A stretch of 64,000 nt of DNA from Candidatus Eutrophomonas brisbanensis (GCA_038141705.1 JAYQIQ010000004.1:423179-487178), one strand, 5' to 3'. Positions 1 to 64,000 are shown, counted from the first letter of the stretch. Translations and numbers: made by a program. The notes: generated by a model not told the origin, from the sequence alone.

Positions 1-1100
1 ACCACATTGGTTGCAGAAAGTTGCTGCATTTGGCAGATCAAGTGCGTTCTCAATTCCTTTGTAGGCTGGCGTCAGCACAGACCCAATTGGTCCCGGATAA
101 ACCCATCCATAGGAGTGCCCACCGATATTCTGGTAAACAGGACAATGATTCATACATGCCCCACACCGAATACATCTCAGGGCATCTCTTAAGTCAGAAC
201 CAAGAACCCGCGTTCGCCCAACATCTAAAATGATGACATGGAACTCCTCAGGCCCATCTCGATCCCCCTCGCGTTTTGGACCCGTCGTCATGGAAACGTA
301 GTTACTGATCGATTGCCCGGTGGCCGAGCGCGGCAACAACCGGTTAATTAGAGCAAAGTCATCCAAAGTCGGAATACATTTTTCGATACTGCTTATCGCT
401 ACGTGTACTCGAGGCATCGTAGTCGTCATCCGACCATTTCCCTCGTTCGTCACGATGACGGTTGATCCAGTCTCTGCGATCATAAAGTTGGCACCCGTGA
501 TTCCCATATCTGCCGTGAGAAAGTGTGGTCTTAGAATTTCCCTAGCCTCTCGGGTGAGCGCCTCAATATCATCCAATCGAGGAGTCTGATGTTTTTCCGC
601 AAACAGATCGGCAATATCGTCCTTTGATTTGTGGGTCGCTGGAGCAATGATATGCGATGGGTGCTCCCCGCCTGCTGGATTATGTATTCTCCGAGATCTG
701 TTTCCTTAACCTCAATTCCGTGTCCCTCAACGAAGCGATTCAAGCCCGTTTCCTCACCAATCATCGATTTGGACTTGATAATTTTTTTTACATTATTCCG
801 CTTAGCGATTTCGACAACTAGAGAATTAAGCTCCTCCGCAGACTCGGCCCAATGCACTACCGTTCCTTTGGCGGTTGCATTTTTTTCCCACTCCTCAAGA
901 TAGGAGTCTAGATTCTCTAGACAATGGCTACGCATATCAGCCGCGGCTTGCCGAATTTCCTCGAGGTTGTCTAGCTCCTTAACGGCGCGTTCTCTCGCTA
1001 CCACAAACTTACCCTTGGCTTTTCCAAGGGCGCTTTGAACTTTTTGGTCTCTCAACTTGAGACTTGCAGTTTTCTTAAACTGGTGTGAGGTAATTTCCAT
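1..1100 (-). CDS. lutB: Lactate utilization protein B (LutB/LldF, Fe-S); runs off left edge; -1 frameshift at 666-669
   Basis: ORF 531..1100 carries KSKSM..EE and ETDLGEYIIQ. Adding one G to the G-run at 666-669 restores GEHPSHIIAPATHK..NEGNGRM..LRCIRCGACMNHCPVY..GPIG (hand translation). Lies next to lutA. Confidence 0.92.
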
Positions 1101-1120
1101 ATGCCTATTTATTGTTTGTT

Positions 1121-1867
1121 CTACTTAGGAGTCTCATCACCAAGATTTTCCCCAGCGAGGACCTCGGCGATATGAAGTACTTTGGTTTTTGAATTTCCAC
1201 GTCGTCGTAGGCGACCTTCGATATTCAAGATGCAGCCAAGGTCACCAAGTACTAAAGTATCAGCCCCAGATTGCTCGACTTCCTCACATTTCAAATCAGC
1301 CAAACGCCCTGAAATATCACCATACTTGATAGAAAAGGTGCCGCCAAAACCACAACACTGCTCGGCACCAGGCATTTCCTTGATAGCAACGTGCTGAAGC
1401 TTGCTCAACAACTTACGCGGCTGCTCCTTGATGCCGAGCTCTCTCAGACCGGCGCAGGAGTCATGATAAGTGATGTCTCCCTGAAAGGAACTCTCAATAT
1501 TTTCAATTCGCAGAACATTAACAAGAAAATCGGTGAGCTCAAAAGTCCTCGCACCAAGCCACTCGGATTTCGATAAAAATTCTTTATCGCTTTCAAATAA
1601 TTTTATGTAATGCTCTTTAATCATTCCCGCACATGAGCCAGATGGGACCACCACATAATCCACATCCGCGAATTCAGAAATAAGCTTTTTTGCGAGACGC
1701 TTCGCGTTTTCACTATCGCCTGAGTTATAAGCTGGCTGTCCACAGCAAGTTTGCGTCATCGGGAAAATTACTTCGCATCCAGCATTTTCGAGGAGTTTTA
1801 ATGTCGATGTCCCGATGCTGGGCCGCATTAAGTCCGCCAAACATGTAACGAATAGTCCAACCCGCAT
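1121..1867 (-). CDS. lutA: Lactate utilization protein A (LutA/LldE, two CCG domains)
   Basis: MRVGLFVTCLADL, QTCCGQPAYNSG, SGSCAG, YHDSC, CCGFGGTF, DLGC. Start placed at the second Met. Confidence 0.92.
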   Translation of the reverse strand: MRVGLFVTCLADLMRPSIGTSTLKLLENAGCEVIFPMTQTCCGQPAYNSGDSENAKRLAKKLISEFADVDYVVVPSGSCAGMIKEHYIKLFESDKEFLSKSEWLGARTFELTDFLVNVLRIENIESSFQGDITYHDSCAGLRELGIKEQPRKLLSKLQHVAIKEMPGAEQCCGFGGTFSIKYGDISGRLADLKCEEVEQSGADTLVLGDLGCILNIEGRLRRRGNSKTKVLHIAEVLAGENLGDETPK

Positions 1868-2042
1868 TTCCGCCCCATCCTCTCGATTCAAAGCCGCAGA
1901 GCAACAACTCGGTCGGCGACTTAGAAGAAATAAAAACTATCATTCTACCAAATACTGTTAGGTAAACAGACTCCCAAGTCGTCGAAGGCCTGAGAATTTA
2001 AACGTTCTTGCGGCGACATAAGCTTTCCAGTAAAATTGCGCG

Positions 2043-2849
2043 ATGCACAAAAAAACGATCAATATCTCAGTGGAAAATATTAATAGTAGGACGTCGATAC
2101 AGGTTATCGACCGAATGATGGATGTAATAGACATCCTATCTAAAGCATCCGGGACGGTGAATCTCAAGGAGATTGCAAAACTATCCTGTCTTCACCCATC
2201 GACTGCCCATCGAATCCTCAATGCGCTCGCCCACTACAACATGATTGAACGAGTGGAATCGGGAACCTACAGACTGGGTACGAAGTTCCTCGAACTTGGA
2301 AACATAACAAAAGCAAACTTAGATTTCCGCAAAGAAGCATTACCGTTCATGCAATCGTTGCACGCAGAGCTTCAGGAAACGATCAACTTGTCAGTCCGGC
2401 AAGGGGATGAAATGGTTTACATTGAGCGCATCTCGACCGAGAGATCCGCCATGAAGGTTGCGCATTTGGTCGGTGCCAAGGCGCCACTACATATTACGGC
2501 GGTTGGAAAGATTTTCCTTCTCGAAGACGGGCGCGAATCGACCATTGAGTACGTCCGTAGATGCGGTTTACAGACTTTTACGAAAAACACCATCAAAGAC
2601 GCTCAGAGTTTGTTTGAGGAACTCGATAGGATCAACGCGATGGGTTATGCACTGGACGATGAGGAGGCAGAGCCAGGGGTTTCGTGCATTGGAGCGGGCA
2701 TCAGGGATGATTCTGGGAAGCTTGTGGCAGGACTGTCAGTATCCAGCCCCTCTAATCGGTTAAACAAATCTTGGGGAACTCAAATAAAGGATGCTGCAGA
2801 AGCGATATCAAAATCCCTCGGCTATAACTCACAAAAGAACGCTGCTTAG
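2043..2849 (+). CDS. IclR-family transcriptional regulator
   Basis: N-terminal HTH (SIQVIDR..LHPSTAHRIL), C-terminal PLHITAVGK, GYALDDEE, CIGAGI. Divergent from lutAB. Confidence 0.92.
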   Translation: MHKKTINISVENINSRTSIQVIDRMMDVIDILSKASGTVNLKEIAKLSCLHPSTAHRILNALAHYNMIERVESGTYRLGTKFLELGNITKANLDFRKEALPFMQSLHAELQETINLSVRQGDEMVYIERISTERSAMKVAHLVGAKAPLHITAVGKIFLLEDGRESTIEYVRRCGLQTFTKNTIKDAQSLFEELDRINAMGYALDDEEAEPGVSCIGAGIRDDSGKLVAGLSVSSPSNRLNKSWGTQIKDAAEAISKSLGYNSQKNAA

Positions 2850-2857
2850 TTAAAGGA

Positions 2858-3718
2858 TTATGTTTTTGGCTTAGAGACTGATCGTTTCTCGAGCCACTTC
2901 TTGACGCGATTTGCGTCCCCTAGGCGCGTCAATTTTCCCCAAGAATCCAACAAGACCATTACGATCGGTCTACCAGCGATCTCCGTTTTCATGACAAGGC
3001 ATTTTCCAGATTCGCTGATATATCCTGTTTTCGATACCGAAATTTTCCAACGCGAATTCTTAACTAAACGATTAGAGTTCACATATCTCAAATTAACGTT
3101 ACGTTTTCCTCTTTTAGCCTTCAAATCAAAAAGTTTAGCAGTCGAATATTGACTGATTAGCGGGTACTGGCTCGCAGCATCAACGAGTTTTGCTAGATTT
3201 GATGCGGTAGATACATTCCCCGGTCGTAGTCCGGTTGGGTCCACAAAAATCGTATCACTCATGAGCAGACTCGAGGCTTTTTGATTCATCGCTTCTACGA
3301 ACGCTTCTTTTCCACCCGGGAATGAAGTGGCTAGTGCGGACGCCGCTCGATTTTCTGACGCCATTAGGGCCAGCTTAAGTGCCTCTGCCCGGAGCAATTG
3401 TGTGCCAACTCTTAGTTTGGATTTTGACCCCTTGAAACGATCTACGTCCGCTTTGGTGATCGTTATCGTCTCCAAAAGTGGCAAACCTGAATCTATAAGG
3501 ACCATCGCCGTCATCAACTTTGTGATCGAGGCAATAGCAGTGACCTCATCCGCCCCCTTTTCAAATAAGATTTCGCCAGAAGACTGGTCAACCACTAACG
3601 CATGACCGGACTTGACGGCGGGAACGGTCGCTCTCGCCGCATGCCCCGAACTCGGGACAATCGCACCAAGAAAAACGGAAAGTAAAAAGCTAAAAAAACT
3701 AAGGAAAAATATACGCAT
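2858..3718 (-). CDS. pbpG: D-alanyl-D-alanine endopeptidase (PBP7, peptidase S11)
   Basis: Signal peptide; SITK (SxxK), SEN (SxN) and KTG motifs; DPTGL. Confidence 0.9.
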   Translation of the reverse strand: MRIFFLSFFSFLLSVFLGAIVPSSGHAARATVPAVKSGHALVVDQSSGEILFEKGADEVTAIASITKLMTAMVLIDSGLPLLETITITKADVDRFKGSKSKLRVGTQLLRAEALKLALMASENRAASALATSFPGGKEAFVEAMNQKASSLLMSDTIFVDPTGLRPGNVSTASNLAKLVDAASQYPLISQYSTAKLFDLKAKRGKRNVNLRYVNSNRLVKNSRWKISVSKTGYISESGKCLVMKTEIAGRPIVMVLLDSWGKLTRLGDANRVKKWLEKRSVSKPKT

Positions 3719-3788
3719 GAAATCTGTTACAACAAAACCCTTAAAAGCGATAACCTGTTATCTTAGTGATTATTTCATCGGTTATAAA

Positions 3789-5552
3789 TCAATTCAAATA
3801 AGAACCCGAAATATTTTTCTCCTGAAGTTTCCAGAGAGAAGCATATTTACCACTCACAGTGAGTAACTCTTCATGCGTTCCTCTCTCAATGATCTTTCCA
3901 GAATCCAATACGAGAATCTCATGCGCGTGGATAATCGTTGATAATCGGTGCGCGATAATAAGCGTTGTTCTCTCCTTTGAGATCTCACTCAATGCGCTCT
4001 GAATGAGCCTCTCGCTGCTAGAATCTAACGAGGAGGTTGCCTCATCAAAGATCATAATCGGGGGATCCTTGAGGAGCGCTCGAGCAATCGAGATCCGTTG
4101 CTTTTCTCCACCAGACACCTTCAACCCTCTCTCCCCGACTGACGTGTGCAATCCATCCGGAAGCGAAGCAACGAATCGCTCGAGCTGAGCTAGTCGAATA
4201 ACCTCATCCAATCGTTCAGTATTTGCCTCTGGCCGACCATAGGCGATATTGAATAATAAAGAGTCATTAAAAAGTACAGCATCTTGAGGAACCACCCCAA
4301 TAAAAGACCGAATACTATCCTGTCGGTAGGCCCGGATATCAACCCCGTTAATCAGTATTTGTCCATCATTAACATCGTAAAATCGGTATAAAAGTCTTGC
4401 AATGGTAGTTTTACCAGACCCACTCTCACCCACGACCGCGACGGTCTTACCCGCAGGAATCGAAAAGCTAACATCATTAATAGCAACTCTTTTTTGATCA
4501 TAGGAAAACGAGACATTATTGAACTGGATATCAGCTCTGCCGCCTGGATAATCAACTGCATGACCAACATCTTTTACTTCTTGAGCGCTCTCTAACAACC
4601 CAAACATTTTGTCCATATCAATGAAAGATTGTTTAATCTCGCGATATACCATTCCAAGAAAATTCAGCGGAATATAAGAGCTGAATGAGCAACGCATTGA
4701 CCAGCACCAAATCACCCACCGATAGTTTTTTATCAACGACCCCCATCCCAGTCAGGACCATTAAACACGTAACCGCAATAGCAATAATTACACTCTGACC
4801 AATATTTAAAATTCCAAGAGATACCTCCGTACGAACATCTGCACGTTCGAATCGTGTAAGAAACTTGTCATATCTCTGAGCTTCAAATTCCTCATTATTA
4901 AAATACTTGACCGTTTCGTAATTTAATAAACTATCGACTGCATGCGAATTTGTGAGAGAGTCGATTTCATTGGCTTCTCGCCTGATACTCATCCGCCATT
5001 CCGATATGGAGAAAGTGAATAGAAGATAGACCGCTACAGCACCAAAAGTAATCGCCGCAAAAGTCCAATCAAAGCGCGTAATTAAAATGATTGCTACAAA
5101 ACTAAACTCTAAAATAACTGGAATTATCGAAAAAAGCGTGTAGGAAAGAAGCGTTGCTATTCCTTTTGTGCCGCGCTCAATATCACGCGTCATGCCTCCA
5201 GTCTGACGGTTGAGATGAAAACGCAAACTCAGTCGATGGAGATGACGAAAAACATTCAATGCGATCTGCCGAGTTGCACGACGCGTCACCTTCACAAACA
5301 CCATATCGCGAAGTTCTGCAAATAAGGTGGACGACAATCGCAATATGCCGTAAGCAATAAGCAGAAAAAGGGGAAGCGAAACTAATTGTAATGTTGGATT
5401 CAGTCCATCAACAATATCTTTTAGGATGAGCGGCACACCTACATTCGCCACCTTTGCCAGCACTAAAAAAGTAATGCGAAAAAGATTCGGAGCTTAAAAT
5501 CCCAGATAAAAGGAAACAGCGATCGAATGACCCGAATATTCTTACTCGCCAC
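3789..5552 (-). CDS. ATM1/HMT1-type ABCB half-transporter (TMD+NBD) with two frameshifts
   Basis: RQTGGMTRDIERG, DSLLNYETVKYF, GESGSGKT, SGGEKQR, DEATS, AHRLST. Indels near 4675 (+1; restores QLYIPLNFLG) and 5465-5470 (-1; restores LFLVLAK). GTG start at 5552 after an AGGA RBS. Confidence 0.88.
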
Positions 5553-5628
5553 GCATCTTTTTCCTAATCAGAGAGATACCAAATGGATCATCATTTTTCG
5601 ATTGAAAAAGGAAATATCTCAGGGATAC

Positions 5629-6729
5629 TTATGATACCGAAAGCATCCGCTCAAGAGACAACTTAGCAGCCGCTCGATCCTCTTCGTTCACGATAATCTG
5701 ATTGGCCAGGTTACCATCAACCAAATTCTCGAGAGTCCACAAAAGATGCTGTGGATCGATTCGGTTCATCGTCGAGCACATACAAATCACTGGGGACATA
5801 AACTCGATGATCTTTCCATCCGACCTATATTCCTCAGCGATTCGACTAACCAAGTTAAGCTCAGTACCGACCAACCATCTGGTGTTTGGCTCAGCACTGC
5901 GAATCGTTTCGACAATGAACTCGGTTGATCCCACATAATCCGATTGCTCACAAACCTCAAATTTACACTCGGGGTGAGAAATAACTAGCCCGTCCGGGTG
6001 CTTTGCCCGAAAATCAGATATGTGCTGTGGCTGAAACATTTGGTGCACCGAGCAGTGGCCCTTCCAAAGTAGCATTCGGGCATTGATGATCTCGGTTTCG
6101 GTAAGTCCTCCACACCATAAATCCGGATCCCAGACTTTCATCTCGTGATCTTTTAACCCAAGCTGAGCACCAGACCAGCGACCAAGATGTTGGTCCGGAA
6201 AAAATAGAAGTTTCTCATTTTGATCAAAAGCCCATTGAATAATCTTGCCCGCATTCGAGGACGTACAAACGATCCCCCCGTTCTGCCCACAAAACGCCTT
6301 TAGATCAGCAGCAGAATTAATATATGTCACGGGTGTTACAGAAAAGCTATCACCCAAAATTTCGCTCAGTTCCTTCCACGCGCGATTCACTTTGGCAACA
6401 TTAGCCATATCGGCCATTGAACAACCCGCAGCCAAATCAGGCAGAAGCGCTACCTGGTCAGACTTCGACATAATGTCCGCAACCTCAGCCATAAAATGTA
6501 CACCACAAAATACGATGGATTCAGCACTGGACGATGCCGCCAGCCGAGATAACTTCAGCGAGTCTCCGACCAAGTCAGCATGCCTATAAACATCGGCGCG
6601 TTGATAATGATGTCCTAATATTACGGCGCTGCTACCCAATCTCTTTTTAGCATCCCGAATGCGAACGTCACAGACGTCATCCGGTAATTCGGAGTAATCC
6701 ACAAAATTTCGTAGTTCTGATGCACCCAT
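5629..6729 (-). CDS. nadA: Quinolinate synthase NadA
   Basis: GHHYQ, FCGVHFMAE, AGCSMADMA, YINS, CSVH, HPEC, CMCSTM; the three Fe-S cysteines are present. Confidence 0.95.
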   Translation of the reverse strand: MGASELRNFVDYSELPDDVCDVRIRDAKKRLGSSAVILGHHYQRADVYRHADLVGDSLKLSRLAASSSAESIVFCGVHFMAEVADIMSKSDQVALLPDLAAGCSMADMANVAKVNRAWKELSEILGDSFSVTPVTYINSAADLKAFCGQNGGIVCTSSNAGKIIQWAFDQNEKLLFFPDQHLGRWSGAQLGLKDHEMKVWDPDLWCGGLTETEIINARMLLWKGHCSVHQMFQPQHISDFRAKHPDGLVISHPECKFEVCEQSDYVGSTEFIVETIRSAEPNTRWLVGTELNLVSRIAEEYRSDGKIIEFMSPVICMCSTMNRIDPQHLLWTLENLVDGNLANQIIVNEEDRAAAKLSLERMLSVS

Positions 6730-6806
6730 TCTCGATACGACTTACTCAGTTTTATAATTCAGGACAGTAACACAACAGCGGAAAAATTTATTCCCATACA
6801 AATTGA

Positions 6807-7277
6807 CTAAATCGATCCCTTTGATTCAGCAAGCTTCTTTAAAGCATCTGCATTTGTCCAAGAAAACACCTTCTCTATTGATTCCTCTATTGAAAACCAG
6901 CCAAATCTAGAGTGCTCGCGCACTGAAATTTTCACAGGAACACGGTCTTCCAGCTGCAAAGAAAAGACATGCTCCAAGTTGTGGGTAACCCCTGGAGCAT
7001 AACGACCTCTCCAATGCTTAAAAATTTCGAATTCATTAGATGCTTTCCAATCTGAAAGTTGCCAAGATTCGGCTCGAATACCGGACTCCTCTCGGACTTC
7101 ACGCAAGGCGGTATCTATCAGCTCCTCACCCTGCTCCATACTGCCAGTAATTGATTGCCAAAAACCGGGGCGATCTGCACGCTCAAGTAACAACACATCC
7201 AGTGATCGGGTATAAACAACCACCAACACGGAGATCGGGATTTTATACTTCGATATCGGTTGATCTTCTGCCAACAA
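6807..7277 (-). CDS. nudB: Dihydroneopterin triphosphate diphosphatase (Nudix)
   Basis: KIPISVLVV, FWQSITGS, REVREESG Nudix box, YAPGVTHNLEHVF. Lies immediately downstream of aspS. Confidence 0.9.
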   Translation of the reverse strand: MLAEDQPISKYKIPISVLVVVYTRSLDVLLLERADRPGFWQSITGSMEQGEELIDTALREVREESGIRAESWQLSDWKASNEFEIFKHWRGRYAPGVTHNLEHVFSLQLEDRVPVKISVREHSRFGWFSIEESIEKVFSWTNADALKKLAESKGSI

Positions 7278-9077
7278 TCAACTCGAATTTTTATCGACCT
7301 TTGCGGTCTGGGAAACGTTACGAAGACGAATGTGAAGATCCCTGAGCTGTCCCTCAGTCACCCTGCTTGGAGCCCCAACGAGCAAATCCTGACCTCTCTG
7401 CGTTTTCGGAAAAGCAATAACATCCCGAATGGATGAGGCTCCACACATTAGCGTGACAATCCGATCTAGACCAAAAGCAATCCCACCATGCGGTGGCGCA
7501 CCCCACTTTAGACTATCGAGCAGAAATCCAAACTTGGCTTCCTGATCCTCAGGGGAAATTTTTAGGGATCGAAAAACTTTCTGCTGGACTTCCGATCGAT
7601 GAATCCGAACAGAACCACCACCAATTTCCCATCCGTTTAGAACCATGTCATACGCTTTCGCATAGGCCTTACCTGGATCCGCATCCAAATACGCCTCATG
7701 ACCATCCTTGGGTGCTGTGAATGGATGATGCCTTGCAACCCACTGGTCTCCGTCCTCATCAAACTCAAACATAGGGAAGTCAACGACCCACAGAGGCCGC
7801 CAACCTTTTTCCACTAATCCGAGATCTCGCCCAACTTTTTGTCGAAGTGCGCCGAGAGCATCATTCACGACCCCACTACGATCCGCGCCGAAGAATATAA
7901 GATCACCATTTTTTGATCCCACCTGATTTACCACCTTCAGCACTACATCCTCAGGTAGGAACTTAATGATTGGAGACTGTAAACCCTCTATTCCAGCACT
8001 CGTGTCATTAACTTTTATATAGGCCAATCCTTTTGCACCATAAATCGCAACAAAGCTTGTGTAGTCATCAATCTGCTTTCGCGTTAACTCCCCACCACCA
8101 GGCACACCGAGCGCAACAACTCTACCGTCCTTCAAATCAGCCGCCGCCCTGAACACTTTGAAGTCGACCGTCTTCATTAAATCTGTAACGTCAGCGAACT
8201 GCAAAGGAATGCGGAGGTCGGGTTTATCTGTTCCGTAGAGTCGGATAGCCTCATCAAAAGGCAGAACAGGGAACGGATTAGGTAATTGCACATCAAGCGT
8301 AGAAGCAAAAACCCCTCGAATCATCTCTTCCATGATTTGACGAATTTGCTCCTCGGTAAGGAACGACGTTTCGATATCGATTTGGGTAAATTCAGGTTGA
8401 CGATCGGCTCGGAGATCTTCATCCCTGAAACACTTTACGATTTGATAATAGCGGTCGAAACCCTGCGACCATCAGCATTTGCTTGAATAGCTGCGGAGAC
8501 TGAGGAAGCGCATAAAACTCCCCGTCATGCATCCTCGATGGGACCAAAAATTCTCTAGCGCCTTCAGGAGTCGACTTATAGAGAAAAGGAGTTTCTACAT
8601 CAATAAAACCTTCTTCGTCCAGATAGTTTCGTACATATTTCGATACTTTAGACCGAAGACGAAGATTGGATTGCATTTGCGGGCGACGCAGATCAAAAAC
8701 GCGATTTTCGAGACGAACCGTCTCCGACGGCTCCTCTTCGTCGATGGAAAAAGGTGGGGTCTCTGAAGCATTCAATATCTCAAGTTCATTGGCGAGAATT
8801 TCTATCTCTCCACTGATCAAAGACGAATTGATCGTACCCTCAGGCCGCCGTCTTACTAAACCAGTCACCCGGATGACGTACTCGTTACGCACTCGGTCCC
8901 CGATCGAAAAAGCCTCAGCATTGTCGGGATCACACACGACCTGTACGATTCCTCCCTATCGCGTACATCGAGAAATATGACACCCCCGTGATCTCGGCGC
9001 CGATGAACCCATCCAAAGAGGTTGACCACTTGCTCTAGGTGTGAACTATCAATTTTTCCGCAATAATCTGTACGCAT
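7278..9077 (-). CDS. aspS: Aspartate--tRNA(Asp/Asn) ligase with two frameshifts
   Basis: Three ORF pieces: MRTDYCG..RRDHGG; [25 protein letters not shown]; [14 protein letters not shown]. Indels near 8950 (-1) and 8458-8460 (+1; restores [26 protein letters not shown]). Confidence 0.95.
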
Positions 9078-9126
9078 TAATTTCTCTGTTAAGGGTTTAG
9101 AAAGAACATAAGGCCGGCCGCCTTAA

Positions 9127-9477
9127 CTAATTGGCAGATGGACTATCTGCTGCGGAGGAGCCGTTGCTCGGGGCAGAGGAGGTTGAGGTGTTGCTGGGTT
9201 CTGATTTCGCTTGAGAAGTTTCAGCTTTTCCAGAGCCACCATCTGACTGCCCTTCGGCTGCCGAAGGTTTCTCACTCGCACTCGCCTTCTTTTTACCATC
9301 TCGAAAATCCGTCACATACCAACCACTACCTTTTAGCTGAAAACCAGCTGCACTTATTAATTTCGCAAGCGCGTCCTCTTTACACTCTGGGCAAGAAACC
9401 AAAGGCTTATCGGATAATTTTTGGAGCACCTCCACTTCATGGCCGCAGGAGGCACAACGATACTCGTATATAGGCAT
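9127..9477 (-). CDS. FmdB-family zinc-ribbon protein
   Basis: MPIYEYRCASC..CPEC..GSGWYVTDF with a Ser/Ala-rich tail. Usual neighbour of aspS. Confidence 0.9.
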   Translation of the reverse strand: MPIYEYRCASCGHEVEVLQKLSDKPLVSCPECKEDALAKLISAAGFQLKGSGWYVTDFRDGKKKASASEKPSAAEGQSDGGSGKAETSQAKSEPSNTSTSSAPSNGSSAADSPSAN

Positions 9478-9619
9478 TTATCACTCCATTTGAGCGGCGT
9501 AGTATACCCGAAAAGGAGGGATTTTTTGATTATTCTTGGAGCGTGCGTGCAAACGAATTTTCTCTTGTTATACGAACCCTCGAGACTTACAAATTTCATG
9601 GTTAACTTATAATCAGTGA

Positions 9620-10372
9620 ATGCCAGCACAACTAGAGTCGTGGAAATCACCTAGAATTTTTTGTCATCGTGGTTCTGGACAGAGCGCCCCTGAGAATACG
9701 CTCGCAGGTATCCAATGGTCGCGCAACCTCGGATTCTTTGGAATCCACTTGGATGTTCGGTTTACCGCCGACGGCGTCCCTATCCTCATGAGCGACCCGA
9801 CGCTGGATCGAACTGCTCAGACTCACGGAATAGTGAGCGAAACATTTTTTGACCAAATGAACACTTTAGATGTTGGCATTTGGTTTGGAAACGAGTTTTC
9901 TGGCGAACGTATACCGACCCTGTTTCAAGCTTTAAAAGTCTGTCAAGAGCTCAATATTTACCCAATCTTTGAGTTAAAGCCCGAGATGGGACAAGAAATT
10001 GCTCTGGCAGAAACGGTCATAGAAATATTTAAAAATAGCTGGGACGCAGGAGAAAACTACCCAATTATCGCCACCAGTAATTTTGATTGCTTAGAGACCC
10101 TCATGCGATCATCGCATGACATTCCAAGAGCGATCGTTTGGAACTCTGAGCTAAATGAAAAAAACATAAAGAATCAGAATCTCACTTGCTCTTCTGTACT
10201 TATTAACGAGAAATTAATAAATCCAGATGTTGTTGCTAGAATTCACTCGCACATGCTACATGTCATAGCACTTAGAGTGAGTGATTCAGAGAGAGCACTT
10301 GACCTAGTTTATCAAGGGGCGGATGCGATAATCACCGACGACCTTGAAGGCATTGGGCCAAACTTTTTTTAG
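9620..10372 (+). CDS. Glycerophosphodiester phosphodiesterase (UgpQ-like) with a divergent active site
   Basis: HRG..APENT, DVRFTADG, TLDRT, LDVGIWF, RIPTL, ELK, GADAIITD. Confidence 0.8.
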   Translation: MPAQLESWKSPRIFCHRGSGQSAPENTLAGIQWSRNLGFFGIHLDVRFTADGVPILMSDPTLDRTAQTHGIVSETFFDQMNTLDVGIWFGNEFSGERIPTLFQALKVCQELNIYPIFELKPEMGQEIALAETVIEIFKNSWDAGENYPIIATSNFDCLETLMRSSHDIPRAIVWNSELNEKNIKNQNLTCSSVLINEKLINPDVVARIHSHMLHVIALRVSDSERALDLVYQGADAIITDDLEGIGPNFF

Positions 10373-10384
10373 CACCTGGTCTGA

Positions 10385-13300
10385 TTAGGCTGCCTCGCGA
10401 TAGAGATCAGGTGATCGAAGCGCAGTTAGTAATTTATCTAGCTTTTTCTTGACGGCAACGACATTATCTTCCTTGACGTGACCAAAGCCTCTTATCTCCT
10501 CAGGGAATGCCATGATTTCCTTAACAAGCGAAATATTGTCGATATGCCACTCGCTCTTTACTTCAGCGAAAATCTCCTCATACTCTGTAATGAGATTTCG
10601 TTCCATTTTGCGCTCGGCAGTCCACCCAAATAAATCCAGCGGACTTCCTCTTAGGAACTTTAATTTCGCAATTAGCTTAAACAAATATCTCACCCATCCT
10701 CCATACTCAGATTTAATGAGATGTCCTGTTTCTTTATCACGCTTTGAAAACAAAGGCGGCGCAAGGTGATAACGAACGCTATATTTTCCTTCAAACATTG
10801 CATCAATCTTCTTCGAAAACTCCGCTCGGGAATGTAATCGAGCAACCTCATACTCATCTTTGTAGGCAAGTAATTTAAAGTAATTACGAGCAACGATTTC
10901 TGCTAATCCTTTTACTAGGGGTCTCGATCGCTCGATCTCCACGGCTTTAGCAATAAAGCTAGTATATTTTTGTGCGTAGCGCTGATTTTGATACTCAGTT
11001 AAAAACCTTGCTCTTATAGCGACAATTTCATCTAAGCTTTCTGCAGGAGTATCGCGATCTGGATGCTTTTCATCCAGCTTTACCAAGCGCTCAACCGCCT
11101 TCATGTCAACACTTGCTCTCCTACCCCACATGAATGCTTCTTGATTCATTTTAACCGATGCTCCATTGAGCTCGATTGCCTTGTTGATAGCCTCATGGCC
11201 AATTGGAAGCAGACCCTCTTGGTAAGAGAACCCAAGCATGAACATATTTGATGCAATTGAATTACCCATTAATTGGGTAGCTATCTCGGTTGCGCTGATG
11301 TAGCGCACGCTATCTTCCCCAACTCTTGATTCGATATTTTTTTTGAGATCGTGGCGGGGGAACTGAAAATTTTTGTTCCTCGTAAACCCTCCAGTCATCT
11401 GCTCATGCAAATTCACCACCACCCTAGTCTTTCCCTTCAATCCGAGCTCAAGCGTCTTCTCACTTGCCGTGGTCACAAAGTCACACCCAATAATCAAAGA
11501 CGCACCGCCAGCCCCAAGCCGCGACGACTGAATTTGCCCCTGCTCTTTGGATATTTGCAAATGGCTCCAGACGGCACCACCTTTTTGAGCCAACCCTGCC
11601 ATATCCATCGCCGCAAAAGATTTTCCTTCTAAGTGCGCGGCCATCCCGACTATCGCTCCAATCGTCACAACGCCAGTTCCTCCAATGCCGTTTACGAGGA
11701 TGCCATAAGGGCTCTCAAGATCTGGCAATCGCGGATCAGGGACTGCAGAAAAAACGGTATCAGACGTCGTCTGATCTGATTGTCCCTTGCGCAGTTGCCC
11801 GCCATGTACGGTCACAAAACTTGGGCAGAAGCCTTTGACACAGGAAAAATCTTTATTGCAAGCAGATTGATCAATTTCCCTTTTACGCCCGAACTCTGTC
11901 TCTTTGGGGATGACAGAGACACAATTGGATTGGACTCCACAGTCCCCACAACCCTCACACACCAATTCGTTTATCAGTGCTCGCTTTGCAGGATCTGGGA
12001 ATTCACCGCGCTTTCTTCTACGTCTCTTCTCAGAGCCGCAGGTTTGATCATAGACAATAACGGAAACACCCTTAACGCTTCTGATGTTCTTTTGTACACG
12101 GTCGTAATCATCCCTATGGAAAACCTCCACACCCTCAGAAAAACCAGCATCTGGTCCGTACTTCCATGGCTCATCGGTCACAACTACAACTTTCTGAGCC
12201 CCTTCGGCTGAGACCTGTCGCGTGATCTGAGGAACCGTCAAGTTACCGTCAACATGCTGTCCCCCGGTCATTGCAACCGCATCATTGAACAGGATCTTAT
12301 ATGTCATATTAGCCCCGGATGCGACTGCAGCGCGAAGGGCCAATAATCCCGAATGAAAATACGTACCATCTCCAATGTTTTGGAAAACGTGGTCTGTCTC
12401 TACGAAATGATGCTCTCCAATCCAACTTCCACCTTCTCCCCCATCTGCGTGTAACCAGCCGTATTTCGATCCATCCATTGGGCCATGAAATGACACCCTA
12501 TCCCAGATAAAGCGATCGACCCCTCCGGGACCTTCGTTCCCGTGTTGTGAGGGCAGCCAGAGCAAAAGTACGGTGTTCGCTCCATTGCGGGCGCACTGAT
12601 CGGAAGCTCATGTATTCTTCGCCTTTCCTCAACAGCCTCACGCAGCGCCTCGTCATCCGTTAGAGGTAAAAGTCGATTTCCAATTTCGAGTGCAATCTCG
12701 CTCGGACTGAGCGCAGCATTCGAACGAAACAATATCTCTCCACTTTCATCGCGCTTCCCAATAACTCTCGGCGCACCCACTGTTCCATAAAGAATCTCTT
12801 TGACTTGAGACTCTACCAAACCTCTTTTCTCCTCCACGACGATGAGCAAATCCAAACCCTGAGCAAAACGCTGAATGCCGGTCGGCTCAAGAGGCCAAGT
12901 CATTCCAACTTTGTAGATTGTTAGGCCAATCTTCTTCGCTCGCTCCTCGCTCAAGCGCAAGTAATGCATCGCTTGCTGGACATCTAAATACGATTTTCCA
13001 CAACTAATAATTCCGATGCGAGGATTTTCCGCTTCGAGCACAACCTTATCGATAGCGTTTTCTCGCGCGAACGCCTGCACGGCCGCGATCTTGTGTTTAT
13101 GTAAACGCTCCTCCTGATCAAGCGGAGCATCTGGAAACCGGAAGTTCAATCCTCCCTCAGGCAAGGCGAAATCCCCAGGTATATTTGTTTGCACCCTGTC
13201 CTCACCAACATCTACGGTAGCGCTCGCATCAATCGTATCCTTCATGCATTTCAAACCTACCCACGTTCCAGAAAAGCGAGACAAGTCCCAACCAATTAAA

Positions 13301-13848
13301 CCGTAGTCAAGGAGCTCCTGCACTCCTGCTGGATTTAATATTGGGATCATTGCATCGACTAACGCGTATTCACTTTGATGAGCAGTCGTAGAAGATTCAC
13401 AAGTGTGATCATCACCCATTAACACAAGGACACCACCATTCGGGTGAGTACCAGCTAGATTTGCATGTCTAAATACGTCACCAGTTCGATCGACGCCTGG
13501 CCCTTTTCCATACCAGATACCGAACACACCATCGTACTTAGGTTTCCCATGCATACCAACCTGCTGTGTTCCCCAGAGGGCTGTGGCAGCAATATCCTCA
13601 TTGACCCCCGGCTGGAAAACAATGTGATTTTTCGCTAGGTGTTTTTTTGCGATCCACAACTGTTGATCGAACTGACCGAGTGGACTACCTCGATAACCAG
13701 ATATATATCCGGCAGTTTTGATTCCCTTCCTAGCATCCCTGAGATGCTGCATAATCGGTAGGCGGACGAGCGCTTGAGTTCCATTGAGGAATATTCTTCC
13801 ATTCTCGACGGTGTACTTATCCCCGAGCTCGACGTCTCTAAGCTTCAT
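10385..13848 (-). CDS. Single-chain indolepyruvate:ferredoxin oxidoreductase-family protein; -1 frameshift at 12438-12442
   Basis: GYRGSPLG, YGKGPGVDR, FCSGCPHN, GIGCH; restored QMGGEG..IGDGTYFHSG; CEGCGDC, CVKGFCPSF, GLAQKGG, YKDEYEVARL, RGFGHVK. Confidence 0.9.
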
Positions 13849-14022
13849 CCCTACCCCCAAAAAATCCAGTTACTACGAAACAACAACATTTTGTCGCGCG
13901 AACTAGAATATTAACACCAGTGACTGACAGACATAACCCTAAGATCCTCACCGAACCGAGACGATCAAACAATAGGGCTATAATCTGACAGGTATTAGAA
14001 AATTGTCGAAAACCATACCAGC

Positions 14023-14277
14023 ATGACGCAAACATCAGAAACCCCGATTAATGTCTCCCTAGACGTCAAGGGACTTAACTGCCCTCTCCCGATCTTGAAG
14101 ACAAAGAAATCCCTCAACGATATGCACGTAGGGGAAGTTTTAGAAATTTTTGCTACTGACCCAGGATCTGTGCCCGACTTTAACGCATTTTGCCGTCAAA
14201 CCGGCCATGAACTTTTACTGTGCGACGAAGGTTCCGAGGTCTTCCGATTTTTAATCAGGAAAAACGCTAAATCATAA
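14023..14277 (+). CDS. TusA/SirA-family sulfurtransferase
   Basis: LDVKGLNCPLP motif, ATDPGS, FCRQTGHEL. Confidence 0.9.
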   Translation: MTQTSETPINVSLDVKGLNCPLPILKTKKSLNDMHVGEVLEIFATDPGSVPDFNAFCRQTGHELLLCDEGSEVFRFLIRKNAKS

Positions 14278-14986
14278 ACAGGGCTAACGCGGCCATAACG
14301 GCCATCCCAGCATCCTCAATAATCGTTACCGTAGACATGGGCAGCTGAAACACAGTCCCCAAGCATGCGCAACGAATTATCTGCTTTGATAGGACGGCCC
14401 GAAGCACACCAATTGCCGAGAATGCCATCACAATCAATGTGACGGAATTAACCAGAAGAGGAAATACATTCACCAGGTATGCGATACCTAAAGCCAATTC
14501 AATAAACGGGTAAATTAAACCACACACTCTCGTTCTGCGAGCTAACAAATCATAACTAGAATACGCGTCTGCAAAACTGCGAACATCTAATAACTTAAAG
14601 AACGAAAAAACTAAAAAAAATCCAGCCATAAAATATCTCATTGTCTCGCTGCTGGAGATCTCTCCACTCGGGAGTTGTACGAGCAAACTCGAACCCAAAA
14701 TGAATGAAACAATCAGTAAAAGCGGACGATAAGTTTGGAACCAATCACGAACCGAAAAACGGCTTTCCATTTCCGATAAGCCTCGTTGCAAGCGATATCG
14801 AGTATTTTGAAGAGCTGCCTGCAGCTCTTCTAGAGAGGTCACACCGGCCGGAACGGTGACCTCTGGCGGATCGAGAGTAACCTCCGCGGAAGCAACGATT
14901 CCTTCTAGCTTGGCCTTTACAGAGGCAACACACCCTCCACAGGTCATGCCGTGAATAACAAACCTGTCCCTACCAACACTCGACAT
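14267..14986 (-). CDS. Heavy-metal-associated (HMA) domain fused to a MauE/DoxX-like membrane domain
   Basis: GMTCGGC metal-binding motif; membrane region with FKLLD..F...YDLLA..YPFIEL and CACLG..TIIED. Confidence 0.8.
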   Translation of the reverse strand: MSSVGRDRFVIHGMTCGGCVASVKAKLEGIVASAEVTLDPPEVTVPAGVTSLEELQAALQNTRYRLQRGLSEMESRFSVRDWFQTYRPLLLIVSFILGSSLLVQLPSGEISSSETMRYFMAGFFLVFSFFKLLDVRSFADAYSSYDLLARRTRVCGLIYPFIELALGIAYLVNVFPLLVNSVTLIVMAFSAIGVLRAVLSKQIIRCACLGTVFQLPMSTVTIIEDAGMAVMAALALFMI

Positions 14987-15010
14987 TAGACCGACACCCG
15001 CAACCTGCGT

Positions 15011-15445
15011 TTAGAAGGGTATATCATCCTCAAGATCGTCTATACCCCCGCTAAAACTCTCAGCAGAATTATCTCCGGAGTTACCTCCACCACCAGAGCC
15101 ACCAGAAGAGCCAGATCGGCCGCCTAGCATTTGCATACGATCTGCCACAATCTCGGTTGTATATTTTTCTTGTCCTTCCTTGTCGGTCCACTTTCTCGTT
15201 TGTAATCTGCCTTCGATGTATGCTTGTGAACCTTTTTTCAAGTACTCACCGGCAATTTCAGCAAGTCTCCCAAACATGACTACGCGGTGCCATTCGGTTT
15301 TTTCTTGGCGATCCCCATTTTTGTCTTTCCAGTTTTCAGCAGTCGCGATACTGAGATTGACCATGGCATCTCCGCTGGGCATATACCTAACCTCAGGATC
15401 CCTTCCTAGGTTACCAACCAATATCACTTTATTAACAGAGGCCAC
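15011..15445 (-). CDS. ssb: Single-stranded DNA-binding protein
   Basis: [24 protein letters not shown], Gly/Ser linker, DDIPF tail. Confidence 0.98.
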
Positions 15446-15544
15446 GATCTTCTCCTAAATATAAAATTAAACCAGATTAATGTTAGCTTGACTGGCAAAA
15501 TTAGTCGCTACAAACACAACTATAGCCTATCGGTGCGTATTCTC

Positions 15545-16741
15545 CTAAGACGCCTCGTCTCCGGGAAATTCCCTCCTCGGAAATACCGATCCCACAGCAA
15601 TAACAATCCAAATGCCTGCCCAAAGTCCACAGAATAAAAATACTCCCTTGTTTCCGAACGCGTCCAAGATCAACCCGCCAGTTGCGCCACCTAGAAAAGT
15701 TCCTATGTATTGACTGGAACTGTAAACACCGAGCGCAGTCCCTTTCGATCTAGCGTCAGCGATTTTCGATACAAGCGACGGGAGTGTCGCTTCGAGCAGA
15801 TTAAAGCCAGCGAAAAAAAGCACTAAGCAAATGCCGAAAGCCCAAAGATCTGTTCGAAATATATATAGTGCGAGACAAGCGAGGGCTATCGAGCAAATGG
15901 ATATCAAAAAAGCCTCTTTAGATTTCCCTTTCCTCTCTGATAAGAGCATCAGCGGGAACATAACCAAAACACTCGTAAGCATCACAAAAAAATAAACCGC
16001 CCAAGTATTGTGCTCATCAATTAGTAACCTTAACTGAAAAGGAACCACAACAAACGTGGCCATCAGTATTCCGTGCAAAGAGAAAATTCCAAAATTCAGT
16101 CGATTTAATTGTGAGTTTTTTAAAACGTTCGAAAGCGCCCCGCGGCTCAAGGGGCCCGCTGCAATCTGTTCAGGTGGATCAGGCACATACATCCTTATGA
16201 CGAACCCCGCAAAAACCGTCAGAACCGCCGTAAGAATGAATATGCCCCGAACTCCAATTAAGGCCCCAAGAAGTGGTCCGAGAACGATCGAAACCATGAA
16301 GGTGATACCTATTGCAATACCAATGATTGCCATGGACTTCGTGCGTACCACATCTCTGGTTAAGTCAGCATTAAGCGCTATAACTACAGAGGAGATTGCC
16401 CCCGCCCCTTGTACGGCCCTACCAAGACAAAGCACAAGCGCATTAGATGCCAACGCCGCGATCACACTACCTACAGCAAAAATAATCAATCCGACGTAAA
16501 TAGTATTTTTCCTTCCCCAGGAATCTGACAACCTGCCAAAGGGAACTTGAAAAATCGCTTGGGTAAGCCCGTAGATCCCAATCGCAAAACCGACAGATAA
16601 GCCCTCCACCTGATCAAAGGAACCGACATAGAGGGATAGCACGGGGAGCACGACAAACATACCAAACATTCGCAAACTGAAGACGCCAGCAAGGGAAATA
16701 CTAGTGATGCGCTCTTGCGGAGTAAAAGCAGTGCTCTTCAT
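15545..16741 (-). CDS. MFS transporter (YajR-like)
   Basis: LRMFGMFVVLPVL, GRLSDSWGRK motif A, FNLLEATLPSLVSK, GVYSSSQ. Occupies the typical ssb-MFS-uvrA position. Confidence 0.88.
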   Translation of the reverse strand: MKSTAFTPQERITSISLAGVFSLRMFGMFVVLPVLSLYVGSFDQVEGLSVGFAIGIYGLTQAIFQVPFGRLSDSWGRKNTIYVGLIIFAVGSVIAALASNALVLCLGRAVQGAGAISSVVIALNADLTRDVVRTKSMAIIGIAIGITFMVSIVLGPLLGALIGVRGIFILTAVLTVFAGFVIRMYVPDPPEQIAAGPLSRGALSNVLKNSQLNRLNFGIFSLHGILMATFVVVPFQLRLLIDEHNTWAVYFFVMLTSVLVMFPLMLLSERKGKSKEAFLISICSIALACLALYIFRTDLWAFGICLVLFFAGFNLLEATLPSLVSKIADARSKGTALGVYSSSQYIGTFLGGATGGLILDAFGNKGVFLFCGLWAGIWIVIAVGSVFPRREFPGDEAS

Positions 16742-16824
16742 ATGGAGATTTGCGGGTTACAAGGGGTTCAGCAAATAACAAGTGAGGTATAGTACCAGGT
16801 TACCCATAAAATTCTGAGTTACTT

Positions 16825-19704
16825 ATGGACACGAAGCAAAGCGAACCCAAGATTGAGAACGACGTAATCAGCATTAGAGGCGCTCGCACGCATAATTTAA
16901 AGAATATTGACCTTGATATCCCAAAAGGGAAGTTCATCGTCATCACTGGATTATCGGGTTCTGGGAAATCCTCACTCGCGTTCGACACGATATTCGCAGA
17001 GGGACAAAGACGCTATGTGGAATCACTTTCTACCTATGCACGTCAATTCTTGGAAGTTCTTGAAAAACCAGATGTCGATTTAATTGAAGGGTTATCCCCA
17101 TCAATCGCAATTGATCAAAAAACACGAAATCAAAACCCAAGATCAACAGTAGGAACCACGACGGAGATACATGATTACCTGAGGTTACTCTACTCAAGAA
17201 CAGGTGAAGTGCGGTGCCCAGAGCATAAAACTCCTCTCAAAGCCTTTTCAGTAGGAAATATGGCTGATGAAATTATTGACTCTTATACTGACCAACGAAT
17301 AGCAGTCCTCGCCCCTATCAGGCTTGCTCATAAGAAAAAGTTAGGCGAAAAGATCGATCATCTAAAGAGTCGCGGATTTTTTAGGATGCGCTGCGACGGA
17401 AAGTATGTCGATCTTGACGACGATCTCACAAACCTTGGGAGCAACATCCAAAAGTTAGACATAGTAATTGATAGACTAAAAGCATCATCTAGCTCTCGAC
17501 AAAGGATGTGTGAATCAATTGAAACGGCATTGCTTCAAGCGAACAACCAAGTGACATTCGCATCATCAGAGAACGAAACTGAAGTTACCCTCTCGTCCAT
17601 ATTTTCCTGCTCTCAGTGCGATTACGCGATAGACGACGTAGAGCCAAGGATGTTTTCTTTTAACAACCCTATGGGAGCATGCGAGACTTGTAACGGTCTT
17701 GGGAAGTTGGACCTGTTTGATAAAGAAAAAATCATACTACATCCAGAATTATCTCTTGCCGCAGGAGCAATACCGGGATGGGATAGAAAGAATAGCTTCT
17801 TCTATCAGGTGCTCCAAGACTTGGCAAAACACTATCAGTTCGAATTAGAGAAACCCTTCGAAGAACTAAATACCCGAATACAAGAAATTATTCTTCACGG
17901 CTCTGGATCAGAAAAAATTAATTTCAATTACGCTAGCAGAGGCGGGGCGACAATAAAAAAAATACATAGCTTCGAGGGGGTTGTCCCCAACTTCCAGCGC
18001 CGATACAGCCAGACCAAGGAGCAAATTGTCAAAGAGGAATTAAAAAAATACATCAGTCTGAAGCAATGTCCATCCTGTGCGGGCACTCGACTCAAAGCTG
18101 AGGCGTTGAACATCTTTGTGGGAGATCGAAACATAGCGCATGTTTGCGATTTAACTTTAGAGGACTGTTTAGACTTCTTCAAACATTTAAAACCGATCTC
18201 GCAATACCAAATAGTTTCGGATAGAGTCACTCGAGAAATTATAAAAAGACTTAGTTTTCTAGTAGAGGTTGGGTTGGGTTACCTAACACTCTCTCGATCT
18301 TCAGAAACTCTTTCAGGCGGGGAGAGCCAGCGCATTAGGCTTGCATCACAGATTGGCTCAGGACTCACCGGAGTAACCTACGTTTTAGATGAGCCCTCTA
18401 TCGGACTTCACCAAAGAGATAACCGAAAACTTCTCGATTCACTTCGACAATTACAAAAACTCAAAAATACTGTGATCGTAGTAGAGCACGATGAGGAAAC
18501 GATATCCGAAGCAGACTACATCATAGATATGGGGCCGGGGGCAGGAGAACAAGGCGGAGAAATTATTGCCCAAGGATCAGTCGAGGATATTACCAACAGC
18601 TCGGCCTCGATCACCGGAAAATTTTTGAACGGGCAAGCAGCAATACCGACCCATAAGCAGTTAGAAGTGGGGCCCTTAACAAAATTCATGAGCCTTGTGG
18701 GCGCTCGAGGGAATAACTTAAAAAATGTCGACATAAAAATCCCTCTTGGATTAATGGTTGCTATCACAGGAGTATCTGGATCAGGAAAATCAACGCTAAT
18801 TAATCGAACATTAGCGCCTGCTATCACTCAAGATTTGAGAGGGGTCAAACAGCTAGCGGAACCCTTCGACAATTTAGAAATACCAGATGGCATCAAGTAT
18901 TTGGTGACAATCGATCAGAGCCCGATTGGGAAAACACCACGCTCTAATCCAGCTACATACACGGGGGTATTCTCCGCGATACGAGACCTATTCTCCTCAA
19001 CACGATTGTCCAAAGAACGAGGCTATACGCCCGGGAGATTTTCTTTCAATGTCAAAGGCGGGCGTTGTGAAGCCTGTCAGGGAGATGGCAGCATAAAAAT
19101 CGAGCTGCATTTTCTTCCCGACGTTTATGTGACCTGCGAGACTTGCAAAGGGAGTCGCTACAACCAAGAGACGCTGGAGATAACCTACCACGGAAAGAAC
19201 ATTTCAGAAGTACTGGATCTCACCGTAACTGGTGCTGCAGAGTTCTTTAAGTCAATCCCCTCGATCAAAAAGAAGTTGGATATTCTTGAAGAGGTGGGAC
19301 TAGGTTACATTAAACTAGGACAAAGTGCGATAACGCTGTCGGGAGGAGAAGCGCAAAGAGTGAAGCTTTCCGCGGAGCTTTCAAAACGGGGGGGCGGAGA
19401 AACCGTTTATATTTTAGATGAACCAACGACTGGCCTTCATTTCCATGATGTCTCATGGTTGATAAAAGTTTTAGTCAAACTGAGAGATCGGGGAAATTCG
19501 ATAATAGTCATTGAACATAACCTGGATCTAATTTCCAGATCTGACTGGATTATTGATATGGGCCCAGAGGGAGGCCTTGGTGGTGGCTCGGTTGTTGAAC
19601 AAGGAACCCCCTCCCAACTAATTGAGAGAGGGTCAGGTCACACTGCTCAGGCACTAAAGACAGCACAAAGCTATCGACCAACTGGACAGAAAAAAACCGG
19701 CTAG
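16825..19704 (+). CDS. uvrA: Excinuclease ABC subunit A
   Basis: GARTHNLKNI, two GxSGSGKS Walker A motifs, LSGGESQR and LSGGEAQR, Zn-finger CxxC motifs, YILDEPT. Confidence 0.98.
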   Translation: MDTKQSEPKIENDVISIRGARTHNLKNIDLDIPKGKFIVITGLSGSGKSSLAFDTIFAEGQRRYVESLSTYARQFLEVLEKPDVDLIEGLSPSIAIDQKTRNQNPRSTVGTTTEIHDYLRLLYSRTGEVRCPEHKTPLKAFSVGNMADEIIDSYTDQRIAVLAPIRLAHKKKLGEKIDHLKSRGFFRMRCDGKYVDLDDDLTNLGSNIQKLDIVIDRLKASSSSRQRMCESIETALLQANNQVTFASSENETEVTLSSIFSCSQCDYAIDDVEPRMFSFNNPMGACETCNGLGKLDLFDKEKIILHPELSLAAGAIPGWDRKNSFFYQVLQDLAKHYQFELEKPFEELNTRIQEIILHGSGSEKINFNYASRGGATIKKIHSFEGVVPNFQRRYSQTKEQIVKEELKKYISLKQCPSCAGTRLKAEALNIFVGDRNIAHVCDLTLEDCLDFFKHLKPISQYQIVSDRVTREIIKRLSFLVEVGLGYLTLSRSSETLSGGESQRIRLASQIGSGLTGVTYVLDEPSIGLHQRDNRKLLDSLRQLQKLKNTVIVVEHDEETISEADYIIDMGPGAGEQGGEIIAQGSVEDITNSSASITGKFLNGQAAIPTHKQLEVGPLTKFMSLVGARGNNLKNVDIKIPLGLMVAITGVSGSGKSTLINRTLAPAITQDLRGVKQLAEPFDNLEIPDGIKYLVTIDQSPIGKTPRSNPATYTGVFSAIRDLFSSTRLSKERGYTPGRFSFNVKGGRCEACQGDGSIKIELHFLPDVYVTCETCKGSRYNQETLEITYHGKNISEVLDLTVTGAAEFFKSIPSIKKKLDILEEVGLGYIKLGQSAITLSGGEAQRVKLSAELSKRGGGETVYILDEPTTGLHFHDVSWLIKVLVKLRDRGNSIIVIEHNLDLISRSDWIIDMGPEGGLGGGSVVEQGTPSQLIERGSGHTAQALKTAQSYRPTGQKKTG

Positions 19705-19717
19705 AAGCCGGTTTTTT
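19691..19717. terminator. Bidirectional intrinsic terminator between convergent uvrA and rplQ
   Basis: AAAAAACCGGCT-AGA-AGCCGGTTTTTT perfect inverted repeat with A/T tracts on both sides. Confidence 0.85.
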
Positions 19718-19739
19718 AAAATGGTCTATCGAAAATCTA

Positions 19740-20138
19740 CTATTCAGAATCATCCTTGGTTTCAGCGACCGGGGCAGGCTCAGGCCGATCCATAAGCTCA
19801 ATATAAGCCATAGGAGCATTATCCCCTTGCCGAAAACCATTCTTTAATATTCGTAAGTAACCGCCGTTTCTGGAAGCGTAGCGTGGCCCTAATTCATCAA
19901 AAAGCTTAACGACCATCTCGCGGTCGCGAAGCCTAGAAAAAGCTAAGCGGCGGTTAGCAACACTGGCTTTTTTTCCAAGCGTAATGATCCTTTCAGCAAC
20001 ACGTCTCAATTCCTTCGCCTTAGGTAATGTCGTTTTAATTACCTCATGGCGAAGTAAAGAATTTGTCATATTACGTAACATAGCCTCCCTATGAGAGCTA
20101 GTACGGTTAAGCTTTCTAAGTCCAAGGCGATGACGCAT
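19740..20138 (-). CDS. rplQ: 50S ribosomal protein L17
   Basis: [32 protein letters not shown]. Confidence 0.98.
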
Positions 20139-20179
20139 TACAATTTCCTTTTTTCCTTACCTATACAAAGTCGAATATT

Positions 20180-21157
20180 TTAATTGGTTTCGGACAGAGA
20201 TGAATTCCAATTTTCCACCTTCATTCCAAGGCTCAAACCCCTCGAAGCTAGCACATCCTTAATTTCATTCAAGGATTTCCTGCCTAAATTAGGTGTTTTT
20301 AATAATTCACCTTCTGATCGTTGAATCAAATCGCCAATAAAATAAATACTCTCCGCTTTCAGACAATTGGCTGAGCGGACCGTAAGTTCGAGATCATCAA
20401 CTGGCCTGAGAAGCGCTGGATCTACTTGCGGCTTTTCCGGAGTAACTGTTTCTTCCTCCATACCCTGCAAGTCAGCAAAGCTTGCGAGTTGTTCCATTAA
20501 AACTCGAGCTGCGAATCTTATAGCCTCCTCTGGCTCTACAACTCCATTGGTCTCAATGTCCACAATCAACTTGTCCAAATCGGTTCTCTGCTCGACTCGA
20601 GCGCTCTCGACGGCGTAACTGACCTTTTTCACAGGACTAAAAGATGAATCAAGCATAAGACTTCCAATAGTTCTACCATCATCACCATCCAAATTTCTTG
20701 CGTTGGAGGGAACGTATCCTCGACCACCCTCTACTTTGATCTCCATGCTCAGCTTTCCACCTGGGGCGAGGTGAGCTATCACATGGTCTGGATTCAAGAT
20801 CTCTACATCATGGTTACTCTCGATGTCAGCCGCAGTAACAATTCCTTCACCCTCCTTCGATAGGGACAACGTGATTTGGTCACGGTTGTGTAACTTAAGA
20901 ACAAGCCCCTTGAGGTTGAGAAGTATATCCACCACATCTTCCTGCACTCCGTCTATGGAGGAATACTCGTGCAATACACCATCTATTTTGGCTTCAGTAG
21001 GAGCGAACCCTGGCATTGAAGAAAGCAATACTCTCCGTAATGCGTTTCCAAGCGTGTGCCCATAACCTCTCTCAAAAGGCTCCATGATCACTCTGGCTTG
21101 CCCTACACCGGTTGAGCGAACATCAATAATTTTTGGCTTTAAAAAGCTAGTTTGCAT
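20180..21157 (-). CDS. rpoA: RNA polymerase alpha subunit
   Basis: [44 protein letters not shown]. Confidence 0.99.
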
Positions 21158-21240
21158 GCATTCGACCCTTTACAAAAGTTTCGAAAATAATTTCGACAAA
21201 ACAATAAACTCGACTCCCAACAGCAAGGGAAGCGATATTT

Positions 21241-21867
21241 TTACTTGGAGTAAAGCTCGACGACTAAAGATTCATTGATAGTCATCGGCAAATCAGTTCT
21301 TTGAGGAACAGTCTTGAAGGTTCCCTTGAGCCCCTTAACATCTACCTCTACCCATTCAGAAAAACCTTTGGATTCAGCTGCTTCAACTGATGATTTTATT
21401 CGTAACTGAGTCTTAGATTTTTCAGAAATCTCTACTACATCGCCAGCTTTTACCACGTACGATGGTATATTCACGCGCTTACCGTTGACGAGCACAGCGT
21501 TATGGCGTACCACCTGGCGCGCCTCTGTCCGGGAAGAACCAAATCCCATACGAAGCGCTACAGAATCTAACCGACTTTCAAGCGCCTGAAGCAACAGTTC
21601 TCCCGTGACACCTTTTCTGCGAGCGGCTTCTTTATAAGTTTTCCTAAACTGTCGCTCTAGAACCCCGTATATTCTTCTGATTTTCTGTTTCTCTCGGAGC
21701 TGACGACCGAAGTCTGATAGACGACCACCCTTTTGACCGTGTTGTCCAGGCGCATACGAGCGCCGTTCAATGGCACATTTGTCTGTATAACACTTCTCGC
21801 CTTTGAGGAACAATTTCTCCCCCTCGCGCCTGCATTGTCGGCATTTTGGATCTGTATTTCTAGCCAT
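21241..21867 (-). CDS. rpsD: 30S ribosomal protein S4
   Basis: [29 protein letters not shown]. Confidence 0.99.
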
Positions 21868-21880
21868 CTTTTATTTCTCC

Positions 21881-22270
21881 TTAAATGCGTCTTTTCTTTG
21901 GTGGGCGGCAGCCATTATGAGGTACAGGTGTAACGTCGGATATGCTTGTGATCTTAAAACCAACCGCATTGAGGGCTCGTACCGCCGATTCCCGACCAGG
22001 GCCAGGTCCTTTTATACGCACCTCCAGGTTTTTCACTCCACATTCCTGGGCTAGTTTTCCTGCTGCTTCAGCTGCAACTTGAGCAGCAAAAGGAGTACTT
22101 TTTCTAGACCCCTTGAATCCGTTAGCACCTGAGGTAGACCAAGATAAAGCGTTCCCCTGACGGTCCGTAATCATAATAATCGTATTATTAAAAGAAGCAT
22201 GAACGTGAGCGACACCCTCCACAACATTCTTCTTAACTTTTTTACGAGCACGAGTAGTGTTTTTAGCCAT
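21881..22270 (-). CDS. rpsK: 30S ribosomal protein S11
   Basis: [30 protein letters not shown]. Confidence 0.99.
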
Positions 22271-22329
22271 CTGTACTTAATCCCAACGTGATTGGTTTCA
22301 ATTTAAAAACTTTCTGTGTAAAAACTAAT

Positions 22330-22686
22330 TTATTTCTTAATCGCCTTTTTCGCACCCTTACGTGTCCTGGCATTTGTTTTCGTGCGTTGACCTCTTACTG
22401 GAAGACCGCGACGATGCCTACCTCCTCGATAAGTGCCTAAATCCATTAATCGCTTGATATTCATGGAAACCTCTCTACGAAGGTCACCTTCTACCGCAAA
22501 AGTAGCGATTTGATCTCGAATCTTATCCATATCGGCTTCAGATAAATCCCTAACCTTCACGGTAGGTACGATCCCGGCCTTTTCACATATTTCATATGCT
22601 CTGGTACGACCAATACCAAAAATGTACGTGAGAGATATCCAGGTATGCTTTTGATCTGGAATATTAACGCCTGCTATTCGAGCCAT
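22330..22686 (-). CDS. rpsM: 30S ribosomal protein S13
   Basis: [35 protein letters not shown]. Confidence 0.99.
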
Positions 22687-22722
22687 ACTTTAATTCTCTT
22701 TGAAATTATTTTGGATTAAAAG

Positions 22723-22836
22723 TTAACCTTGACGCTGCTTGTGTCTAGGTTCGGTACAAATTACCCTCACAACATTGTTGCGGCGGATAATCTTACAATT
22801 CCTGCATAGTTTCTTAACTGAAGCCTTAACTTTCAT
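22723..22836 (-). CDS. rpmJ: 50S ribosomal protein L36 (not in the ORF track)
   Basis: Hand translation [37 protein letters not shown]; AGGAG RBS. Confidence 0.97.
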
Positions 22837-22847
22837 TTCTTAACTCC

Positions 22848-24173
22848 TTAGCGGGACGGGATCATTCCACCCTTAAAATTAGCTTTTTTCATCAGGCTTT
22901 CATATTGATTTGACATCGCATAAGCCTGAACCTGCTGCATAAAATCCATGGTGACCACAACGATAATTAGTAAGCTGGTTCCGCCAAAATAAAACGGCAC
23001 ATTCCATTTAACAATCAACGCTTCTGGTATCAAGCAAACGATCGTCACATACAGCGCGCCAACGAGAGTAAGTCTCATCACTATCTTCTCAATGTACTTC
23101 GCGGTTTGGTCACCCGGCCGGATACCAGGAACAAATGCGCCACTTTTTTTCAAGTTCTCGGCCGTTTCTTTAGGATTAAAAACCAAAGCCGTATAAAAAA
23201 AGCAGAAGAAAATGATTGCCGCAGCATAAACAAACATGTAGAGCACTTGGCCTGGGTGCAACAAACCACCTAAGTCTTTGAGCCAGTACATACTCTCGTT
23301 TGATCCGAGAAACTCTGCAATCGTGGCGGGGAATAAGATAATGCTAGATGCAAAGATCGGCGGGATAACGCCAGACATATTCAGCTTAAGAGGTAGATGT
23401 GAACTCTGTCCGCCATAGACTTTTCGGCCCACTTGCCGTTTCGCGTAATTCACTAGAACCTTCCGCTGCCCTCTCTCTACAAAGACAACAAATCCTGTGA
23501 TCAAAATAGCCCCAGCGAACAACATAAGTACAAGCGGTATTGAGAACGAACCCGTTCTCACCAACTCCAAAGTTCCACCAATTGCGCTAGGGAGACCAGC
23601 CGCTATACCTGCGAATATAATAAGAGAAATACCATTTCCAATACCTCTCTCTGTTATCTGCTCGCCGAGCCACATCAGAAACATTGTCCCAGTCACTAGG
23701 GTAACCACTGTTGTAAATCGGAATGCAAGCCCAGGATCCATCACAAGGCCTGCCTGGGATTCTAAAGCCACAGAAATACCAATGGCCTGAAATGTAGCAA
23801 GCAATACTGTTCCGTATCTGGTGTACTTAGTTATCTTCTTTCGACCAGACTCACCCTCCTTCTTCAATTGCTCAAGAGTTGGCACGACCACAGTCATGAG
23901 CTGCATGATAATCGATGCCGAAATGTACGGCATGATGCCTAGGGCAAAAATTGTAAACCTCTGAAGAGCGCCTCCAGAGAACATATTGAACATCCCAAGG
24001 ATTCCGCCCTGTTGAGAGTTAAACAACTGCTCTAGCTGAGCAGGGTCAATCCCAGGCACCGGTATGTGCGCACCTATTCGGTAAACAACAAGTGCGAACA
24101 GCAAGAAAAAAAGACGGCGCTTCAAGTCGCCATACTTGTTTCCTACACCGCTTTTGTTTGGAGCTATAGCCAA
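22848..24173 (-). CDS. secY: Preprotein translocase SecY
   Basis: [43 protein letters not shown]. Confidence 0.99.
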
Positions 24174-24178
24174 CTTAA

Positions 24179-24619
24179 TTATCCCTCGATTTGACCGCCA
24201 GCTGCCTCGATTACAGCTCGCGCTCCTTTTGTAACTTTAATACCTTGTATTTGAAGCTTTTTACCTTCATTGAGCGCTCCAGATTTGATAACCTTTGCAC
24301 CAATAGTAAATTGCGGAACTACTCCCGCTGCCTTCAAGCTTTCCAAACTAACCAAGTCGCCATCGATAAGGTTTAGCTCACTGAGCCTGATCTCTTTTAC
24401 AGACCCGTACTTCAGCGGCTTAAAACCTCTCTTTGGCAGCCTTCTCGCCATGGGCATTTGCCCGCCCTCGAAACCAACCTTGTGGTAACCGCCGGAACGA
24501 GCATGCTGACCCTTGTGGCCTCTTCCAGCAGTCTTACCCTTACCGCTTCCAATTCCACGACCAACTCTGGTGCTTGCGTGGTTGGATCCCTTCGCAGGAC
24601 TAATAGTGTTTAAACGCAT
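24179..24619 (-). CDS. rplO: 50S ribosomal protein L15
   Basis: [29 protein letters not shown]. Confidence 0.99.
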
Positions 24620-24624
24620 ATTGG

Positions 24625-24825
24625 CTAACCCTCCACCTTAACGAGGTAACTCACCTTATCTATCATCCCGCGCACTGAGGGCGTATCCTCTAACTGCACG
24701 GAGTGTCGAATTTTACGGAGACCAAGTCCTCGAACCGTCTCACGATGATCTTTTTTCGCTCCTATTGGACTCTTCACCAACGTAACGGTAACGGAGTTCG
24801 TTCCTGTTTTTTTGTTTGACGCCAT
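24625..24825 (-). CDS. rpmD: 50S ribosomal protein L30
   Basis: [23 protein letters not shown]. Confidence 0.97.
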
Positions 24826-24830
24826 TTCAA

Positions 24831-25343
24831 TTACCCCAAAATATCTTCAATACTTTTTCCACGCTTCAACGCAATCTCCGCTGGAGAGTTCATAGCCGCT
24901 AAACCGTTTAGCGTCGCTCTCACCACGTTGTAGGGATTTGTAGAGCCGATACACTTTGCGAGGATATTAGTGACGCCCATCACTTCAAAAATAGCTCTCA
25001 TCGGGCCTCCGGCGATAATTCCGGTTCCCTCAGAGGCAGGCTGCATGAACACCTTAGCAGCACCGTGAATACCGACAACAGAATGCTGAAGCGTCCCGCT
25101 CTTAAGAGAAACTTTAAAGAGTTTCTTACGCGCCTCTTCCATCGCCTTTTGAATCGCTACAGGAACTTCTTTGGCCTTACCCTTACCCATTCCTATGCCG
25201 CCATCGCCGTCACCGACCACCGTTAATGCGGCAAAACCCAAAATTCCACCACCCTTAACAACTTTGGTAACACGATTAACTGAGACCATCTTCTCTCGAA
25301 GATTGTCGCCACGATCCTCTGCTTGCTTTTGTGCTCTTGCCAT
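24831..25343 (-). CDS. rpsE: 30S ribosomal protein S5
   Basis: [31 protein letters not shown]. Confidence 0.99.
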
Positions 25344-25357
25344 AACCTTATTAATCC

Positions 25358-25714
25358 CTAAAACTTGAGGCCAGCTTCTCTAGCTGCCTCTGCTAATGCC
25401 TTGATACGTCCGTGATACTTGAATCCTGATCGATCAAAAGCTACTTTCTCAAGCCCTTTTTCTTTCGCCTTCAAGCCTATTTGACTTCCAATCTTCGCAG
25501 CAGCGCTCACATTCCCACCGTTGCCAAGATCTTTTCGCATATCCGGATCCAGCGAAGATGCCGAAACGATCACTTTGGACCCACTATCCAGGATCTGGGC
25601 GTATATGTGAGAATTTTTCTTGAATACCTGTAACCTGTTCTCAACGCCCGAGTCGATCAACTTATACCTAGTTTTCTTCGCCCTACGCGCTCTGATATCT
25701 CTTTTTGCAGTCAT
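25358..25714 (-). CDS. rplR: 50S ribosomal protein L18
   Basis: [21 protein letters not shown]. Confidence 0.98.
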
Positions 25715-25727
25715 ATGGATCTCTTAA

Positions 25728-26261
25728 TTATTTTTTCTTCGTTTCTTTCATAACGACTCTCTCATCCGCGTACCGAACGCCTTTACCCTTATAAGGCTCA
25801 GGAGGACGATAATTGCGAACATCCGCAGCAACCTGACCAACCATCTGCTTGTCGATACCTTTGATTAAAATTTCAGTCTGTTGAGGTGTTTCAGCTTTCA
25901 CTCCTTCCGGAAGCTGATGCACAACGGGATGCGAAAACCCTAACGAGAGATTTAACTTGTCACCCTGGGCTTGAGCTCTATAACCAACTCCAACCAGGGT
26001 TAACTTCTTCTCGAAACCGGAGCTAACACCAGTGACCATATTTGCAATCAAGGCGCGAGTGGTTCCGAACAGAGCTCTGGCAGCTTGCGACTCATTCGCT
26101 GGCTCTACCCTTAAAACCTCGCCATCCTGAGATACCTTCACTTGATCACTAAGATCTCTGGACAATACACCAAGCGACCCCTTCACCTGGATTTTATTTC
26201 CATTCAAAGTGACCTGTGTACCACTGGGTATGCTTATCGGGTTTTTACCTACTCGTGACAT
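25728..26261 (-). CDS. rplF: 50S ribosomal protein L6
   Basis: [31 protein letters not shown]. Confidence 0.99.
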
Positions 26262-26309
26262 ATATCCAAGCTCCAAACATTCAACAACACTTCAATTTCG
26301 AATAATTCG

Positions 26310-26708
26310 TTATGCTACGTAACACAGAACCTCGCCACCAACACCGGCGCTTCTTGCTCTACGGTCGGTCATAACGCCTTGCGAGGTTGATACAATCGCT
26401 ACCCCAAGCCCATTCATCACCGTGGGAATATCCTGAACACCTTTATAAATTCTCAAACCAGGCTTGCTAACCCGCTCTATCTTTTCGATGACAGGACGAC
26501 CCGCGTAATATTTCAAACCAAGCTCAAGGGTTGGCTTTTTCGCATCATCACTGTTGACGCTAACATCCTCAATATAGCCCTCATCTTTGAGCACTAACGC
26601 TATTGAGTGTTTCAATTTGCTCATAGGCATCGAGACCGAAGCTTTTTCAGCCAATTGAGCATTTCTTATTCTGGTCAACATATCAGCGACTGGATCACTC
26701 ATACTCAT
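26310..26708 (-). CDS. rpsH: 30S ribosomal protein S8
   Basis: [36 protein letters not shown]. Confidence 0.99.
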
Positions 26709-26720
26709 AACAATGTTCTC

Positions 26721-27026
26721 CTACCAACTCGCTTTTATAATTCCGGGGACTTCCCCACGCATGGCAATCTCTCTAAGTTTCCCTCTTGCCAACCCAAATT
26801 TCCTGAAAACTCCTCGAGGTCTCCCTGTCAAAGCACAACGACGTCGCAGTCTAACCGGGCTTGCATTTCTAGGAAGCTTTTGCAAACCCTGTCTAGCCAA
26901 AAACTTCTCTTCATCAGAGGAGCTAGAACTCACTATTACATCCATCAGTGCTTGACGCTTTTGCGCGAATTTCTCAACGCAATTTCGCCTCTTCAAATCT
27001 CTGTTAACTATCGATTTCTTCGCCAT
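26721..27026 (-). CDS. rpsN: 30S ribosomal protein S14 (long form lacking the Zn motif)
   Basis: [29 protein letters not shown]. Confidence 0.98.
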
Positions 27027-27033
27027 ATTGACC

Positions 27034-27615
27034 TCAGTTTCGGAATGGGAAACGGAAAGCAGCTAACAGCGCTCGCGCTTCCTTGTCAGACTTAGCAGTC
27101 GTTGTGATAGTGACGTTCATTCCCCTAAGGGCATCGATCTTGTCGTACTCGACCTCTGGGAAAATAATTTGCTCTTTCACACCCATATTGAAGTTGCCTC
27201 TTCCATCAAAGGACTTAGCCGGTATTCCTCTGAAGTCCCGAATTCTAGGAATAGCGACACTTATAAGGCGATCTAGAAACTCGTACATTCGCACGCTCCT
27301 AAGAGTCACCTTGCAACCAATTGGGTAACCATCTCTGATTTTGAACCCCGCTATAGACTTTCTAGCTTTTGTAATAATGGGCTTTTGACCTGCTATCAGA
27401 GTCATATCCCCCACTGCATTTTCGAGGACCTTTTTATCAGCTACCGCCTCACCAACACCCATATTCAATACGATCTTGGTGATTCGAGGAACCTCCATGA
27501 CCGACTTGTAGCCAAACTCTTTCATCAAACCAGGAACGACCTCCGATCGATACAGGTCTGCGAGCCTCGGGCTCCCAGATTTGTCGACTCCTCCATTATC
27601 TGCAGCTTTAACCAT
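27034..27615 (-). CDS. rplE: 50S ribosomal protein L5 (N-terminally extended)
   Basis: [33 protein letters not shown]. Confidence 0.98.
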
Positions 27616-27625
27616 CACTTACCTC

Positions 27626-27943
27626 TTAAGAATCAACCATCTCGCCATTGGATCGGAAAATCCTGACCCGACGGCCATCCTCTAAAGTCTTAATACCAAT
27701 CCTATCGCCCTTGTTAGTCGTTGGATTCAGTACCGCCAAATTCGAAATCTGTATAGGCATTTCTTTCGTCACGATTCCACCGTTAGCACCCTTCATGGGG
27801 TTCGGTTTCTCGTGTTTTTTGACATTGTTGACGCCCTCAACAACAGCGGTGGAGTTCGCTAGCACTCGTAAAACGGTGCCCTGCTTTCCGCTATCCTTAC
27901 CAGCGTTAACTATCACCCTGTCACCTTTTCTTATCTTATTCAT
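27626..27943 (-). CDS. rplX: 50S ribosomal protein L24
   Basis: [24 protein letters not shown]. Confidence 0.98.
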
Positions 27944-27951
27944 AACGATCC

Positions 27952-28320
27952 TTACAGAACCTCCGGAGCCAAAGACACAATCTTCATGAACTTTTCAGTT
28001 CTGAGCTCTCGTGTCACTGGACCAAATATTCGAGTACCAATCGGCTCCAACTTCGCATTGAGAAGGACAGCTGCGTTACCATCGAACTTTATGAGTGAGC
28101 CGTCTTGACGCCTAACACCAGAAGCGGTTCTCACAACCACAGCGTTGTAGACTTCCCCTTTTTTAACGCGTCCCCTAGGAGCCGCCTCTTTCACCGCAAC
28201 CTTGATAACATCCCCAACAGCTGCGTATCTGCGCTTGGATCCGCCTAAAACCTTGATACACATCACAGAGCGAGCGCCGGTGTTGTCGGCCACCTCTAAA
28301 CGAGATTGCATTTGAATCAT
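27952..28320 (-). CDS. rplN: 50S ribosomal protein L14
   Basis: [23 protein letters not shown]. Confidence 0.99.
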
Positions 28321-28444
28321 AATTTCAGCCTCTTTAAACCAACTTGCCTCGCCAACGTCGAGCCAGTTTTGGCACCCGTCCGGGTTAAACAGAATACTCA
28401 GCTTTCAAGTAACGCCACATTTGTGGCGAAACGAAAAGCGCAAA

Positions 28445-28473
28445 ACTATACTATAAATTTAAAAACTCTACAA
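28445..28473 (-). promoter_or_regulatory. Candidate sigma70 promoter of the spc operon
   Basis: TTGTAG-N17-TATAGT on the minus strand in the rpsQ-rplN gap. Confidence 0.55.
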
Positions 28474-28477
28474 CGAC

Positions 28478-28747
28478 TTAAATCTCTATAGCCTTTTCGA
28501 TAACTTGACTGACCATCCAAGATTTTGTTTTAGATTTCGGAGATCCCTCTTCTATCTGCACAGTATCCCCAACGTGACACTCATTACCCTCGTCGTGGGC
28601 ATGATATTTAGTCGATTTTTTCACGAATTTGCCGTACATCGGATGTTTTACTTTACGCTCCACTAAGACGGTTACAGTCTTGTCCATCTTGTCGGAAACC
28701 ACTTTACCGGTGAGGCGTCGGCGAACCGAAGTATTCAAATCAGACAT
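28478..28747 (-). CDS. rpsQ: 30S ribosomal protein S17
   Basis: [22 protein letters not shown]. Confidence 0.98.
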
Positions 28748-28937
28748 TTTCATTCACCTTTTTCCCAAGCATCGTTTTGACACGCGCAACGTCTTTCCTA
28801 ACTGCAGAAATTTGACTGGTATTGGTCAACTGCTGAGTCGCGTGCTGCATGCGCAGAGAAAATTGAGTCTTCAAAAGACTATCCAACTCTTTCTTTAGCT
28901 CGTCGACGCTTTTAGCACTAAGATCTTTAGCCTTCAT
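28740..28937 (-). CDS. rpmC: 50S ribosomal protein L29
   Basis: [16 protein letters not shown]; position in the S10 operon. Confidence 0.97.
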
Positions 28938-28940
28938 AAC

Positions 28941-29354
28941 TTACCCCAAGTGTCTATGCACAAAAATTGTACGAAGAGGGAGCTTCGCGGCGGCTAGCCT
29001 AAAAGCCTCTCGAGCAACGTCCTCTTGCACACCATCCATTTCATATAGAACCTTACCGGGTTGAATCTCAGCAACCCAGTACTCTGGATTTCCCTTACCA
29101 TTACCCATCCGCACCTCAGCTGGCTTTTGCGAAATTGGCTTGTCAGGAAAGATTCGAATCCAAATTCTTCCGCCACGTTTAATGTGTCTCGTCATCGCTC
29201 TACGAGCAGCCTCGATTTGACGAGCCGTGAGCCTTCCGCGATCAATCGCCTTTAAACCAAACTCCCCAAAAGAGACTTTCGCCCCCCGGGTGGCTACACC
29301 GTAGTTACGGCCTTTGTGGTACTTCCTAAACTTTGTTCTAGCTGGCTGCAGCAT
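28941..29354 (-). CDS. rplP: 50S ribosomal protein L16
   Basis: [25 protein letters not shown]. Confidence 0.99.
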
Positions 29355-30057
29355 TTTCGGCTCCTGCTTTTCTTTGCCTCTTTGGCTTTGCTATTGTGTC
29401 AACCGAAGGGGCACCAACACTGTCGTTACTACCTAACACTTGCCCGCGATAGACCCACACTTTGATTCCTATAATTCCATACGTAGTCTTAGCCTCAGAT
29501 ACAGCGTAATCCACCTCAGCACGAAGTGTGTGCAATGGAACTCTGCCCTCTCGGTACCATTCGGTTCGGGCGATATCGATACCATTTAGTCTGCCCGAGC
29601 TCATGATTTTTATACCTTGAGCACCAAGCCTCATGGCGTTTTGCATCGCTCTCTTCATAGCGCGCCTAAACTGGATTCGTTTTTCCAATTGGTTACCAAT
29701 AGAATCCGCTATCAATTGCGCATCTATCTCGGGCTTTCTAACTTCTTCTATGTTTAAGTGAACAGGAACACCTATTAACTTTTGAAGATCTGATCGTAAA
29801 ACCTCGATATCTTCACCCTTCTTACCAATGACAATTCCTGGACGTGCGCTATGGATGGTAATTTTGGCGTTCTTCGTTGGCCTCTCGATAATTACCTTCG
29901 CGACTGAAGCGTGAGCTAATCGTTTTTTAAGATATTTTCTAACTTCAATATCTTGCAAAAGCATCCCAGAGAAGTTTCTTCCAACAGCATACCAACGCGA
30001 ACTCCAGTTCCTCTGTACACCCAGACGAAAACCGATTGGATTAATTTTCTGTCCCAT
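29338..30057 (-). CDS. rpsC: 30S ribosomal protein S3
   Basis: [33 protein letters not shown]. Confidence 0.99.
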
Positions 30058-30059
30058 AA

Positions 30060-30400
30060 TTACCCTTTCACCTCGTCCCCGACCGACAAAAATACATGAC
30101 AGGTTGGTTTAAGAATTTTCGCGGCACGCCCTTTTGCTCTAGGACGGAAACGCTTAAATACTGGTCCTTTTTCTACGAATATTTTCGTGACCCTAAGCTC
30201 ATCTATGTCTGCCCCGTCATTGTGCTCTGCATTTGCGATCGCAGATTCCAAAACCTTACGAATAATTTGCGCACTTTTTTTGGACTGAACCCAAGGAGTT
30301 CGTGCGCTTTGTCAACGGCCATTCCACGAATCTGATCCGCCACCAATCGACCCTTCTGCGGAGACAACCTTACACCTTTCAAAATGGCTGAAGTTTCCAT
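30060..30400 (-). CDS. rplV: 50S ribosomal protein L22; -1 frameshift at 30275-30281
   Basis: [10 protein letters not shown] and [18 protein letters not shown] lie in adjacent frames; one extra base at the T7 run joins them. Confidence 0.95.
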
Positions 30401-30412
30401 ATCGTCCCCTCT

Positions 30413-30697
30413 TTATTTCTTAGCCGCTGCAACTTTACGGTCTGCAGCGTGCCCTTTAAAAGTTCTGGTCGCAGCAAATTCTCCCAGCTTGTGACCCACC
30501 ATATTCTCAGTCACGTATACCGGGATGTGCTGTTTTCCGTTATGAACTGCGATAGTTAGGCCCACGAACTGCGGGATTATCGTAGATCTCCTAGACCATG
30601 TTTTAATTGGTCTCTTATCATTGCCCGACTTCGCAGTCTCAACTTTTTGCAAGAGACTTAGGTCAACAAATGGGCCTTTTTTCAATGAACGTGCCAT
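30413..30697 (-). CDS. rpsS: 30S ribosomal protein S19
   Basis: [26 protein letters not shown]. Confidence 0.99.
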
Positions 30698-30712
30698 ATT
30701 AATTCACCTTAT

Positions 30713-31537
30713 CTATTTAGCTCTTCGTCGAACAATCATGTTCTGAGTACGTTTGTTCTTCAGGGTCCTATAGAATTTAGTAAATTTTCCCAATTGGCTT
30801 ACGGGATCCCTCTTGGTTCCGGTTCTTCCTTCTCCACCTCCATGCGGGTGATCCACAGGGTTCATCGCAACACCTCGAACGGTAGGTCGGATACCACGCC
30901 AGCGTTTCGCACCAGCCTTTCCAAGATTTCGCAGATTGTGCTCAGAATTACCTACCTCTCCAATCGTTGCCCGGCAGTCAACCAAAACTTTCCTAATCTC
31001 ACCAGAACGCATCCGAAGCTGAGCATAAGTCCCCTCTTTAGCGAGTAACTGAACTGATGCACCCGCAGAGCGAGCCATCTGCGCACCCTTTCCTGGTTTT
31101 AACTCGATACAGTGGATTGTCGTTCCAACAGGAATATTCTTGATCGGAAGAGTGTTACCGACTTTGATTTGAGACGTTGCGCCGCTCTCAATAGCGTCAC
31201 CTGCCTTCACATCCCTTGGACACAAAATATATCTGCGCTCACCATCTGCGTAACAGATCAAAGCAATATTTGCACTTCGGTTCGGATCGTACTCTACCCT
31301 TTCAACAACACCAGGAATTCCATCTTTGTTTCGCTTAAAGTCAATCACCCGGTAAAGTCGCTTGTGACCGCCGCCCTGATGCCTGGTTGTTACGTGTCCC
31401 TTGCTATTTCTACCCGCCTTTTTGTTGAGGCTCTCAACGAGAGGCTGGTGAGGACGCCCTTTGAAAAGATCAGGATTAACAACTTGAACCGTTCCTCTAC
31501 GCCCCGCGGAAGTGGGCTTAAGTTTAACCAAAGCCAT
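30713..31537 (-). CDS. rplB: 50S ribosomal protein L2
   Basis: [30 protein letters not shown]. Confidence 0.99.
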
Positions 31538-31858
31538 TACGCTACCTCCCCGGAAGTTAAATCAATATCCTGACCAGCTTTCAGGCAAATATATGCCTTC
31601 TTCCAATCTTTCCTGCGACCGATTCTCTGGCCGGTTCTCTTTTTCTTTCCTTTGACGTTGACTACTTGCACACTCTCAACGTCCTTTTTAAGGATGGACT
31701 CGACAGCAGCCTTTTATTTCTCCCTTGGTTGCATCGGCGGCTACTCTAAAAATGAACTGGCTATTTTTGTCAGCGATCCTGGTGCTTTTCTCAGAAATTA
31801 CCGGAGCGAGAATGACTTTCAAAAGTCGCTCAGCGCTGTAATTTTTTACGTCGCTCAT
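31537..31858 (-). CDS. rplW: 50S ribosomal protein L23; +1 frameshift at 31712-31715 (absent from the ORF track)
   Basis: Hand translation [51 protein letters not shown], in the canonical slot between rplD and rplB. Confidence 0.93.
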
Positions 31859-32475
31859 GATAAGACCTCCTCAAGCTTTGCAATTGCAGCCTTAGTCACC
31901 ACAACTTTCTCATACTGCAGCAATCGAACTGGGTCAGTTTTACCTGCTTCCACAACATCAAAATGGGCAAGGTTACGAGACGACAAGTACAAATTATCGT
32001 CTTGCGCATCAGTAATCACCAACGCACTTTGCAGCCCTAGGCTCTTAAATTTGTCACTAAGAACTTTCGTTTTAGGAGCATCGACACTAAAGCTTTCAAC
32101 CACTAACAGGCGATCCTCTCTAACTAATTGAGACAAGATCGAAGAAATTCCTGCGCGATACATTTTTCGGTTGATCTTTTGAGAAAAGTTCTCGTCCGGA
32201 CTAGATGGGAAAACTCGTCCACCACCTCTCCAGATCGGACTGCCTGCGTATCCTGAACGCGCGCGTCCAGTTCCCTTTTGACGCCAGGGCTTTTTATGCG
32301 ACCGGGTTAAATCTCCTCTAGCTTTTTGCGCTCGAGTTCCCTGCCTACGGTTCGCCAGGAAAGCATTGACAATTTGGTGTATCAAAGACTCGTTATAGTC
32401 TCGCCCAAACAACGCATCCGACGCGCTCAAGGCAGAAGTGGACTGACCAGATTCGTTAATTACTTTCAGTTCCAT
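31855..32475 (-). CDS. rplD: 50S ribosomal protein L4
   Basis: [26 protein letters not shown]. Confidence 0.99.
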
Positions 32476-32479
32476 ATGA

Positions 32480-33124
32480 TCAAACCCCCTTCTTTACTGA
32501 GGTCGCCACGACGACGTTTGACCCGTCTGCACCTGGCACTGAACCTTTGACCATCACAAGGTTTCGATCCTTATCGAGCTTGACGATTTCCAGATTTTGG
32601 ATTGTTCGCTTTACTGAACCAAGATGACCCGCCATTTTTTTACCCTTGAACACGCGACCTGGATCTTGGTTCATACCAGTCGAACCATGTGCATTGTGGG
32701 TAATGGACTGGCCATGACTGGCTCTTTGAGATGAAAAGTGATGCCGTTTTATGGCTCCAGCAAAACCTTTACCCTTGGTAACCCCAGAAATATCGACGTG
32801 TTTCACGGTCTCGAACATACTGACGTCGATTGCTTGCCCCAGCTCAAATGCTTGTGCCTCATCAGCGCCCACTCGAAACTCGAGAAAACCAGAAGCAGTT
32901 TCTACGCCGGCTTTGGCCAAGTGACCCGCCTTCGCTTTATTAATACGGCTTCTGCGACGTTGACCGTATGCGATTTGTACCGCAGAGTACCCATCCGTCT
33001 CGCCAGTTTTTATCTGGCTTATGCGATTATTTGACAAGTCCAGCACCGTAACGGGAATAGAGTCTCCCGTCTCAGTAAAAATCCTGGTCATGCCGACCTT
33101 TCGGCCAATCATACCAATAGTCAT
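32480..33124 (-). CDS. rplC: 50S ribosomal protein L3
   Basis: [32 protein letters not shown]. Confidence 0.99.
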
Positions 33125-33210
33125 TATTATTTCCTCTTCAAAGAGGGACCCACTACAATTGGTGAGTCGAGTTAACATTAACCCAGGTTTCCCCGGGATC
33201 CTTCATTAAT

Positions 33211-33519
33211 TTACAGCTTAATTTCTACGTCAACACCTGCAGGTAAATCCAACTTCATGAGTGCATCTACCGTTTTGTCAGTGGGATCCAGAATATCCAT
33301 TAGGCGCTGATGGGTCCGCATCTCAAGTTGCTCCCGAGACGCCTTATCAACGTGTGGAGAACGAAGCAAATTGAATCTCTCGATTCGAGTTGGAAGCGGC
33401 ACAGGCCCCTTCACCACAGCACCAGTTCTTTTTGCAGTTTCCACAATTTCGATTGCTGACTGGTCGATCAGTTTGTAATCAAACGCCTTCAATCGAATTC
33501 GTATTTTTTGGCTTTGCAT
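33211..33519 (-). CDS. rpsJ: 30S ribosomal protein S10
   Basis: [22 protein letters not shown]. Confidence 0.99.
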
Positions 33520-33567
33520 TCGTTCTCTCTAGTTCTTTAGATAATTAGATTCGGTAAAAGTTATCGA

Positions 33568-34758
33568 TTACTCGACGACTTTTGATACGACTCCGGCGCC
33601 CACGGTTCTACCACCCTCTCGGATAGCAAAGCGTAAACCCTCTTCCATCGCGATCGGCTGAATCAAAGTCACCTTCATCTGAACGTTGTCACCAGGCATA
33701 ACCATCTCGGTACCCTCTGGAAGATCAACGGAACCCGTTACATCGGTAGTTCTAAAGTAGAACTGCGGACGATAACCATTAAAGAATGGTGTGTGTCGGC
33801 CGCCCTCTTCTTTACTAAGAACGTAAACCTCTGCATCAAACTTCGTGTGTGGGGTAATGGAACCTGGCTTAGCCAACACCTGACCACGCTCAACGTCTTC
33901 ACGCTTAGTACCTCGAAGAAGAACACCAACGTTATCACCAGCTTGACCTTGATCAAGTAACTTACGGAACATCTCAACACCCGTACAGGTAGTCTTCTCC
34001 GTAGCCTTTAGACCAACAATCTCGATTTCATCACCAACCTTAACAATTCCTCGCTCAACCCTTCCTGTTACAACCGTTCCACGACCAGAGATAGAGAATA
34101 CATCCTCAACTGGCATTAGGAATGCCATATCCAGCGTTCTTTGTGGCTCAGGAATATAAGAATCAAGTGCCTCAGCAAGCTTCATAATTGCAGCTTCACC
34201 ATGCTCACCCGCGTCACCCTCAAGCGCTTTCAGCGCTGAACCTGTAACAATTGGGGTATCGTCACCTGGGAAGTCATACTTAGAAAGTAGTTCACGAACT
34301 TCCATCTCAACCAACTCAAGCAACTCAGCGTCATCTACCATGTCCGCCTTGTTCAAGAACACCACAATGTAAGGAACGCCAACCTGACGTGCCAACAAGA
34401 TGTGCTCTCGAGTCTGTGGCATTGGGCCATCAGCTGCAGAAGCAACCAAAATCGCACCATCCATCTGGGCCGCACCCGTAATCATGTTCTTCACGTAGTC
34501 AGCGTGGCCAGGGCAATCAACGTGTGCATAGTGACGGTTCGCTGTCTCGTACTCCACGTGTGCGGTGTTAATCGTAATACCTCGAGCTTTTTCCTCTGGA
34601 GCATTATCAATCTGATCGTAACCCCTCGCCTCACCACCTGAAGCCTTCGCTAACACTGTCGTAATCGCAGCCGTTAGCGTCGTCTTTCCGTGGTCAACGT
34701 GACCAATGGTTCCCACATTCACGTGCGGCTTTGTCCGCTCAAACTTTCCCTTTGCCAT
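33568..34758 (-). CDS. tuf: Elongation factor Tu (fusA-linked copy, intact)
   Basis: [33 protein letters not shown]; 396 aa. Confidence 0.99.
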
Positions 34759-34801
34759 AATTCCCTCTCAAATAACCTTAAATATCGAATTTATTGAGTA
34801 A

Positions 34802-36895
34802 TTAGTCCTTATTAATCACAGCTTCCGCTACATTCTTAGGCGCCTCGGAGTAATGCTTAAACTCCATGGTGTAAGTCGCCCGACCCTGCGTTAACGATCG
34901 AAGAGTCGTCGAGTATCCAAACATTTCTGAAAGTGGCACCTCAGCTCGAATCGCTTTTCCACCACCCACAATGTCGTCCATACCCTGAATGGTTCCACGA
35001 CGGGAAGAAAGATCCCCCATCACGTCACCCATTTTTTCCTCTGGCGTTTCGACTTCAACCCCCATTATTGGCTCAAGCAAGGCCGCATTTGCCTTTCTCA
35101 TCCCATCTTTGAAAGCTAAAATCGCCGCCATTTTAAACGCGTTCTCAGACGAGTCGACCTCGTGGTAAGACCCATCAAACAACGTTACTTTTACGTCAAC
35201 CACTGGATAGCCTGCTACCACTCCAGAAGTCATCGCTTCTGCTAACCCTTTCTGTACTGCAGGGATATAGTCTTTCGGTACAGTTCCGCCTTTAATAGCA
35301 TCAACAAACTCGAATCCCGCTCCCTGCTCTGCGGGCTCCATTTTGAGCCAAACGTGGCCGTATTGTCCTTTACCACCACTTTGCTTGACGAACTTGCCTT
35401 CGATATCAACCAGCTTCTTAATTGCCTCACGATAGGCAACCTGGGGCTTACCGATGTTCGCTTCCACACCAAACTCTCGCTTCATACGATCTACGAGGAT
35501 CTCGAGATGTAGCTCACCCATTCCGGAAATAATTGTCTGACCAGACTCCTCGTCAGTTTTCACTCGGAAGGACGGATCCTCTTGAGCCAATCGACCAAGC
35601 GCTATGCCCATCTTCTCCTGGTCAGCCTTGGTTTTTGGCTCGACCGCCTGAGATATCACTGGCTCCGGAAACTCCATGCGCTCAAGAATCACGACTTTAT
35701 CAAGATTACAAATGGTGTCCCCAGTTGTCACATCTTTAAGGCCAACAGCCGCCGCAATGTCCCCCGCCCGCACTTCCTTAAGCTCTTCTCGGTTATTCGC
35801 ATGCATCTGGAGAATTCGACCAATTCTCTCCTTTTTTCCCTTGACCGGGTTATAGACTGAGTCGCCTGCGTTTATTACCCCTGAGTAAACTCTGAAGAAG
35901 ATTAGCTGACCCACGTACGGATCAGTCATAATCTTGAACGCTAGTCCCGCAAAAGGCTCCTTGTCATCCGCCTTTCTTTCTGCCGCATCGCCGGCCTCCG
36001 TCTCACACGGAACTGGCGGAATATCAACGGGCGATGGAAGGTAGTCGACAACACCATCAAGCATTGCCTGAACACCTTTATTTTTGAAAGCCGTACCACA
36101 CATCATCGGCACGATTTCTACCGCAATGGTTCGATCACGAATTCCTTTTTTAATTTCCTCGATGGACAAGTCACCTTCCTCAAGGTACTTGTTCATTAAT
36201 TCTTCGTTCGACTCTGCCGCAGCTTCAACAAGCTTCTCTCTCCACTCATCTGCCTGCGCCTTAAGTTCAGCTGGAATTTCTCTCTCTTCAAACTTGGTTC
36301 CTGCTGTTGCGTCGTCCCAGTAAATCGCCTTCATTTTTACCAGATCGACCACTCCTTCAAAGCTGTCCTCGGCACCGATCGGGATTTGCATCAATACGGC
36401 GTTGGCCTTGAGGCGAGCTTTCATTTGGTCATAGACCTTGAAAAAGTTAGCTCCCTGACGATCCATCTTATTGACGAAAGCCATCCTCGGCACGCGATAC
36501 TTGTTGGCCTGACGCCAAACCGTTTCCGACTGCGGCTGAACTCCACCAACGGCACAGTAAACCATACAAGCCCCATCGAGAACTCGCATCGAGCGCTCAA
36601 CCTCAATCGTAAAGTCTACGTGCCCAGGCGTATCAATGATGTTAATTCTGTGCTCTGGTAGCTGTCCGTCCATTCCCTTCCAGAAGCAGGTGGTAGCAGC
36701 AGACGTAATGGTGATTCCTCTCTCACGCTCCTGGGCCATCCAATCCATGACAGCCGCACCATCATGCACCTCACCGATCTTGTGAGACACACCTGTGTAG
36801 AAGAGGATCCTCTCAGTAGTCGTGGTCTTACCCGCATCAATGTGGGCACTGATTCCGATGTTTCTGTATCGGTCAATTGGAGTCGTTCTTGCCAT
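34802..36895 (-). CDS. fusA: Elongation factor G
   Basis: [36 protein letters not shown]. Confidence 0.99.
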
Positions 36896-36928
36896 CTAAA
36901 TTCTCTGCTTGTTCGTAGGAGTTGTTAA

Positions 36929-37399
36929 TTAGAACCGGTAGTGCCAGAAGGCCTTATTCGCCTCTGCCATCCTATGGACTTCTTCTTTTTTCTTAACGGC
37001 GCTACCTCTTCCTTCAGCAGCGTCTTTTAATTCGTTACCAAGGCGCTGAGCCATGGATTTCTCGCTGCGGCCACGTGCCGCATCTGTCAACCAACGCATT
37101 GCCAAGGCATTCCTGCGAGAAGGTCTCACTTCAACTGGAACCTGATAGTTCGCCCCGCCAACACGCCTGGATTTAACCTCAACGAAGGGTCGAACATTTT
37201 CAAGAGCTCCCTTGAAAATCTCGAGAGGATCACTTGATCCGCCTTTGGCTATATGATCAAAGGCTCCATAGACGATACGCTCAGCCACTGACTTCTTTCC
37301 ACGAGTCATGATCACGTTCATGAACTTCGCCACTTCTTGACTGTGGAATTTTGGATCCGGCAGGGTCTCTCTTTTTGGTACTTCTCTACGTCTTGGCAT
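36929..37399 (-). CDS. rpsG: 30S ribosomal protein S7
   Basis: [29 protein letters not shown]. Confidence 0.99.
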
Positions 37400-37453
37400 T
37401 TGAATTTTATTCCATTAATTTTAATGTTTTGGCAGCTCTAAACCTAAGCGTTG

Positions 37454-37831
37454 TTAACCGGCTTTCGCTCGTTTGGCGCCGTACTTCGATCTAGCCTGCT
37501 TCCTATCCTTAACTCCCTGGGTATCCAAGCTTCCGCGAACAACGTGGTAACGTACCCCTGGTAAGTCCTTAACTCGGCCGCCTCTTATCAGAACTACTGA
37601 GTGTTCTTGGAGGTTATGGCCCTCACCACCGATATAGCTAATAACCTCAAAACCGGTCGTCAATCGAACTTTTGCAACCTTTCGAAGTGCGGAATTAGGC
37701 TTCTTCGGCGTAGTGGTGTACACGCGCGTGCAGACCCCCCTCTTTGCGGGCGATCCTGCTAGCGCAGGTACTTTGCTCTTCACAACAGGAACTGATCTTC
37801 CCTTACGAACAAGTTGATTAATTGTTGGCAT
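37454..37831 (-). CDS. rpsL: 30S ribosomal protein S12
   Basis: [28 protein letters not shown]. Confidence 0.99.
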
Positions 37832-37937
37832 CGTTTTTGTTACCCTAAAAATAGCCGGGACGGATCAACTCCGTCCCGTATGACACTGTTTTTACACAAT
37901 TTCGAGCGAAAATATTCAGCACGAAAAAAGACGTGGG

Positions 37938-37966
37938 ATTCTAGTTTCTAAGCCACTCTATGTCAA
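37938..37966 (-). promoter_or_regulatory. sigma70 promoter of the str operon; -35 overlaps the rpoC stop
   Basis: TTGACA (37966-37961)-N17-TAGAAT (37943-37938). Confidence 0.8.
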
Positions 37967-40900
37967 GCCGCAGCCTCTCCCTCCGTCTCGGAACTAGCCA
38001 CTTCCGCAGAAATATCCTCTGAAGAGTTTTCTTCAAATATTTCCGTAGATGTGTCTGATTTTCTCGTTCTGTGGTAGGCGAGGCCCGTTCCAGCAGGGAT
38101 CAAACGTCCCACAATCACGTTTTCCTTCAAGCCACGCAGGTCGTCCTTCTTGCCCATTATTGCCGCCTCCGTCAAGCCTCTAGTTGTTTCTTGGAAGGAA
38201 GCCGCTGAAATGAACGAATCGGTCGACAGGGAGGCCTTCGTGATACCCAGAAGGACATGCTCGTATGTTGCTGGAGCCTTACCATCCGCTATGAGTTCCT
38301 CGTTTGCTACCAATACATCAGACTTCTCAACTTGCTCACCCTGAATAAATCCTGAATCTCCAGAGTCAGCAACGATTACGCGGCGGAGCATTTGTCGAAC
38401 AATGACCTCGATATGCTTATCATTGATCTTAACGCCTTGAAGTCTGTAAACATCTTGCACCTCATCAATTACGTAGCGGGCAAGCGCTTCGACGCCCAGC
38501 AGCTTGAGTATCTCATGAGGATCTGGCGGACCATCTACGATCATCTCGCCAGTCGTAACGGATTGTCCGTCGTGTACCAGTACGTGCTTGTCTTTTGAGA
38601 TCAGAAATTCATGAGCAACACCATCCACATCAGTAATAACCAAACGCTGCTTGCCCTTTGTATCTTTACCAAAAGAAACCGTTCCAGTAATAGCTGCCAA
38701 AACCCCAGCATCTTTCGGGGCCCTAGCCTCAAACAGCTCGGCCACTCGAGGAAGACCACCTGTGATATCGCGCGTTTTTGAACTTTCCTGTGGAATTCTC
38801 GCCAAGATCTCTCCGACTCCAACTTTTTGACCATCACGAACCGTGATAACCGAATTAGTTGGGAAGGTAATATTCACTGGCTTGTCAGTGCCAGCGATCT
38901 TAGCCTCCTCACCATTGTCATCCACCAACCGCACGCTCGGTCGCGAAGTTTTGGCGGCAGAGCTAGATCCTCTGGCAGCCACATCTGACACGACAAGGGT
39001 TGATAACCCCGTCACATCATCAATTTGCCGAGTTACCGTTACTCCTTCCTCAACATTCTCGAATTTGACCGTTCCAGAGTACTCAGTAACGATAGGACGA
39101 GTATGTGGATCCCAATTAGCCAATATGGCGCCCGCTTTAACCGCATCACCATCTGACATCGTCAGAACCGCACCATATGGGACCTTGTGTCTTTCTCGTT
39201 CTCGACCAACGTCGTCTAAAACAACGACCTCCCCAGAGCGAGAGATCACCACTCGATCACCACGATCATTCGTCACATACCGCATTTGCGATGAAAACTT
39301 TACAACACCCTTGGACTTACTTTCGATCTGGCTGGCCACCGCGGTACGAGATGCAGCTCCTCCAATGTGGAAGGTTCGCATGGTCAGCTGAGTTCCCGGC
39401 TCACCAATCGATTGTGCGGCGACAACACCGACCGCCTCACCAGCATTGACTGGTGTACCCCTACCAAGATCTCGCCCGTAACACTTCGCGCAAAGCCCGT
39501 ATCGCGTCTCACAGGTCAATGGGGTTCTAACCTTGACCTCGTCCGCACCGCTATTCTCGATCCGCTCAACGAGTTTCTCATCAAGCAGCGTTCCTGCAGA
39601 AACCAACTCTGCGCCATTCTCTGGATCAATTACGTCCTCGGCCACCACTCTTCCTAAGATGCGCTCTCCGAGCGGCTCAATAACCTCACCACCCTCAATG
39701 AGAGCCTTCTGCGTGAAACCGTTGGTGGTTCCGCAATCATCCTCGACAACCACAAGGTCTTGCGTAACATCCACCAATCTTCGGGTTAGATAACCTGAGT
39801 TAGCCGTTTTCAATGCTGTGTCCGCAAGACCCTTTCTGGCACCATGAGTCGATATGAAGTACTGGAGCACATTCAGACCCTCTCGGAAATTCGCAGTGAT
39901 CGGTGTTTCGATAATCGAACCGTCTGGCTTCGCCATCAGACCACGCATACCAGCCAATTGCCGAATCTGCGCAGCTGAACCTCGCGCCCCAGAATCGGCC
40001 ATCATGTAGATGGAATTAAAGGACTCCTGAAAAACCGGCTTTCCTTTTTCGTCTTTGAGTGGTTCCCAATCGTTTGATTCCATATTCCACTTCTTGACGG
40101 GCTCTTTACCAAGTCTATCCATCATTGCTTTCGCTATGACCTCTCCGGCACGACCCCAAATATCAACAACCTTGTTGTATCTCTCACCTTGCGTGACAAG
40201 ACCTGAGGTGTACTGCCCTTCAACCTCTTTAACTTCACTCTCAGCCTCAGCAATCAAGCTGACTTTTTCGTCGGGGATTTCCATATCCTTCACTGCAAAC
40301 GATAACCCCGCCCTTGTTGCATTGTTAAAGCCGGTGTACATCAATTTGTCAGCAAAAATGACAGTCTCACGGATCCCACAATCTCTAAAGCTTGAGTTGA
40401 TAAGCTTAGAAATCTCTTTTTTCTTGAGCGCTTTATTGATCAACGAAAAAGATAGGCCTTCTGGCAAAATATCAGACAAGAACGAACGGCCAACCGTGGT
40501 CTTGTATCGCACTAGTTTGCGACCCGCCCCACCGTTCTCGACCGATTTACCCTCCCAAACACGAACCTCACAAGAGGCCTGCAGGTCTACAGCGCCATTC
40601 TCATAGGCTCTGCGGGCTTCCAAAATATCAGCAAAGAACATTCCTTCGCCTTTCGCACCAAGCTTCTCCCGGGTCATGTAGTAAAGACCAAGAACAATGT
40701 CTTGAGAAGGAACAATAATAGGCTCTCCATTAGCTGGGGAGAGCACGTTGTTTGAGGAGAGCATTAACGTACGAGCTTCCATTTGGGCTTCAAGTGAAAG
40801 CGGAACATGAACCGCCATTTGGTCTCCATCAAAGTCGGCGTTAAACGCAGAGCAAACCAAAGGATGCAACTGAATCGCTTTTCCTTCGATCAAAACTGGT

Positions 40901-42213
40901 TCAAAAGCTTGGATCCCTAATCGATGAAGCGTTGGCGCACGATTGAGCATCACTGGATGCTCTCGAATGACCTCTTCCAAAATGTCCCAAACTTCTGGAA
41001 TCTCTTGCTCCACTAATCTCTTCGCAGCCTTGATTGTGGTCGCTAAACCTAGAAGCTCCAATTTATGAAAGATAAATGGCTTGAAAAGCTCCAATGCCAT
41101 TTTTTTCGGAAGACCGCACTGGTGCAACTTTAACTGGGGCCCCACGACGATAACTGATCTTCCAGAATAGTCGACCCTCTTCCCGAGAAGGTTTTGCCTG
41201 AATCGACCGCCCTTTCCTTTGATCATATCGGCCAAAGATTTTAGAGGTCGTTTGTTGGCTCCAGTCATTGCCTTCCCGCGACGTCCGTTGTCCAACAACG
41301 AATCCACAGACTCCTGAAGCATACGCTTCTCGTTACGACAAATAATTTCTGGAGCGCGAAGCTCTAGCAATCGCTTCAATCGGTTGTTCCTATTGATCAC
41401 CCTTCTGTAGAGATCATTTAGATCCGATGTTGCAAATCGCCCGCCATCAAGAGGCACCAAAGGCCTCAACTCCGGAGGCAACACAGGCAGCACCTCCATG
41501 ATCATCCACTCTGGCTTGATACCAGACTTTTGAAAACCCTCAAGAACCTTCAACCGTTTCGCAATTTTCTTAATCTTCGTTTCAGATTCTGTGCTGTCGA
41601 GCTCGGCGCGCAGTTTTTCGATCTCACTCCCGACATCAAGATTCTTGAGCAAATCGCGAATGCCTTCAGCCCCCATGACCGCACTGAACTCATCACCAAA
41701 CTCTTCGAACTTTTCAAGATAGTTCTCTTCAGACAGCAAATCTCCTTTGTTCAGAGGAGTCATCCCTGGATGAGTAACAATATAAGCTTCGAAGTACAAG
41801 ACGCGCTCGATATCTCGAAGTGGTATATCTAGTACTAGGCCCAGTCTAGATGGCAGTGACTTGAGAAACCAAATGTGTGCGACCGGAGATGCGAGCTCAA
41901 TGTGGGCCATACGTTCTCGACGAACCTTCGAGAGCGTTACTTCGACTCCACACTTTTCACAAATCACTCCGCGATGCTTCAGCCTTTTGTATTTTCCACA
42001 AAGACATTCGTAGTCTTTAACTGGGCCAAATATCTTGGCGCAAAACAAACCATCTCTCTCAGGTTTAAAAGTTCGATAGTTAATCGTCTCAGGCTTTCTA
42101 ACCTCACCATAAGACCAAGATCGGATTTTCTCAGGAGAAGCCAATCCGATCCGAATTGCATCAAACTCCTCTTCTTGATTAACCTGCTTGAATAGATCCA
42201 GCAACGCTTTCAT
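37963..42213 (-). CDS. rpoC: RNA polymerase beta-prime subunit
   Basis: [43 protein letters not shown]. Confidence 0.99.
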
Positions 42214-42260
42214 TGTCTGCCCCTTCTAAATAATCTCGTACGATGTGGTGCCCAGTTTGC

Positions 42261-45200
42261 TTAATTGCGCGCCAAGGCAATATCAATGACTAGCGAACGA
42301 ATTTCTTTCACGAGTACATTGAACGACTCAGGCATCCCAGCATCAATTTTGTGCTCACCTTTAACGATGTTCTCGTAAACCTTTGTCCTTCCGTTTACGT
42401 CATCAGATTTGACGGTAAGCATCTCTTGGAGCGTATAGGATGCTCCATACGCTTCGAGCGCCCAAACTTCCATCTCACCAAACCGTTGCCCACCAAATTG
42501 GGCTTTCCCGCCCAATGGCTGCTGAGTAACCAGTGAATATGGGCCAGTAGATCGCGCGTGCTTCTTGTCGTCCACCAAGTGGTGTAACTTGAGCATGTGC
42601 ATGTATCCAACCGTGACCTCTTGATCAAACGCGTCTCCAGTACGCCCATCAATCAGTTTCACCTGACCAGACTTCGGAAGGTCAGCTAGCTCGAGCATTT
42701 TGTGTATCTCGGCCTCATGCGCCCCATCGAATACTGCAGTTGCAAAGGGCACTCCGTGCTTTAGCTGGCCACAAAGATCCAGGATTTCCTCGTCACTCAA
42801 GCTCTTCAAATCTTCCGATTTTCCGCTGGAGTTATAGATCTCGTTTAAAAATTTACGAACATCGGCGATCTTGGATTTCGCTTGCAGCATTTCACCAATT
42901 TTGTGCCCAAGTCCCTTCGCAGCCCAACCGAGATGTGTCTCCAATATTTGGCCGACGTTCATTCGAGAAGGAACACCAAGAGGGTTCAACACAATATCCA
43001 TCGGCGTACCATCAGCGGTGTGAGGCATATCCTCTACCGGCACTATCTTAGAAATAACACCCTTGTTTCCATGACGGCCCGCCATCTTGTCGCCAGGCTG
43101 AAGTCTTCTCTTGACCGCAAGGTAAACCTTAACCATCTTTTGAACGCCCGGCGGCAACTCATCACCGGAGGTTAATTTCTTCTGCTTCTCATCGAAGCGA
43201 GCATCGAAATCAATCCTAGCTTGCTCCAAACCTTCTTTGATTTGCTCGACTTGCGTTGCAGCGCCATCATTCTCTAAGCGAATATCAAACCAGTCATATT
43301 TCGAAAGCTCATCGAGGTATGCTTTCGTAACTTTTGTGCCCTTCGCTTTTTTCTTAGGCCCGCCGTTTGCTACTTTACCCACCAAGAGCTTTTGAAGGCG
43401 CCCAAATGCGTCGCCCTCAACGATTCTCATCCGATCGGATAAATCCTGACGGAAACGCTTGAGCTCATCATCGACGATACTCTGTGCCCTAGCGTCACGC
43501 TCAACACCCTCTCTGGTAAACACTTGAACATCAATAACCGTCCCTGCCATCCCCGAGGGCACGCGTAGAGAAGTATCTTTTACGTCGGATGCCTTCTCAC
43601 CAAAAATCGCTCGCAGTAGCTTTTCCTCTGGAGTTAACTGGGTCTCCCCCTTAGGAGTTACCTTTCCGACCAATACATCGCCTGCGTCCACCTCGGCACC
43701 AATGTACACAACACCAGACTCGTCCAATCTAGATAACTGCGCCTCAGATAAATTTGAAATATCTCGTGTGATTTCCTCGGAACCAAGCTTTGTATCTCGA
43801 GCAACCACAGACAATTCCTCAATGTGAATCGAGGTGAATCGATCATCGGAAACCACGTTCTCAGAAATAAGAATCGAGTCCTCAAAGTTGTAACCGTTCC
43901 AGGGCATAAAAGCCACAAGAAGGTTTTGACCGAGCGCCAATTCACCAAGGTCAGTTGATGCGCCATCCGCCACAACATCTCCTCGAGCGACGATATCACC
44001 ACGCTTGACGATGGGCCTTTGGTTGATGTTGGTATTTTGGTTAGAGCGGGTGTACTTCACCAGGTTATAAATATCTACGCCTGCTTCCCCAGCGCGGGTC
44101 TCGTCGTCATTGACCCTGATCACAATCCTGCCAGCATCTACGTAGTCTACGAGACCACCTCGCTCTGCCTGAACTGCTGTGCCCGAATCCACGGCAACCG
44201 TTCTCTCAATACCAGTACCAACCAGCGCCTTTTCTGCCCGTAGACAAGGAACCGCCTGACGCTGCATGTTCGAACCCATAAGAGCTCGGTTCGCATCATC
44301 GTGCTCGAGAAACGGTATTAGCGAAGCCGCAACTGAGACAATCTGCGATGGCGCTACGTCCATGAAATCCACCTGGTCTGGTGCCATTAAGCTGAATTCG
44401 CCACGATGCCGACAGGAAACGATTTCGTCAGTAAGCTTGCCATTCTTATCGTAGGCGGCATTTGCTTGTGCGATGACGTGATGGCCTTCATCGATCGCCG
44501 ATAGAAACTCAATCTCGTCCGTAACCTTTCCGTTCTTCACCTTGATGTATGGCGTTTCTAAAAAACCATAATCGTTCGCTCGAGCATATAACGCCAAAGA
44601 ATTTATGAGACCAATATTCGGGCCTTCTGGCGTTTCAATCGGACAAACGCGACCATAGTGGGTCGGATGTACGTCACGGACCTCAAAGCCAGCTCTTTCA
44701 CGCGTCAAACCCCCTGGCCCAAGAGCCGAGACCCGTCTTTTATGCGTGATCTCTGATAACGGGTTAGTTTGATCCATGAACTGGGACAACTGAGAAGAAC
44801 CAAAAAACTCTCTCACCGCAGCCGATACTGGCTTCGCATTTATCAAATCGTGAGGCATTAGGTTTTCTGACTCAGCTTGCGCCAAGCGCTCTCGAACTGC
44901 TCTCTCAACCCTAACAAGACCTGAACGGAATTGATTTTCCGCGAGCTCCCCTACCGAGCGAACCCGCCGATTACCCAAGTGGTCGATATCATCGATCTCA
45001 CCACGGCCATTTCGGAGCTCAACTAAAATACCAATTACCGCAAGAATATCCTCATTGCTCAAGGTGCCGACACTTTCGTCCGCCCCATGACGGTTCTTTT
45101 CGTAGAAATTTTTCATCCACTCAGAGCCCTTTGGATCTATTACCTCTGGATATGCTCTGCGATTGAACTTCATTCTCCCCACGGCCGATAAGTCATATCG

Positions 45201-46394
45201 CTCGGGAGCGTAAAAGAGCCCATTGAAAAGCCCATTGACGGCGTCCTCAGTTGGTGGTTCGCCAGGGCGCATCATTCGATAAATTGCCACTTGGGCTGAT
45301 AGCTGATCTGGAACGTCATCTGCTCGTAATGTTTGAGAGATGTAGTCACCCTGATCCAAATCGTTTATGTATAACGTTTCAATCTCACCGACTTTCGCAT
45401 CCTTGAGCGCTGCGATCACATCCTCCGTGATTTCATCATTTGCTCGGCAAATGATTTCACCCGTATCTTTATTTACGACGTTTTTTGCGAGAATCTTTCC
45501 GATCAGAAAATCATCTGAAACAGTAACAGTTTTGACACCCGCTTCCTCTAGTTCACGTACGTGACGAACGGTTATACGCTTGTCTTTTGGAACAATGACC
45601 TTGCCGCCCTTACCTTTGATGTCAAATCGCGCGACTTCTCCTCGTAAACGCTCCGGGGTAATGTGATACTCGATCCCGCCCTTTTTCATTCCAAACGTAT
45701 CGAATACATAGAAGAAATTAAGAATCTCTTCGACACTCATACCGATCGCCTTCAACAAAATTGAAACTGGCAACTTTCGTCGGCGATCGATTCGGAAGAA
45801 CAGATGATCCTTCGGGTCAAACTCAAAATCGAGCCAAGATCCACGGTAAGGAATAATGCGAGCAGAGAACAACAGTTTCCCAGACGAATGCGTCTTTCCT
45901 CGATCGTGCTCAAAGAACACTCCAGGAGAGCGATGAAGCTGAGAAACGATCACCCGCTCGGTTCCGTTAATAACGAAAGATCCCGTCTGAGTCATTAACG
46001 GTATTTCACCCATATAAACGACCTGCTCTTTCGCCTCTTTAATCGTTGGCTTAGAAGCCTCCTTATCTAAAAGAGTCAGTCGCACCTTCGCGCGCAGTGA
46101 GGCAGCGTAATTTAGACCACGTTGTTGGCATTCCTTAACATCAAACGCTGGAGCCCCCAATTCATATTCGATAAATTCAAGTCGAGCATTACCGGAATGG
46201 CTATTAATTGGAAAAATCGTCTCAAACGCTGCTTGGAGTCCGTTTTTCTTTCTTTTGGACGGAGCTACATCCGATTGCAGAAACGAAGCGTACGACTCAA
46301 GCTGCGTCGCTAATAAGTAAGGAACAGGAGCCACACCAGTTCGTTTGGCAAAGCTCTTACGAATACGTTTTTTCTCAGTAAACGAGTAAGACAT
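42261..46394 (-). CDS. rpoB: RNA polymerase beta subunit
   Basis: [42 protein letters not shown]. Confidence 0.99.
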
Positions 46395-46578
46395 AGAATC
46401 TCCGTGAGTACATATTCCAATTGGACAAATCTATCTCCTCAATAAGGAGTTAGAGCACGGTTTAGTGATTGGCATCTACCAATCTATAGCTGACGACCGG
46501 AGGACCCGGTCCGACTAAACCCAATTAATACACAAACAATAAAAAAATAATGTTGTTATTTTTTTATTGTCTGAAAGC

Positions 46579-46606
46579 AGCGTCGCCTTTTGAAAAAGGC
46601 GACGCT
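46579..46606 (-). terminator. Hairpin after rplL (attenuator/terminator-like)
   Basis: AGCGTCGCCTTTT-GA-AAAAGGCGACGCT inverted repeat; only a weak U-tract on the minus strand. Confidence 0.55.
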
Positions 46607-46621
46607 TCAGCCAGTACAAAC

Positions 46622-47001
46622 TTATTTGACTTCGACAGTAGCTCCAGCTTCCTCGAGCTGCTTTTTGAAATCATCTGCTTCTGCTTTAGAGACTCCCTCT
46701 TTGATTGGCTTAGGCGCTCCATCAACAAGATCCTTAGCTTCTTTAAGGCCAAGTGCGGTAATTGCTCTAACAGCTTTAATAACACCAACTTTATTGTCGC
46801 CAGCAGCTGCCAAAATAACATCGAACTCAGTCTTCTCAGCACCACCGCCAGCATCAGCGCCACCGCCCGCTGCAGGAGCAGCGACCGCTACAGCAGCAGC
46901 AGCTGCGGAAACGCCAAACTTCTCTTCCATCTCGGTGATTAGCTCCGATAGCTCCAAAACGCTCATGCTAGAAATAGCATCAAAATTTCTGCTTTACCCA
47001 T
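46622..47001 (-). CDS. rplL: 50S ribosomal protein L7/L12; -1 frameshift near 46982
   Basis: [31 protein letters not shown]. One extra base restores N-terminal MGKAEI.DAISSMS from ATG 47001 after a GGAG RBS. Confidence 0.96.
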
Positions 47002-47049
47002 TTAAATATCTCCTACAAAAATCAAAATTTTCGAAAACGCGAAAGAGCT

Positions 47050-47580
47050 CTACGCTGCTTCCTTCTCCTTCATATCTCTGACCGCTGCTAAGCCACGAAC
47101 AAACTTTGTTGGCACCTCGTTGAGGGTTTGAACAAATTTTGCAATCGGCGCTTGCATCGTGCCCAAAAGCTTTGCCAGCAATTCTTCACGGCTAGGCATT
47201 TTTGCCAACCGAGTGACCTCTTCTTTTGACATCACCTGATTTGGCATAGCGCCCAACTTAAGCAAGAACTTATCGTTATCTTTAGAAAAGTCGCTTAGCA
47301 CTTTTGCTGCAGCAACGGGGTCATCTGATATTCCGTAAGCCAACGGACCTACCATCTCACCAGACAAACCCTCAAAGGGTGTGTCCTTAACCGCAATTTT
47401 GGCCAGAGTATTCTTGAGAACTCTCAAGTAAACACCACTGTTACGGGCATTCACTCGTAGCCGCGTCATTTCCTCGACAGTCAACCCTCTGTACTCAGCC
47501 AAAACGACTGCCTGAGCATTTGCGAGTTTTTGCGAGATCTCTTCGACGACTGCTTCTTTCTCTTTTCTATTGAGACTCAA
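47050..47580 (-). CDS. rplJ: 50S ribosomal protein L10
   Basis: [21 protein letters not shown]. Confidence 0.98.
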
Positions 47581-47714
47581 GTGTTTTCTCCTATTACATA
47601 AAAGGTTTGGCGCGAACGCCTCACCACCTAAAATTAATAGCGGCCTTAGGCTCAGGAGCTAGAAGCAAAAATTGGACCTAAAAAATAAATCCAAAAATCC
47701 TGATTCTTGGTTTC

Positions 47715-47782
47715 GCTATCTGCGTAGGCAAATGAGCAATGCTCAAAAATTACGTTCTTAGAACACCTACGGTCTTTGACAG
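47715..47782 (-). promoter_or_regulatory. L10 ribosomal-protein leader (cis-regulatory RNA)
   Basis: Minus strand AAGACCGTAGGTG...CCTACGCAGA upstream of rplJ, the hallmark of the proteobacterial L10 leader. Confidence 0.75.
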
Positions 47783-47840
47783 CCCCGGCCACCAAAAAAG
47801 TAGCCGAGTCCCAAAGTCTTTCAATAACTACAACTATCTT

Positions 47841-48536
47841 TTACGCAGTCCAGCTACCTTGGTCCAATCTAACCCCTGGACCCATCGTGCTAGAAATTGC
47901 CACACGCCTCAAATACACCCCTTTCGAGGAAGAGGGTTTACTTTTATTGAGCGCATCAATTAGTGCTTTAAAGTTTTCCACTAGATCTTGATCTGAAAAT
48001 GATGCTCGCCCGATCGTACAGTGAACAATTCCTGCCTTATCTGTACGGTATTGAACCTGACCGGCCTTAGCGTTCTTAACAGCCTCCGTAACGTTCGGAG
48101 TTACCGTGCCAACTTTTGGATTGGGCATTAATCCGCGAGGCCCCAGTATCTGACCGAGCTGACCGACGATACGCATTGCGTCAGGAGTTGCGATCACCAC
48201 ATCAAAATCCATCGAGCCCGATTTCACTTTCTCCGCAAGATCTTCAAATCCGACAATATCAGCACCCGCCTCTGTCGCCTCTTTCGCTTTGTCAGCCTGC
48301 GCAAATACAGCTACGCGAACGGATTTTCCTGTGCCTTTTGGTAACACGACCGCGCCACGAACGACTTGGTCCGACTTCCTAGCATCCACGCCAAGGTTGA
48401 CCGCAACATCAATTGATTCATCAAATTTTGCGGTGGCACCCTTCTTCGCTAAGCCGAGCGCCTCCTCAAGACCATAAAATTTGTTACTGTCCACTGCCTC
48501 TCGAACCTGCTTGGTTCTCTTCGAAATCTTTACCAT
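47841..48536 (-). CDS. rplA: 50S ribosomal protein L1
   Basis: [32 protein letters not shown]. Confidence 0.99.
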
Positions 48537-48537
48537 A

Positions 48538-48966
48538 TTAATTCTCCACCTCAACGCCCATACTTCTCGCGCTACCCGCGATGATCTTCATGGCAGCATT
48601 GATGTCAGCAGCGTTCAAATCTTCCATTTTCGCTTTAGCAATTTCCTCAACCTGTGCCTTGGTTAATTTTCCAACCTTATCTGTGTGTGGTCTTGGGCTG
48701 CCTTTGGCAAGCTTGATTGCTTTTTTAATGAGCACTGACGCAGGAGGAGTTTTAACGATAAACGTAAAGCTTTTATCCGCAAAAGCAGTAATGACTACCG
48801 GTAAAGGTAGGCCTGGCTCGTAACTCTGCGTTTTTGCATTGAATGCTTTACAGAATTCCATGATGTTCAACCCTCGCTGACCTAAGGCAGGGCCTACAGG
48901 TGGGCTCGGGTTTGCCTTCCCAGCCGGGATTTGAAGCTTTATAAATCCAATAACTTTCTTTGCCAC
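48538..48966 (-). CDS. rplK: 50S ribosomal protein L11
   Basis: [29 protein letters not shown]; GTG start. Confidence 0.99.
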
Positions 48967-48989
48967 AATAACACTCCTTAAAAGTAAGT

Positions 48990-49020
48990 GCGGGTCCAAA
49001 CGCGCTCATTGCGCTCCCCA
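48990..49020 (-). promoter_or_regulatory. L1-binding leader of rplK-rplA
   Basis: GGGGAG-CGC..GCG-CG..GACCC resembles the proteobacterial GGGGAG..GCG..ACCC L1 site directly upstream of the rplK RBS. Confidence 0.55.
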
Positions 49021-49069
49021 AAAAAAAGACCGGGTGACAACCAATACGGCGCCACCAAGCCAATCTACT

Positions 49070-49597
49070 TTACGCTTTCTCTACCTGCCCAAAATCCAAC
49101 TCTACAGGCGTTGACCTTCCAAAGATCGACACCGACACTCGAATTTTATTTTTCTCGTAATTAACCTCTTCAACGTTTCCGTGAAAGTCCATAAATGGAC
49201 CATCTTTCACCCGAACGCTCTCTCCAGTCTCAAACAAGACTTTCGGTTTCGGTTTCTCAACACCCTCTTGAACTTGCTCAATAATATTGTCGACTTCCTT
49301 TTGACTAATCGGCGTTGGCTTATTCCCAGATCCGCCCACAAAACCCGTGACCTTAGGCGTGCTCTTCACCAAGTGCCAAGTCTCATCGGTCATCTCCATT
49401 TCTACCAGCACATAACCCGGGAAGAACTTCCTCTCACTGATAGCTTTCTGACCACCCTTAATTTCAACTACCTCTTCTACCGGCACCAGGATCTGGCCAA
49501 ACAATCCAGACAGCTCTGAACGCTGTATTCTCTCTTGGAGATTTTTCTTAACACTCTTTTCAAATCCAGAGTACGCATGAACAACAAACCACTTCAT
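49070..49597 (-). CDS. nusG: Transcription factor NusG
   Basis: [32 protein letters not shown]. Confidence 0.99.
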
Positions 49598-49599
49598 CC

Positions 49600-49947
49600 T
49601 TAGCCCTCTAACCCAAGTAAAAGATTAATTACGATCGAGAGCGTTCCATCGATACCCCATAGCACCAGCGCCATCACAAAAACAAACGCAACAACAACCC
49701 CGGTGGTTTGCACGGTTTCCTTCTTATTCGGCCAAACTACTTTCTTGGTTTCAACAATGGCGTCTTTAGAAAATTGGATTAGCTCTTTTCCTTGCGGGGT
49801 GAAAGACATAACAATCCCAGACAGGACTAAACCAATAACCGCAATCAAGAACCTGACCACTGCGGGCAAATCAGCCATCATGTAGGACGCAACAATCCCT
49901 CCAACTAACAAAACTGCAGAAAGACTTAATTTGATTTTGTCCAACAT
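49600..49947 (-). CDS. secE: Preprotein translocase SecE
   Basis: Three hydrophobic segments and [10 protein letters not shown]; position between tRNA-Trp and nusG. Confidence 0.95.
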
Positions 49948-49996
49948 TAAAAATCCAAATCCCAATACGTAATAATCAGTTCAAGCAAGTGCTAAG

Positions 49997-50072
49997 TGGC
50001 AGGCCAGGAGGGTCTCGAACCCCCAACCTTCGGTTTTGGAGACCGACGCTCTACCAATTGAGCTACTGGCCT
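49997..50072 (-). tRNA. tRNA-Trp (CCA)
   Basis: AGGCCAGTAGCTCAATTGGTAGAGC..CTCCAAA..GGTTCGAGACC..CCTGCCA; 76 nt cloverleaf. Confidence 0.98.
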
Positions 50073-50086
50073 AATCCGAGATAACT

Positions 50087-51277
50087 TTACTCGAAGCCTT
50101 TTGATACGACTCCGGCGCCCACGGTTCAACCACCCTCTCGGATAGCAAAGCGTAAACCCTCTTCCATCGCGATCGGCTGAATCAAAGTCACCTTCATCTG
50201 AACGTTGTCACCAGGCATAACCATCTCGGTACCCTCTGGAAGATCAACGGAACCCGTTACATCGGTAGTTCTAAAGTAGAACTGCGGACGATAACCATTA
50301 AAGAATGGTGTGTGTCGGCCGCCCTCTTCTTTACTAAGAACGTAAACCTCTGCATCAAACTTCGTGTGTGGGGTAATGGAACCTGGCTTAGCCAACACCT
50401 GACCACGCTCAACGTCTTCACGCTTAGTACCTCGAAGAAGAACACCAACGTTATCACCAGCTTGACCTTGATCAAGTAACTTACGGAACATCTCAACACC
50501 CGTACAGGTAGTCTTCTCCGTAGCCTTTAGACCAACAATCTCGATTTCATCACCAACCTTAACAATTCCTCGCTCAACCCTTCCTGTTACAACCGTTCCA
50601 CGACCAGAGATAGAGAATACATCCTCAACTGGCATTAGGAATGCCATATCCAGCGTTCTTTGTGGCTCAGGAATATAAGAATCAAGTGCCTCAGCAAGCT
50701 TCATAATTGCAGCTTCACCATGCTCACCCGCGTCACCCTCAAGCGCTTTCAGCGCTGAACCTGTAACAATTGGGGTATCGTCACCTGGGAAGTCATACTT
50801 AGAAAGTAGTTCACGAACTTCCATCTCAACCAACTCAAGCAACTCAGCGTCATCTACCATGTCCGCCTTGTTCAAGAACACCACAATGTAAGGAACGCCA
50901 ACCTGACGCGCCAACAAGATATGCTCTCGAGTCTGTGGCATTGGACCATCAGCTGCAGAAACAACCAAAATCGCACCATCCATCTGGGCCGCACCCGTAA
51001 TCATGTTCTTCACGTAGTCAGCGTGGCCTGGGCAATCAACGTGTGCATAGTGACGGTTCGCTGTCTCGTACTCCACGTGTGCTGTGTTAATCGTAATACC
51101 TCGAGCTTTTTCCTCTGGAGCATTATCAATCTGATCGTAACCCCTCGCCTCACCACCTGAAGCCTTCGCTAACACTGTCGTAATTGCAGCCGTTAGCGTC
51201 GTCTTTCCGTGGTCAACGTGACCAATGGTTCCCACATTCACGTGCGGCTTTGTCCGCTCAAACTTTCCCTTTGCCAT
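50087..51277 (-). CDS. tuf: Elongation factor Tu (tRNA-linked copy) with an in-frame TGA at 50126-50128
   Basis: Same 1191-nt length as the other copy. AGA(Arg) reads TGA 12 codons before the natural TAA at 50087-50089. Confidence 0.93.
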
Positions 51278-51323
51278 AATTCCAACCCTCAATTAATTAC
51301 TGCAAATTTTCAAAAAAAAAACC

Positions 51324-51398
<75 letters not shown>

Positions 51399-51424
51399 TA
51401 CGCGATACAAGCCAAATACCTCTG

Positions 51425-51498
51425 TGGAGCGGGTGAAGGGAATCGAACCCTCGTCGTAAGCTTGGAAGGCTTCTGCTCTACCATTGAGCTACACCCGC
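51425..51498 (-). tRNA. tRNA-Gly (TCC)
   Basis: GCGGGTGTAGCTCAATGGTAGAGC..CTTCCAA..GGTTCGATTCC..CGCTCCA. Confidence 0.98.
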
Positions 51499-51605
51499 CC
51501 GTGTACTTGGCCAAACCAATGCAACAAACAGCTTTGGGCCAATGACCGTTACCCTTCAAAACAACAAATCCTGCGCCCCAGTTACCTCAAAAAACTAAAT
51601 AATTC

Positions 51606-51690
<85 letters not shown>

Positions 51691-51704
51691 GAACGAAGCC
51701 GAGC

Positions 51705-51733
51705 ATTATGGATTTTTCGTTATTCTTTGTCAA
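51705..51733 (-). promoter_or_regulatory. sigma70 promoter of the tRNA-Tyr-Gly-Thr-tuf operon
   Basis: TTGACA (51733-51728)-N17-CATAAT (51710-51705). Confidence 0.8.
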
Positions 51734-51927
51734 TCATTAGCTTACGGAAATAGAGCGACTTTCCACGCTTTAGGGAGCCTTCAAATATACACCGTTAATT
51801 GGATAAACATGCTAACGTCATCGGAGCGTAATTGACGCGCCGACAGCCCAATCTTTAAAACCATGAATTAAGGCCTGAGAATCAATCAAGTAAAAAAATA
51901 ATCAACATATAAAACAGATATTTATAA

Positions 51928-53022
51928 ATGATAATCAAGGATATACAAACAATAGAAATTCGTATTCCGTACACGGTTCTAGGAACCGCAAAAACCGATG
52001 CCTGGGGAGGTAAACACTGGTCCACGGCCGACGCGCTCCTGGTTCGTATCGAAACCGCCAACGGAATTATTGGTTGGGGAGAAGCATTCGGATACAACTC
52101 AATAGCAGCCACCAAGACGTGCATAGAGTCTCTCATAAAGCCTCTTTGTCTTGATCAAAATATTGATAATATTCAAGAATTTATGACCACTCTTCAGAAG
52201 AAATTACATATATTTGGCCGCGGTGGTCCGGTCATTTTCGGACTATCCGGTATCGATATTGCTCTTTGGGATATTTGGGCCCAAGAGAATCAAAGCTCTG
52301 TTGCTCAACTCCTTGGGGGTTCTAATTTTCAGGAAATTGACGCTTACGCGAGTCTCGTGAGATACGAAGACCCGAAGACGGTATCGGATAACGTCAAGCA
52401 CTGCGTAGACTTGGGGTTTAAGTACGTGAAACTTCACGAGATAGATCTGCGCGCAATCACAGCAGCGCGACGAGCGGACCCAAACGTACATTTGATGCTG
52501 GATGTTAACTGTCCCTGGAATACTGACGAAGCAATAGAGATGGCTAGAAATTTCCAGGAACTGGACATAACATGGTTAGAGGAGCCAGTGTGGCCGCCAG
52601 AAGATCATTTAGCTCTAGCAAAAATAAGAAAAGAAGGTGGAATCCCCTTAGCAGCTGGCGAAAATGCAGCGACACTTAAGCAATACGAAACCCTGATGGA
52701 ATCCGGATCAATCGATTTTATTCAACCGAGTCCCACAAAAACCGGTGGAATATCTACTACTTCTGAAGTGTTTAAGCTGGCAAAAAAATACAATGTTCGT
52801 GTTGTTCCACACAGCTTCTATGAGGGGCCCGGTCTACTAGCAGCAATCCAGACTAGCGCAGCGCTATCTGACAAACCGCTTGTGGAATGGAGATTTTTTG
52901 ACTGCGAGGATCATCTCTATGGAGAAGAGATTGTTCCAAAAAACGGAAAAATGTTAGTGCCTGATGGCATTGGACTCGGACTTTCACCAAGAGAAGAAGT
53001 GATCAGTAAGTACAAGGTTTGA
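51928..53022 (+). CDS. Mandelate racemase/muconate-lactonizing (enolase superfamily) enzyme, K-x-H variant
   Basis: GWGEAF, LSGIDIALWDI; metal ligands LDVN, WLEEP and AGEN; VPH. Confidence 0.9.
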   Translation: MIIKDIQTIEIRIPYTVLGTAKTDAWGGKHWSTADALLVRIETANGIIGWGEAFGYNSIAATKTCIESLIKPLCLDQNIDNIQEFMTTLQKKLHIFGRGGPVIFGLSGIDIALWDIWAQENQSSVAQLLGGSNFQEIDAYASLVRYEDPKTVSDNVKHCVDLGFKYVKLHEIDLRAITAARRADPNVHLMLDVNCPWNTDEAIEMARNFQELDITWLEEPVWPPEDHLALAKIRKEGGIPLAAGENAATLKQYETLMESGSIDFIQPSPTKTGGISTTSEVFKLAKKYNVRVVPHSFYEGPGLLAAIQTSAALSDKPLVEWRFFDCEDHLYGEEIVPKNGKMLVPDGIGLGLSPREEVISKYKV

Positions 53023-53498
53023 CGGGTTTCAACCCCCGACTGCAATCCTAATATCAACTCAATTTCGACGGGAACCCCTCTTGGTAATTGACGCACGCCG
53101 ACGGCTGATCGCGCGTGCTGGCCAGCTTCTCCAAATATATCAACGAGGAGATTCGACGCCGCGTCGATGACTTTAGGTTGATCACAAAAGCCATCTACGC
53201 AAGCCACAAAGCCTGTCATTTTGATCACACGAGAGATCCGAGTTAGGTCATTAAGGTCCCGTTGCAAAACCGACAAACCATTTAATATACATAGTCGAGC
53301 AGCGTCCCTTCCGAGATCAATTGAACAATCTCTTCCCAGAGTTCCAGTGATCAGGCCCGAGTCCTCAGTCCAAGGCAACTGTCCGCTCAGGAAACAAAAA
53401 TCTCCGAATATTGCAGTCGGCACATAGCTAAACGCCGGCTCCCTAGGAGGCGGAGGGCTTATCCCAAGTTCGCTCAATCGCTGATGTATGTAAGACAA
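52917..53498 (-). CDS. RidA/YjgF-family protein; true end probably near 53028
   Basis: YVPT..FLSGQLP..G.LG, KMTGFV, AASNLL..FGEAGQHARSAVGV..LP...PVEIE. Confidence 0.88.
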   Translation of the reverse strand: MSYIHQRLSELGISPPPPREPAFSYVPTAIFGDFCFLSGQLPWTEDSGLITGTLGRDCSIDLGRDAARLCILNGLSVLQRDLNDLTRISRVIKMTGFVACVDGFCDQPKVIDAASNLLVDIFGEAGQHARSAVGVRQLPRGVPVEIELILGLQSGVETRQTLYLLITSSLGESPSPMPSGTNIFPFFGTISSP

Positions 53499-53543
53499 AA
53501 GGTTAATCCCAGGTTATCCAGATTCCAAAACATTGAGATATCT

Positions 53544-55052
53544 CTATTTTTCGCCTAGAGCATAACGCATGACGTGGAATATGTAGTTTTGCTCTTTCAC
53601 ACCTCTAAATAGATGGGCCATAGGCCCAACGGCATAAATTGCAACATCCTCGCCTCCATGCGTTTCCATGTCTAGTGGAACGAGCGATTCCTGGTGAAAA
53701 CCCGGGCTTTCACTGTCAATATCTGTGAGGTCCTTGCGACCAAGGAAGATCTCCTCTTTATAGACTTCGTCGCCTCCCTCCTCGAGATCGTGAAATCCAC
53801 GCCCGTTCATGTACCCAATGGTGGTGTAAGGCAGGCCATCCTTGGCAAGGACCGGGGCTGATTCACCTGAATGGATAACCTTTCCTAAAATGGGGTTCCC
53901 CCTTTTTGGGTAACCAGCCAATGTCATAACGTGGCTGTGGTCAGCTGTGACTATTATTAATGTTTCATTTAGATCAACCAATCGAACCGCTTCCTCAACT
54001 GCGTCGGAGAGTTCAATCGCATCATGCAGGGCTCGGAAAGCGTTACCCGCATGGTGCCCATGATCAATTCGCCCCGCCTCGACCGATAAAACGTAACCAC
54101 TTGAATGACTGCTCAAAAGTTTGATCGCTGCTCTAGTCATGTCCACAAGTGAGGGCTGGGTACTATCGTCACCTGCTCCCCTGTCAACTGAATACGCCAT
54201 ATGGCTCGAAGAAAATAACCCCAAAGTCGGCACTAAGCTCGAGGAATCTAAATTTTCTAACTCTTCTTTTGTATGCAAGAAGCGACTACCCGGAGATTTA
54301 TTTAACCACTCAGAAATCAAATCACGACCGTCTTCGCGGCGCCCTTCTGAAAAATACTTCGAGGATTCTTTCGGAATAAAGGCTCTGGCACCCCCACCGA
54401 ATACAACGTCGATCCCGTCTCCAAAAGGGAATTCAATTAGTTGGCGCGCAATATCAGGCACATTGGACTCTCGGGGCACATCCGCATCTGACTCCCAATC
54501 TCGATTTGAAGTGTGCGCATAGCACGCTCCTGGGGTAGCGTGTGTAATCCTCGCCGTTGAAACGACCCCCGTCGCCATCCCGGCCTCTTCAGCAAGTTCG
54601 AAAATGTTTTTCACACTATTTTTTTGTATACGATCCCAGCCACGCTCTCCACGCATCACCCTATCGTTGACACCAAAAACACCCCCATTTGTTTTATAGC
54701 CTGTGACCATCGCACTCATGGTTGGGGCGGAATCTGGAGTTTGCTGATCAGCGCTGTAGGTCTTGGATAATGCGATAAAAGGAAATCTCTCAAAAGACAA
54801 AAGATTCCCCTCACCATCCACGCCTCGGTTCTGTCCATCAAGGATTCGAGCAGCCGTGACTGTGGAAACGCCCATCCCATCACCCACAAACAAAATGATG
54901 TTCTTTGCAGGGGAATGTGTTAACTGAACTTGCAGCTCTCGCTGAAGCTCATTCCAAACATCCTGATAATTGCTTCCCGCCGAGGCGGTTACGGAAAACA
55001 AAGAAATCAAGGCCAAGGAACATAAATATCTGACATACATAGGCAAGAGCAA
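53544..55052 (-). CDS. Secreted alkaline phosphatase (PhoA family)
   Basis: Signal peptide ending TASA; KNIILFVGDGMG, PDSAP (catalytic Ser), HATP, EAGRIDHGHH, TADHSH, THGGEDV. Confidence 0.93.
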   Translation of the reverse strand: MLLPMYVRYLCSLALISLFSVTASAGSNYQDVWNELQRELQVQLTHSPAKNIILFVGDGMGVSTVTAARILDGQNRGVDGEGNLLSFERFPFIALSKTYSADQQTPDSAPTMSAMVTGYKTNGGVFGVNDRVMRGERGWDRIQKNSVKNIFELAEEAGMATGVVSTARITHATPGACYAHTSNRDWESDADVPRESNVPDIARQLIEFPFGDGIDVVFGGGARAFIPKESSKYFSEGRREDGRDLISEWLNKSPGSRFLHTKEELENLDSSSLVPTLGLFSSSHMAYSVDRGAGDDSTQPSLVDMTRAAIKLLSSHSSGYVLSVEAGRIDHGHHAGNAFRALHDAIELSDAVEEAVRLVDLNETLIIVTADHSHVMTLAGYPKRGNPILGKVIHSGESAPVLAKDGLPYTTIGYMNGRGFHDLEEGGDEVYKEEIFLGRKDLTDIDSESPGFHQESLVPLDMETHGGEDVAIYAVGPMAHLFRGVKEQNYIFHVMRYALGEK

Positions 55053-55169
55053 ATCGACTAGAATTTATGAATTGGACACATCCTAGCAAAGAAATATTAA
55101 GCTCAACCAGACGGACTCGGTATCGTCAGCAACACCCGAGAAGGCTTTGGTTTCGCGCAAAACACGATC

Positions 55170-55529
55170 TTGGATAAGACATTGAACGAAGATTTATTAG
55201 AAAAAGAGGAAAACGTAAACTGGATTTATAAGTCACCTGGACGCACGACGCTGCTGTCTCTAACAATCGGAGTTGCGACTGCATGGGTTAGCATAAGCTT
55301 GGCCGTCGAGAACACTGCGCTTGACTCATTTAGATACTTTGCGGTTTTTTCAGTGCTCTTACTCCTACCCATCCTATCAATCGCTGGAATCGCGATGATC
55401 GCGACAACTGTAAAAAACTCTACAAATCAGCTGTCGTTTGTAACTAAGCTCGGGGTTATCACAGCTTTTGCGCTTAATCTTTTTGCGCTTTATGTTTTTA
55501 TTCGTTTGATTTATCGAGTGTTATTTTGA
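55170..55529 (+). CDS. Hypothetical small membrane protein (about 3 TM segments)
   Basis: 119-aa ORF filling the gap before larA, three hydrophobic stretches, TTG start, no family motif recognised. Confidence 0.55.
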   Translation: MDKTLNEDLLEKEENVNWIYKSPGRTTLLSLTIGVATAWVSISLAVENTALDSFRYFAVFSVLLLLPILSIAGIAMIATTVKNSTNQLSFVTKLGVITAFALNLFALYVFIRLIYRVLF

Positions 55530-55587
55530 AAAATTAAGGGATAACTTTCAAAAAAATTATGAAACAACGCGGAAGAACCTTGAGCAA

Positions 55588-56877
55588 ATGAAAGTCAATT
55601 TAAATTTTGGGAAAGATCATCTCTCAGTGAATCTTGATGAATCCTGGAACGCCAGCATCATTCGAAAATCCGCAATGCCAATCGAAGCAGATCCGGCATT
55701 AGCGATGAAAAGAGCCCTAGCGGACCCAATTGGCAGTGAGAAGCTCTCGACCGAGGCAAAAGGCTCGAGGACAGCAACCATTTTGATCTGCGATGTTACG
55801 CGCCCAGTCCCCAACCACATTATCCTTCCATCCCTAATAAGTGAATTGCTTCAAGCTGGGATCCAAAAGGAATCGATAACCATATTAATCGCGACGGGCC
55901 TTCACCGGCCGAATGAAGGGGAGGAGCTTCGCCAGCTCATCGGAGATCCTTGGATACTAGATAACATCCTGATTCAAAACCACTATGCTAGAAATGATGC
56001 AGACCATATCACTTTAGGTGAGACCTCAAAAGGAACAGTGGTAAAAATTGATAAGCGATTTGTGGATGCCGACTTAAAGATCGTTACCGGCTTGGTAGAA
56101 CCCCATTTCATGGCCGGTTATTCTGGAGGAAGAAAGGTAATAGCTCCAGGCATCGCTCACGCAGATACCATCACCACATTCCATAATTTTAAATTCATGT
56201 CTCACCCTAATGCAGACACATGCGTGATAGATGGTAATCCGCTACACGAAGAACAGGTCGAGATTGTGAAAATGCTCGGAAAAGTTTTGTGTGTAAACAC
56301 AGTGCTCGATGAGAATCGAAATCTATCCTACGCAAACTTCGGAGAAATTATCGGTAGTCACATGAAAGCCGTAGAATTCGCTGAAAAGTATGTTTCTGTT
56401 GCAACAAAAGAAAAATTCGACGTAGTTCTAACGAGCGGAGCGGGTTTTCCACTGGATCAAACGTACTACCAAACCGTAAAAGGGATGGTTGTTCCCATGC
56501 AAATTCTAAAAGACGGCGGAAAATTGGTCATAGCCTCACAGTGCACTGAAGGAATGGGGTCAGAAGAATACAAAAATGCACAACGCCAACTTGTCTCCCT
56601 TGGTGTAAAAAAATTCTTGAAAAATATTGCACAAAAATCCTTTGCAGATATTGATGAGTGGCAAACGCAAATGCAAACCAAAACCATGGAAATAGGATCG
56701 ATCCACTTGTACGAATCGGGCTTAAATGATGAAGAAAAATCATTGACTGGCGTGGAAATTATTGATGATATTGAATTATTTCTAGCTGGCTGTATGAAAC
56801 AAAAAAATGATGGGACCTATCCGACTCTAGCAGTGATTCCAGAAGGTCCCTACGTTGTACCACTTTATAAGGGCTGA
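55588..56877 (+). CDS. larA: LarA-family nickel-pincer-dependent racemase/epimerase
   Basis: DVTRP, ATGLHR, EPHFMAGYSGGRK, TFHN, YQTVKG, IPEGPY. Confidence 0.88.
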   Translation: MKVNLNFGKDHLSVNLDESWNASIIRKSAMPIEADPALAMKRALADPIGSEKLSTEAKGSRTATILICDVTRPVPNHIILPSLISELLQAGIQKESITILIATGLHRPNEGEELRQLIGDPWILDNILIQNHYARNDADHITLGETSKGTVVKIDKRFVDADLKIVTGLVEPHFMAGYSGGRKVIAPGIAHADTITTFHNFKFMSHPNADTCVIDGNPLHEEQVEIVKMLGKVLCVNTVLDENRNLSYANFGEIIGSHMKAVEFAEKYVSVATKEKFDVVLTSGAGFPLDQTYYQTVKGMVVPMQILKDGGKLVIASQCTEGMGSEEYKNAQRQLVSLGVKKFLKNIAQKSFADIDEWQTQMQTKTMEIGSIHLYESGLNDEEKSLTGVEIIDDIELFLAGCMKQKNDGTYPTLAVIPEGPYVVPLYKG

Positions 56878-56906
56878 TTACGCAGCATTATTTTGGAGAC
56901 CAAAAC

Positions 56907-58202
56907 GTGATTACCGAAAAAGTAGAGATAGAAATCGCTGGCGGACTAAGTTTAGCGCTACCAAAAATGTTGCGGGTAAAACAGAAATTTAATGCAGACG
57001 CAATTCATGATGTTGCCCACGCTACCGGGGAAGCATTAAGAAAACCCGAAATTCGAGAAAAAATCAAAGCTGGCCAGGTAATAGCTGTAGGTTGTGGCAG
57101 CCGTGGAATTGCAAACATCAACGTTATTGCCAAATCGGTTATAAGCGAACTACTTGATCTAGGCGCTAAACCGTTCATTTTTCCATGCATGGGAAGCCAC
57201 GGAGCCGCGACCGCTAAAGGACAAAAAGAGGTGCTCGCGGGATATGGGATAACAGAAGAGACCATGGGCGTGCCGATTAAGGCCACCATGGATACGGTAG
57301 TTGTTGGACACCTAAGCGACGAAACGCCAGTACACATGGACGCGTATGCCGCATCGGCGGATGGCATTGTCGTTATCAATCGAATTAAACCGCATACGGC
57401 ATTTCGAGGAGCGACCGAAAGCGGGTTGACCAAAATGCTTGCCATTGGAATCGGCAAAATAAACGGTGCCGCCACCTATCATCGGCACGGTATGGATATG
57501 TTCCCAGAACTCTTACCTGAGGTTCGGGATGTGAACATCAAAAATAGGAATGTTTTGTTTGGCGTTGGTATTGTTGAGAACGCCTACGATCATACAAAGA
57601 TCATCGAAGCAATCCCAGCTGAAAAGATTGCCGAGCGCGAACCAGTCCTGCAAGCGCTCGCGAAAGAGAACATGCCAAGATTAAATTTTCCATCTGTGGA
57701 TGTGCTTATCATTGACGAAATGGGGAAAAATATCAGTGGCGCTGGATTTGACCCAAATATAACCGGACGCAATCGACGTGCTGTTGATTGGAATTCAGAA
57801 TTAGATGTTAAAAAAATTGTGGTTCTGGGACTGACTCCTGAGAGCCATGGAAACGCGACTGGAATTGGCGGCGCTGATGTCACGACTATGAAGCTATTTA
57901 ACCAAATGGACGTTTCTGCGACTTACGCCAACGTTATAACGTCGATGAACTTAGATGGCGCTGCTATCCCAATTGTAATGAATAACGACAACGAGGCGAT
58001 CAATCTCGCCGTTAAAACCGTAGTTCGAACAGCACCAGAGAACTGTAAGATTATTCGTATCAGAAACACGCTATCACTCGGAGAAATTTTCGTATCAGAG
58101 AATTTATCAGAAACAGTTCAATCGAATTCGAGCTTCTTCGAAATTATTTCAGATGCAAAACCATTTACTTTTGATGCAGACCAGAATTTAGAAGCATTCT
58201 GA
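56907..58202 (+). CDS. LarA-superfamily (DUF2088-like) protein, second divergent subfamily
   Basis: AVGCGSRGIANI, PCMGSHG, NRIKPHTAF, ESGLTKMLAIGIGK, ATYH, VGIVENAY, GKNISGAGFDPNITGR, GNATGIG; GGAG RBS; 29 bp after larA. Confidence 0.78.
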   Translation: MITEKVEIEIAGGLSLALPKMLRVKQKFNADAIHDVAHATGEALRKPEIREKIKAGQVIAVGCGSRGIANINVIAKSVISELLDLGAKPFIFPCMGSHGAATAKGQKEVLAGYGITEETMGVPIKATMDTVVVGHLSDETPVHMDAYAASADGIVVINRIKPHTAFRGATESGLTKMLAIGIGKINGAATYHRHGMDMFPELLPEVRDVNIKNRNVLFGVGIVENAYDHTKIIEAIPAEKIAEREPVLQALAKENMPRLNFPSVDVLIIDEMGKNISGAGFDPNITGRNRRAVDWNSELDVKKIVVLGLTPESHGNATGIGGADVTTMKLFNQMDVSATYANVITSMNLDGAAIPIVMNNDNEAINLAVKTVVRTAPENCKIIRIRNTLSLGEIFVSENLSETVQSNSSFFEIISDAKPFTFDADQNLEAF

Positions 58203-58314
58203 AAAATAAAATTACAAATAACCACCAACGTGAATTTAAAAGAAGATTTTTATAAATTTTTGTGATAAGGAAAAATTCACAAAAAGAAAAGACGAACTAT
58301 CTTGGTGCAAAAAA

Positions 58315-58360
58315 ATTTACACAGAGCAAATTTGAGTTCATCCACAAAATCTGTGGATAA
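58315..58360. promoter_or_regulatory. DnaA-box cluster in an AT-rich spacer
   Basis: Perfect TGTGGATAA at 58352-58360; TCATCCACA at 58338-58346 and ATTTACACA at 58315-58323 (one mismatch each to TTWTNCACA). Confidence 0.6.
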
Positions 58361-58476
58361 GATCATCAACCATTCAAACTTGTGAACGTACACCGGTTTT
58401 GATGATTGAGTTTTGTTATTCGTGCTTAAAAATTAATCAGTCGAAAAAAGAATTTAATGAACAAATTTAATTACTT

Positions 58477-59655
58477 ATGAGAATAACTAACATTGAGGCC
58501 ATTCCGTTAGAAGTTGAACTCAATAAAACAGTGTTCGACGCGAACTACACGATGAAGAACAAGCCCGCCTTATTGGTAAAAGTTTTTACAGATGAGGGAG
58601 TTGTTGGAATTGGCGAGGCCGCGCATTTTGGCGGGCCGATGGCGTCTACAGCGCAAGTAATTGAACATGAACTAAAAGAGTACCTCATTGGTTTAGATCC
58701 AACTCAAAATGAATATATTTGGGATGTGATGCATAAGCGCGCGTACAAACATGCGCGAGGCGGAATTGTCATTGCCGCTATCAGCGGGATTGATATTGCG
58801 CTTTGGGATATTAAGGGAAAAATTGCTGGGCAGCCTGTTTGGAAATTACTAGGCGGTTATAGAAAGCGAGTACCTGCTTACGCAACAGGTGGCTTTTATT
58901 CGGAAGGAAAAGATTTAAAGCAATTAAGCATGGAAATGCAGCAATACATTGATGCTGGTTTTCGCGCAGTTAAGATGAAAGTCGGAAGAAACAGTGCAAT
59001 CGAAATGTCTCCATTAAGAGTAACTGGTGATCGCGGCATAGCGGAGGTTAGTCATGAGGAAGATATTCAACGCGTCAAAACCGTCAGAGATACGATTGGC
59101 CCTAACATTCGTTTGGCGATTGATGCAAATGGTGCTTGGGATGTTGGAACCGCAATTTCGATGGCTAACAAGTTAGAAAAATACGACATATATTGGTTGG
59201 AAGAACCCATTTCCCCAGATGACATTTCAGGAAGCGCAGAAGTAGCTAGCAAAGTAAACATACCGATCGCCGGATATGAAACCTGTAGTTATGGGATTGT
59301 TGATTTTTCCCGATATATCAACGCAAGAGCTATCCATTTCGCACAACCTGATGTTGCTTGGGCGGGCGGTTTAACGGAATCTATGAAGATCGCTCACCTC
59401 GCTCTTTCGGCAAATATGCCAGTGGCACCACATATACATGGCTCCGCGGTCGCGGTCGCCGCTGGATTGCACTACCTGGGCGCGATAAGAAACGGAAGTA
59501 TGGCGGAAACCGTGTTCCCCGCGCATCCGTTAATGACCGATTTAGTTCAAGATCCTTTAACGGTTTGCTCGAAGACTGGAGAAATTGAACTACCCGATAC
59601 CCCAGGACTGGGAATTGAGTTAAATGAGAAAGTTGTGAATCGTTACAAAGCCTAA
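58477..59655 (+). CDS. Mandelate racemase/muconate-lactonizing (enolase superfamily) enzyme
   Basis: GIGEA, ISGIDIALWDIKGK, KMK, IDAN, WLEEP, AGYE, QPD, APH. Confidence 0.92.
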   Translation: MRITNIEAIPLEVELNKTVFDANYTMKNKPALLVKVFTDEGVVGIGEAAHFGGPMASTAQVIEHELKEYLIGLDPTQNEYIWDVMHKRAYKHARGGIVIAAISGIDIALWDIKGKIAGQPVWKLLGGYRKRVPAYATGGFYSEGKDLKQLSMEMQQYIDAGFRAVKMKVGRNSAIEMSPLRVTGDRGIAEVSHEEDIQRVKTVRDTIGPNIRLAIDANGAWDVGTAISMANKLEKYDIYWLEEPISPDDISGSAEVASKVNIPIAGYETCSYGIVDFSRYINARAIHFAQPDVAWAGGLTESMKIAHLALSANMPVAPHIHGSAVAVAAGLHYLGAIRNGSMAETVFPAHPLMTDLVQDPLTVCSKTGEIELPDTPGLGIELNEKVVNRYKA

Positions 59656-59677
59656 CAACAGGTGAACAATATCAGTC

Positions 59678-61149
59678 CTATTCTTTTGGCTTCCACTCAC
59701 GAGACTCTTGTTGCGCCCGCTTTAAATCATTGTCTTCAAGTTTTGAGGCAACATAATTTCTAAGCTTTTCAGCATCCTCCCGCTCTAATCCAGTAAGCGT
59801 CGACGCAGCCAAGTTGCTCCAAACATAAGCCCGCTTTAGGTCCTTAGAAACACCAACTCCGTCAAAATAGAACCATGCTAAGCGGTACTGCGCTCGAGCC
59901 TCTCCACGCTCGGCTGAAATTTGATAATAATTAGCTGCCCGCTTTGCATCTTTCGCGATGCCTTTCCCTTCATCGAGCATGTAACCCACTAGGTACTGCA
60001 CATACGGGCTACTACTTTCAACGATTTGGCTGTACCACTTATAGGCTCGAGCGAAGTCAACCGCCACTCCATCCCCACCAAAGAAAAAGATTGACCCAAG
60101 GGTCTCTTTCGCTGGCAAGTAGCCAGCACCGGCGGATTTTTCGAACCATTCAACTGATGATTTCAGATTTTTAGAGTACCGATACCATTTTGCAAACAAT
60201 ATCCGAGCATATACTTTGACTGCGGGTCGTTGAGCTCGGCCGCTTTCGAAAACCACTTAAACGCAGCAGATTCGTTCTTCTCCACTACCGATCCCTCGAA
60301 GTAGATCCAAGCTAACTGAGCGTAAACAGCATCGACGCCCTGATCGGCTGCCTGCACCAAATATTTAACTGCCTGACCTCGGCTCTTAGCTCGATCGTCG
60401 CCGGTTAACATCAAAAGCCCCAAACTCCCCGCAGCCTGCGCGTTGCCTTGCTTGGCGGCTAGCTCATAGAACTCGGCAGCTTTCTTCAAGTCAACTTTCA
60501 CCCCTTGGCCATTTTGATACATCCAACCGACCGCATACTGCGGATACGCCCTTCCGGCCTTGGCTGCTTTCTCATACCAAGTGAATGCATCTTTGTAATT
60601 TTTTTCACCTGATATCCCTGAAAATGCAAAGTATCCGACCATTTCTTGAGAATCGATGTCTCCAGATTTTGCTGCAATTAAGTAAAAATCCAGAGCCTTC
60701 CCAATATTTTTCTTCAGACCATCGGCACCCTTAAAGTATAAAGCTGCTGTAAGCTTGGCAGCATCAAGATCACCCGATTGACCAGCTTTTCCAAACCATA
60801 GAGCTGCCTTCGAAAAATCTTGATTCACATACTTTCCAGAGTAATACATGTTGCCGAGCATATTTTGCGCTTGCACGTAACCCTGATTCGCAGACTTCTC
60901 ATACCATCTTATAGATTCGGAAAAATCCTGAAGCACACCTCGCCCATGAAAAAAACTTTCGGCTAAATAAAACTGCCCCTCAGCACTTCCCTTTTCTGCG
61001 GACGAGCGAAACTCAGAGGTTGCTAAATCATAGTTCTCGTCTTTCAAGGCCCTTTTGCCAGCCTCAATATCCGCCAGAGAATTAAAGGGCAATAGGACCC
61101 CAGCAAAAACCAACAGGAGCAAAGATTTACTATTTATTAATTTCAACAT
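59678..61149 (-). CDS. Secreted Sel1-like repeat protein (11 repeats); -1 frameshift at 60168-60172
   Basis: Signal peptide and repeated AQ..LG..Y..G.G...D...A..W...AA..G units. One extra A joins ORFs 60163..61158 and 59678..60256 in the middle of repeat 8. Confidence 0.9.
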
Positions 61150-61245
61150 TCCAACCATCCGGCCAACACAAAATTAGACACTGCAATCTCAGGGGCGCTA
61201 CCAAGCACCACCACGTGTACACAATCGAGAGAATAAAATAACGTT

Positions 61246-61266
61246 GACTTGAAGATAGATCAAGTC
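61246..61266 (-). terminator. Putative intrinsic terminator after the VWA gene
   Basis: GACTTGA-N7-TCAAGTC stem followed by a T-rich tract on the minus strand. Confidence 0.45.
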
Positions 61267-61270
61267 CGTC

Positions 61271-63847
61271 TTACTTTCTATATCTTTCCCACAGAATCGG
61301 AGAGCGCCGAATAAATATATCCGCAAGATAAAGAAGAATCGCTAATGCGATTAGATATACCCATACCGGAGACTTGGTATCCAGCTTTTCATCGACCCGG
61401 AAAACTTCGTCAGAAACAGGTGAAACCTTGCCGCCCGTGGTATCAGCAATAAGTCCAAGTAGCTCCTGGTTTGTGCCGGAGAATCGGTATTCCAGAGGAT
61501 AACCAGGGAATACCGTTCTGGAACCGGCCATGTCCGCCATTTGCTCTGTTATTTGATCAGAAACCACGAGAGCCCCAGAAATCGCCATATTCCCAAGAGG
61601 CAACTCAATTTCGTAACGCCCCGGAGCGACCTGTGGCATCTCCCAGATATCTTCTGAATCACCGGTTCTTGTTCGCAAATTTGGGCTTAAGTTATTCAAG
61701 AACCTACCATCGAAATCCAGGAGAGTCAGAGAGAAACGAGCACTAGCTCCATTCTGAGAAACGTCAAAAAAGACGGTATCCGAACCCAGTTGCTTCAGTG
61801 AATCCCTCGTCAACTGCGCCCAAAACTTTCCGTACCCATCCCAATTCATCCAATCAGCGGACCATCTATTTTTCACATCAGAAGAAAACATGAATACCTT
61901 ACCTAGTCCATATTGCCATCGGGTCAACAACGGTGAACCATCCTGGGTCGCGAGTACAACCTCCGCTGTGTCCTTTTCCTTGACAGCAATGTGACCCTTG
62001 AGAGCGGGAGCATCTGCGAATGCAATTCCACTCAAAGCTTGGGTTGGCTGCTTTACGACGGTGAGTATTTGCTCTTCCACCAAACTGGTACCAACCACTT
62101 TTTGTGTTTCCTCGGTAAAAATTTGAGGTATTGATTCTGCAGAGAGCGCCATATAGTTGCGGCCATTTCCCCAATCCGATATTTGCTTCATCAACCCTGG
62201 ATTTCCGCCTTCACCGATCGGGACCGTCGAAATCACAATATGCTTCTCACGCATTCTTTCGATAAGGCTCTCGAATTCAGCGGGAGCGGTATCCCCATCT
62301 GACAAAAGTATGACGTGTTTTGTGGGAGCCTCAACATCTTTAAGCAATCGGTAAACAATACCTAAGGCAGGATAAATATTTGTCTGACCACTAGCCTGAA
62401 TTCTGCTGATTAGTGCCTCCGCTTTGCGCTTAGATTTCACTGGCTGGAGGGGAACTGGAACATAAGGCTGAGAATCGAAAGCTACAACACCAAACTGATG
62501 CTGCTCTTCCAAAAGATCAAGAGATGCACGAGCTGCTTCCTTTGCATACTCAATCTTTCTTCCCTTCATACTATAGGAACGATCGATAGCTATTACGAGA
62601 GCCAATTCCTTTTTCTTCTCTTGCGCCTTAAATTCTGCTGGAAGCAATTCCTCCAGAATCGAGTCGGAATACCCTTCCTCTCCGAAGGTATTTTCCCCTC
62701 CCGCAAACACGAGACCTCCCCCATAATCGCGAACGAAAGAGCGAATATCCTTCATGGAAGAAACCGGTAACGCAGTCGCCAGCACATCAGAAAGAATAAC
62801 GGTGTCGAACCTCTTGAGACCGTCTAGTGATGGCAGCCTATTCGCCGATCCAAGTTCAACCTCAAAACCAGCACTCTCTAGCGCAGCTTGGAGGTATTTG
62901 TTTGTGTCCTCGATCCCCTCGACGTAAAGCACTTTTGCCTTTTTCTCTACCCAAACACCGAGCTTCTGAGCATTATTCTCCAGGAACTCATCTCCATCCA
63001 TTGTTATTTCCACCGATAAATTCACATCACCCGGAGTCGGAAATGAAGCAGTGAGCACTATCTCGTTTAAACCAGTTTGAACTTGGAATTTTTGGGTGAG
63101 GATATTTTTTTCCTCTGACGCCAAAGATAGCGTGAGGGAACCATCTCTGGGGCTATAGAGTCGCGCAAGAATACTGACTGGCTCGGCAGCTCTAATCCTT
63201 TTAGGCAAGCGAACACTCTCTATCCATGCGTCACTTACCTCGATGGAGTCGGCTACCATCGGAAAAATTTTTGTGTTCGATCGCTTCGCAATGTCTAAAA
63301 CATTCACAACCGAACCGTCGGTTTCATTTCCATCGGTGAATAATACGATTCGATTAGCTTTGTTTTTTCCGAGGGATGCTAACGATTCATCAAGCGCAGA
63401 TTCAATGTTTGTGCCGGATTGCTCGATAAAATTTTCCGATAAGGTGTTAGCATCGGCACCTGAATCCAGCACAGACAAGGTCTTTGCCTCATCTAAATCT
63501 CGCACTACTGCACTATTTTTTCCAAAAACGACAATATTTGATGAAGCAGGTTTAAATTTTCCTTGAGCTCCAGCGATCCAAGAAAAGGCTTTTTCTACGT
63601 AGTCTGGACTAACACTCCTTGACACATCAACCATGTACGAGACCGAAACATCGTCCCCACCTAATCTAAAATTTGGCTGCGCAGTAGCTAACGCGATCAA
63701 CACCAGAATTGCAGCCCGCATGAGGGTCATGATTCGTTTGTGTCGTAACGCGATCGCCAACTTACTGAACCGTGCAATAAGCCAGAGAATACCGATCAGC
63801 GGTATTAACAGCAGAGCGAGAGGATTATCAAAGGTCAGTATTTCCAC
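61271..63847 (-). CDS. Membrane-anchored double-VWA protein with glutamine-amidotransferase-like segments (MoxR/Bat-type partner)
   Basis: N-terminal TM hairpin; MIDAS-1 DVSRS..TN..TDG; Ig-like linker ending ENN; GGGLVFAGG; MIDAS-2 DRSYS..TN..SDG; WQYGLGK; C-terminal TM with ADIFIRR. Confidence 0.85.
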   Translation of the reverse strand: MEILTFDNPLALLLIPLIGILWLIARFSKLAIALRHKRIMTLMRAAILVLIALATAQPNFRLGGDDVSVSYMVDVSRSVSPDYVEKAFSWIAGAQGKFKPASSNIVVFGKNSAVVRDLDEAKTLSVLDSGADANTLSENFIEQSGTNIESALDESLASLGKNKANRIVLFTDGNETDGSVVNVLDIAKRSNTKIFPMVADSIEVSDAWIESVRLPKRIRAAEPVSILARLYSPRDGSLTLSLASEEKNILTQKFQVQTGLNEIVLTASFPTPGDVNLSVEITMDGDEFLENNAQKLGVWVEKKAKVLYVEGIEDTNKYLQAALESAGFEVELGSANRLPSLDGLKRFDTVILSDVLATALPVSSMKDIRSFVRDYGGGLVFAGGENTFGEEGYSDSILEELLPAEFKAQEKKKELALVIAIDRSYSMKGRKIEYAKEAARASLDLLEEQHQFGVVAFDSQPYVPVPLQPVKSKRKAEALISRIQASGQTNIYPALGIVYRLLKDVEAPTKHVILLSDGDTAPAEFESLIERMREKHIVISTVPIGEGGNPGLMKQISDWGNGRNYMALSAESIPQIFTEETQKVVGTSLVEEQILTVVKQPTQALSGIAFADAPALKGHIAVKEKDTAEVVLATQDGSPLLTRWQYGLGKVFMFSSDVKNRWSADWMNWDGYGKFWAQLTRDSLKQLGSDTVFFDVSQNGASARFSLTLLDFDGRFLNNLSPNLRTRTGDSEDIWEMPQVAPGRYEIELPLGNMAISGALVVSDQITEQMADMAGSRTVFPGYPLEYRFSGTNQELLGLIADTTGGKVSPVSDEVFRVDEKLDTKSPVWVYLIALAILLYLADIFIRRSPILWERYRK

Positions 63848-63864
63848 GAATCAGGTTCTCTACG

Positions 63865-64000
63865 TTATTGCGTGACACGCCGGTGGAATAAGGTCCAATC
63901 AATCACAAGCAAGCTAAACGCTAAGAGACAGAGAATAACGGCCAGCGAAAAACCACCAGACAGATTTGGAGCGGTTAAATCTGCAGCTACGACTCTCGAA
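63865..64000 (-). CDS. C-terminal fragment of an upstream gene (probable BatA/VWA-type membrane protein)
   Basis: Hand translation ..GGFSLAVILCLLAFSLLVIDWTLFHRRVTQ*: a TM helix plus a (D/E)W..RR tail like that of the adjacent VWA protein. Truncated by the window edge. Confidence 0.6.
   Translation of the reverse strand, partial: SRVVAADLTAPNLSGGFSLAVILCLLAFSLLVIDWTLFHRRVTQ

Follow-up and report, generated by a model that had tools for sequence, protein, structure and literature searches.

The window, the whole stretch of 64,000 nucleotides of Candidatus Eutrophomonas brisbanensis DNA that was analysed, harbors an operon of two genes, P1 and P2, whose products both belong to the LarA superfamily. 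The reading preferred here, to which a probability of about 0.58 is assigned, is that P1 and P2 are two independent 2-hydroxy-acid isomerases, which depend on the nickel-pincer (NPN) cofactor and serve one regulon for the utilisation of small hydroxy acids, whereby P1 is of the lactate type and the downstream gene P3 stands apart from the pair. Family membership, residue conservation, the cofactor genes, and the co-occurrence, adjacency and co-transcription of P1 and P2 were directly established. The features concerned are the following.

51928..53022, + strand: E2, second enolase-superfamily enzyme, recurrent neighbour of the pair; Pfam MR_MLE_N and MR_MLE_C
52917..53498, - strand: protein of the RidA/YjgF family, encoded convergently to E2 and repeatedly found near the pair; Pfam matches YjgF_endoribonc (1.3e-18) and Ribonuc_L-PSP
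55170..55529, + strand: hydrophobic ORF of uncertain status, 119 aa, just upstream of P1
55588..56877, + strand: P1, canonical LarA-family NPN 2-hydroxy-acid racemase, predicted lactate/short-chain type, 429 aa
56895..56898, + strand: Shine-Dalgarno sequence GGAG within the P1-P2 gap, 8 nt before the GTG of P2, read directly from the sequence
56907..58202, + strand: P2, LarA homologue 'group 22' (NF052515), predicted NPN-dependent isomerase, 431 aa, GTG start
58203..58476, no strand: AT-rich spacer between the P1-P2 operon and P3
58338-58360: conserved DnaA-box palindrome in the P2-P3 spacer
58477..59655, + strand: P3, enolase-superfamily protein of the mandelate-racemase type, putative acid-sugar dehydratase or cycloisomerase, 392 aa

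Two LarA homologues in one operon

The three ORFs P1, P2 and P3 were found exactly where the first-pass annotation had placed them, all on the + strand, and the 29-bp gap which it described between P1 and P2 does contain an internal ribosome binding site. RNA contigs from metatranscriptomes (four runs; the contigs are unstranded and could contain DNA) cross the P1-P2 junction, and P1 and P2 are co-transcribed in situ as a bicistronic operon. These RNA contigs start within or after the 119-aa ORF located upstream of P1, for which neither Pfam nor NCBIfam returned a family match and whose sole homologue is a weak one at locus L118. An Rfam scan of positions 51000-60500 identified three tRNAs, and riboswitches were found in neither spacer. 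Promoter and terminator predictions were set aside, as the scans performed no better than on shuffled sequence.

P1 as a predicted short-chain racemase

In LarA, Lys184 serves as the tether of the NPN cofactor and His200 as a nickel ligand. P1 comprises the Pfam domains Lar_N (PF09861, 4.9e-59) and LarA_C (PF21113, 6e-16), and its top solved relative was identified to be LarA from Isosphaera pallida (9EID/9EIA; E 1e-90, ~40% identity over the full length). When aligned to 9EID, the LarA residues Arg75, His108, His174, Lys184 and His200 correspond to R72, H106, H173, K183 and H199 of P1, and Tyr294/Gln295/Lys298 to Y294/Q295/K298; together with D69, all of these were found to be invariant in 20 orthologues, and P1 is predicted to possess the full set of cofactor, catalytic and carboxylate-binding residues. 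The motifs listed for P1 in the first-pass annotation were all recovered, namely DVTR (D69/R72), GLHR (H106), PHF..GGRK (H173, K183) and TFH (H199), with YQTVK being found as YYQTVK (Y294/Q295/K298).

For lactate racemases a pocket rule of 'F, F, W, E/Q' was reported (PMC11770544), while the pocket of the broad-spectrum I. pallida enzyme reads L-M-W-Q (PMC11851776). The corresponding P1 residues F174, M175, W358 and Q359 (LarA positions 175, 176, 358 and 359), likewise invariant in 20 orthologues, form an F-M-W-Q pocket that falls within the pattern F/L, F/M, W, E/Q of lactate/short-chain racemases (PMC11770544; PMC11851776), and judged by these residues the pocket is probably hydrophobic and of the short-chain, lactate-type racemase kind, not of the sugar-acid epimerase kind. 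I. pallida LarA (LarAIp, also LarAH2 or Sar; 9EIA, 9EID) is a broad-spectrum short-chain 2-hydroxy-acid racemase with which P1 shares NPN-binding and catalytic residues as well as the carboxylate ligands Arg, Gln295, Lys298 and Tyr294; the two pockets are near-identical, with Leu174 of LarAIp being replaced by Phe in P1, as in Lactiplantibacillus plantarum LarA. P1 differs from LarAIp in having a group-22 partner gene, as no such partner was reported for the latter. With 357.5 bits, P1 scores under the cut-off of 460 of the NCBIfam LarA equivalog NF033504 (lactate racemase), and it also scores under the cut-offs of the NCBIfam malate racemase models; the equivalog score and the modest identity to the nearest characterised enzyme speak against the preferred reading.

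P3 as a separate transcription unit

The presence of an enolase-superfamily gene on the same strand behind the pair, noted in the first-pass annotation, is borne out by the P3 domains MR_MLE_N (1e-23) and MR_MLE_C (5.8e-64), and the top PDB match of P3 is 5OLC. Like the dehydratases and cycloisomerases of the mandelate racemase subgroup with which it was compared (5OLC, deposited as 'galactonate dehydratase', 4GGB and 5XD7), P3 carries, by motif position and not by structural superposition, a KxK motif (K166-x-K168), three acidic metal ligands (D216, E242, E268) and the Asp/His pair (D292, H319/H321) in the expected order. Unlike characterised acid-sugar dehydratases, it stays under every curated NCBIfam equivalog threshold (best AraD_Arch, 281 vs 650; galactonate dehydratase, 224 vs 311) and is transcribed apart from the LarA pair.

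The first-pass annotation had proposed a pathway in which two C2-epimerases of different specificity funnel wrong stereoisomers into a dehydratase. In its fuller form this explanation assumes that a 2,3-dihydroxy or sugar acid present as the wrong stereoisomer is epimerised by P1 and/or P2, that P3 and/or E2 dehydrate the product stereospecifically and that RidA assists by acting on the enol or enamine formed; we regard it as unlikely. Distribution speaks for it: of 201 Burkholderiales genomes, 8 hold a P3 orthologue (70-73% identity), every one of them a carrier of the pair, and E2 orthologues (at least 48% identity) are restricted to 13 of the 201, of which 12 carry the pair while the thirteenth, G099, possesses a group-22 type-A paralogue only. 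E2 and the RidA gene do lie near the pair here, as had been noted; E2 adjoins it also at G003, G010, L126, L142 and L146, and RidA orthologues (44-54% identity) are found close to it at L018, L019, L109, L116, L126, L129, L132, L142, L146 and L147. In family f28 the pair is bordered by enolase genes that are not orthologous, as is the P1-like gene in a Paracoccaceae contig, and COG4948 was reported with a 29% association with LarA-homologue group 3 (Desguin et al. 2020, Table S1). Several lineages, that of L046 included, have enolase-superfamily genes in the vicinity of the pair.

The arrangement of the locus argues against this pathway. The DnaA-box palindrome in the spacer is unique in the genome (0.03 matches expected by chance in the window) and is kept at the orthologous place in two families, even at loci without P3, and none of the metatranscriptome contigs spans the whole spacer 58203-58476. 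Because of this conserved element, the absence of a spacer-crossing RNA contig and the unlinked position of P3 in family f28, where it lies 95-160 kb from the pair or on other contigs, P1, P2 and P3 do not make up a single operon and P3 is a separate transcription unit. P3 orthologues adjoin the pair only in the window's own family, in larger relatives three genes part P2 from P3, as is the case at G003 and L019, and the adjacency seen here is the result of the loss of three intervening genes in a streamlined genome. Further arguments against the pathway are the lactate-type pocket of P1 (PMC11770544), the lack of an enolase in the wider group-22 neighbourhoods and the absence of a kinase, an aldolase and a sugar transporter from every pair locus examined; neither the feeding of P3 by the pair nor a dehydratase funnel found support. 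That P3 orthologues are confined to LarA-bearing genomes, as are those of E2 when G099 is counted, nonetheless weighs against the preferred reading, and a real metabolic link of the pair to a dehydratase is possible.

P2 and LarA group 22

P2 matches the model NF052515, 'nickel pincer cofactor-dependent isomerase, group 22', with 522.4 bits (cut-off 400, E 6.7e-157) over model positions 1-390 of 392. Hence the attribute 'undescribed', given to the pathway in the first-pass annotation, does not hold for the P2 branch, which corresponds to group 22 in Desguin et al. 2020, an already catalogued LarA branch of uncharacterised function. The Pfam Lar_N match of P2 is weak (27 bits). A PDB sequence search with P2 returned no match up to E = 1, and its link to LarA came from fold comparison only: when the AF2 model (pLDDT 93.5) was compared with the PDB using Foldseek, the best 17 matches (E 8e-12 to 1e-8, TM 0.46-0.56) were without exception LarA or its homologues, and the next ones had E above 1e-3. 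The model hence predicts the LarA two-domain fold for P2, at 12-18% identity to solved LarA structures. The earlier claim of two very different LarA-superfamily genes is well founded, as both proteins belong to the superfamily and to widely separate subfamilies, and the objection that both might be plain lactate racemases does not apply to P2.

Across 38 diverse homologues, H98, K176 and H192 of P2 do not vary, and conservation reaches at least 90% for H163 and R66. Profile-profile alignment with hhalign places K176, H192, H98, H163 and R66 on P1 K183, H199, H106, H173 and R72, and R66, H98, H163, K176 and H192 correspond to LarA R75, H108, H174, K184 and H200, whereby the nickel-ligand His192 follows the Lys tether by 16 residues. 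The motifs pointed out earlier, GSHG (found as MGSHG, H98), KPH (H163), TK (found as ESGLTK, K176) and YH (H192), are real and family-wide in these homologues. P2 is thus predicted to keep the carboxylate-binding Arg, both catalytic His, the Lys tether and the nickel-binding His, and both P1 and P2 resemble L. plantarum LarA (5HUQ) in fold, in the predicted Lys-tethered NPN, in the His nickel ligand and in the two catalytic His.

Outside this set, P2 departs from LarA: in the hhalign alignment Gly63 takes the place of Asp72, the substrate ligands Tyr294/Gln295/Lys298 are not recognisable and the C-terminal substrate domain is unalignable, while the 38 homologues share invariant residues of their own (K274, D282, N284, R288 and N342). 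These differences, together with the expectation of non-canonical chemistry in divergent LarA-homologue groups (PMC7583248, PMC12611868), would suit a P2 in which NPN serves a hydride transfer that does not invert C2 of a 2-hydroxy acid, as in the epimerisation of a different carbon or in an isomerisation of the aldose-ketose type. Such a role is nevertheless improbable, as P2 has the two catalytic His and the Arg equivalent in common with true racemases and epimerases, and as the neighbours of group-22 genes (TRAP transporters, alcohol dehydrogenases, ILVD/EDD dehydratase) suit carboxylic hydroxy acids.

When clustered at 50% identity (E below 1e-30), group 22 yields about 1,100 clusters, and at 90% identity their number exceeds 6,000. 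In a census of 37 diverse group-22 loci, Fe-ADH (5), LarC (4), TRAP components (4/3/2) and Zn-ADH (3) were counted and neither a dominant partner nor an enolase was found, so that the wider family gives no clue to the substrate. The published group-22 context (COG0129 30%, LarE 30%; Desguin et al. 2020, Sci Rep 10:18123) is without a second LarA homologue alongside, whereas the Burkholderiales sub-clade of which P2 is a member (66-73% identity; marker residues A100, H143, I182, Q249, I269, M272 and F281) travels with P1-type LarA.

Supply of the cofactor

As stated in the first-pass annotation, larB, larC and larE are not in the window, and the genome-wide search it proposed for them located all three at C4:977-980 kb. 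A fused larC-larE gene (one 670-aa ORF in this assembly) and larB occupy C4:977189-979615, 0.5 Mb from P1-P2, where the models TIGR00299, TIGR00268 and NF033503 exceed their cut-offs with 178, 218 and 265 bits, respectively, and the genome is on this basis predicted to make the NPN cofactor. The larBCE pathway of L. plantarum is thereby represented, although its genes lie away from P1-P2 and, unlike in L. plantarum, larC and larE are fused. A second group-22 paralogue adjoins larC-larE, larB and an ILVD/EDD dehydratase gene, 0.5 Mb from P2, and fits the published group-22 context; the idea that this copy is a pseudogene was dropped, as the stretch reads open in four independent metagenome assemblies. 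In other genomes, P1 was found inside a larC-larE-larB cluster and group-22 genes beside larC and larB. A search of the genome for nickel transporters, also proposed earlier, retrieved neither NicO/HoxN nor CbiM and yielded one weak HupE/UreJ match (28 bits, C4:85477-85845).

Conservation of the pair

P1- and P2-type genes co-occur in 21 of the 201 Burkholderiales genomes, with neither type being present in the others; in about 12 of the carriers they lie side by side, and in 8 they are unlinked. This disposes of the earlier concern that the pairing might not be conserved, and the finding withstands the grounds for refutation listed in the first-pass annotation. Adjacent pairs with gaps of 10-60 bp were identified in three families and in many metagenome contigs, always in the order P1 to P2, and their recurrent neighbours are, in relatives with larger genomes, an AraC regulator and a transporter of the lactate-permease family. 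A search of the literature turned up no description of LarA homologues in pairs. The perfect co-occurrence is drawn from only about six families; since all LarA homologues depend on larBCE, common descent and a common need for the cofactor, and not a joint function, may explain it.

A doubtful further reading takes P1 and P2 as an obligate unit, either as a complex or through two consecutive inversions of one small 2,3-dihydroxy or dicarboxylic acid, which may be tartrate or a C4 aldonate, whose product would be the true substrate of E2 and P3. An obligate hetero-oligomer forming one enzyme is very unlikely, a heteromer having been the alternative offered in the first-pass annotation: the constant gene order with short gaps and an internal ribosome binding site, the identical phyletic pattern and the unexpected octamer seen in other LarA homologues (PMC12611868) would agree with it, but both proteins have complete, independently conserved predicted active sites, the genes can be unlinked (4 Mb apart in one complete chromosome) or, in some contigs, separated by an oppositely oriented AraC gene, many P1-type genes adjoin larBCE without P2 within 6 kb, and most group-22 genes are without a LarA neighbour.

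Proposed function and significance

From these findings we infer the substrates of P1 and P2, the independence of the two enzymes and their physiological role. Under the preferred reading of two independent isomerases, one bicistronic operon would encode two separate NPN-dependent 2-hydroxy-acid isomerases, both of which would obtain their cofactor from the distant larC-larE and larB genes. P1 would racemise a short-chain, lactate-type hydroxy acid, while P2, operating by LarA chemistry with His98 and His163, the Lys176 tether and His192 as nickel ligand, would invert a different hydroxy acid, because its substrate-binding domain differs. With the two enzymes, the cell would be able to utilise imported small hydroxy acids in either stereoisomeric form, with P3 being a separately transcribed neighbour gene and not a pathway partner.

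Group 22 is among the largest LarA branches without a known reaction, and the finding leaves the knowledge of nickel-pincer chemistry as before. If P1 and P2 were an obligate unit supplying E2 and P3, LarA group 22 would gain its first substrate and physiological role, and uncultured Burkholderiales of estuaries and soils a catabolic route that depends on the nickel pincer. As it stands, one set of Burkholderiales lineages has its group-22 gene strictly coupled to a LarA of the predicted lactate type. The pair, which is expressed in salt-marsh communities, is probably regulated jointly with an AraC regulator and a transporter of the lactate-permease family; the search for the group-22 substrate is thereby confined to small hydroxy acids and has a concrete gene pair to start from.

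Locus organization and expression

The two LarA-type genes P1 (canonical LarA) and P2 (a group-22 LarA homologue) are indeed very different from each other and lie 29 bp apart, at exactly the coordinates that the first-pass annotation had reported; a GGAG motif inside the gap is located 8 nt upstream of the P2 GTG start. The enolase-superfamily gene P3, which follows on the same strand, as well as the second enolase-superfamily gene (E2) and the RidA-family gene nearby, were all found to be present. The observation is confirmed, and its interpretation as an undescribed hydroxy-acid pathway or a heteromer is supported in part.

Features of the locus (window positions, strand, description)
51928-53022, +, E2, enolase-superfamily gene, upstream of P1
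52917-53498, -, RidA-family gene, upstream of P1
53544-55052, -, PhoA-type alkaline phosphatase gene, upstream of P1 and adjoining the pair
upstream of P1, hydrophobic 119-aa ORF
55588-56877, +, P1, 429-aa ORF
56907-58202, +, P2, 431-aa ORF, GTG start
58338-58360, palindrome of two DnaA-box-like sequences, TCCACAAAATCTGTGGATAA
58477-59655, +, P3, 392-aa ORF

Farther upstream than E2, tRNA genes and the tuf/rpoBC ribosomal cluster are located, and the downstream side is formed by a Sel1-repeat gene and a Bat/VWA cluster. The window corresponds to C4:423179-487178 of a genome of 2.13 Mb in six contigs that belongs to the order Burkholderiales, and sequences near-identical to it are frequent in metagenomes of estuaries, lagoons and salt marshes. 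The RidA-family ORF possesses a C-terminal extension of ~40 aa without counterpart in relatives and shares 105 bp with the 3' end of E2, to which it is convergent (52917-53022). The Sel1-repeat gene (59678-61158, - strand) is read as two ORFs (331 and 192 aa) that overlap each other, whereas relatives encode a single 482-aa protein; this split is a frameshift of the present assembly.

In four salt-marsh metatranscriptomes, P1, P2 and P3 are covered by contigs at 95-99% identity, these contigs being without strand information and possibly including DNA. The P1-P2 junction is crossed in all four runs (e.g., 55891-58030 and 56800-58141), and no contig spans the whole length of the P2-P3 spacer in any of them.

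P1, a LarA of probable lactate racemase type

P1 contains the Pfam domains Lar_N and LarA_C, and among the NCBIfam models it scores highest with lactate racemase, at 357 bits, below the cut-off of 460. The closest solved structure is that of Isosphaera pallida LarA (9EID/9EIA; E 1e-90, ~40% identity), a broad-spectrum short-chain racemase. The LarA motifs claimed for P1 from the first reading hold throughout, as the cofactor, catalytic and carboxylate-binding residues are complete (D69, R72, H106, H173, K183, H199, Y294, Q295, K298) and, together with the specificity positions F174, M175, W358 and Q359, are invariant across 20 orthologues of 52-63% identity. Published specificity rules give F, F, W and E/Q for lactate racemase (PMC11770544), L, M, W and Q for the I. 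pallida enzyme (PMC11851776) and E, V, A and H for gluconate epimerase (PMC11770544; PMC11851776). Judged by these positions, P1 is best read as a probable racemase of lactate or of short-chain 2-hydroxy acids rather than as an epimerase of sugar acids.

P2, a member of LarA group 22

P2 is barely detected by the Pfam model Lar_N (27 bits), and a sequence search of the PDB returned no match; it passes, with 522 bits against a cut-off of 400, the NCBIfam model NF052515, 'nickel pincer cofactor-dependent isomerase, group 22'. This group was entered under 'unknown function' by Desguin et al. (2020), who recorded SDR, ILVD/EDD dehydratase, LarE, TRAP transporter, sugar kinase and IclR genes as its neighbours. 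With 1,120 clusters at 50% identity (E < 1e-30), the family of P2 is a very large one. The AlphaFold2 model of P2 (pLDDT 93.5) finds fold matches in the PDB within the LarA family only, the best 17 having E values of 8e-12 to 1e-8 and all others E > 1e-3.

Among 38 homologues, reaching down to 37% identity, M95, S97, H98, K161, E171, S172, G173, K176, H192, K274, D282 and N342 are invariant, among others, and R66 and H163 are conserved to at least 90%. In a profile-profile alignment with the P1 family, R66, H98, H163, K176 and H192 fall on LarA Arg75, His108, His174, Lys184 and His200, so that the histidine and lysine residues noticed in the first reading are family-conserved and coincide with LarA catalytic or cofactor positions. 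Due to this conservation and alignment, P2 is equipped to hold the nickel-pincer nucleotide cofactor (NPN) and to perform proton-coupled hydride transfer. In the same alignment Gly63 falls on LarA Asp72, and the C-terminal domain was not alignable to the P1 family; substrate binding by P2 is predicted to differ from that of LarA.

Cofactor supply and the type-A paralogue

The cofactor genes larB, larC and larE, which lie outside the window as the first-pass annotation had stated, were all identified elsewhere in the genome (C4:977189-979615, C4 being the contig of the window), with each product scoring above curated cut-offs. LarC and LarE form a single 670-aa ORF (C4:976955-978967; L012:10956-12968), a putative fusion read from an assembly with indel lesions elsewhere, whereas in relatives larC and larE are separate (452 and 282 aa). 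Directly upstream, a second group-22 paralogue, type A, is found:

C4:975604-976883 (L012:9605-10884), type-A group-22 gene, upstream of larC-larE and larB

The two pieces of type A share 50-61% identity with P2, and the genes of an ILVD/EDD dehydratase and of an RraA-like aldolase are divergent from it. In the present assembly its reading frame is broken by an in-frame stop and by a frameshift. As the stretch is open in contigs of four independent metagenome assemblies, intact copies exist; the lesions would thus be private to the present assembly or errors. The genome search for a nickel transporter came out negative for NicO/HoxN and CbiM and gave a single weak HupE/UreJ match. A lactate-permease gene and an adjoining AP_endonuc_2 gene are present in similar copies at C1:344636-352111 (on a further contig, C1) and C4:1652287-1659939, the C1 permease copy being frameshifted; these duplicates could be assembly redundancy or contamination.

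Conservation of the pair

Among 201 sampled genomes of the order, 21 carry P2-type genes (66-72% identity), and precisely these 21 also contain P1 orthologues; nearly all of these carry type A as well, and one additional genome possesses type A only, without P1. P2 directly follows P1 in about 12 genomes of three families, with gaps of mostly 22-60 bp (~210 bp in two genomes, one larger), and the genes are unlinked in eight genomes of two families, lying 4 Mb apart in one complete chromosome. One unlinked P1 is clustered with larC, larE and larB on one strand, and type A elsewhere adjoins larC and larB. A search starting from P1 revealed a downstream group-22 gene in ~16 of 80 metagenome contigs, the gap usually amounting to 17-51 bp or holding an AraC gene of opposite orientation, and many of the 80 contain larBCE and lack P2 within 6 kb. 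Group-22 genes of at most 58% identity, from many phyla, have no LarA neighbour, with the exception of one Paracoccaceae contig. The pairing, which the literature search did not find reported before, is hence real and recurrent in one set of lineages but not obligatory, and both partners are members of already catalogued families.

To our knowledge, larBCE is required by every LarA homologue. For this reason, and as it is drawn from only about six families, the perfect phyletic match of P1 and P2 is suggestive of a joint function without being proof. On a low-GC metagenome contig (41%; L193:4547-8399), a more distant P1-like gene of 53% identity is separated by 30 bp from a group-22 gene of 58%, with an aldo-keto reductase gene next; aldo-keto reductases that depend on the nickel pincer were reported in 2026 (PMC13524815).

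The pair is accompanied in soil relatives by a lactate-permease-family transporter, an AraC regulator, RidA, psiF directly after P2, Zn-dependent alcohol dehydrogenases and sometimes NicO, and no pair locus examined contains a sugar kinase, a 2-keto-3-deoxy-acid aldolase or a sugar transporter. We infer small (C3-C4) hydroxy acids rather than hexonates as P1 and P2 substrates. psiF follows right behind P2 in several relatives (L018:10356-10613; L019:10329-10649), with a 4-bp overlap in one, a PhoX phosphatase gene is part of a soil relative's locus (L019:580-2007), and the PhoA-type gene adjoins the pair in the window; the pair may be linked to phosphate starvation.

P3, the spacer palindrome and E2

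P3 is a mandelate-racemase-subgroup protein with the KxK motif, three acidic metal ligands and the Asp/His pair; its best PDB match is 5OLC, and it scores below the threshold of every characterised NCBIfam equivalog. The AT-rich spacer preceding it (58203-58476, 274 bp) holds the palindrome, which is unique in the genome. Two Burkholderiales families retain it in the orthologous position before P3, even where genomic GC reaches 60-68%. As it persists in contigs without P3, often followed within a few bases by a third box (TGTGGAT), its role goes beyond that of a P3 operator, and it may be a DARS/datA-like DnaA-box cluster.

In a larger genome of the sample (G003), a 217-aa ORF, an AP_endonuc_2 gene and a 132-aa ORF separate P2 from P3, and a relative's contig (L019) contains these three genes and the palindrome, with P3 absent. 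The three genes were lost in the genus of the window, bringing P3 beside P2. In one family (f28), a distance of 95-160 kb separates the P3 orthologue from the pair, or the two are on different contigs, and P3 is constantly accompanied by the 132-aa ORF and the Sel1 gene rather than by the LarA genes. Considering the spacer element, the gene loss history, this unlinking and these neighbours, P3 is not a member of the P1-P2 operon. E2 has K168-L-H170 in place of the KxK usual in the mandelate-racemase subgroup, and the lysine of its 'QPSPTK' stands at the place of the Asp in the QPD of P3; its catalytic residue set is unusual.

Function of the pair

P1, of the lactate type, and P2, of group 22, are suggested to be two independent NPN-dependent isomerases encoded by one operon (probability about 0.58), which would act separately. 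The first-pass annotation had proposed, as one of two options, that two epimerases funnel their products into a dehydratase. Such a route into enolase-superfamily enzymes is considered unlikely. A looser link of the pair to enolases may exist: P3 orthologues (eight of eight) are confined to pair-bearing genomes, E2 orthologues of at least 48% identity are confined to pair- or lar-bearing genomes and adjoin the pair in several, further enolase genes lie beside the pair in f28 and on the Paracoccaceae contig, and an association of LarA-homologue group 3 with the enolase superfamily had been recorded by Desguin et al. That P2 performs a non-canonical NPN chemistry is distinctly improbable, and the formation of a P1-P2 heteromer is very improbable. 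The pair offers a starting point for the study of a large branch of the LarA superfamily, group 22.
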